Source: Rhina ancylostomus (taxonomy: Eukaryota). Taken from it: a DNA stretch of 64,000 nucleotides. Positions 1-64,000 of the stretch are shown here, in pieces. Made by a program: the position numbers and the translations under genes. Location: assembly GCA_030265395.1 (NCBI GenBank), contig JARFYF010000017.1, positions 14,086,374 to 14,150,373 of the forward strand. The letters run 5' to 3'. Each line of letters begins with the position of its first letter. Position 1 is the stretch's first letter. Under the pieces are notes generated by a model that had not been told where the DNA came from, searched no databases, and saw nothing but the letters and a program-made list of their open reading frames with translations.

Positions 1-2704
1 ATGCGAAGTTTGGAAAATTCATGCTAGTAGGGAGTCAGGTGAGGCTTGCCACAATTGATGAGGTTTGCTGTCAATTGTAAATTGTGGCTAAGTCGGGAGA
101 AGAATGAGAACAGTTTGGACCCCTGCAGAGAGACAAATGCAGAAAAGTACAGCTAACTAAAGAAGAGGTGGCAAGAAAGTGAATACAAGTGATGATAAAC
201 AGGTCACAGATCCAGGGAAATGTGTTTCCCATGCCTATTAACATCTTACTCCAACATCTTTAAAGGTTCTAAGAGTTATTTTGAAGACAGTTCTATAGTT
301 TCCTAGTCAATATTTATCATTTAACTAAAAACACAAGGAACACTTAAAAAAATTTCTTCATTGATACTTTGCTGTCAATGGGACTTGCTATGAACAGAGT
401 GGCTGCCATTTTTCAGCATTACTAAAATAGCTTCAAACAAAGATTTTTAGATGACTATAGAATATTCAATTTCATGATATAAGGACAACAGTATTACATA
501 TATGCAAGTCTTTCTTTACATAAATAAAATTTTCCTGTTGAAACCTTATACGTCATTAGGGCTTGAAGATTTGATGCTTCAGGGTTTTTCCATTCAGTTT
601 TAATTAGTACTTTAGAAAAACATTTTTGGTTATAAAAATGTTCCATCAAGAAACTCATCAATTATCAGTCTATAAATGCAAGTAAATTGAAATTAGTAAT
701 GATAGCAACATATACATATTCAAAGTATACAGTTGTTAAAATTTACCATCCATCTACTTGCACACCATTGCATGCCACTGAACAGAGACTTCCAAAATCA
801 AAGGGATTGGTCAGTAGCCTGCATGTGTAATTTAAAAGCCACATGCAGTACTCTCAACAGAATGAAAGAGTAAATTCTGCATGGCTGACTTTATTACTGG
901 CACAGAGTTTCACAGGTGAAATAAACTTTTTTCCCCCCAAATAGCCCTTAAGTGATTTTCTGTTTTTAATTGTTTAAAACTGAAAAATTCAATGTTTAAC
1001 AATAATTCCAATTTATACTGAGCTTTCATTACTAATTATCTTCCTCTAGCTGATGTGAAGGGATGGGGTGGAAATTAAAAGAAATGTCAGCAATATAGCA
1101 TTCATAGATTATTCCACGAACAACACTGATACAATAGCCAGTTGAGAGCCATTCTAAATATTCAGTGCACCTGTTAGGTAAATGTGTAACCATGTTAAAA
1201 TGCACTGAAAATTGATTGTTCACCTTAAAGCAAATGAAGTCTATTTCAGTAACCCTTCTGATAATTGCAAATGCTCTCTGTAAACTTGTAAACAGCTAGA
1301 GTCAACCCCATTTCTAAGTTTCTCAAATTAACGGTCCTATTCAGAGAAACAAAAAAAACTTAAATATTAACTTCACATCATCCAGTTTTGAACAAAAAGT
1401 TCAGTTTCCTTTTACACATGGGGCTAGACCAAGGAGTTAACCTTTTATAATGAAACCCTTGTGATATAGTCACCAGTATTGTTCCACCAAGATGTGTGAC
1501 CACAATACTGAAGCTAATCGTTTGCTGTAGATTCTCTGCACGTTTTTTCCATGTCCACTTCTCAGTTAATTCATTAACAGTGCATATCCTGTCACAGCGA
1601 CAATTTTAAATGGCTGGTGACCTTGTTAATGGAAGTCCTATCATTACCCCTTAACTTCTTCCTCTGTTAAAGGCAACTGTGTTTGTGTCCTCATTTATTC
1701 TCTACCAGATCTTGAATCAATGTAACTACTATTTCAGTCTCTCCTCTGTTCCAAATCACTTGAGGTGCCAATCTTTAACTAGCTGTTAATATTTGCAGGC
1801 TTGAATGGATTGCCCACTTCTAAGCAGTAGCAATCGATGCACTGGAAAGAAACACTAGATGGTGCTCCAGCACCTGCAGAGCATTTTGCTGTCAGCCAAG
1901 AGCAGAAATATCCCACCAAATCAAAAGGCAACAATTGCATGGTTTACTGGCCATGAAAAGTCTTTAGAGTTCAGTTATCATAACATAGCCAACAGTTATC
2001 AAATGAAGATATCTCAGAAAAATATAAAAAGTTAGAAGACAGAAAGGACCGCTTGAGAGTTTTCACGCAGGCTCCTCTTTGGAACAGTCAGGTCATGTTT
2101 ACCCAAAGTTCATAACTTTGATTTCGTAGTTGGGTACATTGAAAAATGGGAACCGTTGTTACTTTAGTCAATTTAGAATCCTGTGAAAGAGCTCTAGGTA
2201 TGATGTGTTTTCTTGGCAAAGGAAAAAGGTCAGTTTTCAAACTTTTCCATGTGTATATTTGTATGATGGCTAAACTATGGACTAAACCAAGGAACTAGTG
2301 CAAGCATCAACTTAACAACCTAAGTCCAAACCTGATCAATGGTCTCCTTATCTTAAAACTTAATAGGCCATTTTCTGCTGTTACATTTGGAAATTTTTGA
2401 TCAAAAAATGCTTTTCCAAAACTTACAACACTTGAGACATGCCAACCCACTAACACATCCTCACACCAACACAGATGTGTTTAAGAGCACTTGTGGCAAA
2501 TGGAGAAATTTGTAGAATTTGTTGCAGGAATGTAAGAAATAGGAAGATGAGAAAGTCATCCTATAAATTGAGCCTGCTAGCTCTTCACTAAAATTGCAAC
2601 CAATTCATTTTGATGCCTGATTCCATCCTCTCACTTAATGTCAAAAAAACCCATTGATCCCAGTTATGTAATACTGTGACACACAAATCATTTGTCCTGT
2701 TCAT

Positions 2705-3230
2705 AACTGGTAGAGGATTTGAGTACAAAAGATGTTTTATTACATATGGTCTTGGTGAGACTTGGAATATTACATATGATTTTCATTCCCGTACCTATGA
2801 AAGCAAATACTTGTTAGAGGAAACGCAGCAAAGATTCACCAAGTTGTTTCTTACATTATCCGAGGACAGACGGAGTAAGCCAGCTTTCTACTCTCTAAAG
2901 ATGAGAAGAATGAGAGCTGCCCTCATTGAAACAAAATTCTTAGAGGGCTTCTCAGCACAGGTACAGAAAGGATGTTTCCTCTGGGTGAGGAGTCCAGAAT
3001 AATGCGTCACGGTCTCAAAGATTCAAGACTGGAAATCTCCACTCCAGAGAGCTTTGGAGTCTCAATTATTAACCAAATTCAAAATTACGATGGATTGATT
3101 TTTGTGTAACTGAGGAATCACGGATTCTAGGGTTAGGGCAAGAAAATCATTGAAGTAGAAGATATTGTGTAACATCGTGGAACAAGCTCAAGGGGCTGAA
3201 TGTCCTACTCTTGCACCTATTTCTATTCTT
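2705..3230 (+). mobile_element. Degenerate CR1-type LINE 3' fragment
   Basis: Decayed RT C-terminal sequence (QQRFTKL, YSLKMRRMR) and a ggctgaatg-cctactc 3' tail. Confidence 0.65.
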
Positions 3231-3288
3231 CTTACAAACCAGTGTGCTTAAAACAAGAAAAGAATTTGTTCATTAGCAGTGTACGCAC

Positions 3289-3505
3289 CTGAGNNNNNNN
3301 NNNNNNNNNNNNNNNNNNNNNNNNNNNNNNNNNNNNNNNNNNNNNNNNNNNNNNNNNNNNNNNNNNNNNNNNNNNNNNNNNNNNNNNNNNNNNGAGCAGT
3401 AGAACACACTCGTAATATTTCCTTTGAGGCTTCAGGAGGGGGAACAATTCTGTTGAAAAGTCCTGTTCTCAGTCGAGGTGTTGGGACCAACAATGTTTTC
3501 CTAGC
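3289..3505 (-). CDS. MTHFSD: MTHFSD coding exon 4 ([38 protein letters not shown]), interrupted by a probably spurious 100-N gap
   Basis: Acceptor tctag|GCT and motif [14 protein letters not shown]. The gap flanks overlap by gag; merging them gives a 114-nt exon ending CAG|gtgcgt. Confidence 0.92.
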
Positions 3506-4124
3506 CTAGAGAAGTAAAGAGGACACTATTGACATGCTGACACAAGTGCCTTGATGAATGTCATGTCTTGTCATGATGTCCACAAGCATTACACAACATT
3601 ATCACAGGTTGTGTTAAAAGATCTGTGGGATCTTCAACATTTCTACTAATTTTTCCCCCCAAAGAGTCTCTCCTTGCAGCTCTCCACCAATAAAACATTT
3701 TTACACATGATATAACAATTTTCTTTCTTTGTGAGCATTACATCTTTTTTTCCATTTTGCATTCTTAATCAAGCACATAGTTGTGCTACTTTATAATTCC
3801 TCTAGTATCCTCCTGGTCAATTCAGCAAATGGTAATCACTTTAAGCTTGGACTTTGAGCATCAAATGGGCTACCCAACTGGCTTGACAGCAGCGCCAAAC
3901 TGGCCCTTGTCCTCAAGGGCCACTGAATGATTATAAGGACAGTGCCATAACTGCGGGGAAGGACATAACTTCAGCTGTCTGCCATACACTTTTAATTTGA
4001 CTTTGGGTAAAGTTAATTCTCATTTATTTAAAAAGGTAAATAGTAACATTAGTTTAAAGGAATGAAGGCAGCTGCCAGACAAATGGAAGCAGGGTAGAAA
4101 CAACACAGTCATAAATGTTAATTA

Positions 4125-4880
4125 AGATAAAAGGACAAATGTAAAGTAATGCATTTTGGGAAGTTAAACCAGGCCAGGACATATACAGTGAATGACAGAG
4201 CCCTGGAGAGTGTTATTGGACAGCAAGAGCTTGGGGTACATAGTTGCATAGTTCCCTGAAAGTGGTGCCACAGGTAGACAGAGTGATAAAGGCGGCCTTC
4301 ATTGGCCTAGGCAATGAGTATAGGAGTCAGGATGTCAAGTTTCAGGTTGTGCAAATTATTGGTTAGGTCACAGTTGGAAACAACATGTGCAGTTCTAGTC
4401 ACCACATTATAGGAAGAATGTGATTAAGCGAGAGAAGGCATAGAAAAGATTCACAGGAATGTTGCCTGAACAGGAAGGCTTGAGTCATAAGAAGCTGGAA
4501 AGGCTAGGACTATTTTCCCTGGAGTGAAGGAGGCTGATGGACTACCTTATAAAGGTTTATAAAACTATGAGAGACATAGATAGTCAGTCTTTTTCCCAGG
4601 GTAGTGGAGTTCAAAACTAGAGAGTATAGCTTAAGAGGAGGAGAAGATTTAAAGGGGACTGAGGGGCAACATTTTCCACACAGTGGGTGGTGGGTATATG
4701 GAAAAAGCTGCCAGAGAAAGAGAGAGATGGGTACAATTACTACACTTACAAGACATCTGGATAAGTACACGAATAAGTTTAGAGGGATACGGGGCCAATG
4801 CAAACAAATGGGACTAGCATAGATAGGCATCATGGTTAGCATGGCCAAGTTGGGCTGAAGGGCCTGTTTCCATGCTGTTT
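4125..4880 (+). mobile_element. CR1 (HER1-like) LINE 3' fragment
   Basis: aaatgtaaagtaatgcattttgg at the start, decayed RT C-terminus, and tail gggctgaagggcctgtttccatgctgt. Confidence 0.85.
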
Positions 4881-6974
4881 AATAATCTATAATCCATGTT
4901 AATATCTTAATTGTATTTAAATTGCTTACTTAAACTAGCTAATTATTTGGATATTCTAATGGATCATGGTTCTAATGGATTGGAATAGAACAGAGCGCTT
5001 AAAGATTCCACTAATGATGATCTTTTGACCTTGAGCATGCCTTTAGTGGAAAAGTGGTTAGAAAACTGAGTGGTTCCTCAAAGAAAACAAGGAAACTTGG
5101 GGCACTTGTTCGGGAAAGGCCCTTGATCAGATTCATAAATAAGGACAAATCCATCTCTTTGCCCAAGAGAATATTGTTCCTGAAGGAAACGAGCAGTATA
5201 CTTCAGGTTGTGTGAGTCTTGCTTGCATGTTGCTGGTTGGGTTTGCAAGAACATTTGCGTGTATACTGGTATTTGCAGTTGTACTGGTGTGGGCATGAGC
5301 ATATATGGAGGAGAATAGGTGTGTGCGCGCGGATGTATCTGAACACGTTACTGTGTGCAATTATGTATGTTAGTGTGAACAATATAGCTGGTATGTGTAC
5401 TGGGTCTTGGTCTGTTCAGGTGACCATGTTAGTAAGTCCAAGGTATTGTAATGTGCAGTTGAATGTATTGGTATTTTAATGTGAAGGGCCACGATGGTTA
5501 TAAATCTAAATAAGAATAACAATTTTTAAAGAACAAAATAGACTACCAGCTTAAGTTATAACTCATTCCACAAACTGCACTTAAAAAGCAACGGGAAAGC
5601 TCACTGGAAAACAATTAACACAAAATAATTTACAAGTCAACAAGCATTAAACTCAAACCATGCATGCAGTTACTTTGGAAGCATGGAAACTTCAGGAAGG
5701 TTCCAAAGGACAAGTTCAAATCTTATGGTGATTGGTGACATCATAACATGATTATTTAGAATAATCCTTTAATGCCCTCAAAAGCTGCAGGTAACTTAAA
5801 CCAACAATACTGTGTTAACATGAGACAGTGTTAACACATTAATCTTTTGCATTGAAATAAACATTGCAAATGCCTTTGTACTTTAAGGCGAAAGGTTATT
5901 AAAATATTGATAGTATCTTACACATACTTTAAAATACTTACACATGGATTTTGTATATTCTGTTTTACTAGAGGAATTTTTGATTTCACTATGTCCAACC
6001 AATGCATTGTAATGCTCTGTGGAATTTGGGACTTATAGGATAAGACTGCTAAATTCACTCTAACCTTTGGTCAGTGAATGCAGGAAATCATTAAGGAGAG
6101 AGGGAATAAAATCTGGCTTTGGTATATGGTGAAATGTAACTGTTTCAACAGAATTGTAAAAATAGTAAGATTTTTGAGGACATATAGGCAAAGCAATTAA
6201 GTGCCTTGGTAACAAGAGCTGATGCCAGCTGCAGGTAGCTTATTTTACATAATGCAATATTGACAAACTTGACATGCTACCTATGTTTTTGGAAGTGTCT
6301 TCAGGATGCGAAGTGGGGTTAGATTGAAGCAATATTATATTCTTTTAAGTCCTTCTTCCATTTGAAGAGGGTAACCAGATATTGCAGCTGATTGACATTA
6401 CTGACTCAATGATGTCCATAAAATCGTCCAGTGTGCAAAGGCGTGAGGCTCTCCCTTTGATGTTCTTTACCTCCTCTTGTCACCATTTAACGAAGTAGAG
6501 GTGAAGCACTTTCCACAATGATATTTGCAGATTTGTGACCCTTTACTCCCCTTGGAATTTGATGTTGTCATATTCTTGTGTTTAATATCAGAGTAAATCA
6601 GATCTTCCAATGGGCAGAAAAGAAACAGGAATAGGATGAGTGCATTGCGCTACAAAGAGCTGACATGGACTCAATGAATGAAAGGGCCTCCTTCACTAGT
6701 GTAACAGTTCTGTGCTGTCTGAATTTTCATGTGGTATCACAGATGACAGGGTAATCATTACTACTTCATTCTACAGTCAAGTCTATGTTCAGGGTTCCCT
6801 TAAACAGGCCTGAAAATTAGAACCAAGATGGTGTGGCAGGAGTAACTAGGAACCATCAAACAACTGGATGTTGTTTGGAATTAGAGTACCCTTAAGAAGG
6901 AAAATGGAGAAGGGATGTAGTTGATCAGGATTTGTGGCCATCTCGCATAAGCATTCAATGAAAGTCAAAAAAAA

Positions 6975-8285
6975 CTTACAGCCACTGGAAATCTGAAATA
7001 AAAGCAGAAAATGTTGGAAACACTCAGCAGGTCAAGCAGCATTTATGGAAAGAGAAGAGAGTTAATGTTTTAGGTTGATGACCTTTCAGCATAACTGGAA
7101 TACAAATTAGTATTAAGTTACAGAGAAGGTTAGTGAAGGGATGGAAAGGACAAATAGGATAGGTCAGGATGTGATAGGATGAGATCATGGTTGCTGTGGA
7201 GATACCTTGTTATAGATCTCCAGTCAACTGGGCAATTAGAGGGCAGTCACGTGGACAAAGTGTACTGCGTTGCAATTTGCAGGGCTATGGGACATGCCCA
7301 GCAGACCAGGCTCTGCTAATGGAGAGAGTAAACCTGACCCAACATCACAGATGGATGAAAAACACGATGATGTTGGAGAAACTCAGTAGGCCAGGCAACA
7401 TCCATGGAGAAAAGCAAGCGGTCAATATTTGAAGTCAGGACCCCTCATCAGGACTTGACCCAAAACGCTGACCACCTGTTTTTCTCCATGGACATTGCCT
7501 GGCCTGCCAAGTTCCTCCACCATCATCGTGATTTTCATCGATGTTCCCACATCTGCAAGTCCTTTGTTTCTCTAGCATCACAGATGGATGAGTTAAAGCA
7601 GAAATGGCCAATTCTGGTACAGACAAAGAAAGCAAATTACCTGAGGTTGAAGAATTTGATATCGAGTCTGCGAGGTTGCACCTTGCCCAGATAGAACACG
7701 AGCTACTGTTCCTCAAGCTTGAGTTGGACCTCAACATTATAGTGCAGAATGTCACAGACAGATAACAAGGAGTGGGAGTGTGATGGAGAATTAAATTGGC
7801 AGGTGACATGGAGTTCAGGATCCCCCTTTGCACTGACATAGGTACTCCACACAGCATTCGACCAATCTGTATTTGGTTTCTCCAATGTTCAGGAGACCAC
7901 ATTGTGAACACTGAACAGGCCTTTGCTGCTGTAGGTCATCCATCCGTGAAATTGGTCCAGTTTTTTCTCTCTCCATTANNNNNNNNNNNNNNNNNNNNNN
8001 NNNNNNNNNNNNNNNNNNNNNNNNNNNNNNNNNNNNNNNNNNNNNNNNNNNNNNNNNNNNNNNNNNNNNNNNNNNNNNNNNNNNNNNNNNNNNATACAGC
8101 ACACCCCCAGAGGATCCCTGGCCACTGCCTAATTCAGCCCAGCCCCAACTGCCCCTGATAATAACTTGTTTACTTTCTTTCCCAATTTTAATTAATGGAT
8201 CGCAGACCTGAAATGTTAATTCTGTTTCTCTTTCCACAGATGTGGCGTGATCCGCTAAACATTTCCAGCATTTTTATGTTTGCAC
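6975..8285 (-). mobile_element. Penelope-like element remnant with GIY-YIG fragment and inverted terminal repeats
   Basis: Minus-strand CSQCGLLNIGETK...HFNSPSHS-like...KLEEQ peptides at about 7620-7930. Related terminal repeats lie in opposite orientation at about 6975-7100 and 8190-8280. Confidence 0.75.
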
Positions 8286-11200
8286 AATCATTTATTTCAG
8301 GCTGGCAGTCTAATGCAAGACCAATGAAGGGCAGTCCTTCAGATGAGCCATCAAACCCTAATTCACTTCCATGTAGAAATTAATGATTCCATGACTATTG
8401 TGAAGAAGGGAATTTTCTTGTATCACAACAGTGGCCACACTGCTTTAGCACTTGCACTTTAGCTTAAGATTGTGGAAGTGCTTTGAGAATACAAATTTAT
8501 CTACCTCTCTTATCAGCAGTTTTGCTACAAGGAAAAGCCAGTGCCTGCCACTCAATTACTGAAAATGTAGAACAATGACACGTGGCGCAAGATAATCACA
8601 AGCCTCACAGTTTACATCCAAACATTTCCTCCTCCTTCAAAGAAAAATATTCATGCTGTTCTTTTTGTCTGCTATTCTTTATGATGTAATGCATCATGAT
8701 AATTAATAAAACAAAAAAAAAAATCAGAAGAGATGAATTTTTGGCTCACCTGAATATTACTTTCCTTTCAAAGTACACATTAAGGTATTAGAAGGGTCAA
8801 AATGACTCACAGCAAACAAACAACAGGAGTTGTATTGTTACATGATAAAATTCAATAGAATATAACATGAAGGTATGGCAATACTGCTAGAAATATTTTA
8901 TACTTTATGGATCATAAACATTTCACAGACCCTATCAAAAACAATAACCATAATGATGTGGGTGCATTTAGAGTGTATTGAACTCCGGAGAGGTCCTTTT
9001 TTAAGTATCACATGCATAATGTAAAAATGTTATTCACTATTTAAATGTTGCAATGTTTCATAACTGAATTCACCCTAATATACACATAAGCATGCTTTTT
9101 ATGCAATTGACCTAGACACTGCACATTACCAGCAATAGCCTCTCTGTTACACTTGGGCACAATAAATTGCAAATGTGAACTGCTCACACTGCTTTAATCA
9201 GTCAGACTGAGTTTACTCCCATCAGGTTTAATTCAGCACATTCTATATCCCATTTATATAAATGTCTTAGGTTTAAATTTTTTGGCATGTTAAAAGCACA
9301 CTGTAATACTACTTATATCCTGACTAATCAGCCAATTTAATACCAATGGTACTCCTTTCTCTAAACAATTCCCCAAGAACAATTCATAGCATGTACTTTA
9401 TAGGTTACTGGTCCCCAGATGACTTGCACTGAAATTTTCCATGATAATTACGTTAGTGAACTGTGAGGTGNNNNNNNNNNTATGCACACATATATTACCG
9501 TGGCAGTAGGATGGCCTGGACCCCAAGGACAATGCAAAAACTTTCTGCAAGCAATTTGGAAGAATGAGTCCAGGCTGTAAACAACTAGTATGGGGTCTCT
9601 GTAAGTTCATACTGAAATACTTCCCTTGTCTGAGCCCATTTTTATTGCGAGGTCAAATCATCACGTATCAAGTCTTGCAGTAGTCAAACTGTTGATGGCA
9701 ATAAACCACTGTATATAACCACCCAAGTTGTAACACTGGTGTGCCTTGATGGATTATTTTCACTTGTGGAAGCGCACACTAACCGGTTGTTACTATTTAT
9801 CCTCAATTATGCATCCAAGATATCTTGCAGGAGAAAGGTATCACCTGACATTACCAGTGTATAAAAAGCAGACTGCAATATGAACACAAACATTTTTCAT
9901 TCCCTGCCGTCATGGTACAATGGATTCCAAAGGAAAATCAAACTTGATGATACAGCATTTCCTAAAACATTTTAAAGTACATCACTTGATAACCCAGCTT
10001 CAGAGATATGGTGACAATTACTTTGCAAGGAAACAAAGTTGTCATTCCAAACTGCTCAGAAACAGCATTGTAAATAGAAGCCCATAAATTTGTTCCCTAT
10101 CAGGGCTCCTGCTCTTGTTCCAATAGTGCCACATTTCCATTGTCCATCAGGCAGACTGGAGGCTAGGTCAATGTCTTAACCAATGGACGAGTCCTTGATC
10201 GACACAGCGCTAACTCAATTCTGCACTAGAGCATCAGCAAAGTTTACACGCTTAAGCCAAGGATGAGTCTTGAACCTACAACACGTCCAGAAACTCTAGT
10301 TCAAATGGGGTGCGCTTGACCAACGTTGTTCTAGTGTGTTAACGACAATTTTAGTTGAGAGCCTCCGACTACAAATTTCAGTTGTGCCCATGGGTGAAAA
10401 ATTACCAAACAGGATGGGGTTTGGGGGGTGGGGGATGGTGAGAGGAAGCAATGAGCACAGTGCAAGGATGAAATGTAACTGAGACTAAACCTGCAGGGAT
10501 GCCAATCTAGTGCTGTGCTACTAAAACATGGCTACATAGCTGTCCTAGTAAAGTTCAAAAGAAGTGTGGCTTGGAGAATGATACCATTCTATCCATGATT
10601 CTTAAGGAAATCAGTCCCGGTGATGTTCAACTCATGTCCATAAGTGCCAGGTTAAATATCTGGAGTAGCATGAAATGACACTCTGGAGAGAAAAATTGCA
10701 AAACACTAGATGAAAAAAAAATCAGTGTGTACAATTGAATTTCTACGCTACAATCTTTACAACCAAATATGCCAACAACTGAGGCAAAACCAAATTATTA
10801 CACTTGGAAAGTTTATAGTTTCTTTCAAGATACATCTCTGAAAATTACTTTGAATTATTGTTTGCATCCGATCACCACAATCTGCCCAAGCCACACAATT
10901 ATCTCCCCTGGAGATATTGACTTGATTTCCACTCATCAATATCTCACTCAGGAAGATGTTAATGATGCACGAGTCTTCTGAATAGTGATCACTTACTGAG
11001 TGATGATTGATAGACATCATGCCTGTGCCTAACCTTAGCTCATCTGTACAATGCACTTTTCCAAGAAAACTCATTGGATGAGTCCAGGAAATGTTTGCTG
11101 ATATTTTTCCATTCCAATTGGGGCCACAATAACTTGATCCCCAACAACAATCTCCAACCTTCAGCTGTACTGATAACCAAACTAAAATGGCTAGTGATTC

Positions 11201-11704
11201 CACCCCCCCCCCCCACCCTCAGCCTTCTTCATATGTATAGCACGATTTTATATTTTAAATAAACTGAGGCCTTGAAAGCACAAGGCAGCTGCTCATGTAT
11301 TTCTAAAAATCTGGCACAGGTGTTATTAAAAATTGGAATTATTGTTTTGTTTTAAAAACTAGGTTACATTGTGGTACCACATAAAATCATACACACAATT
11401 GTGGAATAATAATTAGATATTTTCAAATGCCTTAGAATGTGCTCATGAAATCCTGTATAACCAATTTCCAATTTCACGCACATCCTTTCCTGTTGAAGGA
11501 CTATCAAACATCCATGACTTAGATCTATTTTTAAGGGGGTAGCAGTCAATTATGTTGAGTTGTAAAATAGTTATTGGACATTGGGGCATCTACAGGTGTG
11601 TCCATGATGGGAATTTTTATAATAAATGTCTCCTGAACCAAAAAAGATCTTTTCAATTAAGGAGCATTAGTTAAAACTGCTGTGTTTAAGTACTTGACTA
11701 TTAC

Positions 11705-11818
11705 CTGGAGAGAGGCTAAGCGGACTCCTTCAAGTGGTTTGTCGGGATCCACCTTCAGTTCTCTTGCCTTGATGAAAAAATCTAGGCTTTTGATTTTATT
11801 GCAGGCATCGGATGCACC
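11705..11818 (-). CDS. MTHFSD: MTHFSD alternative exon 3b ([38 protein letters not shown])
   Basis: Acceptor aatgtag|GGT and donor CAG|gtaata; 114 nt, phase 0-0. [13 protein letters not shown] matches the canonical human isoform as I recall it. Confidence 0.92.
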
Positions 11819-11848
11819 CTACATTGACAATAAGAAACAAAAACTTAC

Positions 11849-11962
11849 TTCTAGAACAAGCAAACGGACATTTTCCTGTGGCTTGTCGGGATTTACTTTG
11901 ACAATCCGTGCGTTTTTGAACTCTCGGAGACTTGGCAAGTTTTCTGCAGCCTGAGCAGCTCC
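11849..11962 (-). CDS. MTHFSD: MTHFSD alternative exon 3a (GAAQAAENLPSLREFKNARIVKVNPDKPQENVRLLVLE)
   Basis: Acceptor aaacag|GGA and donor GAA|gtaagt; 114 nt, phase 0-0, open frame, with the KVxPDKP motif. Confidence 0.9.
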
Positions 11963-14010
11963 CTGTTTCCAGAAGATGTGACGAATTACAATTAACAACA
12001 ACCGGAAACATGGATGCTTTATTATATCTCCCACATTTTCAACTCTTTGTGCTCCCTTGCAGTACATTAACCTTTTTACCCACATAAATCTCCTATCCCA
12101 TTACATCTTAAAAAATCTGGATTACACAAGGGATTATGTTTCACTGTCGTATTTTGAACAGAGGTTGAAGCTATAAAATTGGAGTACACAGGCACTTAAT
12201 TTTTCCATCTGCAGCAAGCAATATTAATTACTTGAAAAAGCGCATTCAAGAAGTGCATACTCTAGAAATTAATATTGATAAAATAATCTTTTTTGTAAAA
12301 AAAAGATCTATAAATACCAGATGGTATAGTAGATTAGATAATGAATAGCTGATTTTTGGGACTTCAAGCCCAGTCTAGATGTACACACTAAAGGACTTCT
12401 CTATTTATTGCTGGTAAAGACCCCATGGTGATGAGTTGATGTTATGTTCAGATGAACATAACACAGGAATGGCACTTTTAATTCTGCCTTGATTAATCAG
12501 ATAACTCAAAAGACCATTGGATAGTTGGTCAACATCATGCTAATTACAATAGCATTGCAATAGGAGTGCTAGTTTTGAGCCACAATGTTAGGGCAAAGTA
12601 GGGCAAAGACTATTTTATTATTATTTTAACAATTACTATTTTATAACAAGGGCCTTGAAAGGCTTCCACACAGCACATAATCTAGAGAATTACATTAAGA
12701 AATTTATTTGTAGCTGTCACACAGAACATCAAATGAGCTCTGGTCCTCTGTGATTATGCATGTAAACACTCAGTCACAATGGTATCATATGGCGTTCAAC
12801 ATGTTTGGACATTACTCAGTTAAACCTCATTTGTACATGCATTGCCGCAGCACACGCAATTATAAGCAGGCCTTCAACAAGACATACAAGCCCGCAGTTC
12901 TGCATTACTTAATTAGGAGCTGGTTTTCCTGGTCCATCATCATGGAGTTTGATACCTGTCACCTCTTATTGGTGGTGTGCTCCCTTTAAGATTTTAAACA
13001 CAGAGTTCACACTCAACCCAACTACCACCCTACTAATAGGTCTCCTTTGTCCCCTACCAAATTAAGGCCCAAATCTATCCCCAAACCCCCATTTTTCCAT
13101 CCAAAAAACTCAATGCTATCACCCTCCCGACATCCTGCCCTGATGGATGTAGTCTCTATTTCCCCACCGCCACCACCCCTGCGCATCCCCTCCCCCCTCC
13201 AAACAGAATTCCAAACTTCACCCTGCCTACAGACATGATGCCTCCTGAGGCCCTTTCTAATGCAATCCCCAGCCCACTACTTGCAACATACCTACATTCC
13301 TCTGCTCACTTTATTAAGGCAGAACGAGTGTGGGAAAGGCTTTTGTCTAAGTTTAGTTTACAGGATCATTTCTAATAGACTCAAATGACATGAGCATCTT
13401 GGCCAAGATCAATTTCTAGGCAGTCATCTGCAAATCCTTAGTAAATGGCATACTTCTTCTCGAAAGCAAAGGTCTCCTTCTACATTGTAAATATCTAAGA
13501 TTCCATAAAGATAATGGTGGCCCAAATATTCAACCTTTGTATCCTGGACATTAAAGGAGTTTGAAACAAAAATTAAATCAAAAAGCAGATGTGACATTGT
13601 AAGCAATCGGTACAAAGACAGGATAGCTTTAAGTATTACTTGAAACTGGCTACTTGCACATGTAAGTGACCAAGACACTCAAATGTAAATATGTGAAACC
13701 TTCAATTACTGTGTAAAGGTTTTTAAATAGAAAAACTTTTCTTTTAGTGTTTATTTTTTGTTGAAATTGTTTGGGTTAACAGACAGCACTCTACTAATCC
13801 AGGAAATTTAATGAATCAGCTTACTGACATCATCGACTTTGACCATCTTACACAAGCTTATGATTATTTATTCACAGTAGCGTGTTGCCAACAGATTCAC
13901 ATTCAGCCTGTCTGAATTACCAAGCAAAACAAATGCAGCTTGCTAATAATTTACCTCAGTCAAAATTGCCTAACCTGAACCTAAAGAGAGAACTTCAACC
14001 TTCACTTTAC

Positions 14011-14114
14011 CTTGAAATTAGGAATTCTGTGATAAACTGGTCTTGGGAAGTTTGCCAAATTGTTTTCCTCCATATAATCCCAAACCTTCTGCCGAATGTC
14101 CCACTTGGTGACAC
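14011..14114 (-). CDS. MTHFSD: MTHFSD coding exon 2 ((G)[34 protein letters not shown])
   Basis: Acceptor ttcctag|GT and donor AAG|gtaaag; 104 nt. The translation matches the MTHFSD N-terminal motif FPRPVxHRIPNFK. Confidence 0.95.
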
Positions 14115-15814
14115 CTAGGAAGAATTTAAAAAAACAATTAGGCTCTTAGATGGGCACATGAATGTGCAGAGAATGAGGGCTCTGGACAATGTGTAAGCAG
14201 AAGGGATTAGTTAGGCATTTAATTAATTTGGTGCAACATCGTGGGCCAAGGGGCCCGTTCCTATGCTGTACTGTTCTATGTTCTACGTTAATTCTTGGCC
14301 CAAGAAATCATTCCAAATTTACAATTTTCTTATTTTTTTAATCAACTGAACGAACAAAATGATCAAAATTTGTTACACGAAGAACTCATATATATTCCTT
14401 CAGAGGAGAGGCAGAATGTCAATATTAACAAGAGGAAATTATTTTTATGATCCACATAATTAATTTATCTGCTTGAAAAATGAACTTAATTATTTGTTTT
14501 TATTTCTGAAACTGGCATTTTTTTTATTTGACCATGAAAGCCAATCAACCATGACTAATGCAGCTAGTTGAACAGTCATAATCTTTTGAATTTTCTTGCC
14601 AAGAGGGTGGAGCACCAGCTGTTCAGTACACTTANNNNNNNNNNNNNNNNNNNNNNNNNNNNNNNNNNNNNNNNNNNNNNNNNNNNNNNNNNNNNNNNNN
14701 NNNNNNNNNNNNNNNNNNNNNNNNNNNNNNNNNNCTTAAATAAAATACCCTTTATATACCCACTGCTTAGGTTTTTCTTCAGCTCTGTAGATGTGACAAT
14801 TAGGTATTTATATCCTTACATGACCAATGCACTCTTTCCCTGCACCATTCCAACCGCAATGGTATTTTTGAGTTTGTTTTTTTTTTAAAACTTCGTTCAT
14901 CACACATTTAATATAAAATCACAGTCCACTGAATGCCGTTAAAGGCTGCAAATCAATAGCAGAATCTGCTACCATCCACACCATTTGACTGAGGACCTAG
15001 TAATGTACTTGTGCATAACATTCAGCTATTAGAAACATATAGTTTGACAAATTGTTGTTGAAGCATTAGAAATACTCATCTTTTTCCTACAGGTAATTTT
15101 ATTTCTCTTTTATTTAAACATTCCACTACTTTTTGTTACTGACTGGTGATTTCACTATCCCCTTTCACCTGGCTCCACCATCATTTTTGTTATTTGCTCT
15201 CTCCAGACAAGTCCTATTGGACCTTTTTTGTTTCCTTCTGTTCTCACCACTTCCTTCATGGCTGAAAATCTGTTTTTCTTTGAACCAGTTCTGATAATTG
15301 GCTATTGACCTGAAACATTAACTCAGTTTCTCTCAACACAGATTCTGCCCAAACTTATGAATATTTCTAATGATTTCTGTTTTATTTCAGATTCACAATT
15401 TCTACTTACTTTGCTTTAAACTTCATAAGTCCGTAAGTTTATACCACATTTTTCACATCTGTATAGTGGTAAACAAATTAAATATGGAGCAGAATCTTTG
15501 TTCTTTATTAATTAGTAATTCAAAAATCAGCAAATATATTATCCCCACAGAGACNNNNNNNNNNNNNNNNNNNNNNAGTTACTGAGAAAAACAAACTAAT
15601 CAGGGAAAGTCACCATCATTTTGTGAAATGATTATATTCGAGTTCTTTGAAGTAACAAGCATGGGGGATAAACTGTGGATAAACATAACTTGGATTTCCA
15701 TGAGGCATTTGATAAGCTGCTGCATCAAAATCACGACGTGGGAGTAATCATATTGGTTTAGATAGAAGATTGGCTGGTTAACAGGGAACAGTAAATGGGT
15801 CCAACTCGGGAGAT

Positions 15815-16650
15815 GCAAAACCTGTTCTTCCCCTTCTCTCTTCCCACCATCCAGGGCTCCAAGCAGTCCTTTGAGGTAAAATATTGATTCCCTTGCAATT
15901 CTCAATCTATTGCACTGTATTTGGTGCTTACAACATGGTCTCTACATTGAGGAAAACAAATGCAGATTAAGTGACCACTTTTCAGAGCACCTGCGTTCAG
16001 TCTGCAGGGGCGATCATGAACTTCTATTTCCCTTTCATTTTGATTCTCCATCCCACTCTCTCACTGACATCACTATCTGTAACATCCTGCACTGTTCCAA
16101 CAAGGCCCAAAGCTTGAGAAATAGCACCTCATCTTCCATCTGGGTACATTGCAGCCCACAGGGCTCAATGTCAAACTTGACAATTTCAGGTAACTCACAT
16201 TGTCTCTGTTTCAGAACTGATCAGTTCTGCTGTAAGGTCATCCATTTATAATATCCATTCAATTTTGCTTCTCCCCACAAACACTGCTCAATCTCCCAGG
16301 CATTTCCAACATCTTCCTTTTGGTTTCAATTCTCTCCAACAGCTCTGAACTGCATTTTGCAGCTTTTACATGTCTCTTTGCTTGTTCTCTCTCTCTCTCT
16401 TTTATTTTACCAACCAGACAGCTTCATAAACAGCACATCACCATGCCAAACCCGCAGATATTCCCTTTATCCTATCCATCCCTTCCCAACCAACCTTTTG
16501 ACAACTTGTTTTCTCACTTTTCTAGTTCTGATGGTCTTCAACCCAAAAAGTTTCACTGCTTCTCTTTCCATGGATACTTTCTGACTTGCTGAGCACTTCA
16601 AGTATTTTCTGTTTTATTTTAGATTTCCACCATCTGCAGCTTATTTAGTT
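15815..16650 (+). mobile_element. Penelope-like element remnant (GIY-YIG endonuclease fragment plus terminal repeat)
   Basis: HCIWCLQHGLYIEENKCRLSDHFSEHLRSV resembles the Penelope YCIxCxxCxxxYIGET motif. A terminal repeat follows at about 16520-16640. Confidence 0.8.
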
Positions 16651-16914
16651 TTCCATAATTTTGTTTTCAGTTAAGGTGAATTTTTCTAAGGGTTGTGAAC
16701 CTTTAGAACTCCCATCCTCAAAGGGCAGTGGAAGCAGAGTCCACGCATATTTTTAGGGCAGAGGGAGTATGTAGTAGATAAGCAAAGGGGAGAAAGGTTA
16801 CCGGGTGTAGGCAAGGATGTGAAGCTGAGATTATAATTGGATCAGCCCTGACATTACTGAATGGAAGAGCAGGTTTGAGGGACTGAGTGGCCTATTCCTG
16901 CTCTTACAAATTCC

Positions 16915-17035
16915 GATGGATGTACGGTGGAGAGCATCCTGACTGGTTGCTTCACCGCCTGGTACGGAGACTCCAATGCACAGGATCGCAAGAGGCTGCA
17001 GAGGGTTGCAGACTCAGCCAGCTCCATCACGGGCA
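16915..17035 (+). mobile_element. Rex1/Babar-type LINE fragment running into a gap
   Basis: ESILTGCFTAWYGDSNAQDRKRLQRV peptide. Confidence 0.75.
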
Positions 17036-19389
17036 NNNNNNNNNNNNNNNNNNNNNNNNNNNNNNNNNNNNNNNNNNNNNNNNNNNNNNNNNNNNNNNNN
17101 NNNNNNNNNNNNNNNNNNNNNNNNNNNNNNNNNNNNNNNNNNNNNNNNNNNNNNNNNNNNNNNNNNNNNNNNNNNNNNNNNNNNNNNNNNNNNNNNNNNN
17201 NNNNNNNNNNNNNNNNNNNNNNNNNNNNNNNNNNNNNNNNNNNNNNNNNNNNNNNNNNNNNNNNCCTTGGTGGGGGGGGGGGGTGGAATAGATTTGTGAA
17301 AAACAAGGGGATGAAAGGTTACCCTGTATAGACAAGAATGCAGAGTCAAGGTTAAAAAAATCATGACCTATTTCAATGGTAAAGCAAGCTTGTGACCTAT
17401 TCCTACTCCATTGTTTGTATGATCCATAGCTATGGCATCTCTTTCCAACCTTGTATCTTAATGTCTGTGATCTTCAGATACTTCATTGGCTCAATTTGCA
17501 AGCCTGGGAGTCTTTATTTTAATCCACACACGTGGTGAAAACTTCTTAGAATATTTCAACCTTCCATATCAAAAACATGTATTTATTACCTCTTTCTGCA
17601 TTCCAAATTGTTTTGGCAAGATTTAATGCAGTAAATTGTTCAAAGTAGTTCTTAATAAGAAGTACAAATTCAGACCGTTGCCTGCAACATGCAGCCATAA
17701 TCCCTGCGTTTAAAAAATGTCCAGTGTAGCCAATGCTTTGATTTACCATTAATATCCAGCACTTTTATTGCTGTACATAAATATTTTAAAGTATCGTATT
17801 GCTCAACAAAGCTATCATACATCAAGAAAACAAAACACAACAAATGAGGCATGTCTGACTTTAATAAGGTTGCATACTTAAGACTATGGCTCATAAAAAC
17901 AAGCCTATCTTAAAAAAAGTTAAACAGAAATAGCACTGGCAATAGAATCTATGACAGGTAAAATGTTTTGTTCTTTTCTGATGTCCACTGTTCACAACTC
18001 AACTTAAATTCACCAAACCAACGTCTTAAATGGACAGCTTCCCATAACCCTGGTGCTAGCCAAGTGTACCTTGTGAACCCTGCTGCAAAATAAAGTTCAA
18101 AAGGGAACTGGATTTATAACTGAAAAACAAAAATGGCAGGCCCATGGACAAAGAGCAGAAGATTTTGTTTTTGGTGAAAGAGGATGTGGGACTAATTGGA
18201 ATAGTCTTTGAAGACTGTTGAGATGGACAGAAGGCCTCCTTCTGTGCTACATGATTTTATGCTGGGTGCCTGTTAAACACGAGCTCCCCATATTGTTAAT
18301 GTAGAACATAGAAAACCTACAGCACAATTCAGGCCCTTCAGCCCACAAAGCTGTGCCGAACATGTCCCTAACCTAGAAATTACTAGGCNNNNNNNNNNNN
18401 NNNNNNNNNNNNNNNNNNNNNNNNNNNNNNNNNNNNNNNNNNNNNNNNNNNNNNNNNNNNNNNNNNNNNNNNNNNNNNNNNNNNNNNNNNNNNNNNNNNN
18501 NNNNNNNNNNNNNNNNNNNNNNNNNNNNNNNNNNNNNNNNNNNNNNNNNNNNNNNNNNNNNNNNNNNNNNNNNNNNNNNNNNNNNNNNNNNNNNNNNNNN
18601 NNNNNNNNNNNNNNNNNNNNNNNNNNNNNNNNNNNNNNNNNNNNNNNNNNNNNNNNNNNNNNNNNNNNNNNNNNNNNNNNNNNNNNNNNNNNNNNNNNNN
18701 NNNNNNNNNNNNNNNNNNNNNNNTTTAACTTAAGGGTTAAAATGATCAGTAACGTGTGATATATAATTTGAAATGACTGAATTCAGAACTGTTGATTCTC
18801 TATATCTTTGATACCAGATCTTGAGGCATTGCTTATGGGTTGTGTCTTTCTTCTCTCCTGAGAATATCAAAGCATAAACAAAATGGCACTTAGATTTCAA
18901 TGACAACTAATTTCTGTCATGTACTAGATATCGTTTTATAATTTTTTTTAAACTGCAAGTGTTAAGTGCTGCTGTGGTATTCATTTCAGCTGAAGGGGGT
19001 TGGCAGCAGCAATATGACTTGGCTGGTGATGAGAGGCATCTGTTGAAATTTAAGATAGACCGCCCCTCTGCAGTAAACAAAATAGATTCTCAACACAATT
19101 TAGCAGGACAATAACAACTATAAAGCTGAAACAAATTATTGGACTAGCATGTAGGTGTCTCTAGTGTAGGTAAATGTTAGTTAGCTCCAGTACCAATGGT
19201 TGTGTGCATGACAGAACAAATCAGATTATCTCTGTTAACAAAAAACAGAAACTGCTGGAAGCACTCAAAAAATCAAACAGCAACCGTGCAGAGAGAAACA
19301 GAGTTCACCATTCAGGTCAAGGTTCCTTCATAGGAACTGGACATGTTCTGAATCAGCACATTCTGAACCCATACCCATGCATTGGTCAA

Positions 19390-19610
19390 TTGGTTTATTA
19401 TTGTCACATGTACCGAGGTACAGTGAAAAACTTTGCTTTGCATGCCATCCACACAGATCATTTTGTTGCAAAACTGAGGTTGTAATTATTGAGATCATAC
19501 AAGGGAAAACAACAGAATGCAGAATAAGGTGTTACAGTTACAGAGAAAAGGCAGTGCAGGCAGACAGTAAGGTGCAAGGCCATAATGAGGTAGATTGTGA
19601 GGTCAAGTGC
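19390..19610 (-). mobile_element. LINE 3' end fragment (Rex1/Babar-like)
   Basis: tttattattgtcacatgtaccgaggtacagtgaaaa is shared with the copy at about 28100, which is linked to RT C-terminal sequence. Confidence 0.6.
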
Positions 19611-20099
19611 ATTGATCATCAAAGGCATTGAGAAAAAGGCTTTTAACACCACCTGAGAAAACTACGGCAGTAGCCTCAGCTTACAATATCCCAGGCCTAA
19701 ATTCCACTTTGCAGAATGGCTGCAGCAGTGATGCCTCAAGGCTGTTGAGAGCCACATGGCCGTTGAGAGCACATGGCCAGAAGTTAATATGGTTCCAGGA
19801 CTAGCACAGGGAAACAGAGGTGGAGGTCAGGCCCAGCACCATCCAGTCCTTTGGGGCACAAGACTAGTATACTGGAGACACAAGAGACTGCAGATGCTGG
19901 AATATGGAACAAAAAACAATGCTGGAGGAACTTAGCAGATCTAAAGCATCCATAGAGGAAAATGGAAAGTCAACATTTCAGGTCAAGACCCTTCATCTGG
20001 ACTCAGATTAGTACATTCATAGGAGTTTTAAAGAAACACAAATTTACAAAGTGATTTAATCTTTAACAAATTTTGTTGACGTGCACTGTCCATTAAAGG

Positions 20100-20480
20100 T
20101 AAGGTATCTTTATTAGTCACATGTACATCAAAAAAGAGTGAAATGCATCTTTTGAGTAGAGTGTTCTGGGGCCAGCCCGCAAGTGTCACCACGCTTCCGG
20201 CGCCAACATAGCATNNNNNNNNNNNNNNNNNNNNNNNNNNNNNNNNNNNNNNNNNNNNNNNNNNNNNNNNNNNNNNNNNNNNNNNNNNNNNNNNNNNNNN
20301 NNNNNNNNNNNNNNACGCCCACAACTTCCTAACCCGTACGTCTTTGGAATGTGGGAGGAAACCAGAGCACCCGGAGGAAACCCACGCAGATACAAAGAGA
20401 ACGTACAAACTCCTTACAGACAGAATTGAACCCAGGTCGCTGGCGCTGTAAAGTGGCTAACCACTTTACTACCATGCCTG
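20100..20480 (-). mobile_element. tRNA-derived V-SINE (HE1-like)
   Basis: A/B-box-like head (gtggttagc...gggttcaattc) and V-domain-like tgcgtgggtttcctccgggtgctctggtttcctcccaca. Confidence 0.8.
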
Positions 20481-22589
20481 CCCAATAACTTAACCCTCAA
20501 GTAAAGGCACAGATGATAAATGAGTTTTAATATCTTATATGGAACAAAATATCTGCTGAAATATAAATTTGTTTCTCTCACCACAGATGCTGTCTGACAT
20601 GCTGAGCATTTTCCACTTCTATTTTGGATTTCTATCATTTTCAGTTTTTATGATTCTGCTTAGCCTACTAATAAAGTGTAATAGTTCAAGCAGAAGATGT
20701 GTGCTGAAACATTATCTTTGTGTCTCTTCCCACAGAGGCAGCTGGCTTATTCAGGATTTCCAACACTTACTCCACAGCTGCTGTCTGATCTGTTGCGTTC
20801 ATCCAGAATAATCATTTTATTTTAACTGCCTTTTGCTTTTGTATAACAGCTACTGTTTCTGGGCTGAAATTGTACAAGTCATCTTTCTCCCACAAATATT
20901 TTCTTCATATTAGTTACAGGTATAGACAGAAAAAATATTCCTTTTCAATAATTTTAAAAGATAAAACAAACAAACTCAGTGATTCCTGAAAGCTTTGAAT
21001 TGTCCTTGGGAGAAATAAGCTTGATGACTAAAAGGATAAAATTCCAAAAATATTACCCAGCTATGGGGTGCATCAACAGTGAAGGGACAACGGCAGGGTA
21101 GCTGGTGGAACAGGTCTACTTTCCAATGATGATTGCCAAACAGGCAACAGAGAATTGTGTAGCACAGAAAGAGGCCCTTCTACCCACCCCCTCAAATGCC
21201 AGCTCAAAAGTACTAACTGGTTCCACTTCCCTGCTCTTTGCCCTCCATTTTTGTTTTTTATCCAAGTACACATGTGCTTCCATTTTGAACCCTGCATTTG
21301 AAAACCCTTCCACTAGTCATTAACCAAACATCTTCAAGATCACGACAATTCACTTCATCAAGACACATCCACATCTTCTCATCTAACTCCTGATTCATCT
21401 TCCAATCCAATCACTAACTGGTGTCCTCTAGTTAGTTATCTTCTTCTCAGTTTCTCCCTACGTAGGTCATCAAAACACAACGTAAGTAACTCTCCTGTTT
21501 ACTTTCACTGCTTTAAAGTGATCATTTCCAATATTTCTCATATTTCCTTACAACACAGCAGTCCATTGTCTATCAATCTATGCTGCTCTCAGTGCGCGAT
21601 TCTATTCCCTCATTCATTTCCCTGTAATCATTTCCCTCAGGCCCTTCAACTCTGATTTTCCTACCACCCACCACTAGCAATAATTTATAGTGACTAATTA
21701 ATCAAACAACCAGCACATCTTTGAGATGCACAAGGAAACTCCCACAATTGAAACAAGGTTATTGAAGCAGTGAGGCAGCAGCACCATTGTGCCACTCTTC
21801 CACTTCAGGAAGATGAATTAAAATGCACTCATTATCTAAATAAAGCAGGAATTAAGTGTTCTCGTGCATGAAACACGAAAAGTTAGCAAGCGGATGCAGT
21901 AAGTAGTCATGAACCAAATGGCATATTGACATTTATTGCAATAGGGTTGGAGTTTAAAAGTACAGAAATATTGTTACAATTGTACAGGATGTCAGTGAGG
22001 CACACCTGGAATACTGTGCAGTTTTGACTGCTTTAAGAAAGAATACACTAGGATTTAGTGTTCCCACCAAAATGATTGTACTGCTTTTAGGATAATAGCT
22101 CCAGCAGTCTCTTATCAATACTTTGATATTAGCAGCATAAAACACATGGTTGGGCAAGGCAGCATAAGAGTTTGGGGGAAGTTATAGCACTAACAGACTT
22201 AACCCTAGTTCAAGAAAATCCACTGATTCTGCACATGCTATCTTGAAATAATAAAGGTGAATTTCTGTCAGCTGGCTTGTTAAAGGTGTTTCTTTAAACT
22301 GCATGTGTATAGACAGGTTTTTAAATTCCATAAGTATTGTTTATTAAGATGGTTACTAATAAAAACATTGAACCATATCTCAGTTCTGTTTACTCAATAT
22401 TCATTTCAGTAATTTAAAACTCACAATGAACAAGATATGCATTAAAATGCTCAAAGTATTGTGATAAATTCATTTTCAGCTGTTAATGAAACTGCTGATT
22501 TGTGTTATTATATAGCTTTGGACACCGATTCATGTAAAATTTCAAGCTTGCTCTTACAAATACATTGAACAGTAATTAAGCTATCTAAG

Positions 22590-23130
22590 GGCTCAGAAAA
22601 GATTTACAAGGATGATTCCCAGAACGAAAGGGCTTACTTACGATGAGCATTTGTCAGCTCTTGGACTGTATTCATTGGAATACAGAAGAATGAGATGGGA
22701 TCTCAGAAACATTCAGCACTTGGACTGTATTCATTGGAATACAGAAGAATGAGATGGGACCTCAGAAACATTTGGAATGTTGAAAGGACTGGACAGAGTA
22801 GATGTAGTTAAGCTGTTTCCCCTGGTGGGTGAGTCCAGGACTAGAGGGCACNNNNNNNNNNNNNNNNNNNNNNNNNNNNNNNNNNNNNNNNNNNNNNNNN
22901 NNNNNNNNNNNNNNNNNNNNNNNNNNNNNNNNNNNNNNNNNNNNNNNNNNNGCTGTGGAGGCCCAATCATTGGGGGCGTTTAAGGAGGAGATTGATAGGT
23001 ATTAATTAGTCAAGGTATCAAGGGATATGAGGAATAGGCTGGAAATTGGGGCTAGATAGGAATAATATTAGTTTAGCTCATGGAGCAGACTCGATGGACC
23101 AAATGGCCTACTTCGGCTCCTTTGTCTTGC
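22590..23130 (+). mobile_element. CR1-type LINE 3' fragment with an internal 59-bp tandem duplication
   Basis: LKGLDRVDVVKLFPLVGESRTRGH peptide; duplicated unit starting at 22654 and 22713. Confidence 0.8.
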
Positions 23131-23989
23131 GAATTTGTTTTTAAGCTTAATTTGCACACATTTTCTGAACAATGGCCAAAGGGCAGTGGTCTACTACTTA
23201 TTTATAGCACACCTTTAATCACAGAGCACAATATACTTCATAAGAGTGACATCTGACATAGATTTAGACCATGCTCTGTAAAGGAGATACTGGTACACTA
23301 CTATGAGGATTGTCTTAAAGGGGAGAGGAGGGAGAGATAGAGGCAAAGGAATAATTCCAGTTACTGGAACTGAAACAGCTAAATGGCACATCTGCCAAAC
23401 GAGTTGTAAAAATTGAGATAAGCAATCACTCAGAAATAGGATAAGCGTTAAAAGGCCCCTATTATCTCAAGGGCTTTTAAAACTTTTGCAACTTCCTTGT
23501 ACTGTATTTGCAGCTTCAGTCACCATTTGAATGCTCAAATAAACAGCCATTTCTCTGCCCTACTGCGGAGTAATGACACCAGAGAAACACGCTGCAATAA
23601 CCCACAACTTCAGAGTGGTCATGCACTCTCCAGAGTTAATCTGGGACCCACAGTAACGTGTTAAAATCACCGAAAATCCAGAAAGATCCAAATGCAATTT
23701 CCCAATCACTGAAGAGCCCCCCACAGTCTATATGCACACGGGTCATTGTGCCCATGGGCGTCTATGGCCCAGGAGGTATTAGCGTCTTGTCGGTTCGGTC
23801 CATTACTGGGAACCCTCCCGGTTAAAACCTCTCCCCTACAAACAACTCAAGTAGCAAGGGTGGAAGTTAACACACACACACACACACAGCCACACTGAGT
23901 CTTGCTTAAAACAGTCTGGGCCAGTTCAATGGAAAGGTTCCTAAACAGAGAGGGAGATCATTTGCAAAGTGCGATGCAAAACGACGGGG

Positions 23990-24545
23990 CTTTTCAAGAG
24001 ATGATTTTGTTCAATGCACGAAGGTAAATGATACAAACGTTGCAAAGCCCCAACACACAGCGGCCCCATACCAGGCTTTAACTTGATCGCAGGCTCCATG
24101 GGTCTGGGCGCTGAGCTCCCCGGGGCGGCTGCGTGCTCCTGGACAGGGACCGTGCCGGCCGAAGGGTGCCGCGGACACACGGCGGCCGAGGGGGAAGGAA
24201 GCAGTGGGGTGCGACCCGGCTGCAACCTCCAGCTCCGCCCCGGGCCCTGCCTGCACTACGGTGCAGCGGAGAGGCACCACTCGCTCGCTGCTCGTCCCGT
24301 TCCGTCCCGTTCCGTCCCGTCCCTCGCTGCAAGGTTTGCTCAACCCGAAACCGCGCTCTCTCCCTGTGTAACACCAGCCGTTGCGAGCTGCAGCCCCCAA
24401 ACACTGAACCCCGCAATGCTGACATTTTATTAAACAATTGCAAGCCAGTTACGGCGCAGTGGTTAACTGGATCTCTTTACTGTGAGTTGCACACAGCACC
24501 CCGTCGTCCTTTCCGAGTCTGGCTTTATATGGGACTCCGGGTTCT
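23990..24545 (-). promoter_or_regulatory. CpG island / promoter and 5' UTR of MTHFSD
   Basis: The only GC- and CpG-rich patch in the first 50 kb. It surrounds the start codon and contains GC boxes (ctccgccc) and a short (ccgttccgtc)n repeat. Confidence 0.8.
24072..24099 (-). CDS. MTHFSD: MTHFSD coding exon 1 (MEPAIKLKP+G, 28 nt)
   Basis: ATG in good context (cccATGG) inside a CpG island, followed by donor G|gtatgg. Its phase 1 end joins exon 2 in frame. The MEP start matches vertebrate MTHFSD. Confidence 0.8.
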
Positions 24546-24564
24546 TGGGAAGAGCTGGGTCAAT

Positions 24565-24845
24565 CATAGAGTCACACAGCGGGGAAACAGGCCCTTCGCT
24601 CCAACTAGTCCAGGCCAACCAAGTTGCCTGTCTGAGCTCGTTCCATTTGCCTGCGTTTGGCCCATATCCCTCTAAACCTTTCCTATCCATGTACCTATCT
24701 GAAAGCCTTTTAACTGTTGTTAATGTACCTGCCTCAACTACTTCCTCTGACATCTCCTTCAATATATGGGCCACCCTCTCGGTGAAAAAGTTGCCCCTCA
24801 GGTTCCTATTAAATCTCTCCCTTCTCACCTTAACTCTCTGCCCAA
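24565..24845 (-). mobile_element. CR1 LINE 3' end
   Basis: RNLRGNFFTERV...YMDRKGLEGYG peptide and the CR1 tail. Confidence 0.85.
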
Positions 24846-24982
24846 TTGAGTCATACTCGACTCTGCGAGAGCCACGACTCACTGCTCAACCTGCCTATGA
24901 CCCTATACAAAGCTTTATAATGTGTGTCTGTTTCACATGCTCTTACAAAATAAGTAAGATTTAAATTTTTGTACACACCTAC

Positions 24983-25110
24983 GTACATGGATAGGAAAGG
25001 TTTAGAGGGATATGGGCCAGACACAGGCAAATGGGTCTAACTCAGGTAGGCAACTTGGTCAGCATGAATAAGTTGGGCTGAAGGGCCTGTTTCCATGCTG
25101 TATCATTCTT
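24983..25110 (+). mobile_element. CR1 LINE extreme 3' end, inverted relative to the neighbouring copy
   Basis: gtacatggataggaaaggtttagagggatatgggcc...gggctgaagggcctgtttccatgctgta. Confidence 0.8.
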
Positions 25111-25199
25111 ATGAGTCTAAGACTTTGACACCTCTGATTGATTTGGAATTGTTGTGAAATAGTCTGAAAAGCCACCCTTTCTCAGGTACATACATAGAT

Positions 25200-26165
25200 G
25201 TACAAAGAACAGTACAACACAGGATAAGATAAGATAGCTTTATTAGTCACACGTACATTGAAGCACACAGTGAGATGCATCTTTTTGCGTGGAGTGTTCT
25301 GGGGGCAGCCCGCAAATGTTCCCACACTCCAGCCCACAATGTCTGCACCAAACATGATTCCGAATTTTACTAAATCTCTTCTGCCTGCACAAGGTCCACA
25401 TTCCTCCATTCCTTGTATATTCATGCATCTCATCAAAAGCCTCTTAAACTGTATTATCTTATCTGCTTCCACCACCACCCCTGGCAGCCCATTCCAGGCA
25501 CCCACCACTCTCTATGTAAAAGACCTTGCCCCACACATCTCCTTTAATTTTTTTTAAATTTTAAATTTTATCTTATTTTACAGCATGGTAACAGGCCCTT
25601 CCGGCCCAGCGAGTCCACGCCACCCATTTTTTTCTTAAACCCCATATTAACCTACCTGTACGTCTTTAGAATGTGGGAGGAAACCGGAACACCTGGAGGA
25701 AACCCACCCAGACATGGGAGAATGTACAAACTCCTTACAGACAGTGTCGGGAATCGAACCCCGATCCTTGCNNNNNNNNNNNNNNNNNNNNNNNNNNNNN
25801 NNNNNNNNNNNNNNNNNNNNNNNNNNNNNNNNNNNNNNNNNNNNNNNNNNNNNNNNNNNNNNNNNNNNNNNGGAATCGAACCCCGATCCTTGCCTTCCCT
25901 TACCTTAAGCTTTCCCTCTCTTACCTTAAATGCACGCCCTCCAGTATTTGATATTTATATCCTGGGAAAAAGATTCTGTCTACCCTATCTATGCCTCTCA
26001 TAATTTTATAAACTTCTATCAGGTCTTCCCTCAGCTTCAGACGCTCCAGAGAAAACAACCCCAGTTTGTCCAACCTCTCCTTATAACCCACACCCTCTAA
26101 TCCAGGCAGCATCCTGGTAAACCTCTGCTGTACCCTTTCCAAAGCCTCCACATCCTTCCTGTAAT
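25200..26165 (-). mobile_element. CR1 LINE fragment interrupted by two SINE-derived insertions (about 25223-25335 and 25548-25892)
   Basis: ALERVQQRFTRMLPGLEG...LFSLE peptide. The CR1 sequence resumes on both sides of the SINE segments. Confidence 0.8.
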
Positions 26166-27579
26166 GGACCTACTAGGTAGTTAGCAATGGGTAATAAATG
26201 CTGGTCTTGGCAGTGATATCCACAACCCACATATCAGCATAAATATAAAAGGCAAAGGCTGACTTCGAAAAATAAATCTTTAGTAGTGCCAATAATCCTG
26301 GCAGACTCTCCTGAATCTACACATAAAATATAGAGGTTATTAGCATCATGGCTAATATTAATTCCTCAAGTCAACATTATTTAAACATTCCTAAATGTTT
26401 TAGCTCTCTTTAAAGGGTTGAAGTCTCTTTAATTCTCTGTCCCATGCAAATCTGCCTTTTTTGTCCTTTTGGCTTTTTGCACTGTTCCAAATAGTGCAAC
26501 ATAAGCTTGAGGAACAGCCTCCAATTTAGCACAATACAGCTTCCCAGTCTCAATGCTGAAGTCAACAACTTCAGATGACGAGCTTCTCCAAACACTCACT
26601 GCTTTGGTATTGAGTGTATCCATCTGTGATAATTTCAGATAATGGGCTGAAAAGTACTCACCTTTTGCTAGCAGTTTGATACGAGTAAGGTGCTCCACAC
26701 AGACCAGCATATTCTGTACTTTTGGTGTCTGACCTTGGACTCATCACACAATCCAGGGCAGGTTCCTGATTATATCAAGCTGACAAGCCTGGTATGGATG
26801 ATGTTGAGTCCCTCACACATAAGACACTTATGGCTCTCATACTGAATTTGGCCCATTCTTTTGATCTTCATGGAAAATGTTAAATGAAGGGAGGTAGTTT
26901 TTTTTATTTTGATTGATATAAATGCTTCAAATTATTTTGCACAGATAACATTCATTATTAATTATTGTATTTTTTTAGATGTTTTGAAATTATTTTAATC
27001 TATTTTAATTGCTTTTAAGTGTCAATAATCACAGGGACATTTAGAAACAATAATAAGAGGCCTTTCACAGCACAAGCTATCATAAGGTAACTGTGGCCAT
27101 AGGAACAGAGTGCTCAAAATGAAGGTCAGATCAAGCACAATCTAGCCCACTGCTTCTGTTTCTTCCATTTGTGCCTCCTGCAGACCTACCTTAAGTTTCT
27201 TGCACTCTCTTTTTCCTTGCACTGTCATCCCCTTTTGATGTTTAATCTCACGCAATCAGACGAATCACACCTTCCCTTTTGTTCTTCCCTCCCCTTCCCC
27301 ATTCTCTCTCTGCATCTTATCACTGTCTTTTCCCAGTTCTCATGAAATATCATTATCTTCAAATGTTGGCTCCCTTCCTCCACAGGTGTTGCCTATCCAG
27401 CTAAACACTCCCAGCCTTCTTTGCTTTCATTTCTAAAACAGATGTTACGTACATATTTCTACTTGTGGGAGCTTATTGTGTGCAAAGTGACTGCCATGCC
27501 CCTTTACATAACAACATGTTTTACACTTCAAAATCGACTTATTTAGCTATAAAATGGTTCAGTATATTCTGAAAAGATA

Positions 27580-28085
27580 AATGTCATTCTCTACACTTCT
27601 TCCTTCCTGAGGCAGTTCCTCAGGTGAAGAGTGATTTACTTCCATTCCAGCTCGTTTTGTATGTGTTTCTGGGGTGGCTGATGATGCCTGTGTGTCATCC
27701 ACACTCTCGGGAACAGCTGAACGGGCAATAGGGTGAGTTGGTATGCTCCTTCCATCATTTATGCTGGGCTTCTGTGTACTCTCAGCAAAGAGGCTGGAGG
27801 TTCTCAAGGTCATTTCAGATGCTCCTCCATTTTGAACATTCATGGGGCGGGAATTCCCACAAGTCAGTGAGGACGTTACATGTTTTCAGGGAGGCTTTGA
27901 AAATATCCTTGAATTTGTTTCCCCTTTATTCTTCAGTAATCTCTTGTCATGATGGTGTAAGAGCAGTATGCTCATTTTGGGAGTCTGATGTTGAGTAATA
28001 ATTTGGTGGTGTGCGTAATATGGTTTGGCCATAGGAGCTGGCTGAGTATAATTAGAGGCTCAGTGCTGAGAATGTTGATCTGGAA
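27580..28085 (-). mobile_element. Degenerate RTE-type LINE 3' fragment
   Basis: Similar to the longer RTE remnant at 42-43.6 kb (decayed QLRWxGHV and DxLK regions). Confidence 0.55.
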
Positions 28086-28089
28086 GGTA

Positions 28090-28535
28090 TTGGTTTCTTA
28101 TTGTCACCTGTACCGAGGTACAGTGAAAAATTTGTCTTGCATACCGATTGTACAAGTAAATTCATTACGCAGTGCAGTTACATTGAGTTAGTACAGAGTG
28201 CATTGAGGTAGTACAGGTAAGAACAATAACAGTACTGAGTAAAGTGTCACAGCTACAGAGAAAGTGCAGTGCAATAAGGTGCAAAGTCACANNNNNNNNN
28301 NNNNNNNNNNNNNNNNNNNNNNGTGTCACAGCTACAGAGAAAGTGCAGTGCAATAAGGTGCAAAGTCACAACAAGGTAGATCGTGAGGTCAGAGTCCATA
28401 TCATATAAGGGAACCATTCAATAGTCTTATCACAATGAGGTAGAAGCTGTTCTTAAGTCTGATGATAGGTGCCCTCAAGCTCCTGTATCTTCTACCTGAT
28501 GGACGAGGAGAGAAGAGAGAATGACCCGGGTGGAA
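28090..28535 (-). mobile_element. Rex1/Babar-type LINE 3' fragment
   Basis: HPGHSLFSPRPSGRRYRSLRAPIIRLKNSFY...IRLLN peptide plus 3' UTR. Confidence 0.8.
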
Positions 28536-28684
28536 ACCGTTGTTGTTTCTCTGATCCGAACAGCATTGGTGGTACCTCTCCAGATGCCTGGTGTAGGTAA
28601 CCCACAACACTGAAGCATATATTAGTGCAGGGACATGATTTCTGGTAGACTATGAGCTTTTTATTGGATTTGAGGCCTTAGTTT

Positions 28685-29045
28685 AGAACATAGAACAGTA
28701 CAGCACAGGAACAGTCCCTTCAGCCTACGATGTTGTGCCAAACTAATTAAGTTAATGATGCCTAATTAAACTAATCCCTCTGCCTCCTTATGATTCATAT
28801 CTCCCCATTCTCTACAATATTCATGTCCCTATCTATGAGCCTCTTAAACACCTCATTGTATCTGCCTCCAGCACCACCCCTGCCAGTGCATTCCAAGCAC
28901 CCACCACTTTCAGTGTAAAAAAACTTGCCCTGCACAGCTCCTTTGAAATTTCCCCATCTCACCTTCTAGTATGCAACATTTCGACCCTAGGAAAAGAATG
29001 CCGGCTAGCTACTCTTATCTATGCCTTTCATAATTTTATAAACTT
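28685..29045 (-). mobile_element. CR1 LINE 3' end
   Basis: (agaacat)n tail followed by acagcacaggaacag-cccttcagcc and decayed RT C-terminus. Confidence 0.8.
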
Positions 29046-29474
29046 TTGAACACTCTTTTCATCAGATGGCCAATAGTTGTACTGGGCCATTGAAGACAAT
29101 AGCGAATTTCGTCCTCAATATCTGCATTCACAAAGAGGTGGTTCCTGCTCAATAGAAAGTGGACCATGTTTTCTTATATCTTGACATTAACCTTAATTGT
29201 CGGAGGGTTGTGTTGTGCTGCAGGGGCAGGTTGATAGAAGATTTTTGTGGGTGATTAGTGCACTTATAACATTGAGAGTAACTTTATTATCTGTAAAGTG
29301 ATAAGGTTGTTTCACTGAATGCATAACCTTATAGTCAGTGCATATCTTCCGTTTTTGAGGGTGAACTGAGTGGAAATGGAGAAGGTGTTTCCTCTTGTGG
29401 GATACTTTGGAATATAAAATCCTTTGAAGCTGTGGATTCCCATTTAAGTCAAATATGACGTGATTTTTCTTCTA

Positions 29475-29626
29475 ATTTTAATTTAATTTTATTTACAGCA
29501 TGGTAACAGGCCCTTCTGGCCCAACGAGTCCGCGCCGCCCATTTTAAACCCATGTTAACCTACCCGTACGTCTTTGGGATGTGGGAGGAAACCGGAGCAC
29601 CCGGAGGAAACCCACGCAGACACGGG
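29475..29626 (-). mobile_element. V-SINE with a CR1-type tail, running into a gap
   Basis: acagcatggtaacaggcccttctggcccaacgagtcc tail followed by the V-domain-like body. Confidence 0.8.
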
Positions 29627-30279
29627 NNNNNNNNNNNNNNNNNNNNNNNNNNNNNNNNNNNNNNNNNNNNNNNNNNNNNNNNNNNNNNNNNNNNNNNNNN
29701 NNNNNNNNNNNNNNNNNNNNNNNNNNATCACAGGATAGTGGAAGCAGTCTTAAAATATCTTTAAGGCAGAGGCACATAGACCCCTGATGAGGAAGGGAGT
29801 GAAAGGTTATTGTAGATTGATGGGAACATGAAAATTTATTTCCAATCAGACGAGCCACAATGTTATTGAATGGTGGAGCAGGCTTGGCTTACTCCAGCTC
29901 CTCATCCCAAGGTTTGTACGTACATACATTATGTCCAAAAACCCTTGGATCAGGCAATTCTCATACCTCCCCACCTCAATTGCTCAAATTTGGAGGTTAG
30001 CAGGATGGCAACATCCACCAGAGATTCTACAAGTTCCATATCCTTCAAGTTGGCAAGTATAAAAACATAGAAAAACTACGGCACAATTCAGGCCCTTCAG
30101 CCCACAAAGCTGTGCCGAATATAAAAGTATGCATCAGTTTCCTAGTTTGTATACTAATAGAAATGGACCAATCATTTCCATTTCAGGAATAAAAAGTTGC
30201 CATTCAAAAGCAAAGATTTGTTAAAAGAAAATCATTGCATCTGGGAAGCCCTGTTTTTCCTGTCCTATGGTAGAAATAG

Positions 30280-30725
30280 AGAGAGTGCAGAAGAGATTCA
30301 CCAGAATGCTGCCTGGAATGGAGGCTCTAGTTATAAGCAGAGATTGGATCGGCTGGGTTTATTCTCACTGGGACATAGGAGGATGAGGGGTGACCTTCTA
30401 GAGGTTTATAAAATGATGAGGGGAATAGATAGCATAGTCAGAGTCTTTCTCAAAAGGCAGGGGAGTCTAGAACTAGAGGCCACAGGTTTAAGGTGAGAGG
30501 TGACAGGTGGAGGGTAAGTTTTTCACACAGAGTGTGGTGGTTATCTGAAGAGCTGCCAGTGGAGGTAGGAGAGGCAGAAACAATTACAACACTTAAAAGG
30601 CATTTAGACAGATACTTGGATAAGAAGGGAGAGGGATATGGGCCTAATACAGGCATATGGGATTAGCATAGATTAACATGACAGTTGTCATGAAAGAGCC
30701 CATTCCTGTGCTGTATGATTCTATG
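30280..30725 (+). mobile_element. CR1 LINE 3' fragment
   Basis: SYKQRLDRLGLFSLGHRRMRGDLLEVYKMMRGID peptide. Confidence 0.85.
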
Positions 30726-32604
30726 GAATGGTTGGTATCATTGCAAAATTGTTTCATATCGTCTCCACCAGCACTCCTTTCCACCTTTTACCCCACACCC
30801 TGCAGATATCCACCCACCCAATTGCCCTTGTTGGAGATAATGCAGATACCTGATCCTTTTGCACTCACAGCGACAGGCACACTCACGGGCACAACTCCTC
30901 TGAACTTCTTCCACAGCAATGGCTTAATAGGAATTTCCACAGGCTTTGCAGTATTTAGAAACAGATGATTTCTAAATGGAGTAAATGTCACCAGATAGTA
31001 CACAGCAGAGTCCATTTCTCAGACATATGAGAAACAGACATTTTTTCATGTTTGTGTGGATGGAGTTGATGAGTCACGCAAGATCAGCATTCCAAAGACT
31101 GAAGAATGTAATTAATTTGTACCACAGAAATAAGATAGATGATTTCAAGGCTTTACGTCAAGCTGTTGTTCATCAGCTTGAATGAGAAAATGATTGAACT
31201 GGTTGATCCTGGAGTGCACGTGATGCAGAAGTTCAGTGCTGAGTGATATTACTAAATGAAAAAACAATGGTAAGATAATTTGAAAAGAAACATTAAAGAG
31301 TGATTTTCCTTACCTACTCATACCATGCCTAATGAAGTTAATTCTTGCAAAGATAATAGTTGAAAACACATTTAAGTAGTTGAAGGAAAGATGGAAACAA
31401 TTAGCTAGAGAAATTTAATATGGTATTATTTGCATGCAAAGTTTAATTGCTACCTGCTGCAAAGTGTGCAATTTGAGGATAGACAAGCTCCAGGTTCTCA
31501 CTCCACAATAATATGCTCAATTATTTTTATACCCGTGCACCAAGTGCCATTCTAAAGAAGGGATGCATGTGATGGGGAATTGGGAAAGTTGCTGGGATGC
31601 TAGATGATGCCAATTTAGGTGCACTAGTTATTTAAGCCAATGTTATGGAAGGCTGGATTTCTGTTGTCACTGGTATTCCAAAGTCAAGTCCAGAGGCACA
31701 GGCCAACTTTGAAGTAGACTAGGTTGTGCTGTCCAAGGTGTACTAAGTCATGAATAGAGTCCTCCTGAGACTGTCTACCACACCTGCACTTTGCACATAT
31801 GAGTAAAAACCCCTCTGAATGGATTTGTCCTGATTTTTCCTTTTTGGTTGTTTTTCCATGGAGCTGCTGCCTCTTGTTGGTCATGTGACACTGGGTCAGT
31901 TAGAGCAGCAGGTGATCATAATCTTGTAGATGTCTCCCTGCAGTTATACAGGGCCTTGGTGTGGCCCTGCCTGAAGTATTGTGTGCGAATTTGGTCTCCT
32001 TACCCAAGAAGCAACTGACCTGTCCGAGATAGAGTACAAGAGAGATTCAGCAGCTTAATGGGAAGGTGGAATTGTCGCATGTGGAGTCCTCTATTCTTCA
32101 GAGTTTAGAAGAATGAAATGTGACCTCAATGATTGGTGGTTCCTGGGCTGAGGAGTATTGAACTAACAGTCACAGTTTTAAATTAAGTGGTTGGTCATTT
32201 AGGTCTGAAGTAAGAAGTTTCTTCATACAAATAGAGATTCACCTTTGAAATTCTCTGGAGAGATGAGCTGCCAAGTGATAATAGAAGGATCCAGGTGAGG
32301 AGGGGTTGATTGGCAGATGGGTTCATTATCCTCTCTTGCTACCTTCACCCTTCCCTCCCCCACCTGACCATCTGCCAATCAACCCACCTCACCTGGATCC
32401 ACCTATTGTTTGCCAGCTCTTGCTCCTCCCCTCCCCCTCACCTTTTTTTTATATTGGCCATCTCCCCTCTACTCTTTTCAGTGCAGGTGAAGGGTCCTGG
32501 CCCCAAACGCCAATTTGTCCATTTCCCTCCACAGATGCTGCCTGACCCAATGAGTTCCTCCAGCAAATCAATTTTTGCTCCAGTCCCCTGTGCCTCCAGC
32601 CAAT

Positions 32605-32905
32605 GAAGTATTCTTGAAGTCGCTGCTGTAATAGAGGCAATGTGGCTGCCAACCTCCTCACAGCAAGTTCCCACATGTGGCAAAGAGATAATGAGCAAAT
32701 CATCTTAGAAAAATTGTTTGAGGAATAAATTTTGTCCAAGACACAAAGGAATGCTTCTTCTTTATTAATATTTTACCATTTGACCTTTTGCATCAATTTG
32801 TGAAGTCCAATTTCATTCAAAAGGGAGCATCTCTGACAGCACTGAATTCTCAAAGGGTTGCATCTTCTGATTCAGAGAACAAGGATGTTGCCAACTGAGC
32901 CACAG
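32605..32905 (-). mobile_element. Old SINE, SacSINE1/Deu-domain-like
   Basis: ttctgattcagag...ccaactgagccacag head and agcatctctgacagc core. Related fragments occur near 10150-10285 and 35330-35510. Confidence 0.5.
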
Positions 32906-35027
32906 TGAACGCTCAGCCCTGGGAATACCACACATATAAATGACACCAGCAGGAAATTTTGTCCCCAGGGTTCAATATCCAAGTGCTTTGTGCATCACTC
33001 TGTAATCCTTTCATCATAATGTGCTTGGCCTTCAGGATAGGGAAACCAAATGTGTACAAATAGTGTTAGCCTAGTGACTACCAGAAAAGGAATGTTTAAG
33101 CTAAGGACTTGTTTCTTTCAAGAAGTTAGCTTGTCAAAAGATTCCTTCAGTATGTCTATATCTCAGTGCCAAGTATCCATTTTCCCCTTTTCTATGTTAG
33201 GATCATTTCATAATTTAGTAATAGATTATCCCATTTGCAAAAATTAAAATTATAGAGCATTTTGCAGATTTAGAGTATTGGCCTTGAAAGTATTATTTTG
33301 GTTCCAGTACATTTCAGCCTTAAAAGTGGAACTTCTTTTCAATGTTAAAATTAAATTTGGAAGAAAAACTACAAATGAGTTGAAGATATCTAACCTCCTT
33401 CAGCTAGCTGTGTGTTATATTTGGCTGCTAGTTATAACAGCTGATGTTGCACATTTATTACTTACCCATGGCAGACTTTCAAATAACACAGAAAGTAACC
33501 TGATAAAAGCCAATGTCAAGTTGTTTATAATGATGAGATTCAATGGGGATTATCTAATCGCTGAACCAAAGTAAGAAGTTCAAGCAAATTTGTTGACTTC
33601 TAAACACATTGCTTATTTAATAAACTAACTTCATTTTGTTTGTAATGCTTCGCTCTGCTGTAATAGTAGATGACATATCATACATATATTTTATTGGTGG
33701 GGGAATATGCTTCACAAAGAAATAGTGCACACATTTGGTAAAATAACAGTCTTTTTTCTCATAAACTAATCATGTTGGTAATGTGGTATACAGCTGTCTT
33801 TTCACCTTTGTAATCTCATCATCTGAATTTTTATTCATTTTAAAAATTCATCCATGTAGTGTGACATTTCAGGCTTGACCAGCATTTATAGTCCATCCAA
33901 AGTTACCATTGAGGAAGTTAAAAGCAAGGAGTTACAAATCAACTAAACCAGGTATAGGAAGCAGATTTCCTTCACTGAGGGATACCAGTGAACTAGATGG
34001 GATTTTACAAGTTAATTGCCACCACTAATGTTTTAATTCCAGAATTATTTCATTTATTGAAGTTAACTTTCTTAACTGCCATGGTGGGAATCAAACTCAT
34101 ATTTCCGGTCATTAGTCCAAGACTTAGAAATTATCTAGTAACTTAACTACAATGTTACTATACCTCCTAATAAAACCCTCTCTTCTCAGTTATATTACAC
34201 CAAATAAATGTTCAAATGACAGCTGGCATCTTTATCCTAAAAGCCTCTAAATTAAAAGTGACCACAAAAATTTACAAGAAATTATAATTTGGCTCCAATG
34301 CCTGTGCTACATCCTCCATAATGAGCATACCAGATGGCTGAATGTAGTGCAACTTATTGAACTTAATTTGGTTATTACTCACTTATAAACTGGAAGCAGG
34401 AGTTTTATAAAGCCAAATCTGTATGCATTCTGGTAAAATTATATCAAATCAAAAACATATCTGCCACTCTTTGATATGTAGCAGTTTAAGTCAAAGGAGG
34501 GAACTTTGGATAAGCTAATCATGGATCTGGCTCCAAGAGTAAAAATTAGTTGTATAACCTGTTGAGAAAAAAAGAATAAATGAAGACATCCCAGTCATTT
34601 ACACACACGAGTGCAGTGTGGTCACACCAATAATTGACAAGGAGCAAAACAGTTAAACTGTTGGTGATGAAGGTCAAAGACTTAACCTTGTCTGATACTG
34701 GAAGTATTCTGCTTTCTTTTGAATAATTCCATAACATAGTTGATGATCTCACTTTAGTAACTCAATCGAAATACAGCCTCTTCTGTCAATAGGGCAGTCA
34801 CTCATTATGGCACTGAAATGCCAGAATGGCCCATGTTAAATACTCAAAGGCGGCAAACTACACAATCTTTGGTAGCATTAAAGGTTTGGTGTTGAGCACT
34901 GTAGTGTGTAAATAATTATGGCATTTTGAAGTTGGGAGGCTGAAATAAAGATGGGGAATGGCAGCTTGTCAATTCCTATAAGTGCAAGTGTATATGAGTA
35001 ATGCAAATTTGATTCTCAAGATCATTC

Positions 35028-35148
35028 TGTCACAATGTTGATCCAGAGCAAACTCAGAGAACCCAAATGCAGCACACCGGTACAAGACTGGAGTCAGGAT
35101 ACTTCCTCAGGACAAACACAGGCAGTAACTGGAAGGAATCTTGCCTCA
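35028..35148 (-). mobile_element. Solo-LTR-like element, copy 1 (other end lost in a gap)
   Basis: Starts tgtcacaatgttgatccag and is highly similar to the copies at 41409 and 48550. Confidence 0.7.
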
Positions 35149-37489
35149 NNNNNNNNNNNNNNNNNNNNNNNNNNNNNNNNNNNNNNNNNNNNNNNNNNNN
35201 NNNNNNNNNNNNNNNNNNNNNNNNNNNNNNNNNNNNNNNNNNNNNNNNNNNNNNNNNNNNNNNNNNNNNNNNNNNNNNNNNNNNNNNNNNNNNNNNNNNN
35301 NNNNNNNNNNNNNNNNNNNNNNCAGGACAGTGAAAAGAATTCTCCTATGCTTCTTTGAAATAGTGCCTTGGATCTTTGACATCCTTCTCAGAGAGTAAAT
35401 GGAGATTCTGTTCAACATCTCATCTTTTCTGACTCAGTGAGTGTTTTAGCCCAGATTTTTGTACCCATTTGTCTGAAGCAAGCCTTGAACCACAACCTTC
35501 TGACTCAGAGTATTGTACGCAATATACTGTTCTATAATGTAATTTATTTAATTGCAGTGATAAATTAATTGATATAACTTTGGTGGCATTGGACAGAAAT
35601 TAATTTTCCATCTGAAAAGAACAGTATAAAATTTCACTCTTTTTTAAAAAAAGTCTAGTACATAGTAGAAGATCCACTAGGTGGTGAATAAAAAGGTGTT
35701 ATTCAGTAATTTGCTAAAAATCACTTGGTTATCATATCCCATAAACAAATACAAATAAGGCCAGGCAATTTTATATTTGGATTTGGATTCAGTCAGAATC
35801 TCTAGTGATTACAGTTAAGCCAGCTGATTTCTCCTGGCTACTTTGCTACTTATTGAACTAACCAAATAAAAATGAAAGGAGAAGATATTTGTTTTTAAGA
35901 AGTCTCTCTCACACAGAATAGATACAGACTCTGCAACTATGAGTCTCCTCTCTTGTTCACACTGGGTAAACACTTGGCCTCCCCTATACAGGCCTGATGC
36001 CTTTTAAGAAGTTGGGTCTGTTCCAGAGATTCCTGGGGACAGCTAGCAGCAATATAGCTAAGGAGTTAGCAGGCAGTTTATATTTTGATATAATTTTACT
36101 TTCCTTGTGAACTTTCTAACTGTATTACCTCAATATTACTGAAGTCTTAGGATCCCCCATAATCTTTCCCTTCTCCTCACCCAATTATGTATCTCAAGTT
36201 GGTAACCACTGCTCCAGAACACACAGCTTATTTAAATAAAATGTAGCAATGGATTGGTCATTTGATGTACAAAGGATTAGAGACCTGTTAGATAAGGAGC
36301 ATTTCAAGCATGGAAAAAAATTATTGTTAGACCAAGAATTTTCAGCAATTGAAATTAATTCCAAGCTTAAAAAGCATGTAGTTGCATTTGATAACCAATA
36401 GGTATATCCTTTTGAAAGGAGGGTATTAAGTAATGAAGTACAAGAACTTTTAGCATTAATATATATGCTACTACGCTGAAAACTAGTAAACTGGAAAAAG
36501 ATTCACTCTCAAAACTGAAAGAAACTCTATTTGTTTAATAACAGACTTTCTCCCTGGATGAGTTCTCTACAGAGTCTTTCATCATTAATCCTACTTCTCA
36601 CTTTTCAACAGATACTTTAAATTATTCCTTTCAAATTGAAATTCATCCTTCCACCATGTGGTCAAACCTTGTGTCAATAATGTTTTTTTTTAAATAAAGT
36701 ACATAAAAAAGCTCTTGTGGACTGCATGAATTCAAAGCCAATTCTGGGTGGATTGCAATATTTTAGCCACTTTGGCATCAGGATGACAGAAATTCATGTC
36801 ACAAAATACACATTAAGCAAAGTATACTTTTTATAAAATCAACATGTTTTTAGTAAACTCCACTTGGATGCTTGATCTTAAAAGTATTACTGTGAAGCAC
36901 CAGCCCTTAATAGGACTGAATGGATTTATTTTTAGTTTTGACTTATCAAAGAGACTTGCTCAGTGAATTGTAATATTAAATGGTGATTACACGTTGGCAG
37001 GAATGTCAGAAAAGGTTATATGTAAGCTCTGTTCCCTTACAGCAGAATGAGGAAAGGGATTACTGATTGAAACTCATTTGTTCCACTTGCAATTGCTACT
37101 GAGGGAAAACATTGTCTTCATCATGAAGAAGGGTAAAGCACAGTAAGCACAATTAATGGATAACCAATATGTCCAGATCACATAATAGTTGGCTAGCTTC
37201 AGTGCATTTTTAGTGAATGAGCCTTCAGAAGCGAGCATGACAGCTTGTTTTAAAATAAAACAATCCTGGCATGGCATGTAAAGAGAGAAAAGAAAGAACC
37301 AGCTTTAGCTACAGAAAAACGTTTCTGTACATCTTCTTATATTTTGTTTCAATAATTTGTCATTTAGTCTGAAAACAAACGTTTGGGTAGAGACCAAAAC
37401 CACTGAAATCAAGTCGAAATATTCTGTATGATGTGTACAACATTTTGCTTGATAAGCAGATCCTGTTGAATTAGTAACTACTTAAATTC

Positions 37490-38070
37490 ACAAATATCTA
37501 TCCTGGGCCCAACACATTGATGCAATCACAAAGAAGACATGCCAGCTGCTCTAATTCATTGGAGTTTGAGGAGATTTGGTATGTCACCAAAGACTCTTGC
37601 AAATTTATCTAAATGGTAGAGAGCATCCTGACTGATTGCATCACTGCCTGGTATGGAGGCTCCAATGTGCAGGATCGAAGGAGGCTGCAAAGGGCTGTAG
37701 ACTCAGCCATCTCCATCATGGGCACAAGCCTCCCCACCATCCAGAACATCTCCAAGAGACAGTGCCTCATGGAGGCATCATCCATCATTAAGGACCCTCG
37801 CCACTCAGGACATGCCCTCTTCATGTTACTACCATCAGAGAGGAGGTACAGGAGCCTGAGGACCAACACTCAATGTTTCAGGAACAGTTTCTTTCCCTCC
37901 GCCATCAAAGTTCTGAATGGTCCATGAAGACTACCTCTTTATTCCTCTTTTGCACTATGTATTTAACTATTTTTGGTAACTTCTAGTAATTTTTATGTCT
38001 AGCACTGTACTGCTGCCAAAAAACAACAAATTTCATGATGTACATCAGTGATAATAAACCTGATTCTGAA
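37490..38070 (+). mobile_element. Rex1/Babar-type LINE 3' fragment
   Basis: VESILTDCITAWYGG...IIKDPRHSGHALFMLLPSERRYRSL...FRNSFFPSAIKVLN; tail ataataaacctgattctga. Confidence 0.85.
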
Positions 38071-39419
38071 ATAGCCTGTCATATTTTATAAGGCATTTTT
38101 GAAGATCATTGTTTGGTAACTGACTTGGATATCAACCAATGTTTCAATTATTGAGATCATGTAACATCAAAGTTTCTAAATGGCACTAAAAACAGAAATT
38201 TAGTTAACAGTCAAGAATATAATAACAGAGCATAGGCAGAACGTGAAACATAGAGAGACTTGCCAGAAAAAATTCGACACAGTTGCCCAGAACTTGCTGA
38301 GTCTGTCTCATCATTTGCACTTGCCACTGAGCTGTATATAAGTCACACTTGATTTGTCCCCCAGAAAGCTAATGTTCCTGAAAGGTGAACCCAGATCTAG
38401 GATAACAAGGCCAGATCTTTTGCATGTAACTGCTGTTATGTACAGCTCCTGACCATGAAATGACTAAAGGCAACTGACAGCTAGCAAAGTCACACCAACA
38501 CTGCCTGTATAAGCTGGGGGTTTTTTGATATTCATAAACTACTAACAATCTGGTAAAAATGAATAATTTTTTTAAAAGATTTCTCTTCATACCCCTACAG
38601 ATGCTTCTATGTTGAGTCACTTCTGAGGAAGCCACTGAAAGCAAAACAACATAATTTGCTTTATGTAAAAAAAAGTACCTTTATTAGTACTGGCTTGAAT
38701 AAATTACTGGCTCTCCTCCAGTATCACAGAGAGTGAATGACAGTAAATGCTAAGACATATGCTGTAGAGATATCCAGAAAGCCAAGGATTACATCATGGT
38801 AGGCACAGATTAGGTGTACCCCAAAGCTCTTTGTACACCGTTCTAAGAAGGTGCCAAGAAATAGGAAATAAATGCATGGCTTTCCAAAGATGGGAAATAA
38901 ATAATTATGAAAAAAAAGTAACCTCAGAGAGTTTCTTCTTACAGCTTAGACCAGTTTTTTTCTATTTTATGTTGTCCACTGTCCACTTGCCTGAATGAAT
39001 TGTTCAACAGCACTCAAGATGCTTGCTGCTTTTCAAAAGAAACTGCGCTGAATATTCACTCCCTGCATCACCACACCACTGTGGCAATGGACTGTTGTGG
39101 TTCAAAACACAGCTCACCACCGCCAGCTGAGGGATGATTAGGGATGGCAATAAATTCTGGTCATGCCAGTGACACCGACATCTCATAAATAAATTTAAAA
39201 CAAAATCTCACACAAGCTGTCCTCCTGCTCTAAGTGTGACCAACAATTTGTAGTCAGTTTTGTGCTTAGGCCTTTGGCCTTAAAATTGAAAGGGGACTGT
39301 TCACGTTGTTCTGTTCCAGAGCATTTCATTGTTTCACAGAAGAGTATTTCATTCCATCAATTTGAGGCTATGTCAATCCCAGGTGGAATGACAGCTGTAC
39401 TAACTGCCACCGCTACCAA

Positions 39420-39990
39420 GTCAGAGATACACAGCACGGAAAAAGTCCATTTGGCCCACCTCGTCCATGCTGAGCTGGTACCATTTACCTGGATTTGGCT
39501 CCTATCCATGAACCTGTCCAAATGTCTCTTAAACGTTGTAATTGTACCTGCCTCTTCCACTTCCTCTGGCAGCTTGTTCCACAAAACCACCACCCTCTGT
39601 GTGAAAAACTTACCCCTCAGTTATCCTATAAATCTTTCCCCTCTCACTTTAAACCTATGCCCTTGAGTTCAAGAGTCTCCTATCTGGGAAAAGGACTGTG
39701 ACCATCCACCTTATCTATGCCCCTCATGATTTATAAAAACCTCTATAAGGTCACCACTCAGCTTCAGCTTAGCTTCAGGGAAAACAGTCCCAGACTATCC
39801 AGTGCATCTGCATAACTCAAGCCCTACAGTCTTGGCAACATCATTGTGAATTATTTCTGCACCCTCTCTATCTTAATCACATCCTTCCTATGGTATTACG
39901 ACCAGAACTGCGCACAATATTCCAGGCACAGACCCACCACCGTGTTGTACAGCTGTAACCTGACATCCCAACTCTTGTTCTCTCAATACC
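39420..39990 (-). mobile_element. CR1 LINE 3' fragment
   Basis: WNKLPEEVEEAGTITTFKRHLDRFM peptide. Confidence 0.85.
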
Positions 39991-40517
39991 TCATCTGAAC
40001 AAATGCAGCTTTAAGGATTCATCAAAATGCGTGTGCGATGAGGCGCTCTCAATGAACCACATTGTCAAGTCAAGCTCTAGGCATATCTGTCATGAGGGAA
40101 TTGAAGCAGGAGATGCAAGGGACTGCAGATGCTGGAATCTGGAGTAACAAACAAGATGCAGGAGGAACTCAATGAGTCAGGCACCATCAGTGGAGGGAAG
40201 TGGACAGTCAATGCTTCAGGTCGAGACCCTTCATCTGGACTGAATTGAAGCAATCCACCCTACTGGCCTGGAAATTGCCAATTGATTATGTCACCTCGGC
40301 ACACAATGTTTTAACCTGCACCTCTTGTGCTATTGCTTGCTTTAGCCACACAAAAGACAAAGAAAAAGTAAACTACATGCTTTCTGCCATACCAATTGAG
40401 ATCTTATTAATGCTTTGCACAACAAAAAAAAATAGAAAAATGGGTTGCAATGTAAGGTTAGAAACTGCAGACTTGTGAAACCTTAAATACTAAATTTTTC
40501 CACAGAAGTGATTGAAT

Positions 40518-40748
40518 AAGATAAGATTTCTTTATTAGTAGCATGTACATCGAAACACACAGTGAAGTGCATCTTTTTGCGTTGAGTGTTCTGGGGGCAG
40601 CCCGCAAGTGTCACCATGCTTCCAGCACCAACGTAGCATGCCCACAACTTCCTAACCCATACGTCTTTGGAATGTGGAAGGAAACCCACACAGACACGGG
40701 GAGAACATGCAACCTCCTTAAAGACAGCGGCCAGAATTGAACCCGGGA
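40518..40748 (-). mobile_element. V-SINE with an (aagat)n / Rex-like tail
   Basis: Same body and tail as the 20100-20480 copy; B-box-like ccgggttcaattc. Confidence 0.8.
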
Positions 40749-41408
40749 ATACTGGAATTCAGGATGCTTCAGCAATGTGTTTCATGCCATTAAACTGGAA
40801 AGAGAAAAATCCAGAAGCAAATAATAATAGAACATTCTGGAAATACCGAGCAGATCTGAAAGCATCTACAGAAAGGGAAGCACAGTTTGCTTTTCATGTC
40901 AATAATCTTTCATCAGTTCTATTAATTTGTGATGAACACTATACTGGATGGCATATATACATGAAATGTGAAGATTATTTTGCTACCAACTGGGTTAAAA
41001 GCATTAAGTCCTTAATAGTGTTCAATAGTTTGAATTAGTGGAATTATTTTTCATATGATATTCATAACCTTGTAATAAACAAATAAAAAGCACAAGAAAG
41101 AATAAAAGATAAGTCCACAATCTTCAAAAATTCCCTGTTCTGCTGCTCTTCCAGCATTTCTATCATCATTATTTTAGTTAAGTTTTGCCTATTTTAATTA
41201 GACTGAACCTGATGAATTGAAAAGCATAAATAACAGTGGAACCCATAGACTTAATGGAGGGAAATTATTTACATTGGTTGAAGATAAAAGGTCTGGTCTA
41301 CCAATTGAAAAATGCAGATGCTGGAAATCTAAAATAAAAACAGAAAATACTGGAAGTAATCAGCAGGTCAGGCCATGTCTGTGGGAAGAGAAACAGAGTT
41401 AATGTTTC

Positions 41409-41662
41409 TGTCATGGTTCTGAGTTCTGGCCCTCAATTTGGCTCATTAATGCCTTGTTGTCCAGCACATGGATTCCANNNNNNNNNNNNNNNNNNNNNNN
41501 NNNNNNNNNNNNNNNNNNNNNNNNNNNNNNNNNNNNNNNNNNNNNNNNNNNNNNNNNNNNNNNNNNNNNNNNNNNNNTCCTGAGGAAGTATCCTGACTCC
41601 AGTCGTGTATTGGTGTGCCGCATTTGGGTTCTCTGTGTTTGATCTGGATCAACATTGTGACA
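41409..41662 (+). mobile_element. Solo-LTR-like element, copy 2, with 5-bp TSD
   Basis: Termini TGTCA...TGACA; gtttc repeated at 41404-41408 and 41663-41667. Confidence 0.85.
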
Positions 41663-42119
41663 GTTTCAGGTCAAAGACCCTTCTTTGCAACTGGGAAGGA
41701 GACACAAGAAGCTCATTAAGCTGCAGGGAGGGTGGGGAATATCTCTGATATGGGAAAACCTGGGTGACCATGGGGATAAGGTGTAAACAAAGCTATCTGG
41801 TTAATGAGTCATCTTCAGGAATGATGTCAGGAAACACTCCTGCATGTAAAGAATACAGAAATCTTTACTACAAATGGGGATTGCTTTTGGTCAGTGGATC
41901 ATTTTATATCTGAAGCTGATAGACTTTCGACTAACCAAGGGTATTAAAGGATATGGATGAATGTGATTTGGAGTTAGTTTGTAAATCAGCTATGATCTCA
42001 ATGAAGGACCAAGCAGGTTCAAGGCAATAAATTGCCCTTTGCTGTTCCTGTGTCTGTTAATAACATGCCTAGCAGATACTGTTTAAAAATGTTCTGATTT
42101 TGAATGAGGAAAAATAAAT

Positions 42120-43620
42120 ATACATCTCCTTCTTTGGAAGTCCTTTAGGATTAAGGATGACTGCTTCTACTCTGGTTTTGTGGGTTCTAAGGTAGCTAAT
42201 AAAGCCAATATGGGAGGTGAAGACTCTTCCACAGCTTGGGACGACATGGTTGGTGGGGCTGGCGGTGTGTAGGTTGTGAGATGGTGTGTTTCTTCTGCGG
42301 CTTACACCGGACTTCTGTCTGCTCCCTATACACAGACTTGAGGTTTTCAATACCATCCTGAATGCTCCTTTTCCACTTTGAAGGGTCAGAGATTCCCAGG
42401 AGATTGGGCAGATGTCATACATCTTCAAAGAAGCTGTGGCAGCATCACTGAATCTTTTTCTCTGCCACTCAGTAATCTCCTCCAATGGTAGAGCTCAGAA
42501 TAGTGTCCTTCTGGAGAGTTTGTGGTCTGGCATGTGAGCAATGTGGCCTATGCAATGTAGCCAACTGAGAGTGACTGGGCCCTCAGTGGTGTCTGGGAGA
42601 GGATGCTGATGCTGGGTCTTTTATCTTCCCAATGAATTTGGGGAATATTGCAGAGACAACATTGGTGGTGTTTCTCAGTGACTTGAGATGCCTGCTAAAG
42701 GTATATCAGAAGAACATGGAAGAGCAGGGATAACTGCTGCCCTGGAGACCATGGGTTTTATGCCAGGTCTGATGTCTTAACCTTCAAATACCCTTTTCCT
42801 CAAGTGGTCATTGAAGGCACTGGTGAATTTCATCCTCTATGTCTGCCTTCAAGAGATAGCTCCTGAGAAATGGGAAGTGGTCCATGTTTTCAAGAGTCTC
42901 ATGAGTCATTATTGTCAGAGGGCAGTGTGGTGTTTAGGGGCAGGTTGGCAGAGGATGTTGGTCTTGCGGGTGTTGAGTGAATGCTTCAGTGAATAAATCA
43001 ATGATATCTTGGAACTCAGCATTCAAGCCTGCAGAAACACCAGTATCATCTGAATCTTGGCTCTTCAGCTTTGGCTGACAGATTCTGGAGGGTAGACAGT
43101 TTTTCGTTAGATCTGAATCTCCACTTCCAGTGGAAATTTGTCAGAGGTCAGATGCAACATTGCATTGAAAATGGTTGAGAGAAATATTGAGGCAATGACA
43201 CAGCCTTTTTTGACACCATTCTTAACTGAAGTTGGTTTGTATTGTGGATTACCTGCAGTTGTGGAGCAAATACAAGTTTGAGACTTATTTCTATGGATAG
43301 GTGAATTAGAGGAGATTGTTCCTCAGTCCCTCCAAATTAATAGAGTGGAAAGCTTTAGTAAGGACACAGAGTGGCTGGTGCTGCTCCCTGCACTTCTCTT
43401 GGCGTTGTTGTGTAGTGAAGATTGTCCACTGTGCCTCAAAATCCACAATCTCCTTGTTCGCACCTGGGAAGAGGATGATACAGGTGAGACATCAGAGATG
43501 TTGTCATCATAACCATCTTCAAGAAAGAAGGTAAGTCTAACGGTGATATCCACAGATGGGTCTCCCTGCTCTCTGCCACAGGGAAGTCATCTCCAGAGCC
43601 CTCCTGAACAACTACTTCCT
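42120..43620 (-). mobile_element. Degenerate RTE-clade LINE
   Basis: C-terminal CGRVFTSHIGFISYLRTH motif, with decayed RT motifs (GVKKGCVIA-like) further 5'. Confidence 0.75.
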
Positions 43621-46529
43621 GATTACAAAATAAAGCAATATAAAGGCCTCAATGCAATTCTTATCTTAAAGAAACAATTTTTTCCCACAAAGATATTAGT
43701 GGAAATTGCTAATAGAGGTAACATTTTCCCACTATTGCACTGAATATGACAGAATAGCACAGATGAATGATATGGCAGTTCTGTCCAGATCAAAGTTATC
43801 TTAGACTGAAAGCAGTTCTCTTTATTCCACTATTGTGACCAGTCTCTGTGAGCAGTTCTTCTTGAGACTTAATTCAGCTTGCCGTTTTCTGAAAGCAGTA
43901 AACTGGAGATGGTGTAAATCCAAAATATAAACAGAAAATGCTGGTAGTGCTTAACCAGTCAGACAGCATCTATGGAGATAAGCAGAGTTAACTTTTCAGG
44001 TCAATGATCCTTTACCAGTTCTGTGCTGCACTGCAACCTCATGCCCTGAACCTGAATATCTGATGAATTGCCAATAACCTGAAACATTAAATCTGTTTCA
44101 CTCTTCATGGATACTGCCTGACCAGCTGTGTATTTCCATTCCCTGCTGATTGATGGAGTTGAAGGCTATGTGCACACAACAGGAGGATAGTGGCAGAGAG
44201 GGGAATATATCGTCAAGTGAGAAATTTTATTATGTTAACATTTCCGCAGGAGGAGAGCATGTGAATTATGAGGAGAGTGGCTAGCTTGCATTTGTTTTCT
44301 TTGGAACAAATAAGGCTGAGATTTCTTTCATACATAAAATTGTGAGAGCTCTATGCATAATGCAAATGAAAAATCTATTTCTGCAAGTAAAACCAATGTA
44401 ACAGATGTATTGTAATTAGTAGAAGGGAATTAAAGAAAAGTGGTTTCACCCAAAGAATGATGGAGGGCTGGTCCTCACTACCTGTAAGAATAATGGGGAC
44501 AGAAACCCTCAACTCATTTCAAAAGTTCCTGAGTGAGCACTTGAAGAGTGGTAAACTCCATGCCCATAGACCAAGTGCTGGGCTGTGGGAATAGCCTTAC
44601 TTGGTTTTGGAGGGCAAGGAATTAATGGGCTGAATGCCCTCCTCCTGCATCATAAATGTTAATATCTGACCCCTTTGAGGTTTGGGTGAGGAAGTAATTG
44701 GTCATAATTACCTGTGAATGATCCTGAAGGATAAAAACTGATGTCTGAAAGCATGGATCCATCCTTTGTGGTTGTTCCTATAAAAGTGGTTTATTTTGAA
44801 GATCCAGTAAAAGTGTCTGTCCAATGAAGTATACGACTCACCACAAGAATTGAATGTGATTTCTAAACCACTTCAGATCCTTATCTTCTGACTGAAGTAG
44901 TTGCCAAAAATGAAGGAACTTTGATGCAATTATACTGTAGCTAATGATCTGAGACCAGTATCTGCTGCTTTCAGTATGCAATTAGTAAAGTCTAGTTGTG
45001 GTGCTTTCTGACCTAAGTCTAATAACAAAGACCAGTGATAACAGACCTCCACAGCATGTATCCTTTGATGCATTCATGAAGCCCCACTCCAATTTTTCAA
45101 ATTAGAGAGCTATAATGTGATATTCACTTTCTCCTAATCTTTTTAAAAAAACAAAATTGCTTTTAGGTTTTGTAAGTTTTTTAATCTAAGGGAATGACCT
45201 AGAAATTATGCTGGGCTGGAGCTATAACAGAAACTGTGCATAAATTTGGACATCTGTCTGGTGTGGCAAACAAATTGGATCCAATGGCTATTTTTCATGC
45301 ACCAACCAAACATGAAAGCAATCATTTCTGGGTGAAATTGTCCCTGTCAGGCAGTTGGCAAGAAACTGTGCACAATTCACCTTAGAATGTTGAATTTGTT
45401 TTGGCATCTGTCACCTAATGATGTCACAAATTGAACAACCCACATTTTCTTCCTCACCAACATAAATTGGAGTTTTAAGGGGCAGCATACAACCTCTGTT
45501 GAATAGTCACAAAAGAAGTTGCAGTGAGGTGTCTATGGAAGTGTCTGCTGAGCCTGATACCTCACCATTAGTTGTTCCATCACTGATTGCAGCCATTGTA
45601 TATAACACACACCTCTGCCTAGTTTTTCACTCCAGTGGTCTGGGAAACACTCGCAGTGCAGGGCTTGATCAGGGCAGACAATCACTAGGAATGTGATGGA
45701 GATTCGCTTTCCAGGCCCCGAAAAAGTTCATTGCTAACCTCAGCTTTTCAGCACAGCAACTTGACCTGTCCAAAGGTCAAGAAGTGGTTGCTCATTAAAC
45801 TAACATCACTGTTGTAAAAACAGCAGAAATTGTCCAAGGCTTGAGATATTTGTTGTTTGCTAAGTTAAACTTCTAAACAATATTCCATGCTCAGCCTCTT
45901 AACATAAACAAGAGGGCAATGGGATCCACATTTACTTAATTAAACACTCCAGTCACTTGGGCTGAAAATGTGGTTGAAAAAACATCACATGCCAACTCAG
46001 TGACAAAACAGGGTAGTGGGGAATGACAGAGANNNNNNNNNNNNNNNNNNNNNNNNNNNNNNNNNNNNNNNNNNNNNNNNNNNNNNNNNNNNNNNNNNNN
46101 NNNNNNNNAACTTGTTGGTATGACTTTTTAGCTTGTAAGAAGTGTACTTGTGTTTGGAAATCCTTTGTAAGTTACAAGTTGTTCTTAAGAATTACTTATT
46201 AGAATTAAGTGTCTCACTTAAAATAAAATGAACTGTGTTTAACCTGCTTCATTAGCTGGAAGTGTCTTCTCCTTGGTTGCGAGGAGGGACCCACGGTTTG
46301 AAACAGTGATTATTGACAACTAGACCTTTTCCATAGAGACTAAAGTAGTGAAGTAAACTAGTCCTTGAAGTGTAGGTTGATGCAGTATAATCTCCCTATG
46401 GTGAGGGTACTTGTGGACACTTATGCCAGATATAACTTAGTCTTGATTTAAGTTTAGAGCTCTTGGGTGGTACATTCAATATCATCACAGGAAGTGCCCA
46501 TGGAATTGAAAGTTTACCATGTCACCACA

Positions 46530-47145
46530 TTTCCCTCAACTTCTCCCAGATTCTATCGCCCATCTACACACTTGTGGCAACTTACCGTGGGCAACTAACA
46601 TACCAACTTGCAACTTCTTGGAATGTGGGATGAAACCAGAGCATCTGAAGCACACGTAGATGGTTACAGGGAGAACATGCAAACTCCACACAGAGCATAC
46701 AACATAGATCAGTACAACAGAGGAACAGGACCTTTGGCCCACCTTGTCTGTGCAACCATGATACCAGTCTGAACTAATCAATTCCCTTGATTCGCTGCCT
46801 GTTCATGTGTCTATCTAAATGCTACTTAAATGCTTGCTATCACACATACTTCTATCACTCCCCCTGGCAGTGCGTTCCAGGCACACACAACTCTTGACGT
46901 AAAAAAAATTACCTCATAAATCTCTTTTAATTTTTCCCCTTTCAGTTTAAACTTATGCCCTCTAGTATTTGACATTTCTAATCTGGGATGAAGACTCTGA
47001 CTATCTACCCTATCTATGCCTTTCATAATTTTAAGACATAATTTTAAATAATAAGTTACTGATCTCAGTACCAGCAATCAGGACTGAACCTGGGTCACTG
47101 GAGTTGTGAGGCAGCAGCTCTACCAGCTATGCCACTGTGCTGCTC
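46530..47145 (-). mobile_element. V-SINE split by a CR1 3' fragment (about 46700-47035)
   Basis: SINE body at about 46570-46695, tRNA-like head at about 47078-47140, and CR1 peptide KIMKGIDRVD...TRGHKFKL between them. Confidence 0.7.
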
Positions 47146-48188
47146 TCAACAGCTGGACTGAATACTGAATTGCTCAGTTGCTACTGAATCTCTCCCACAT
47201 TCCTTGAAGTTAACAAAATCTCTTTTCTGATGGAAGGATAATTTCATTATTGCATTATTTATGAATCCTTTCCATTGCTATAGCACTGCTAAAGGGGAAT
47301 GTGTGCTGTAGAAGTAGTCAAGAATCTACATAGAGTCTGATAGCATGGGTATGGAGAGATTTCAATGTTAGAAGGTGCAGCAGTTTAGTCTGAATGGAAT
47401 CAGCTGTTCCTTCTCTAGTTACTTGTTTATTGAAGTTTAGAGATATTTTGCAACACTCATAATCCTTAAAAAGGATGCTCAAGAGAGTAAATAATTGTTA
47501 AAAAAATATACACTCAGTGTAATAATTGGAAACCACGACAAGAGGAAAATACTAATGTCCCATACACTTTGCTGACAGCTGTACTATTTTCCATGGAAAT
47601 TGTTTACATCACTGAGTGGAAACTGACAAATTGAAATCTTGGAATCAGGCTGCAAAGAACTTAAAAACAATTCTATGTATTTGTATCAGTTGGAGAGGAA
47701 GGCTGGTATTGCAAAATATTTTATATGAATGTTGCCCAAAATATCACTGCTTGCCTTACAAAATACCTTAGATATCTTTCTAAAACAAAATCATTTGAGT
47801 AACTGAGTTCAAATCCATTTATTCTCCCTCTCTACATTGTGATTTACCTTAATAAAAATCAAAAGACAAAAGTAGTTTTAGATTGGAGGAAAAAGAGTTT
47901 GATTTTTGAAGCAATAGGATTCAATGTGTTTTACACAAAGTCATTTAGGGCATAAATATGTAATTGTTCCCTTATTAGCCATTTCCTGCATCCTCTATAG
48001 TAATTGGAACTCAACAAGTCAAACACATAAATTCAATCCAAGATTTTATTTCTTTGCCCATAAATTCTGCATAGTTCTTTTGCAAGAGCCATTATGAAAA
48101 TATATTAGAATATGTTGTCCAGTTTTATAATTAGTTTTATGATGTTAATGTCACATTGACCAATTTTAAGATTTGGGAAGTCTATTAA

Positions 48189-48229
48189 ACAAATAGCATT
48201 TTATTTTACAAATAGCATTTTATTTTACA
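48189..48229. repeat. 19-bp tandem duplication (acaaatagcattttatttt x2)
   Basis: Two perfect adjacent copies. Confidence 0.85.
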
Positions 48230-48549
48230 TGAATTATCATTTGAATAGTAACATTAAGAGTGTTGTTGGATATTTGGAATTAAACTAATACTACAGCATT
48301 TGCTATTTTACTGCAAAAATAGATTTTGCTTATACCTAAGCCAATAATACTATGTTACTCAGCCAAGATCATGAAGAAAACCAGTTTATCTGGTCATTCT
48401 CATGTTGTTGTTTCTGGGGGCTTGCTATGCACAACATGGCTGCCATATTCCCTACATTTTAATAGCCACTGTTCTTCAGAACTTCTTAATGGGTTGAAGA
48501 CTGCTTTGGGACAACATAGAGAATTGTGAAACATGTTATATCAATGCAA

Positions 48550-48978
48550 CATCACAATTTGATCAAGGAGCAAGCTCGCAGAGAACCCAAATGCGGCACA
48601 CCAATACAAGACTGGAGTCAGGACACTTCCTTAGGACAAACACAGGCAGCAACTAGAAGGAATCTTGACTCAGGGATCTGAAGAGAAATCCCAACATGAA
48701 CTGGATCTTCAAAAAGGAATAGAGAACAGAGGACTGCTCGAGAGTAGATCACTCTAAGCAGCCAGGAGCCAAAGTATACCCAAAGGTAGACCAATACTCT
48801 GGCAACTAGTGCTAGAGAAACCCAGGNNNNNNNNNNNNNNNNNNNNNNNNNNNNNNNNNNNNNNNNNNNNNNNNNNNNNNNNNNNNNNNNNNNNNNNNNN
48901 NNNNNNNNNNNNNNNNNNNNNNNNNNCAACAAGGCATTAAAGGAGCCAAATTGAGGGCCAGAACTCAGAACCATGACA
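48550..48978 (-). mobile_element. Solo-LTR-like element, copy 3
   Basis: Same sequence family; ends ccatgaca; flanks tgcaa and tacaa form a 5-bp TSD with one mismatch. Confidence 0.8.
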
Positions 48979-51900
48979 TACAAGTTCTTTCTGTTAATAT
49001 ATACTATACAATGTATTGGTATCTGTGATAGCAACACTTGTTTGATTTCTTGGTTCTCAGAATTCTGGGAAATACTTTATATAATATGTTGTCAATAAAG
49101 CAGCATGAACTGCTCTTCTAATAACTTGCATCTATTCACTTTCATTTGTTGTGTTATATTGTTTTGCAAAATGTTCAAGACCTAAATTGTGGAGTCTCAA
49201 TTATCTGACAATGTTTTATTATGCTCTAGGGACCAGCCAAGATTCTGTTTTATGACAGAAAAAAAAACAGATTTTGCCATACCCAACAAACATCGCTAAG
49301 GAAATCACTTTATCTGGTCATTTTCATCTTGCTCTTTCTGGGAACTTAGTCTGCACAAGTTGGCTGCTGACTTTCCTGCATTACAACAGTTGCTAAACAT
49401 CAGAAGTATTTGGTTATAATATCCAGATGAAGGATCTCAAACCAAAATATCGACTGTTCATTTCCCTCCATAGATGCTGCCTGACCCGCTGAGTTCCTCC
49501 AGCACTTTGTGTGTTGCTCCAGATTCCAGCACCAGCAGTCTCTTGTCTCTTCAGAAATATTTGATTGGTTGTAAATTGCTTTGGGACATCCTGGAATCTT
49601 GAAATGTGCACCATGAATACATTCCCTCTGTTTGATGAACCTTCACATTATTGTTGAATCAACAAATCAACGTGAAAATGCTTTCACATCAGTTTCTGAC
49701 CTTTGTTTTACCAATCATTCTTTACATAAATCCACAAAAATAAACTCAGAAAAGTATTGAGATTTTTTTGTTGGTGCCTGGCTTTAATATAGAAACAAAT
49801 AATATTTACACTAGTAAAGTCAAGAGTACATGTAATTTACCAGAACTACAATGGAGCCAAGGGATATGGGGAGAAAGGAGGCAAATGGTGTGGAGACCAT
49901 GATTGGATCAGCCATAATCTTTTTGAATGGCAGATCAAGCTCAAAGGGCTAACTGGCCTAATTCTGCTCCTGTTTGTTAGAGAGTATCAAATACATCAGT
50001 TCATTGGGTAATATTGGCATTGACCAAAGGCTTCTCAGATTGAAGGCTTGAAGGCTGTTTGTCTTTTGAATTGGCTTGGACTTGAATTTGTAAGAAGCTT
50101 GCACTTATTCAACACTTCATCATATCCTTGGGATGTTCTAAAGCACTTTGCAATCAATGAATTACTGTTTGGAATATAATCACTGTTGTATAGTGAAATG
50201 TGTTTTAACTTAATGGCTCAGCAAATATTCCTCCTTCTAGGAATGTAGTTTAAGAAGAGAAACAAAAGTAACATTGTTAACTTGTCTTGCATGAATCCTA
50301 ACGGACAGAAAAAGAAAACAGTCAAAGTGACTTTAAGTAAATGCCATGTAAAAATAACTGGAATTATTGAGTATCGTTCGTATCTTTCTGAGAACCCCGT
50401 AAGTTACTCGCAACCTTCAGGTCTGCTGCTTCTAAAAGGAGTTTTGATGGTGTGTCAAAAAAAAACAATGTAGTTTCCCTGTCAAAATGCGTTATAAGCA
50501 TAAGGACCCCACCCCCATTCACAGCCTCCCCTCCAAGTCGGTGGAAAGGAAGATATATAACGTTTTGACTGCATAGCTGGAGGCAAAAGGATACTCTGAG
50601 CAAGTGGGCAGCTTCCTGCTGAGCTATTCTTGCCCTCTGTGTACTTGAAAATCGCTATCTCCTAATCAGTGGCTTCATCCTCTTTTTTATGATTAGGCTA
50701 TTTCAAAAATCCTTTTCACCTTAGCGCAGTAAATCTTTTCTCTCCTTCCTGCTGTGCGGTCATAAATTTTCTTTACAATGGAATCTGCAATTAGAGATTA
50801 TTATGCTGCAATCTGAAGATTAATGTTGCCATTTCCTTTTGAGGAGAAGTGGGGTCTCTCTTCAAAACAAAGCGATTATAGACAAGCTTATTAGGAAATA
50901 TGGAAATGCTTGCAAATTTCATTAAAAGTAGCTCTTCATAATAAACAGAAGGGTGAAATGGGCAAATATTTGATAATTAAACAAACAAGCCTTTGGTTAA
51001 CCAGTTTAAACGATAACAACGTCTTTAAAATTAAAACTTCATTGACGACAAGCACAATNNNNNNNNNNNNNNNNNNNNNNNNNNNNNNNNNNNNNNNNNN
51101 NNNNNNNNNNNNNNNNNNNNNNNNNNNNNNNNNNNNNNNNNNNNNNNNNNNNNNNNNNAATACACACAAACTGGACTCAGATTTTACTTATTTTGTTGGA
51201 CTGGATATTGTGCCACTGCGATGAAATGAGGATTGAAATCGATGACTTGTCCATGATCTATCCTTTTGCAGTGACATTTCTATGCCTCCCCCCACCCCCA
51301 CCCCAACTATCTTTGATGCATCATTGACCTAAGGTGCTGCCCCGCATCGCCAGCCCGGGACCTGTGTGGAACGGCAATCCATTCGATGTGAAGCGATGTG
51401 AGGCTAGCGGGAGAAAAATCGCGATCAGTTTGTTATCATCCGCCGCCCCCGCGCCCCACAGCACCTTCATCTGATTGTATGGAAACCGTGTTGGGGTTCA
51501 AAGGCGCAACATCTGATACTTTCGAAGACTTTTACACGATGGTCTGTTCAATTTTGATTAGAAACGGACTATTTGGAAACGATGGGGCAAATGACACTTC
51601 GCCCTCGGAATCGTTCATTCCTCTCGGTGTCCCCACTGCCGTTCAAGCATGTATGCCCACATTCCGTGACCGCAGAACCTCGGTCCTGCTAGTTACTTGC
51701 GTCTCCGTTTTCGGTGGAAGCATTAAGTTTTAAATAAACATTCAAATAAAAAGTCGCACTTTGGTGCTCAAACAATTAAGTAGACGAATGCGTCAAGAAA
51801 TCCAACAGCGAGGGAGGTGAACACAGATCCTTCTTGTCTTCACTTTACCTAAATACTTCCTCGCATTTCACGGTAGAATACCAGTCATTTCATTTGCACG

Positions 51901-54900
51901 TCGCCTCAATTATAAAGCAATTCCGAGTACGAAATGACCAAAGGGGGGGAAAACATATTGCCTTAAAATGCAGAGCAAATGTTCAAATATTCGATAGAAA
52001 AAGCAATTAATTATGCAGAGTACTCTTTGTGGTTTTGATAATAATGAATCAAACAGCGAACAGCACTTGCCTATTTCGTGTGATATTTAATTAATCCGTT
52101 AATATTTTCTCTGGGCATTGTTTTTGCTTTAAGACTCGATTTCTAAGGTAATATGTTCTTATGTAATATCTTTTAACAAGTACGTTTGGAGCCAAACCCC
52201 AGGCGAATGCAAGCTGTCGATGTTTGAGTTCTTTTCGACTTCTTCATCTATCGACACCGATCTTGCATAAAAGTCAGAACTGTCAATTCCATCTGGACTA
52301 AGCCGGTTAGTCGCCTCCGCCGGGTTTCCATTCTAAAGTTCTGAATAATAAAGTCCTAATTCTCATTCGATTAACAGAAAAAAATGATGAATTGATACAG
52401 ATTAAAATGTGAACACTATCGGTGCAATATCCCAGTTTTTTTTTATATTTCAATCGACAGCACCATCAGATGGATATTTTGTTATATATTGCTCATATGT
52501 AAAATAACACTTAGTTAAGATAATATTTTTTTCCCGATCGATTTCAGAGTTTAAAGGTTCCATGCAGCTAACTTTTAGTAGCGTAGTGTCAGTTCGAGCC
52601 GTCTGCATTATATACGAATTGGAATGAAATTAAGTTGATGGTTTAAAATGACTATAAGCAACGAAAAATAATAACAAAGTAGAAAATTAGTAATTCTATT
52701 TATGCTCATCAATTCAGGTAAAGGTATATACATAGTAAGATTTTTTTGAAATATGAAATTCGGAAAACTTGCATCAACAAATATCGTCACTAGAGGGCAG
52801 CAATAAACAGAGAATGAAAGGACAACTGCAAACAAGCGGGCATAACCAGTCGGTGTTCTCGTTAAAACTTTCTTGCTATTTGGACTGGCGGCGGATAAAG
52901 CACTGACTTGCACAACGTTAGATTGTCGACTTAGTTCAGTGCCAAACTCAAGAGATAACGCCTTTGTGGAAATCAATGTAATCGCCCAAATACAACTCCA
53001 GTGATTCTCGACGTCATTGACAATGAATTGGAGTTTTAGTTATGAATATTATTTCACAACATATGCAGAGTTTTAAAAGGAATTATATCCTTTGAAAATA
53101 CGGAATCCTTGAGCAGAACATTAAATTCTGCCAATGGAATCTTCACTTTTATAGGTACGTTCACTCGTGAAGAAGAACGATTTATAACTTATATCCGCAT
53201 TGGGAAAATAATCGTTTCTGTACATATTCAGTAGCATTAAACTATTAAGGGGGGAGGGGAGATNNNNNNNNNNNNNNNNNNNNNNNNNNNNNNNNNNNNN
53301 NNNNNNNNNNNNNNNNNNNNNNNNNNNNNNNNNNNNNNNNNNNNNNNNNNNNNNNNNNNNNNNTTATGGGGGGAAATAGTAATTTCAACTATTATTGGCT
53401 TGGCAAAGAGTCTAGGCACAATAGAAACAGTCAGGGTCCAAGTCAAGGGAAAATCTGACCTTATCTACACGTAGCTCGCTGCTACTGAAGACTTTTGCAA
53501 CACGTTGCTGTTTACTGCCACCGAACCACGCATCTTTCAGTCGGGTTTTACATTAGAAGCAGCATAGACATAATAAAACGCGGAGACATAATACTTGTTG
53601 ATGGATTTCAAGGTGTTAGTTTTATACAGACTGCAATGACAGTTCCAAACAAAAATTAAAGTGGGAGCTCCGTTTAGGAGTGAGGTAAGCGATTCACCGT
53701 TGAAACCTTATTCAGATAAGCAGTTGAGTGTAAACCATGCAGCCGACCACCGAAATATAATCTCCGCACTGAGGAAAAATAATGCATCTCTTTGCATCCT
53801 GCATCGTCCCAGTTACGTAGCTCGATATTCATAATATCTTTGGTAGAATAATTCCCAGTATTATATAAATGCAAACGTTTACAGCACGCAACTGACAATA
53901 ATCCGCACACTTCAGTAAAATTATTTCCCTCCCCTATATTGATTAAAGGTACATATATTTCATACTTACCTTCCCAATTGCCCTATCATTCATGGCTCAA
54001 TTTATTTTAAGCGAATTTTTTTTTTCACTTGACCAGTCATTGCTTCGGTTCGTCATAATTCCTCAGACACTTTCTCACTGAGAATTTTAACGCAAGCTGT
54101 AAAGCATACAACAAAAAAAGCTATTAGAACACTTATGACAATGGCACTGGCAAACAAAATAGGGAGATGTTTTCCGTACAAATTAGTATCTTTGAACCAA
54201 ATTCCGATAATTTCTTCAGCTATTCGAACAATTTCTTTACAACCTGAACGAGCCATTGATTACTCTTGTACATAATCATTTTATTCTTATTGTTAATTAA
54301 AATTTAATTGTCACAATTCTGTTTCTGCTAAAGTAAGCTCGCACGTTCCCAGACTGCTCGAATTCGACATTCACTTCACTTGTTTCTAACAACCAATATT
54401 TAGTTTTATTTTGTGTGAAATTTACTAAAAAGTCGTAACGGAAAATAAATCTGAAAATTGCTTCAGTGATACGTGTTGAGGCAGCTGTCTGTAGATAAAA
54501 GCAATACAAATAACCAGACAGAATATAAAAGATTCTGTTATCAGACTCCGCCAGACTTGACGGGGACCACAGGACGTTTGTCAATTATCGGTGTGATTAT
54601 TACCCAGTTGGAAACTCTGTTTTGTGCAAGCTAAATCTGTAAGATAAAATAGTCAAATGGCAAATAAAAATACTTAGTGGCGGATACATGAAAGCAAATC
54701 TGTTCTCGCACTGCGGTATTATGACCACTGGCGTTTATAATCGCCCTTATGTGATTTAACTTTGAATGCATAAAGTAGCAATGCTTAATATTTAATAGAA
54801 TGCACACAAGGTGTTTATTGAACAGTGAGAAAACATACTTTGTCTTAGCAGCGTGATTTCAATGCAATAAAGATTTTAGACAAGAGTTCAGATTTATCCT

Positions 54901-55689
54901 ATTGCCTTGATTACCATTTATGTTGAAATTGACAGCTGTAATTAAGACGTATCTGTTCTATTTTAAAATGCAATATCCTGCCTGAGTAAATATTTGCTCG
55001 TGATCTTGATTTAATTTTAAAAGTAATCAAAATATAGTTATCATGCCTTTGTAATCAGATCAACTTTTCATGCATTCCTTTGTTTATCCGTTTGGTGGCA
55101 AAGTGACCAGTCACACCATGCGCTTCTTTCAGCATTGCTGCGAATTGTTTTAAGTCAAATTTACCGTAAAAAGGTAGGACCCCAATTTTTTTCCCCTTTG
55201 TAATCATTTTGTCCACATTCTTGCATATTTAATTTGATTGTCCTCACAATAAATTACGTAACCATAAAGTAAAAGGAAAACCATAGCAAAGCTTTGACTT
55301 CGCTGCTTGAGGAGGGAATCTCAGAACCTGTACCTTGTCAGATTACGTCCTTTATTAATTAACTAAATTAATTTATCATAAAAATGACAACGATGTAAAC
55401 TCTTTTTGCTGAATCCACTGGCCAAAGGCCCTGTGAATGCACGGAGTCGAGGAAAATAACATNNNNNNNNNNNNNNNNNNNNNNNNNNNNNNNNNNNNNN
55501 NNNNGAAGTCGAACCTATGGGATTTCGTTGGAAATAGTCAAGTCCATGTGCCAGGTAAGTATGGAAAGACGATGCAATAAATTACATTTAATCCAAAATC
55601 TTTGTGACTTATTACATTCCGATTAAGATTCAAATGCATGTGCGAAAAGTTCTATTCTAGCCTAATACATAAACTATTTACAATGCTTA

Positions 55690-56009
55690 ACTTTGTTTTT
55701 TTTATTTTCAGTGAAACCTGTTTCAATTTAAATTACGCCACCTACGTGCGTGAACATGTAGCAACTCTCCCCAACTCCTATGTGGATTGGTTGAAAGTTT
55801 CCAGAAGGGGCGGAGTCTGCCTGCCGTAAAAGCCTCGCTCGCCTGAAAGTTTTTGAAACTTCCCCAAACCTTTAGGACTATCTACGGGCGCGCTCTTAAT
55901 CAAGGACTAAAATTGGATCCACGCCTTCAACCAATAAAGATTATTACTAAAATCTAGTTGCAAGCAGATATCTGTGTCGAACAAAAAGCCCACCCGTTTA
56001 ACATCGACG
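55690..56009 (+). promoter_or_regulatory. FOXC2 proximal promoter and 5' UTR
   Basis: Inverted CCAAT (attgg, 55786-55790), GC box ggggcggagt (55807-55816) and TATA-like gtaaaag near 55827, all about 200 nt upstream of the ATG. Confidence 0.65.
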
Positions 56010-57428
56010 ATGCAGGCGCGTTACCCAGTGTCAGACCCCAATGCTCTAGGAGTCGTGCCTTATCTGAACGACCAAAATTATTATCGAGCCGCCGGCAGTT
56101 ATGGCAGTATGCCCACCCCGATGAGCGTGTATTCGGGGCACGATCAGTATACTTCAGGTATGGCGAGAACTTACGGACCCTACCATCACCACCAACAGCC
56201 GGCTCCCAAAGACCTGGTAAAGCCTCCTTACAGCTACATCGCCCTGATAACCATGGCAATCCAGAACGCGCCTGATAAGAAAATTACTCTCAATGGGATC
56301 TATCAGTTTATCATGGATCGCTTTCCATTTTACCGTGAAAATAAACAGGGCTGGCAGAATAGCATCCGCCACAACTTATCTCTGAACGAGTGTTTTGTTA
56401 AAGTGCCACGGGATGATAAAAAACCAGGTAAAGGAAGCTACTGGACGCTGGATCCAGATTCTTACAACATGTTTGAGAACGGCAGCTTTTTGCGGAGAAG
56501 GAGGAGATTTAAGAAAAAGGACGCGATGAGAGACAAGGAAGAGCGAGACCGCCAGCAGAAAGACCAAAAAGGCCTTCAGACCCCCGTTTCACAGACGGAC
56601 ACCTCCAAGGACAATATGGAAAAAAAAGTCGTGGTCAAGAAAGAAGCCGTATCCCCCGGCATGCCTGTCATCACCAAAGTCGAGAGTTTAGAGAGTCCGG
56701 ACAACAACAGCATGATGCAAGACAGCCCCAGAAGTGTTGCTTCCACGCCGTCGGTTTCCACAGAAAGTTCCATCCCTGACCACAATCCCCCAAACAACAG
56801 CCTATCCGGCTTCAGTGTGGAAAATATTATGACATTAAGGACATCTCCTCAAGGAGAACTTAACCCAGTGGCTGTGCCCTCCAGCAGAACTGGTATGGTT
56901 TCCTCGTTGCCGGTAAACTATCCTCAAACGCCACAATCTATCTACAGTTCAGCGTGCAGTCAAAATATCGACTCGAGTGGAAGTTACCATTGTAGTATGA
57001 GAACCATGAGTCTGTATGCTGGGGACAGGAACAATCATATGTTGGTGCCCACCACCTTGGAGGATGCTATCTCAGATCATTCTGTGAGCACCAGCTCCTC
57101 GCTGAACGCCATGAATCTCAGCACGGCGCAGGAAGGAGTCTTAACCTCCAGCCACCATCAGCAACCCGGGGGCGCAGGACAAGCGGCTTCCTGGTACATG
57201 AACCACGGCACAGATCTCAATCACCTCCCCGGCCACACGTTCGGTGGCCAGCAACAGACTTTCCCTAATGTGCGGGAGATGTTCAACTCCCACCGACTCG
57301 GCATTGAGAGCTCAGCCCTCAGTGACCATCAGGTGAGCGGGAACACGAGCTGTCAAATTCCTTATCGATCAACACCGTCAGTTTACCGTCATTCAGGTCC
57401 ATACGCCTACGACTGCAATAAGTATTGA
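56010..57428 (+). CDS. FOXC2: Forkhead box protein C2, single exon, 472 aa
   Basis: N-terminus [19 protein letters not shown]; forkhead domain [15 protein letters not shown]...RRRRRFKK (about 56220-56520); eh1-like FSVENIM (56811-56831); C-terminus [15 protein letters not shown], the Y-ending tail and adjacency to MTHFSD favour FOXC2 over FOXC1. Confidence 0.97.
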
Positions 57429-58277
57429 TTTAGAAACCAACCTATCTATCTTTTTTTTTAAAAAAAGTCTATGTAGGGAAATGAAAACAAAGCAGCATTC
57501 TCGACTTAAGGCTGCGCATAAAATATTGACTGAGACTTTCCAAACGGCGCTGCGAGTGGCCAAACGTGTTGTCGATTTGTAGTTAGTGTGTATGAGGATT
57601 TTGAGACCTCAAAAGACAGTCTTTGCTTAAAAATCTTAAAATAAGAGAAGCCTACTTGAATAATTAATGGTTAGCAAAATGGCAAGTGCCAAATGTAGGG
57701 TTTAAATTGTTTAATGGACCAATATTCTAGTGATACGTTTTCTGTTCTGTTTGTGCAGTATTTGTTTAATAACATCACGTTCCATTTTCAAATGCTTAAA
57801 AGTTTTTTTTCTCCTGACACTTTGTCCGGTGTTGATGCAACATTATATTTGATGTAAATTGTACGATTTTCTATGGAGGCTACGTTACAGAGCCATTTAA
57901 TATATTTTAGTTCCGTTCACTGGATGTCGATTTATTAATGTCCCAACCTTTGTAAAGTGCCAAAGCGTAACTGTTACTCAACCTCAGTTTTATAGCCGTG
58001 TGCTTTGTACAGTGTAATTTTTATTACATTATTATCAACGATATATTTGCTCCGTTTAAAACCAAAGAACTAATTTATTGGATGCATAGTATTTTTCTAA
58101 ACCTCGAGATCTCTTTTTTTGAAAAAAGAAAGAAGTGGCTGTTCTGTATTGGTGACCCAGGCCCCGATGCCGTGAGCACTCCTTCTGAGCAGAGGATTGT
58201 AGTGGTTGTTTTAAGAACACTTCCTTTTCCGAGTTCAGTTGCTCTTAATTGCTGTATTTATCTGAAAAAAAACCCAC

Positions 58278-58283
58278 AATAAA
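58278..58283 (+). terminator. Probable FOXC2 polyadenylation signal
   Basis: AATAAA about 850 nt after the stop codon, followed by a GU/U-rich tract (gttgttttttttt). Confidence 0.6.
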
Positions 58284-61200
58284 TCAGCGTTGTTTTTTTT
58301 TGCCTTATGTTAGAGTGGCGTGGTGGACATTTTTTGATCTATTGTATGCTGTTTTGTTATTGGTAGAGAACACAGCATTCTCAATTTCTCTGCAATTCTC
58401 TAATAACTCTAATTACTACGGACTAACCTCCGTGCTAATAAACTGCGCGGGTTTAAGATAAGAATTTGCGACATGCAGAATATTATCCCTTTATTGAGAA
58501 ACGTTAAGCTTCAAAGCTGGCAAATAACTTTTTAAATATGGAAAACTAAATGCATTTTATTATTATTTCGTAACAAATCGAAAGGCGCGACTGAGGACAA
58601 ACAAGCTTGTAAAAAAAACAAGGATCTGAGGTGATTTTGACTATCACCCTTAGCTTAAATGACAATTTCTTCCCCTCTTGATTATATCCTGAAATGTGAA
58701 TTCACATTTTCAAGGTATTTGTTTACTTGGATAAATTATACCTTTCCAAGTTTAGTTTAGTTTCCTAACTATTCTTGTTGGGTATTATACAGTGTGGGCA
58801 TTTTCTTATACATTTAACCAATTATAGAACATCTGATCTGCAAGGTTACTTCAAAGTAAATTATACTTACCTTTTAAACGGCTTTGAACAAAAACTATAT
58901 CCGCAAAAATCAATTTGTAGGCAACCATATGGCCACTTATTTCACGTTCATTTCTGCTGTCGAATTCGTGTCATTTCATCCCTTCTACAAAACAGTTGTC
59001 ATTGCGGATAAAAAGAACGTGACTTGCAAAGACTAGCAAGTCAGTTCAGTTTATATGATAAGAGCTGATTATGTTTGATAGGAACTCACTAGAAAGCTGA
59101 AATCTAGTCCGTGCATTTTATTTCATAAATGTTTAATCTATGGGCCTCCAAAAATCGAACAATCTTACCCTGAGACCAACAGTAGATTTGCGTGGGGGTA
59201 AATTTGAATTCTTGAGGTTAGAAATTTACAGGATGTTGCTTGTCACTTTGAAATTCACTATTAATTCCACAAATTATATTTTGTGAATATAATTCTCGAT
59301 TCTAAGGGGCAAGTGAAGTACTTAATAAAAAAACAATTGGTCTGTAGTGCACTGATTAGCTGTCATACAAAAACCTTGAGAAGGCCCGTGGCCAAATTTT
59401 CATTCAGCAGACTCTATTGTAAGCTAACTTTGGCAGGTTTAGACCTGATGAAAGTTATTGGAAAGTGCATGAAGTAAGCCCGAGGAATAATTGACCAAAA
59501 GACATGTATGAATGAATGTATGAACGCGTTTCTCCACAAACATGCGGGCGCCGCTTCAAATCGGACCGTTCTATCTTCTGCAGAGAATCCAGGACCAACT
59601 GATGGCCTCGGTAGATAGTTGCACCTGTCATTAACAATATAGTTGAAAGTCAGCTGCGAATAGTGTGCGCAAACATCTGGCGTTGGGTAATCAAAACGGA
59701 AGTCTGTCTGGCGCTCTGGGATCCCATTGATTTGCATGATTCAAATAAACTAAAAATGTCCAGTTCAAATTTGGGATAAACGATTCCTCTGTTTCTGTAA
59801 AATAAAAGCCTTTCAACTACGCATGCAGTTTCATGCCAAGAACTAGGCATGGAAATCGCGTGCATTTTTTCGACAATCTGAGATCAATTTTGTGTTGGCA
59901 TTAATTTTTAATATAATTTTTCATTTTTCGCACGCTACCACACTGAACCCAGCATAATTACGTCGAACAGAGTAAGCAATTTGGCAATAAAATAAGCTAT
60001 TCTCAACAAAAAGAGCGAGTTAAAAGTGAACAGTATTTAACTCTGTAACACGACGAGGCGGAGTGGGGAACTTGTACAATACAACATGCCTTAAAATGCC
60101 AAAGGCCTTTAGGTAATGTAACTTCAAGTCCCACTAACAATAAGCATTGAACCTGGATTAGTAAACGATATGTCTACAAATATCACCTAAAGTCAATCTC
60201 AAAGGTGGCCCTCTCAGATAAATCCCACTCCCCGCTTCCCCATTGTATAGAGTCTAATACGGTATAGTAAATTGTGAATGGAGCATTTGGTTCCGATTCT
60301 ACCCTCTTCCCCGGATTTAACTCCATCATTACATTATTTCTGGGAATACATAATTAATTCCCATTTCTGTTTACAGAAAATAAACGCCACTCGACCTTGC
60401 ATTGAGAATGATTAATGGTCAAATGTGATCTGAATACAGGAATGGGCTTTTCCAAGTTTGATATATAAACCATTAGTAAAGGTCTGTAATAACATTATAC
60501 ACGGGAGTGCCTACTGTAGAATCATCTATTGTCGGTACAAGGATGTTTTGCATTTTTTTTCCGTTTCGATACAAAGTTCTTTGCCTCCTAACTGGTAGCT
60601 ATCCCTTCCGAGGTTAGAATGATAATTCTGCAAGTTTGCAAAGAAAACGATTGGCAAACGCCCACTCGTGCACTGCAAGTGTGTGCATTAATGACATCAA
60701 ACGTTCTGCAGGAATAAGAGCGCCATTGATTGAACGTTAGTCCCCAGGCACGGTTTTAGCACGGGACAAACAATCCTCACTTAAACACTGTAATCGCTTG
60801 CATTTTCTGCTAGCTCATGAGTCCTGTTCTTCACGCAACATTGATTAGATGGCCACCTGCCTTTAAGGGCCAGCGTAGTTCATGACCGAGATAACAGCCG
60901 AATATGAGCGTCAGTGTAATTTTATACATCGGATAGTATACTTTTTTTACGAGAGGAAACACATGGTAATGCAATTGATACCGTGTATTCTTTAGATTCA
61001 TGACAAACCAAGTTTAGACTAAAACATTCAAGACGAAAGCAACTCGTACATTTTATTTTCTGTTAAACGTTGAGGCATTGAAAGTCACGCCATTTATTTA
61101 GTCGTTATTTTTTTTATCTAAGTGAATCACTTAAACCATAAACTAACCTGCAAATTATAGTGTCAATATTTAGGCGCGGATTATCATAATGTTGTCCTGA

Positions 61201-61666
61201 GCTGTTAATTCTACCAACAGAATTGGACAGCGGGTTGTTGCTGCCATTGCTAGCTTACTCCGTATTTCATCTTGATTGTGTCAAATACAGATATATTTCA
61301 GAGCAAAGAAATAATTTATTAACCCTTTTCTTACAATGGTCGACTCAATATATAGTCGACTCAAGTAAGAACTGTACAATCTGCAGCCCTTCCTCCAGCA
61401 TTCGCTCATTCCCCCATCCCCTCACGGAAAATAGACCCAGCGCTTCAAAAGATCATACTGCAGGAGAACGGCGTCACCAGTTTAGGAGTTGATCATTTGT
61501 CACGCAGAAGTAACCAAAGTGGAATTGTTCTCCTTAGTCCAGAGACAGGGAAAGGGGAATCACAAAGATGTTCAAAGTCAGGCAGGACTTTCATACTGTG
61601 CTTCCAGATGCCAAGCCGTTGGTTTAAAAAGAGGACACGGATTTTAGTGTAATTGTCTGAAGCCTT

Positions 61667-61667
<1 letters not shown>

Positions 61668-61711
<44 letters not shown>
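61668..61711. repeat. (GT)n microsatellite
   Basis: Perfect GT run of about 22 units. Confidence 0.95.
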
Positions 61712-61713
<2 letters not shown>

Positions 61714-64000
61714 GAGGGGGTTGGTTTGTGACATGACGGAACAAGTTTGTGCTTGGTACAGGCAATCACTGTGATTGTAAAGCGCTAGATAAAAGGATGG
61801 TGGAAGGCTCTTTAATAATAATTTCAAAAGGATTAGTACCTGAAAAGAGAACATTTAGACGACTACCGGGAAAGCGTAGGGGAGAAAGACAAATACGGTA
61901 GCGCATGCAAACAGGCCATACTGGGATGAGGGGGAAAATTAAATCCTTCCCACCCATTCAATGTTTCAACATCGCCACGCACATCACAATTTCAGACACC
62001 AACTTGAAAAAGGAAAAAATAAACTTTGCCAATGAACGGGCTTCACTACGATGGAGTCAGAAATGGCACCGTGAAGTTCAACAGTTTTAATCAGAATTTT
62101 TTTTTCTGTGCCCTTTTCTCCCTCCCACTTGCTTACAGTTTCATGGGCCCATATTTACACAGAGCCATCCGCATCTCAATAACCTCCCAAAGGGCTTCAG
62201 ACATAAAGAAATAAACTGAAATGGTGCAATGGTTCTGTAAATAATAGAACACAAACAGAGCAATAAATATTACAAGGTAATGCAAAAATATAACATCGTT
62301 TACATGATCGCAAAAAGAATGCGATATAGGAGCAGAAAAATAAAACCCACACCATATCTGGCCTTACTGCGATTANNNNNNNNNNNNNNNNNNNNNNNNN
62401 NNNNNNNNNNNNNNNNNNNNNNNNNNNNNNNNNNNNNNNNATTAAATTCTTTGGGTGTGTTACCGATATTTTGGACATTCTACAATAACAACTCGCCCAA
62501 GGTTGAATTCGATCGAGACAGTCTTAAGTGTGTCAGCATTTATCCAGTCATGGAATCTCTGCGAAAGTCATTATTGCATCTCGTATTTCAACTTAAAGTT
62601 AATTACTGAAATGACAAGTAAAGTCCTTACTGGTTTCAGTCAAGCCTATAATTGGAATACGTAGACTGTAGTGCGTGTTTACCTAAAATGCAATGATCCG
62701 AGGGTTATGATAATTAACGGTATTAATAACGCTAGTAATAGTCATCATTGTGATCATTGCACATAAAGTCTTGGACTGCCACACAGACAGCAACTTTACG
62801 TTTCCACGTGACAATTTCAGTTCCAAATGGGACTGGATATCCTTTGCGCCAATATTTACCATTTTTTATTACTCTTGCCTAGATTTCCCAGATGAGACGT
62901 TCATTAAACTAAAGACTTTCAAATAAATAGCCGCACGAAACACTTCTCTTCACGCAAGTTAGGCGACTTTTCAAGATTGTCATTGTATGTGATAGATCTC
63001 GAGTTGGTTGAATACAAATCAGTGCTGCGCAGGTTCTGCTATTGTTGGGGAATCTCTGAGGTAAACTCGTCCAAACATCCCAACAAATGCTAACTGGTGT
63101 ACTGAGGTTGACCAAAGTTAAAATTTTAATTTCGAACTATCTCAAAAAGGTGTAAAGACTGGAAAATAGATAAGTAAAAAAATTATATGTTGAAACATAT
63201 TTTTACTTTAAAGATAAATTGTTTATTTAATATTTAAAATCTCCAAAACTAAAACTCTGCACATTCTAGCGGTCAAATTGAGAAAATATAGAATGTTGAA
63301 CAATATGAAACATCTCGTATTCTAATTCTTAAGACAGGACTAAAAATCTCTCGTCATAGGTAAACAGAATGTCTACATTTGATGTTTAATTTTGAATGAA
63401 CTAAATAAAAGTATCTGTCCTATGCACGGAAAATAGCGCAAATGCGTTGTTCCAATCCTGAAGAGGTTAACAGGATGTGTACATGCTGTGGCCTGTTTTA
63501 ACATCTTTATCCCAGAAGGACAAAGAACCCAATTGTTAAAATGATCATAAATACATGCAAAATAAAAATGTCATTTCCAAGCCGACTATTAAGTTACTGC
63601 TATCACTCGGTGGTAAGAACAATCGCCGTTGCAACATCCCTTTTGGGAGGGAGATGGTCTACGGGAGAAATCATGTAGGAAGTATACACAACTTAAGAAT
63701 CTTGCCATCTATTTAGATTTGTCTTAATTGTTTCAAGCGCATTCGCATCCCTCGAGGTTTCATTCCTGCCCCTCCACTTCTAATTAAGCTCACTTCACAG
63801 GGGTAGCTTGGGTGGCTGAGCAGTGAGGGTATGAAATTGACCTGCAACTGACAAGCGGGTCATTGTTGAAGCATTGTTCGGCGTTAAGTATTTGTTACAA
63901 ACTTGCCGAGTTTCAAACGTGTTTTCATCTTTGTTTCCAGCCGCTTATCAATCGTTCCCCAAGTGATGGAAAAGAGGGTAATTCTCAATCAAAGATATCG

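Follow-up and report, generated by a model that had tools for sequence, protein, structure and literature searches.

Mutually exclusive exons of MTHFSD in the ray Rhina ancylostomus and a 30-nt spacer that probably keeps them apart

On the minus strand of a 64,000-nucleotide stretch of the Rhina ancylostomus genome (the window), the gene MTHFSD carries two adjacent homologous exons, 3a and 3b, parted by a spacer of only 30 nt. The pair is already known, as a catalogued and ancient vertebrate case of mutually exclusive exons (MXE), and the window adds one more species to that record. The geometry of the spacer makes steric exclusion the very probable mechanism in rays and tetrapods.

The human pair is annotated as an MXE in the catalogue of Hatje 2017 (PMC5740500; cluster 1051, 114 nt, frame 0-0), where both exons are recorded as expressed and as differentially included in three data sets. 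The event table of Martinez Gomez 2021 (PMC8373072) holds MTHFSD as event 139, gives Vertebrata as its last common ancestor, notes its presence in the Hatje and Lam sets and has an empty cell under Proteomics; the supplement of Lam 2021 (PMC7954323) includes the gene id, and MTHFSD is absent from one supplementary file of Martinez Gomez 2022. An earlier, sequence-only reading of the window had placed two versions of this segment in human MTHFSD, correctly in the light of these annotations, and had supposed that the switch predates the split of sharks and bony vertebrates; it is indeed ancient, and older than was proposed, since lamprey has both exons and the literature places the event at Vertebrata. 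The human and ray pairs are orthologous. They agree in gene, exon order, length (114 nt), phase (0-0) and motifs, and differ only in the species and in a ray spacer 2 nt shorter than the 32 nt given by the catalogue coordinates of the human exons (86552033-86552146 and 86552179-86552292). The human catalogue rows are silent on spacer length and on which copy is ancestral, and no main-text study of two MTHFSD isoforms or of the spacer was found among the openly accessible papers searched.

The exon pair and its gene

The sequence-only reading had described two 114-nt, phase 0-0, stop-free exons with AG before and GT after, encoding alignable 38-mers across a 30-nt spacer. All of this holds on the minus strand, the plus strand containing stops at the pair; the strand, and the TAG with which the spacer ends in frame, had been omitted (Table 1). 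The acceptors of 3a and 3b are cag and tag and the donors gtaagt and gtaata, respectively. The two copies agree at 19/38 amino acids and 60/114 nucleotides, the best identity to 3a among 100,000 shuffles of 3b being 12/38, and the homology claimed for them is borne out. Adjacent, homologous, equal in length and phase and each with its own splice sites, they have the make-up of a tandem-duplicated MXE; no third copy of the motif was found in the six frames of the window. Coding exons 1, 2 and 4 are all frame-compatible with either copy. The spacer length is a multiple of three, and both a joined 3a+3b and a retained spacer would stay in frame, the latter as far as the TAG. The spacer has a single YTNAY, a putative branch point situated 18 nt away from the donor and 13 nt away from the acceptor.

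Table 1. Coordinates of MTHFSD features in the window
Feature	Position	Strand	Description
MTHFSD exon 1, coding part	24099-24072	-	28 nt from ATG
MTHFSD exon 2	14114-14011	-	104 nt; last codon complete (phase 0)
Candidate weak 3a acceptor	11963..11980	-	purine-rich; near-identical in ray and bird; putative role
MTHFSD exon 3a	11849..11962	-	upstream copy of ancestral type, 114 nt in phase 0-0, with motif V-N-P-D-x-P-Q
Spacer 3a/3b	11819..11848	-	30 nt; 3a donor GTAAGT, U-rich tract, 3b acceptor AG; in-frame; terminal TAG; unstructured
MTHFSD exon 3b	11705..11818	-	downstream vertebrate copy, probably derived, 114 nt in phase 0-0, with motif V-D-P-D-K-P-L-E-G
MTHFSD exon 4	3394..3505	-	starts at 3505 in phase 0; end runs into N gap 3294-3393

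The identity of the gene is well founded. A query with the 3a protein returned proteins named MTHFSD, the best from Pristis pectinata at 90%, and the exons of the window are 74-95% identical to ray MTHFSD; in relatives the protein consists of a 5-FCL-like domain (PF01812) followed by a C-terminal RRM, and it is this architecture, together with high identity to named MTHFSD, that marks the gene as an ortholog. The bare 38-mers of 3a and 3b have no match in Pfam. We take MTHFSD to be the animal member of the COG0212 paralog group, a member of which was reportedly the subject of a 2011 study by Pribat et al. The paralog of plants and bacteria has been tied to thiamin metabolism, its function being described as unknown, and a review connects MTHFSD, which binds RNA, with the stress-granule pathways of ALS.

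The exons beyond exon 4 were also located in the assembly. Exons 5 and 6 map to another contig, C84 (93788319-93790153), the others lying on C17, the contig of the window; the matching stretch of C17 is mostly N, and the C84 sequence is likely a misplaced scaffold piece and not the sign of a split gene. A high-copy repeat, with a depth >100,000 in both read sets, occupies positions 14140-14300, a short way upstream of exon 2. A single-exon forkhead gene (PF00250; 55938-57428, plus strand), presumably FoxC2-like, stands head to head with MTHFSD in an arrangement that we take to be that of the human FOXF1-MTHFSD-FOXC2 cluster; a literature search on this arrangement found nothing.

Length of the spacer and its consequences

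Comparison of spacers among vertebrates, which the sequence-only reading had proposed, gave 30 nt in a related ray (in a contig that spans 11336-12167 with 0 gaps and has three substitutions in the spacer), 32 nt in human, and 41 nt and 67 nt, respectively, in a bird-like and a teleost-like host-derived locus recovered by a pattern scan of metagenome contigs. The 3a donor, GAA/GTAAGT with the exon boundary at the slash, is common to the ray, bird-like and teleost-like loci. According to published work, a branch point closer to the donor than about 50 nt falls under the steric limit (PMC5740500, PMC7969005), and introns of less than 65 nt become sparse in human (PMC4463651); short canonical introns can nevertheless be spliced at a low level, those that are spliced tending to be structured (PMC5435141). 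Because any branch point inside a spacer of 30-41 nt must lie less than 30-41 nt from the donor, the ray, human and bird spacers all fall short of that limit, the teleost one being borderline. The steric mechanism put forward in the sequence-only reading, judged by this geometry, fits rays and tetrapods. Sterics may not hold in teleosts, where the one measured locus, at 67 nt, comes close to the 65 nt that mark the lower edge in human.

On this mechanism, 30 nt would be too little for U1 to hold the strong 3a donor while U2/U2AF occupy the branch point and pyrimidine tract of 3b. Exon 2 would be spliced to one copy, either 3a or 3b, and that copy on to exon 4, each mRNA carrying one of the two or neither. 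A retained spacer would meet the in-frame TAG and lead to decay of the mRNA; because an in-frame 3a+3b mRNA would escape NMD, the block would have to act at splicing itself. Exons 2 and 3 of alpha-tropomyosin are a sterically enforced pair of this sort. In the human catalogue, steric MXEs make up 57 of 629 clusters (Hatje 2017), and the MTHFSD pair resembles them in a donor-to-branch-point distance below about 50 nt that was kept through vertebrate evolution. It differs from OGDH exons 4a/4b (PMC7969005), where a distant branch point within a longer intron was mapped experimentally, in that the whole MTHFSD spacer is below the limit and its branch point is putative. A hairpin or docker/selector pairing at the spacer was considered and rejected, the two short stretches folded being no better than shuffles (z -0.10 for the spacer fold, and 0.44).

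Across all seven cases measured or estimated the spacer is held at 27-67 nt, against 2-10 kb for the introns neighbouring the pair. This constancy speaks against the alternative, which we consider improbable, that exclusion comes from regulatory proteins or from splice sites competing by strength, with a weak, conserved 3a acceptor and a strong 3a donor, and that the short spacer is incidental. Differences in site strength would account for the choice of exon, not for the absence of mRNAs with both; 30 nt is too short to give the branch point the spacing that it needs from the donor, and folding of the spacer gave no stable structure. Regulation of this kind would, on the other hand, be in keeping with the purine-rich sequence at the 3a acceptor, whose conservation between ray and bird suggests a conserved weak or regulated site, and teleosts keep separate isoforms at a 67-nt spacer, so that a second layer of control may exist.

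Isoforms in related vertebrates

Usage of the exons was followed in relatives, mostly through annotated protein models and not reads; two sequence runs over the locus of the window yielded contigs that behave as DNA, with no joint at the exons, and are uninformative on splicing. Use of each exon alone is documented in relatives only, namely in cartilaginous fishes, lamprey, Logan proteins and the human catalogues. Separate 3a-only and 3b-only proteins occur in 13 of the 18 cartilaginous fish species seen, a further four being known by one 3b representative and Pristis by a joined model only. The isoforms of lamprey are of three kinds, 3a-only, 3b-only and skip-both. Full-length proteins from Logan contigs of 1.5-1.9 kb, a length at which they are likely spliced transcripts, all contain a single exon (6/6; three with 3a, three with 3b).

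A larger set of 164 proteins was classed by script into 93 with 3a, 49 with 3b, 12 with both, 8 with none and 2 without an anchor. Inspection by eye corrected some of these assignments: frog models with read-through of the spacer account for one of the "3b" (P0081) and one of the "both" (P0061), the "none" divide into four variants of 3a and four skip-both proteins, and two of the "3a" are scallops. The frog read-through models, flagged as low quality, gain 12 and 9 residues, respectively, from spacers of about 36 and 27 nt. Skip-both isoforms thus number 4/164, with others in Xenopus and lamprey; these in-frame forms (P0029, P0034, P0037, P0039, P0194, P0363) come from catsharks, devil rays, Xenopus and lamprey, and their products would lack a core strand. 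The proposal that exactly one exon enters each transcript stands in so far as the isoforms of relatives are of an either-or kind, and is relaxed to at most one by the annotated skip-both forms.

Joined forms, with 76 residues encoded by 3a+3b, are found in 11 of the 164 proteins (one ray, one gar and nine teleosts), in 4 more among a second set of 45, and in three further proteins, one of them mammal-like. In four cichlid species a joined form is one of several RefSeq isoforms and stands beside 3b-only ones (P0100, P0168, P0170, P0176); many of the joined models are single or "hypothetical". The clustering of these models in teleosts would match the borderline 67-nt spacer of the one teleost locus measured. 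It would be very unlikely for the two exons of the window to be spliced together across an ultra-short intron, so that the protein repeated the 38 residues in tandem. Such a product is what the sole model of Pristis pectinata, the closest named relative, depicts, as do the gar and teleost models; the join would be in frame, and short canonical introns do exist (PMC5435141). Pristis, however, is one model against 13 cartilaginous species with separate isoforms, none of the six Logan proteins is joined, and the read-through of the spacer in two frog models is a sign that gene predictors struggle at this place. Moreover, in the predicted structure the exon encodes a core strand with its helices, and there is no room for a second copy.

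Evolution of the two copies

Selection on each exon, a further comparison proposed by the sequence-only reading, was gauged from the ray against bird and teleost, with pS of 0.60-0.79 (saturated) and pN of 0.25-0.31 in both exons. On these sequence proportions both exons are under purifying selection. The notion that either copy has begun to decay into a pseudo-exon in this species, in favour of which 3b differs from the related ray by three amino-acid and two silent changes among those listed and 3a by none, merits next to no credence, as both have an open frame, intact splice sites and the invariant core motif, and the changes in 3b sit on the variable columns 3, 14 and 36, with the same residues in elephant shark at 14 and 36.

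In 89 distinct vertebrate 3a segments N24, P25, D26, P28 and Q29 are invariant, and in 50 distinct 3b segments the whole of K22-G31 is invariant, including L29 (D24, being the sorting criterion, is not counted). A more diverse set was assembled from 150 proteins, of which 134 aligned over the segment and 111 were left once 23 vertebrate-like rows had been dropped by eye. The N..Q combination is present in 78 of these 111 and D..L in 7; D is accompanied by L in 7 of 9 cases (Fisher p 1.7e-5, a statistic that ignores kinship). In a tree of 35 rows and 38 columns, whose bootstrap had not settled, the 3b sequences from lamprey to mammal form one clade (support 98/90) on a long stem, and 3a mixes with non-vertebrate single exons. 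Since 3b is a single clade and 3a lies among the non-vertebrate exons, 3a likely represents the ancestral state, and 3b would be a derived copy with a fixed N-to-D/Q-to-L change.

Two of the outsiders with D..L can be named, a leech and a woodlouse, both with single-exon genes. Convergence is preferred for these annelid-like and woodlouse forms because they lie outside the 3b clade, though 38 columns are too few to decide the point. A duplication before the vertebrates was considered and rejected: among 149 representatives two copies of the motif occur only in vertebrate-like proteins and in one whole-domain repeat, and the scallop, leech and woodlouse clusters each have one segment. Tandem copies of the entire domain were seen as well, P0210 (1810 aa) and P0337 (731 aa) comprising seven and three diverged MTHFSD-like domains, respectively. 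The idea that 3b is a dead enzyme copy was found unsupported, D..L being present in single-exon genes (7/111) and the core of 3b being more conserved than that of 3a.

Predicted structure of the exchanged segment

AlphaFold models of the stingray 3a and 3b isoforms (mean pLDDT 89.3 and 89.7) contain the same elements, and both match 5-FCL/MTHFS structures best. In these models the exon, residues 45-82, begins with a pair of short helices, and the core strand at 64-67 is joined by a loop to a helix at 71-82. MTHFSD shares with MTHFS (PF01812, TIGR02727) a common fold and Pfam family, the exon aligning with the first strand-loop-helix of the enzyme. It differs in its C-terminal RRM, in scoring far under the cut-off of the MTHFS equivalog TIGR02727 (27 bits for both isoforms against 84.9), and in a four-residue gap, seen in profile alignment to bacterial 5-FCL (1ydm, 2jcb), at the Glu-bearing loop after the first strand; the gap takes out the loop that carries this Glu in the bacterial enzymes and that would bind the pterin. 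In human MTHFS, E61 binds the substrate pterin (PMC10545881). We infer that the bacterial loop Glu is its equivalent, the alignment to human MTHFS having begun only at residue 73.

The swap would exchange one helix-helix-strand-loop-helix unit of the 5-FCL-like domain and leave the predicted fold unchanged. Judging from the models, it likely modifies the edge of the pocket that holds the ligand, 3a keeping the ancestral N..Q loop of the family and D..L in 3b likely tuning the binding of ligand.

Discussion

What appears to be unreported in the literature searched is the conservation of a spacer of sub-minimal length, its lengthening in a teleost alongside joined models, and the switch from an ancestral to a derived motif; the advance is a modest one. 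A bolder and rather unlikely reading, offered tentatively, would have the steric lock loosened in teleosts, as the 67-nt spacer and the joined cichlid isoforms might suggest, and would make 3b a vertebrate invention whose N-to-D and Q-to-L changes switch ligand preference.

The spacer is shorter than can be spliced in ray, frog, bird and human and is borderline in teleosts, which makes MTHFSD a clean test case for where steric exclusion fails; the loosening in teleosts, if true, would be a natural experiment on minimal intron length. The persistence of two isoforms for some 500 million years, distinguished by a two-residue change near the predicted ligand pocket, provides a handle on the biochemistry of MTHFSD.
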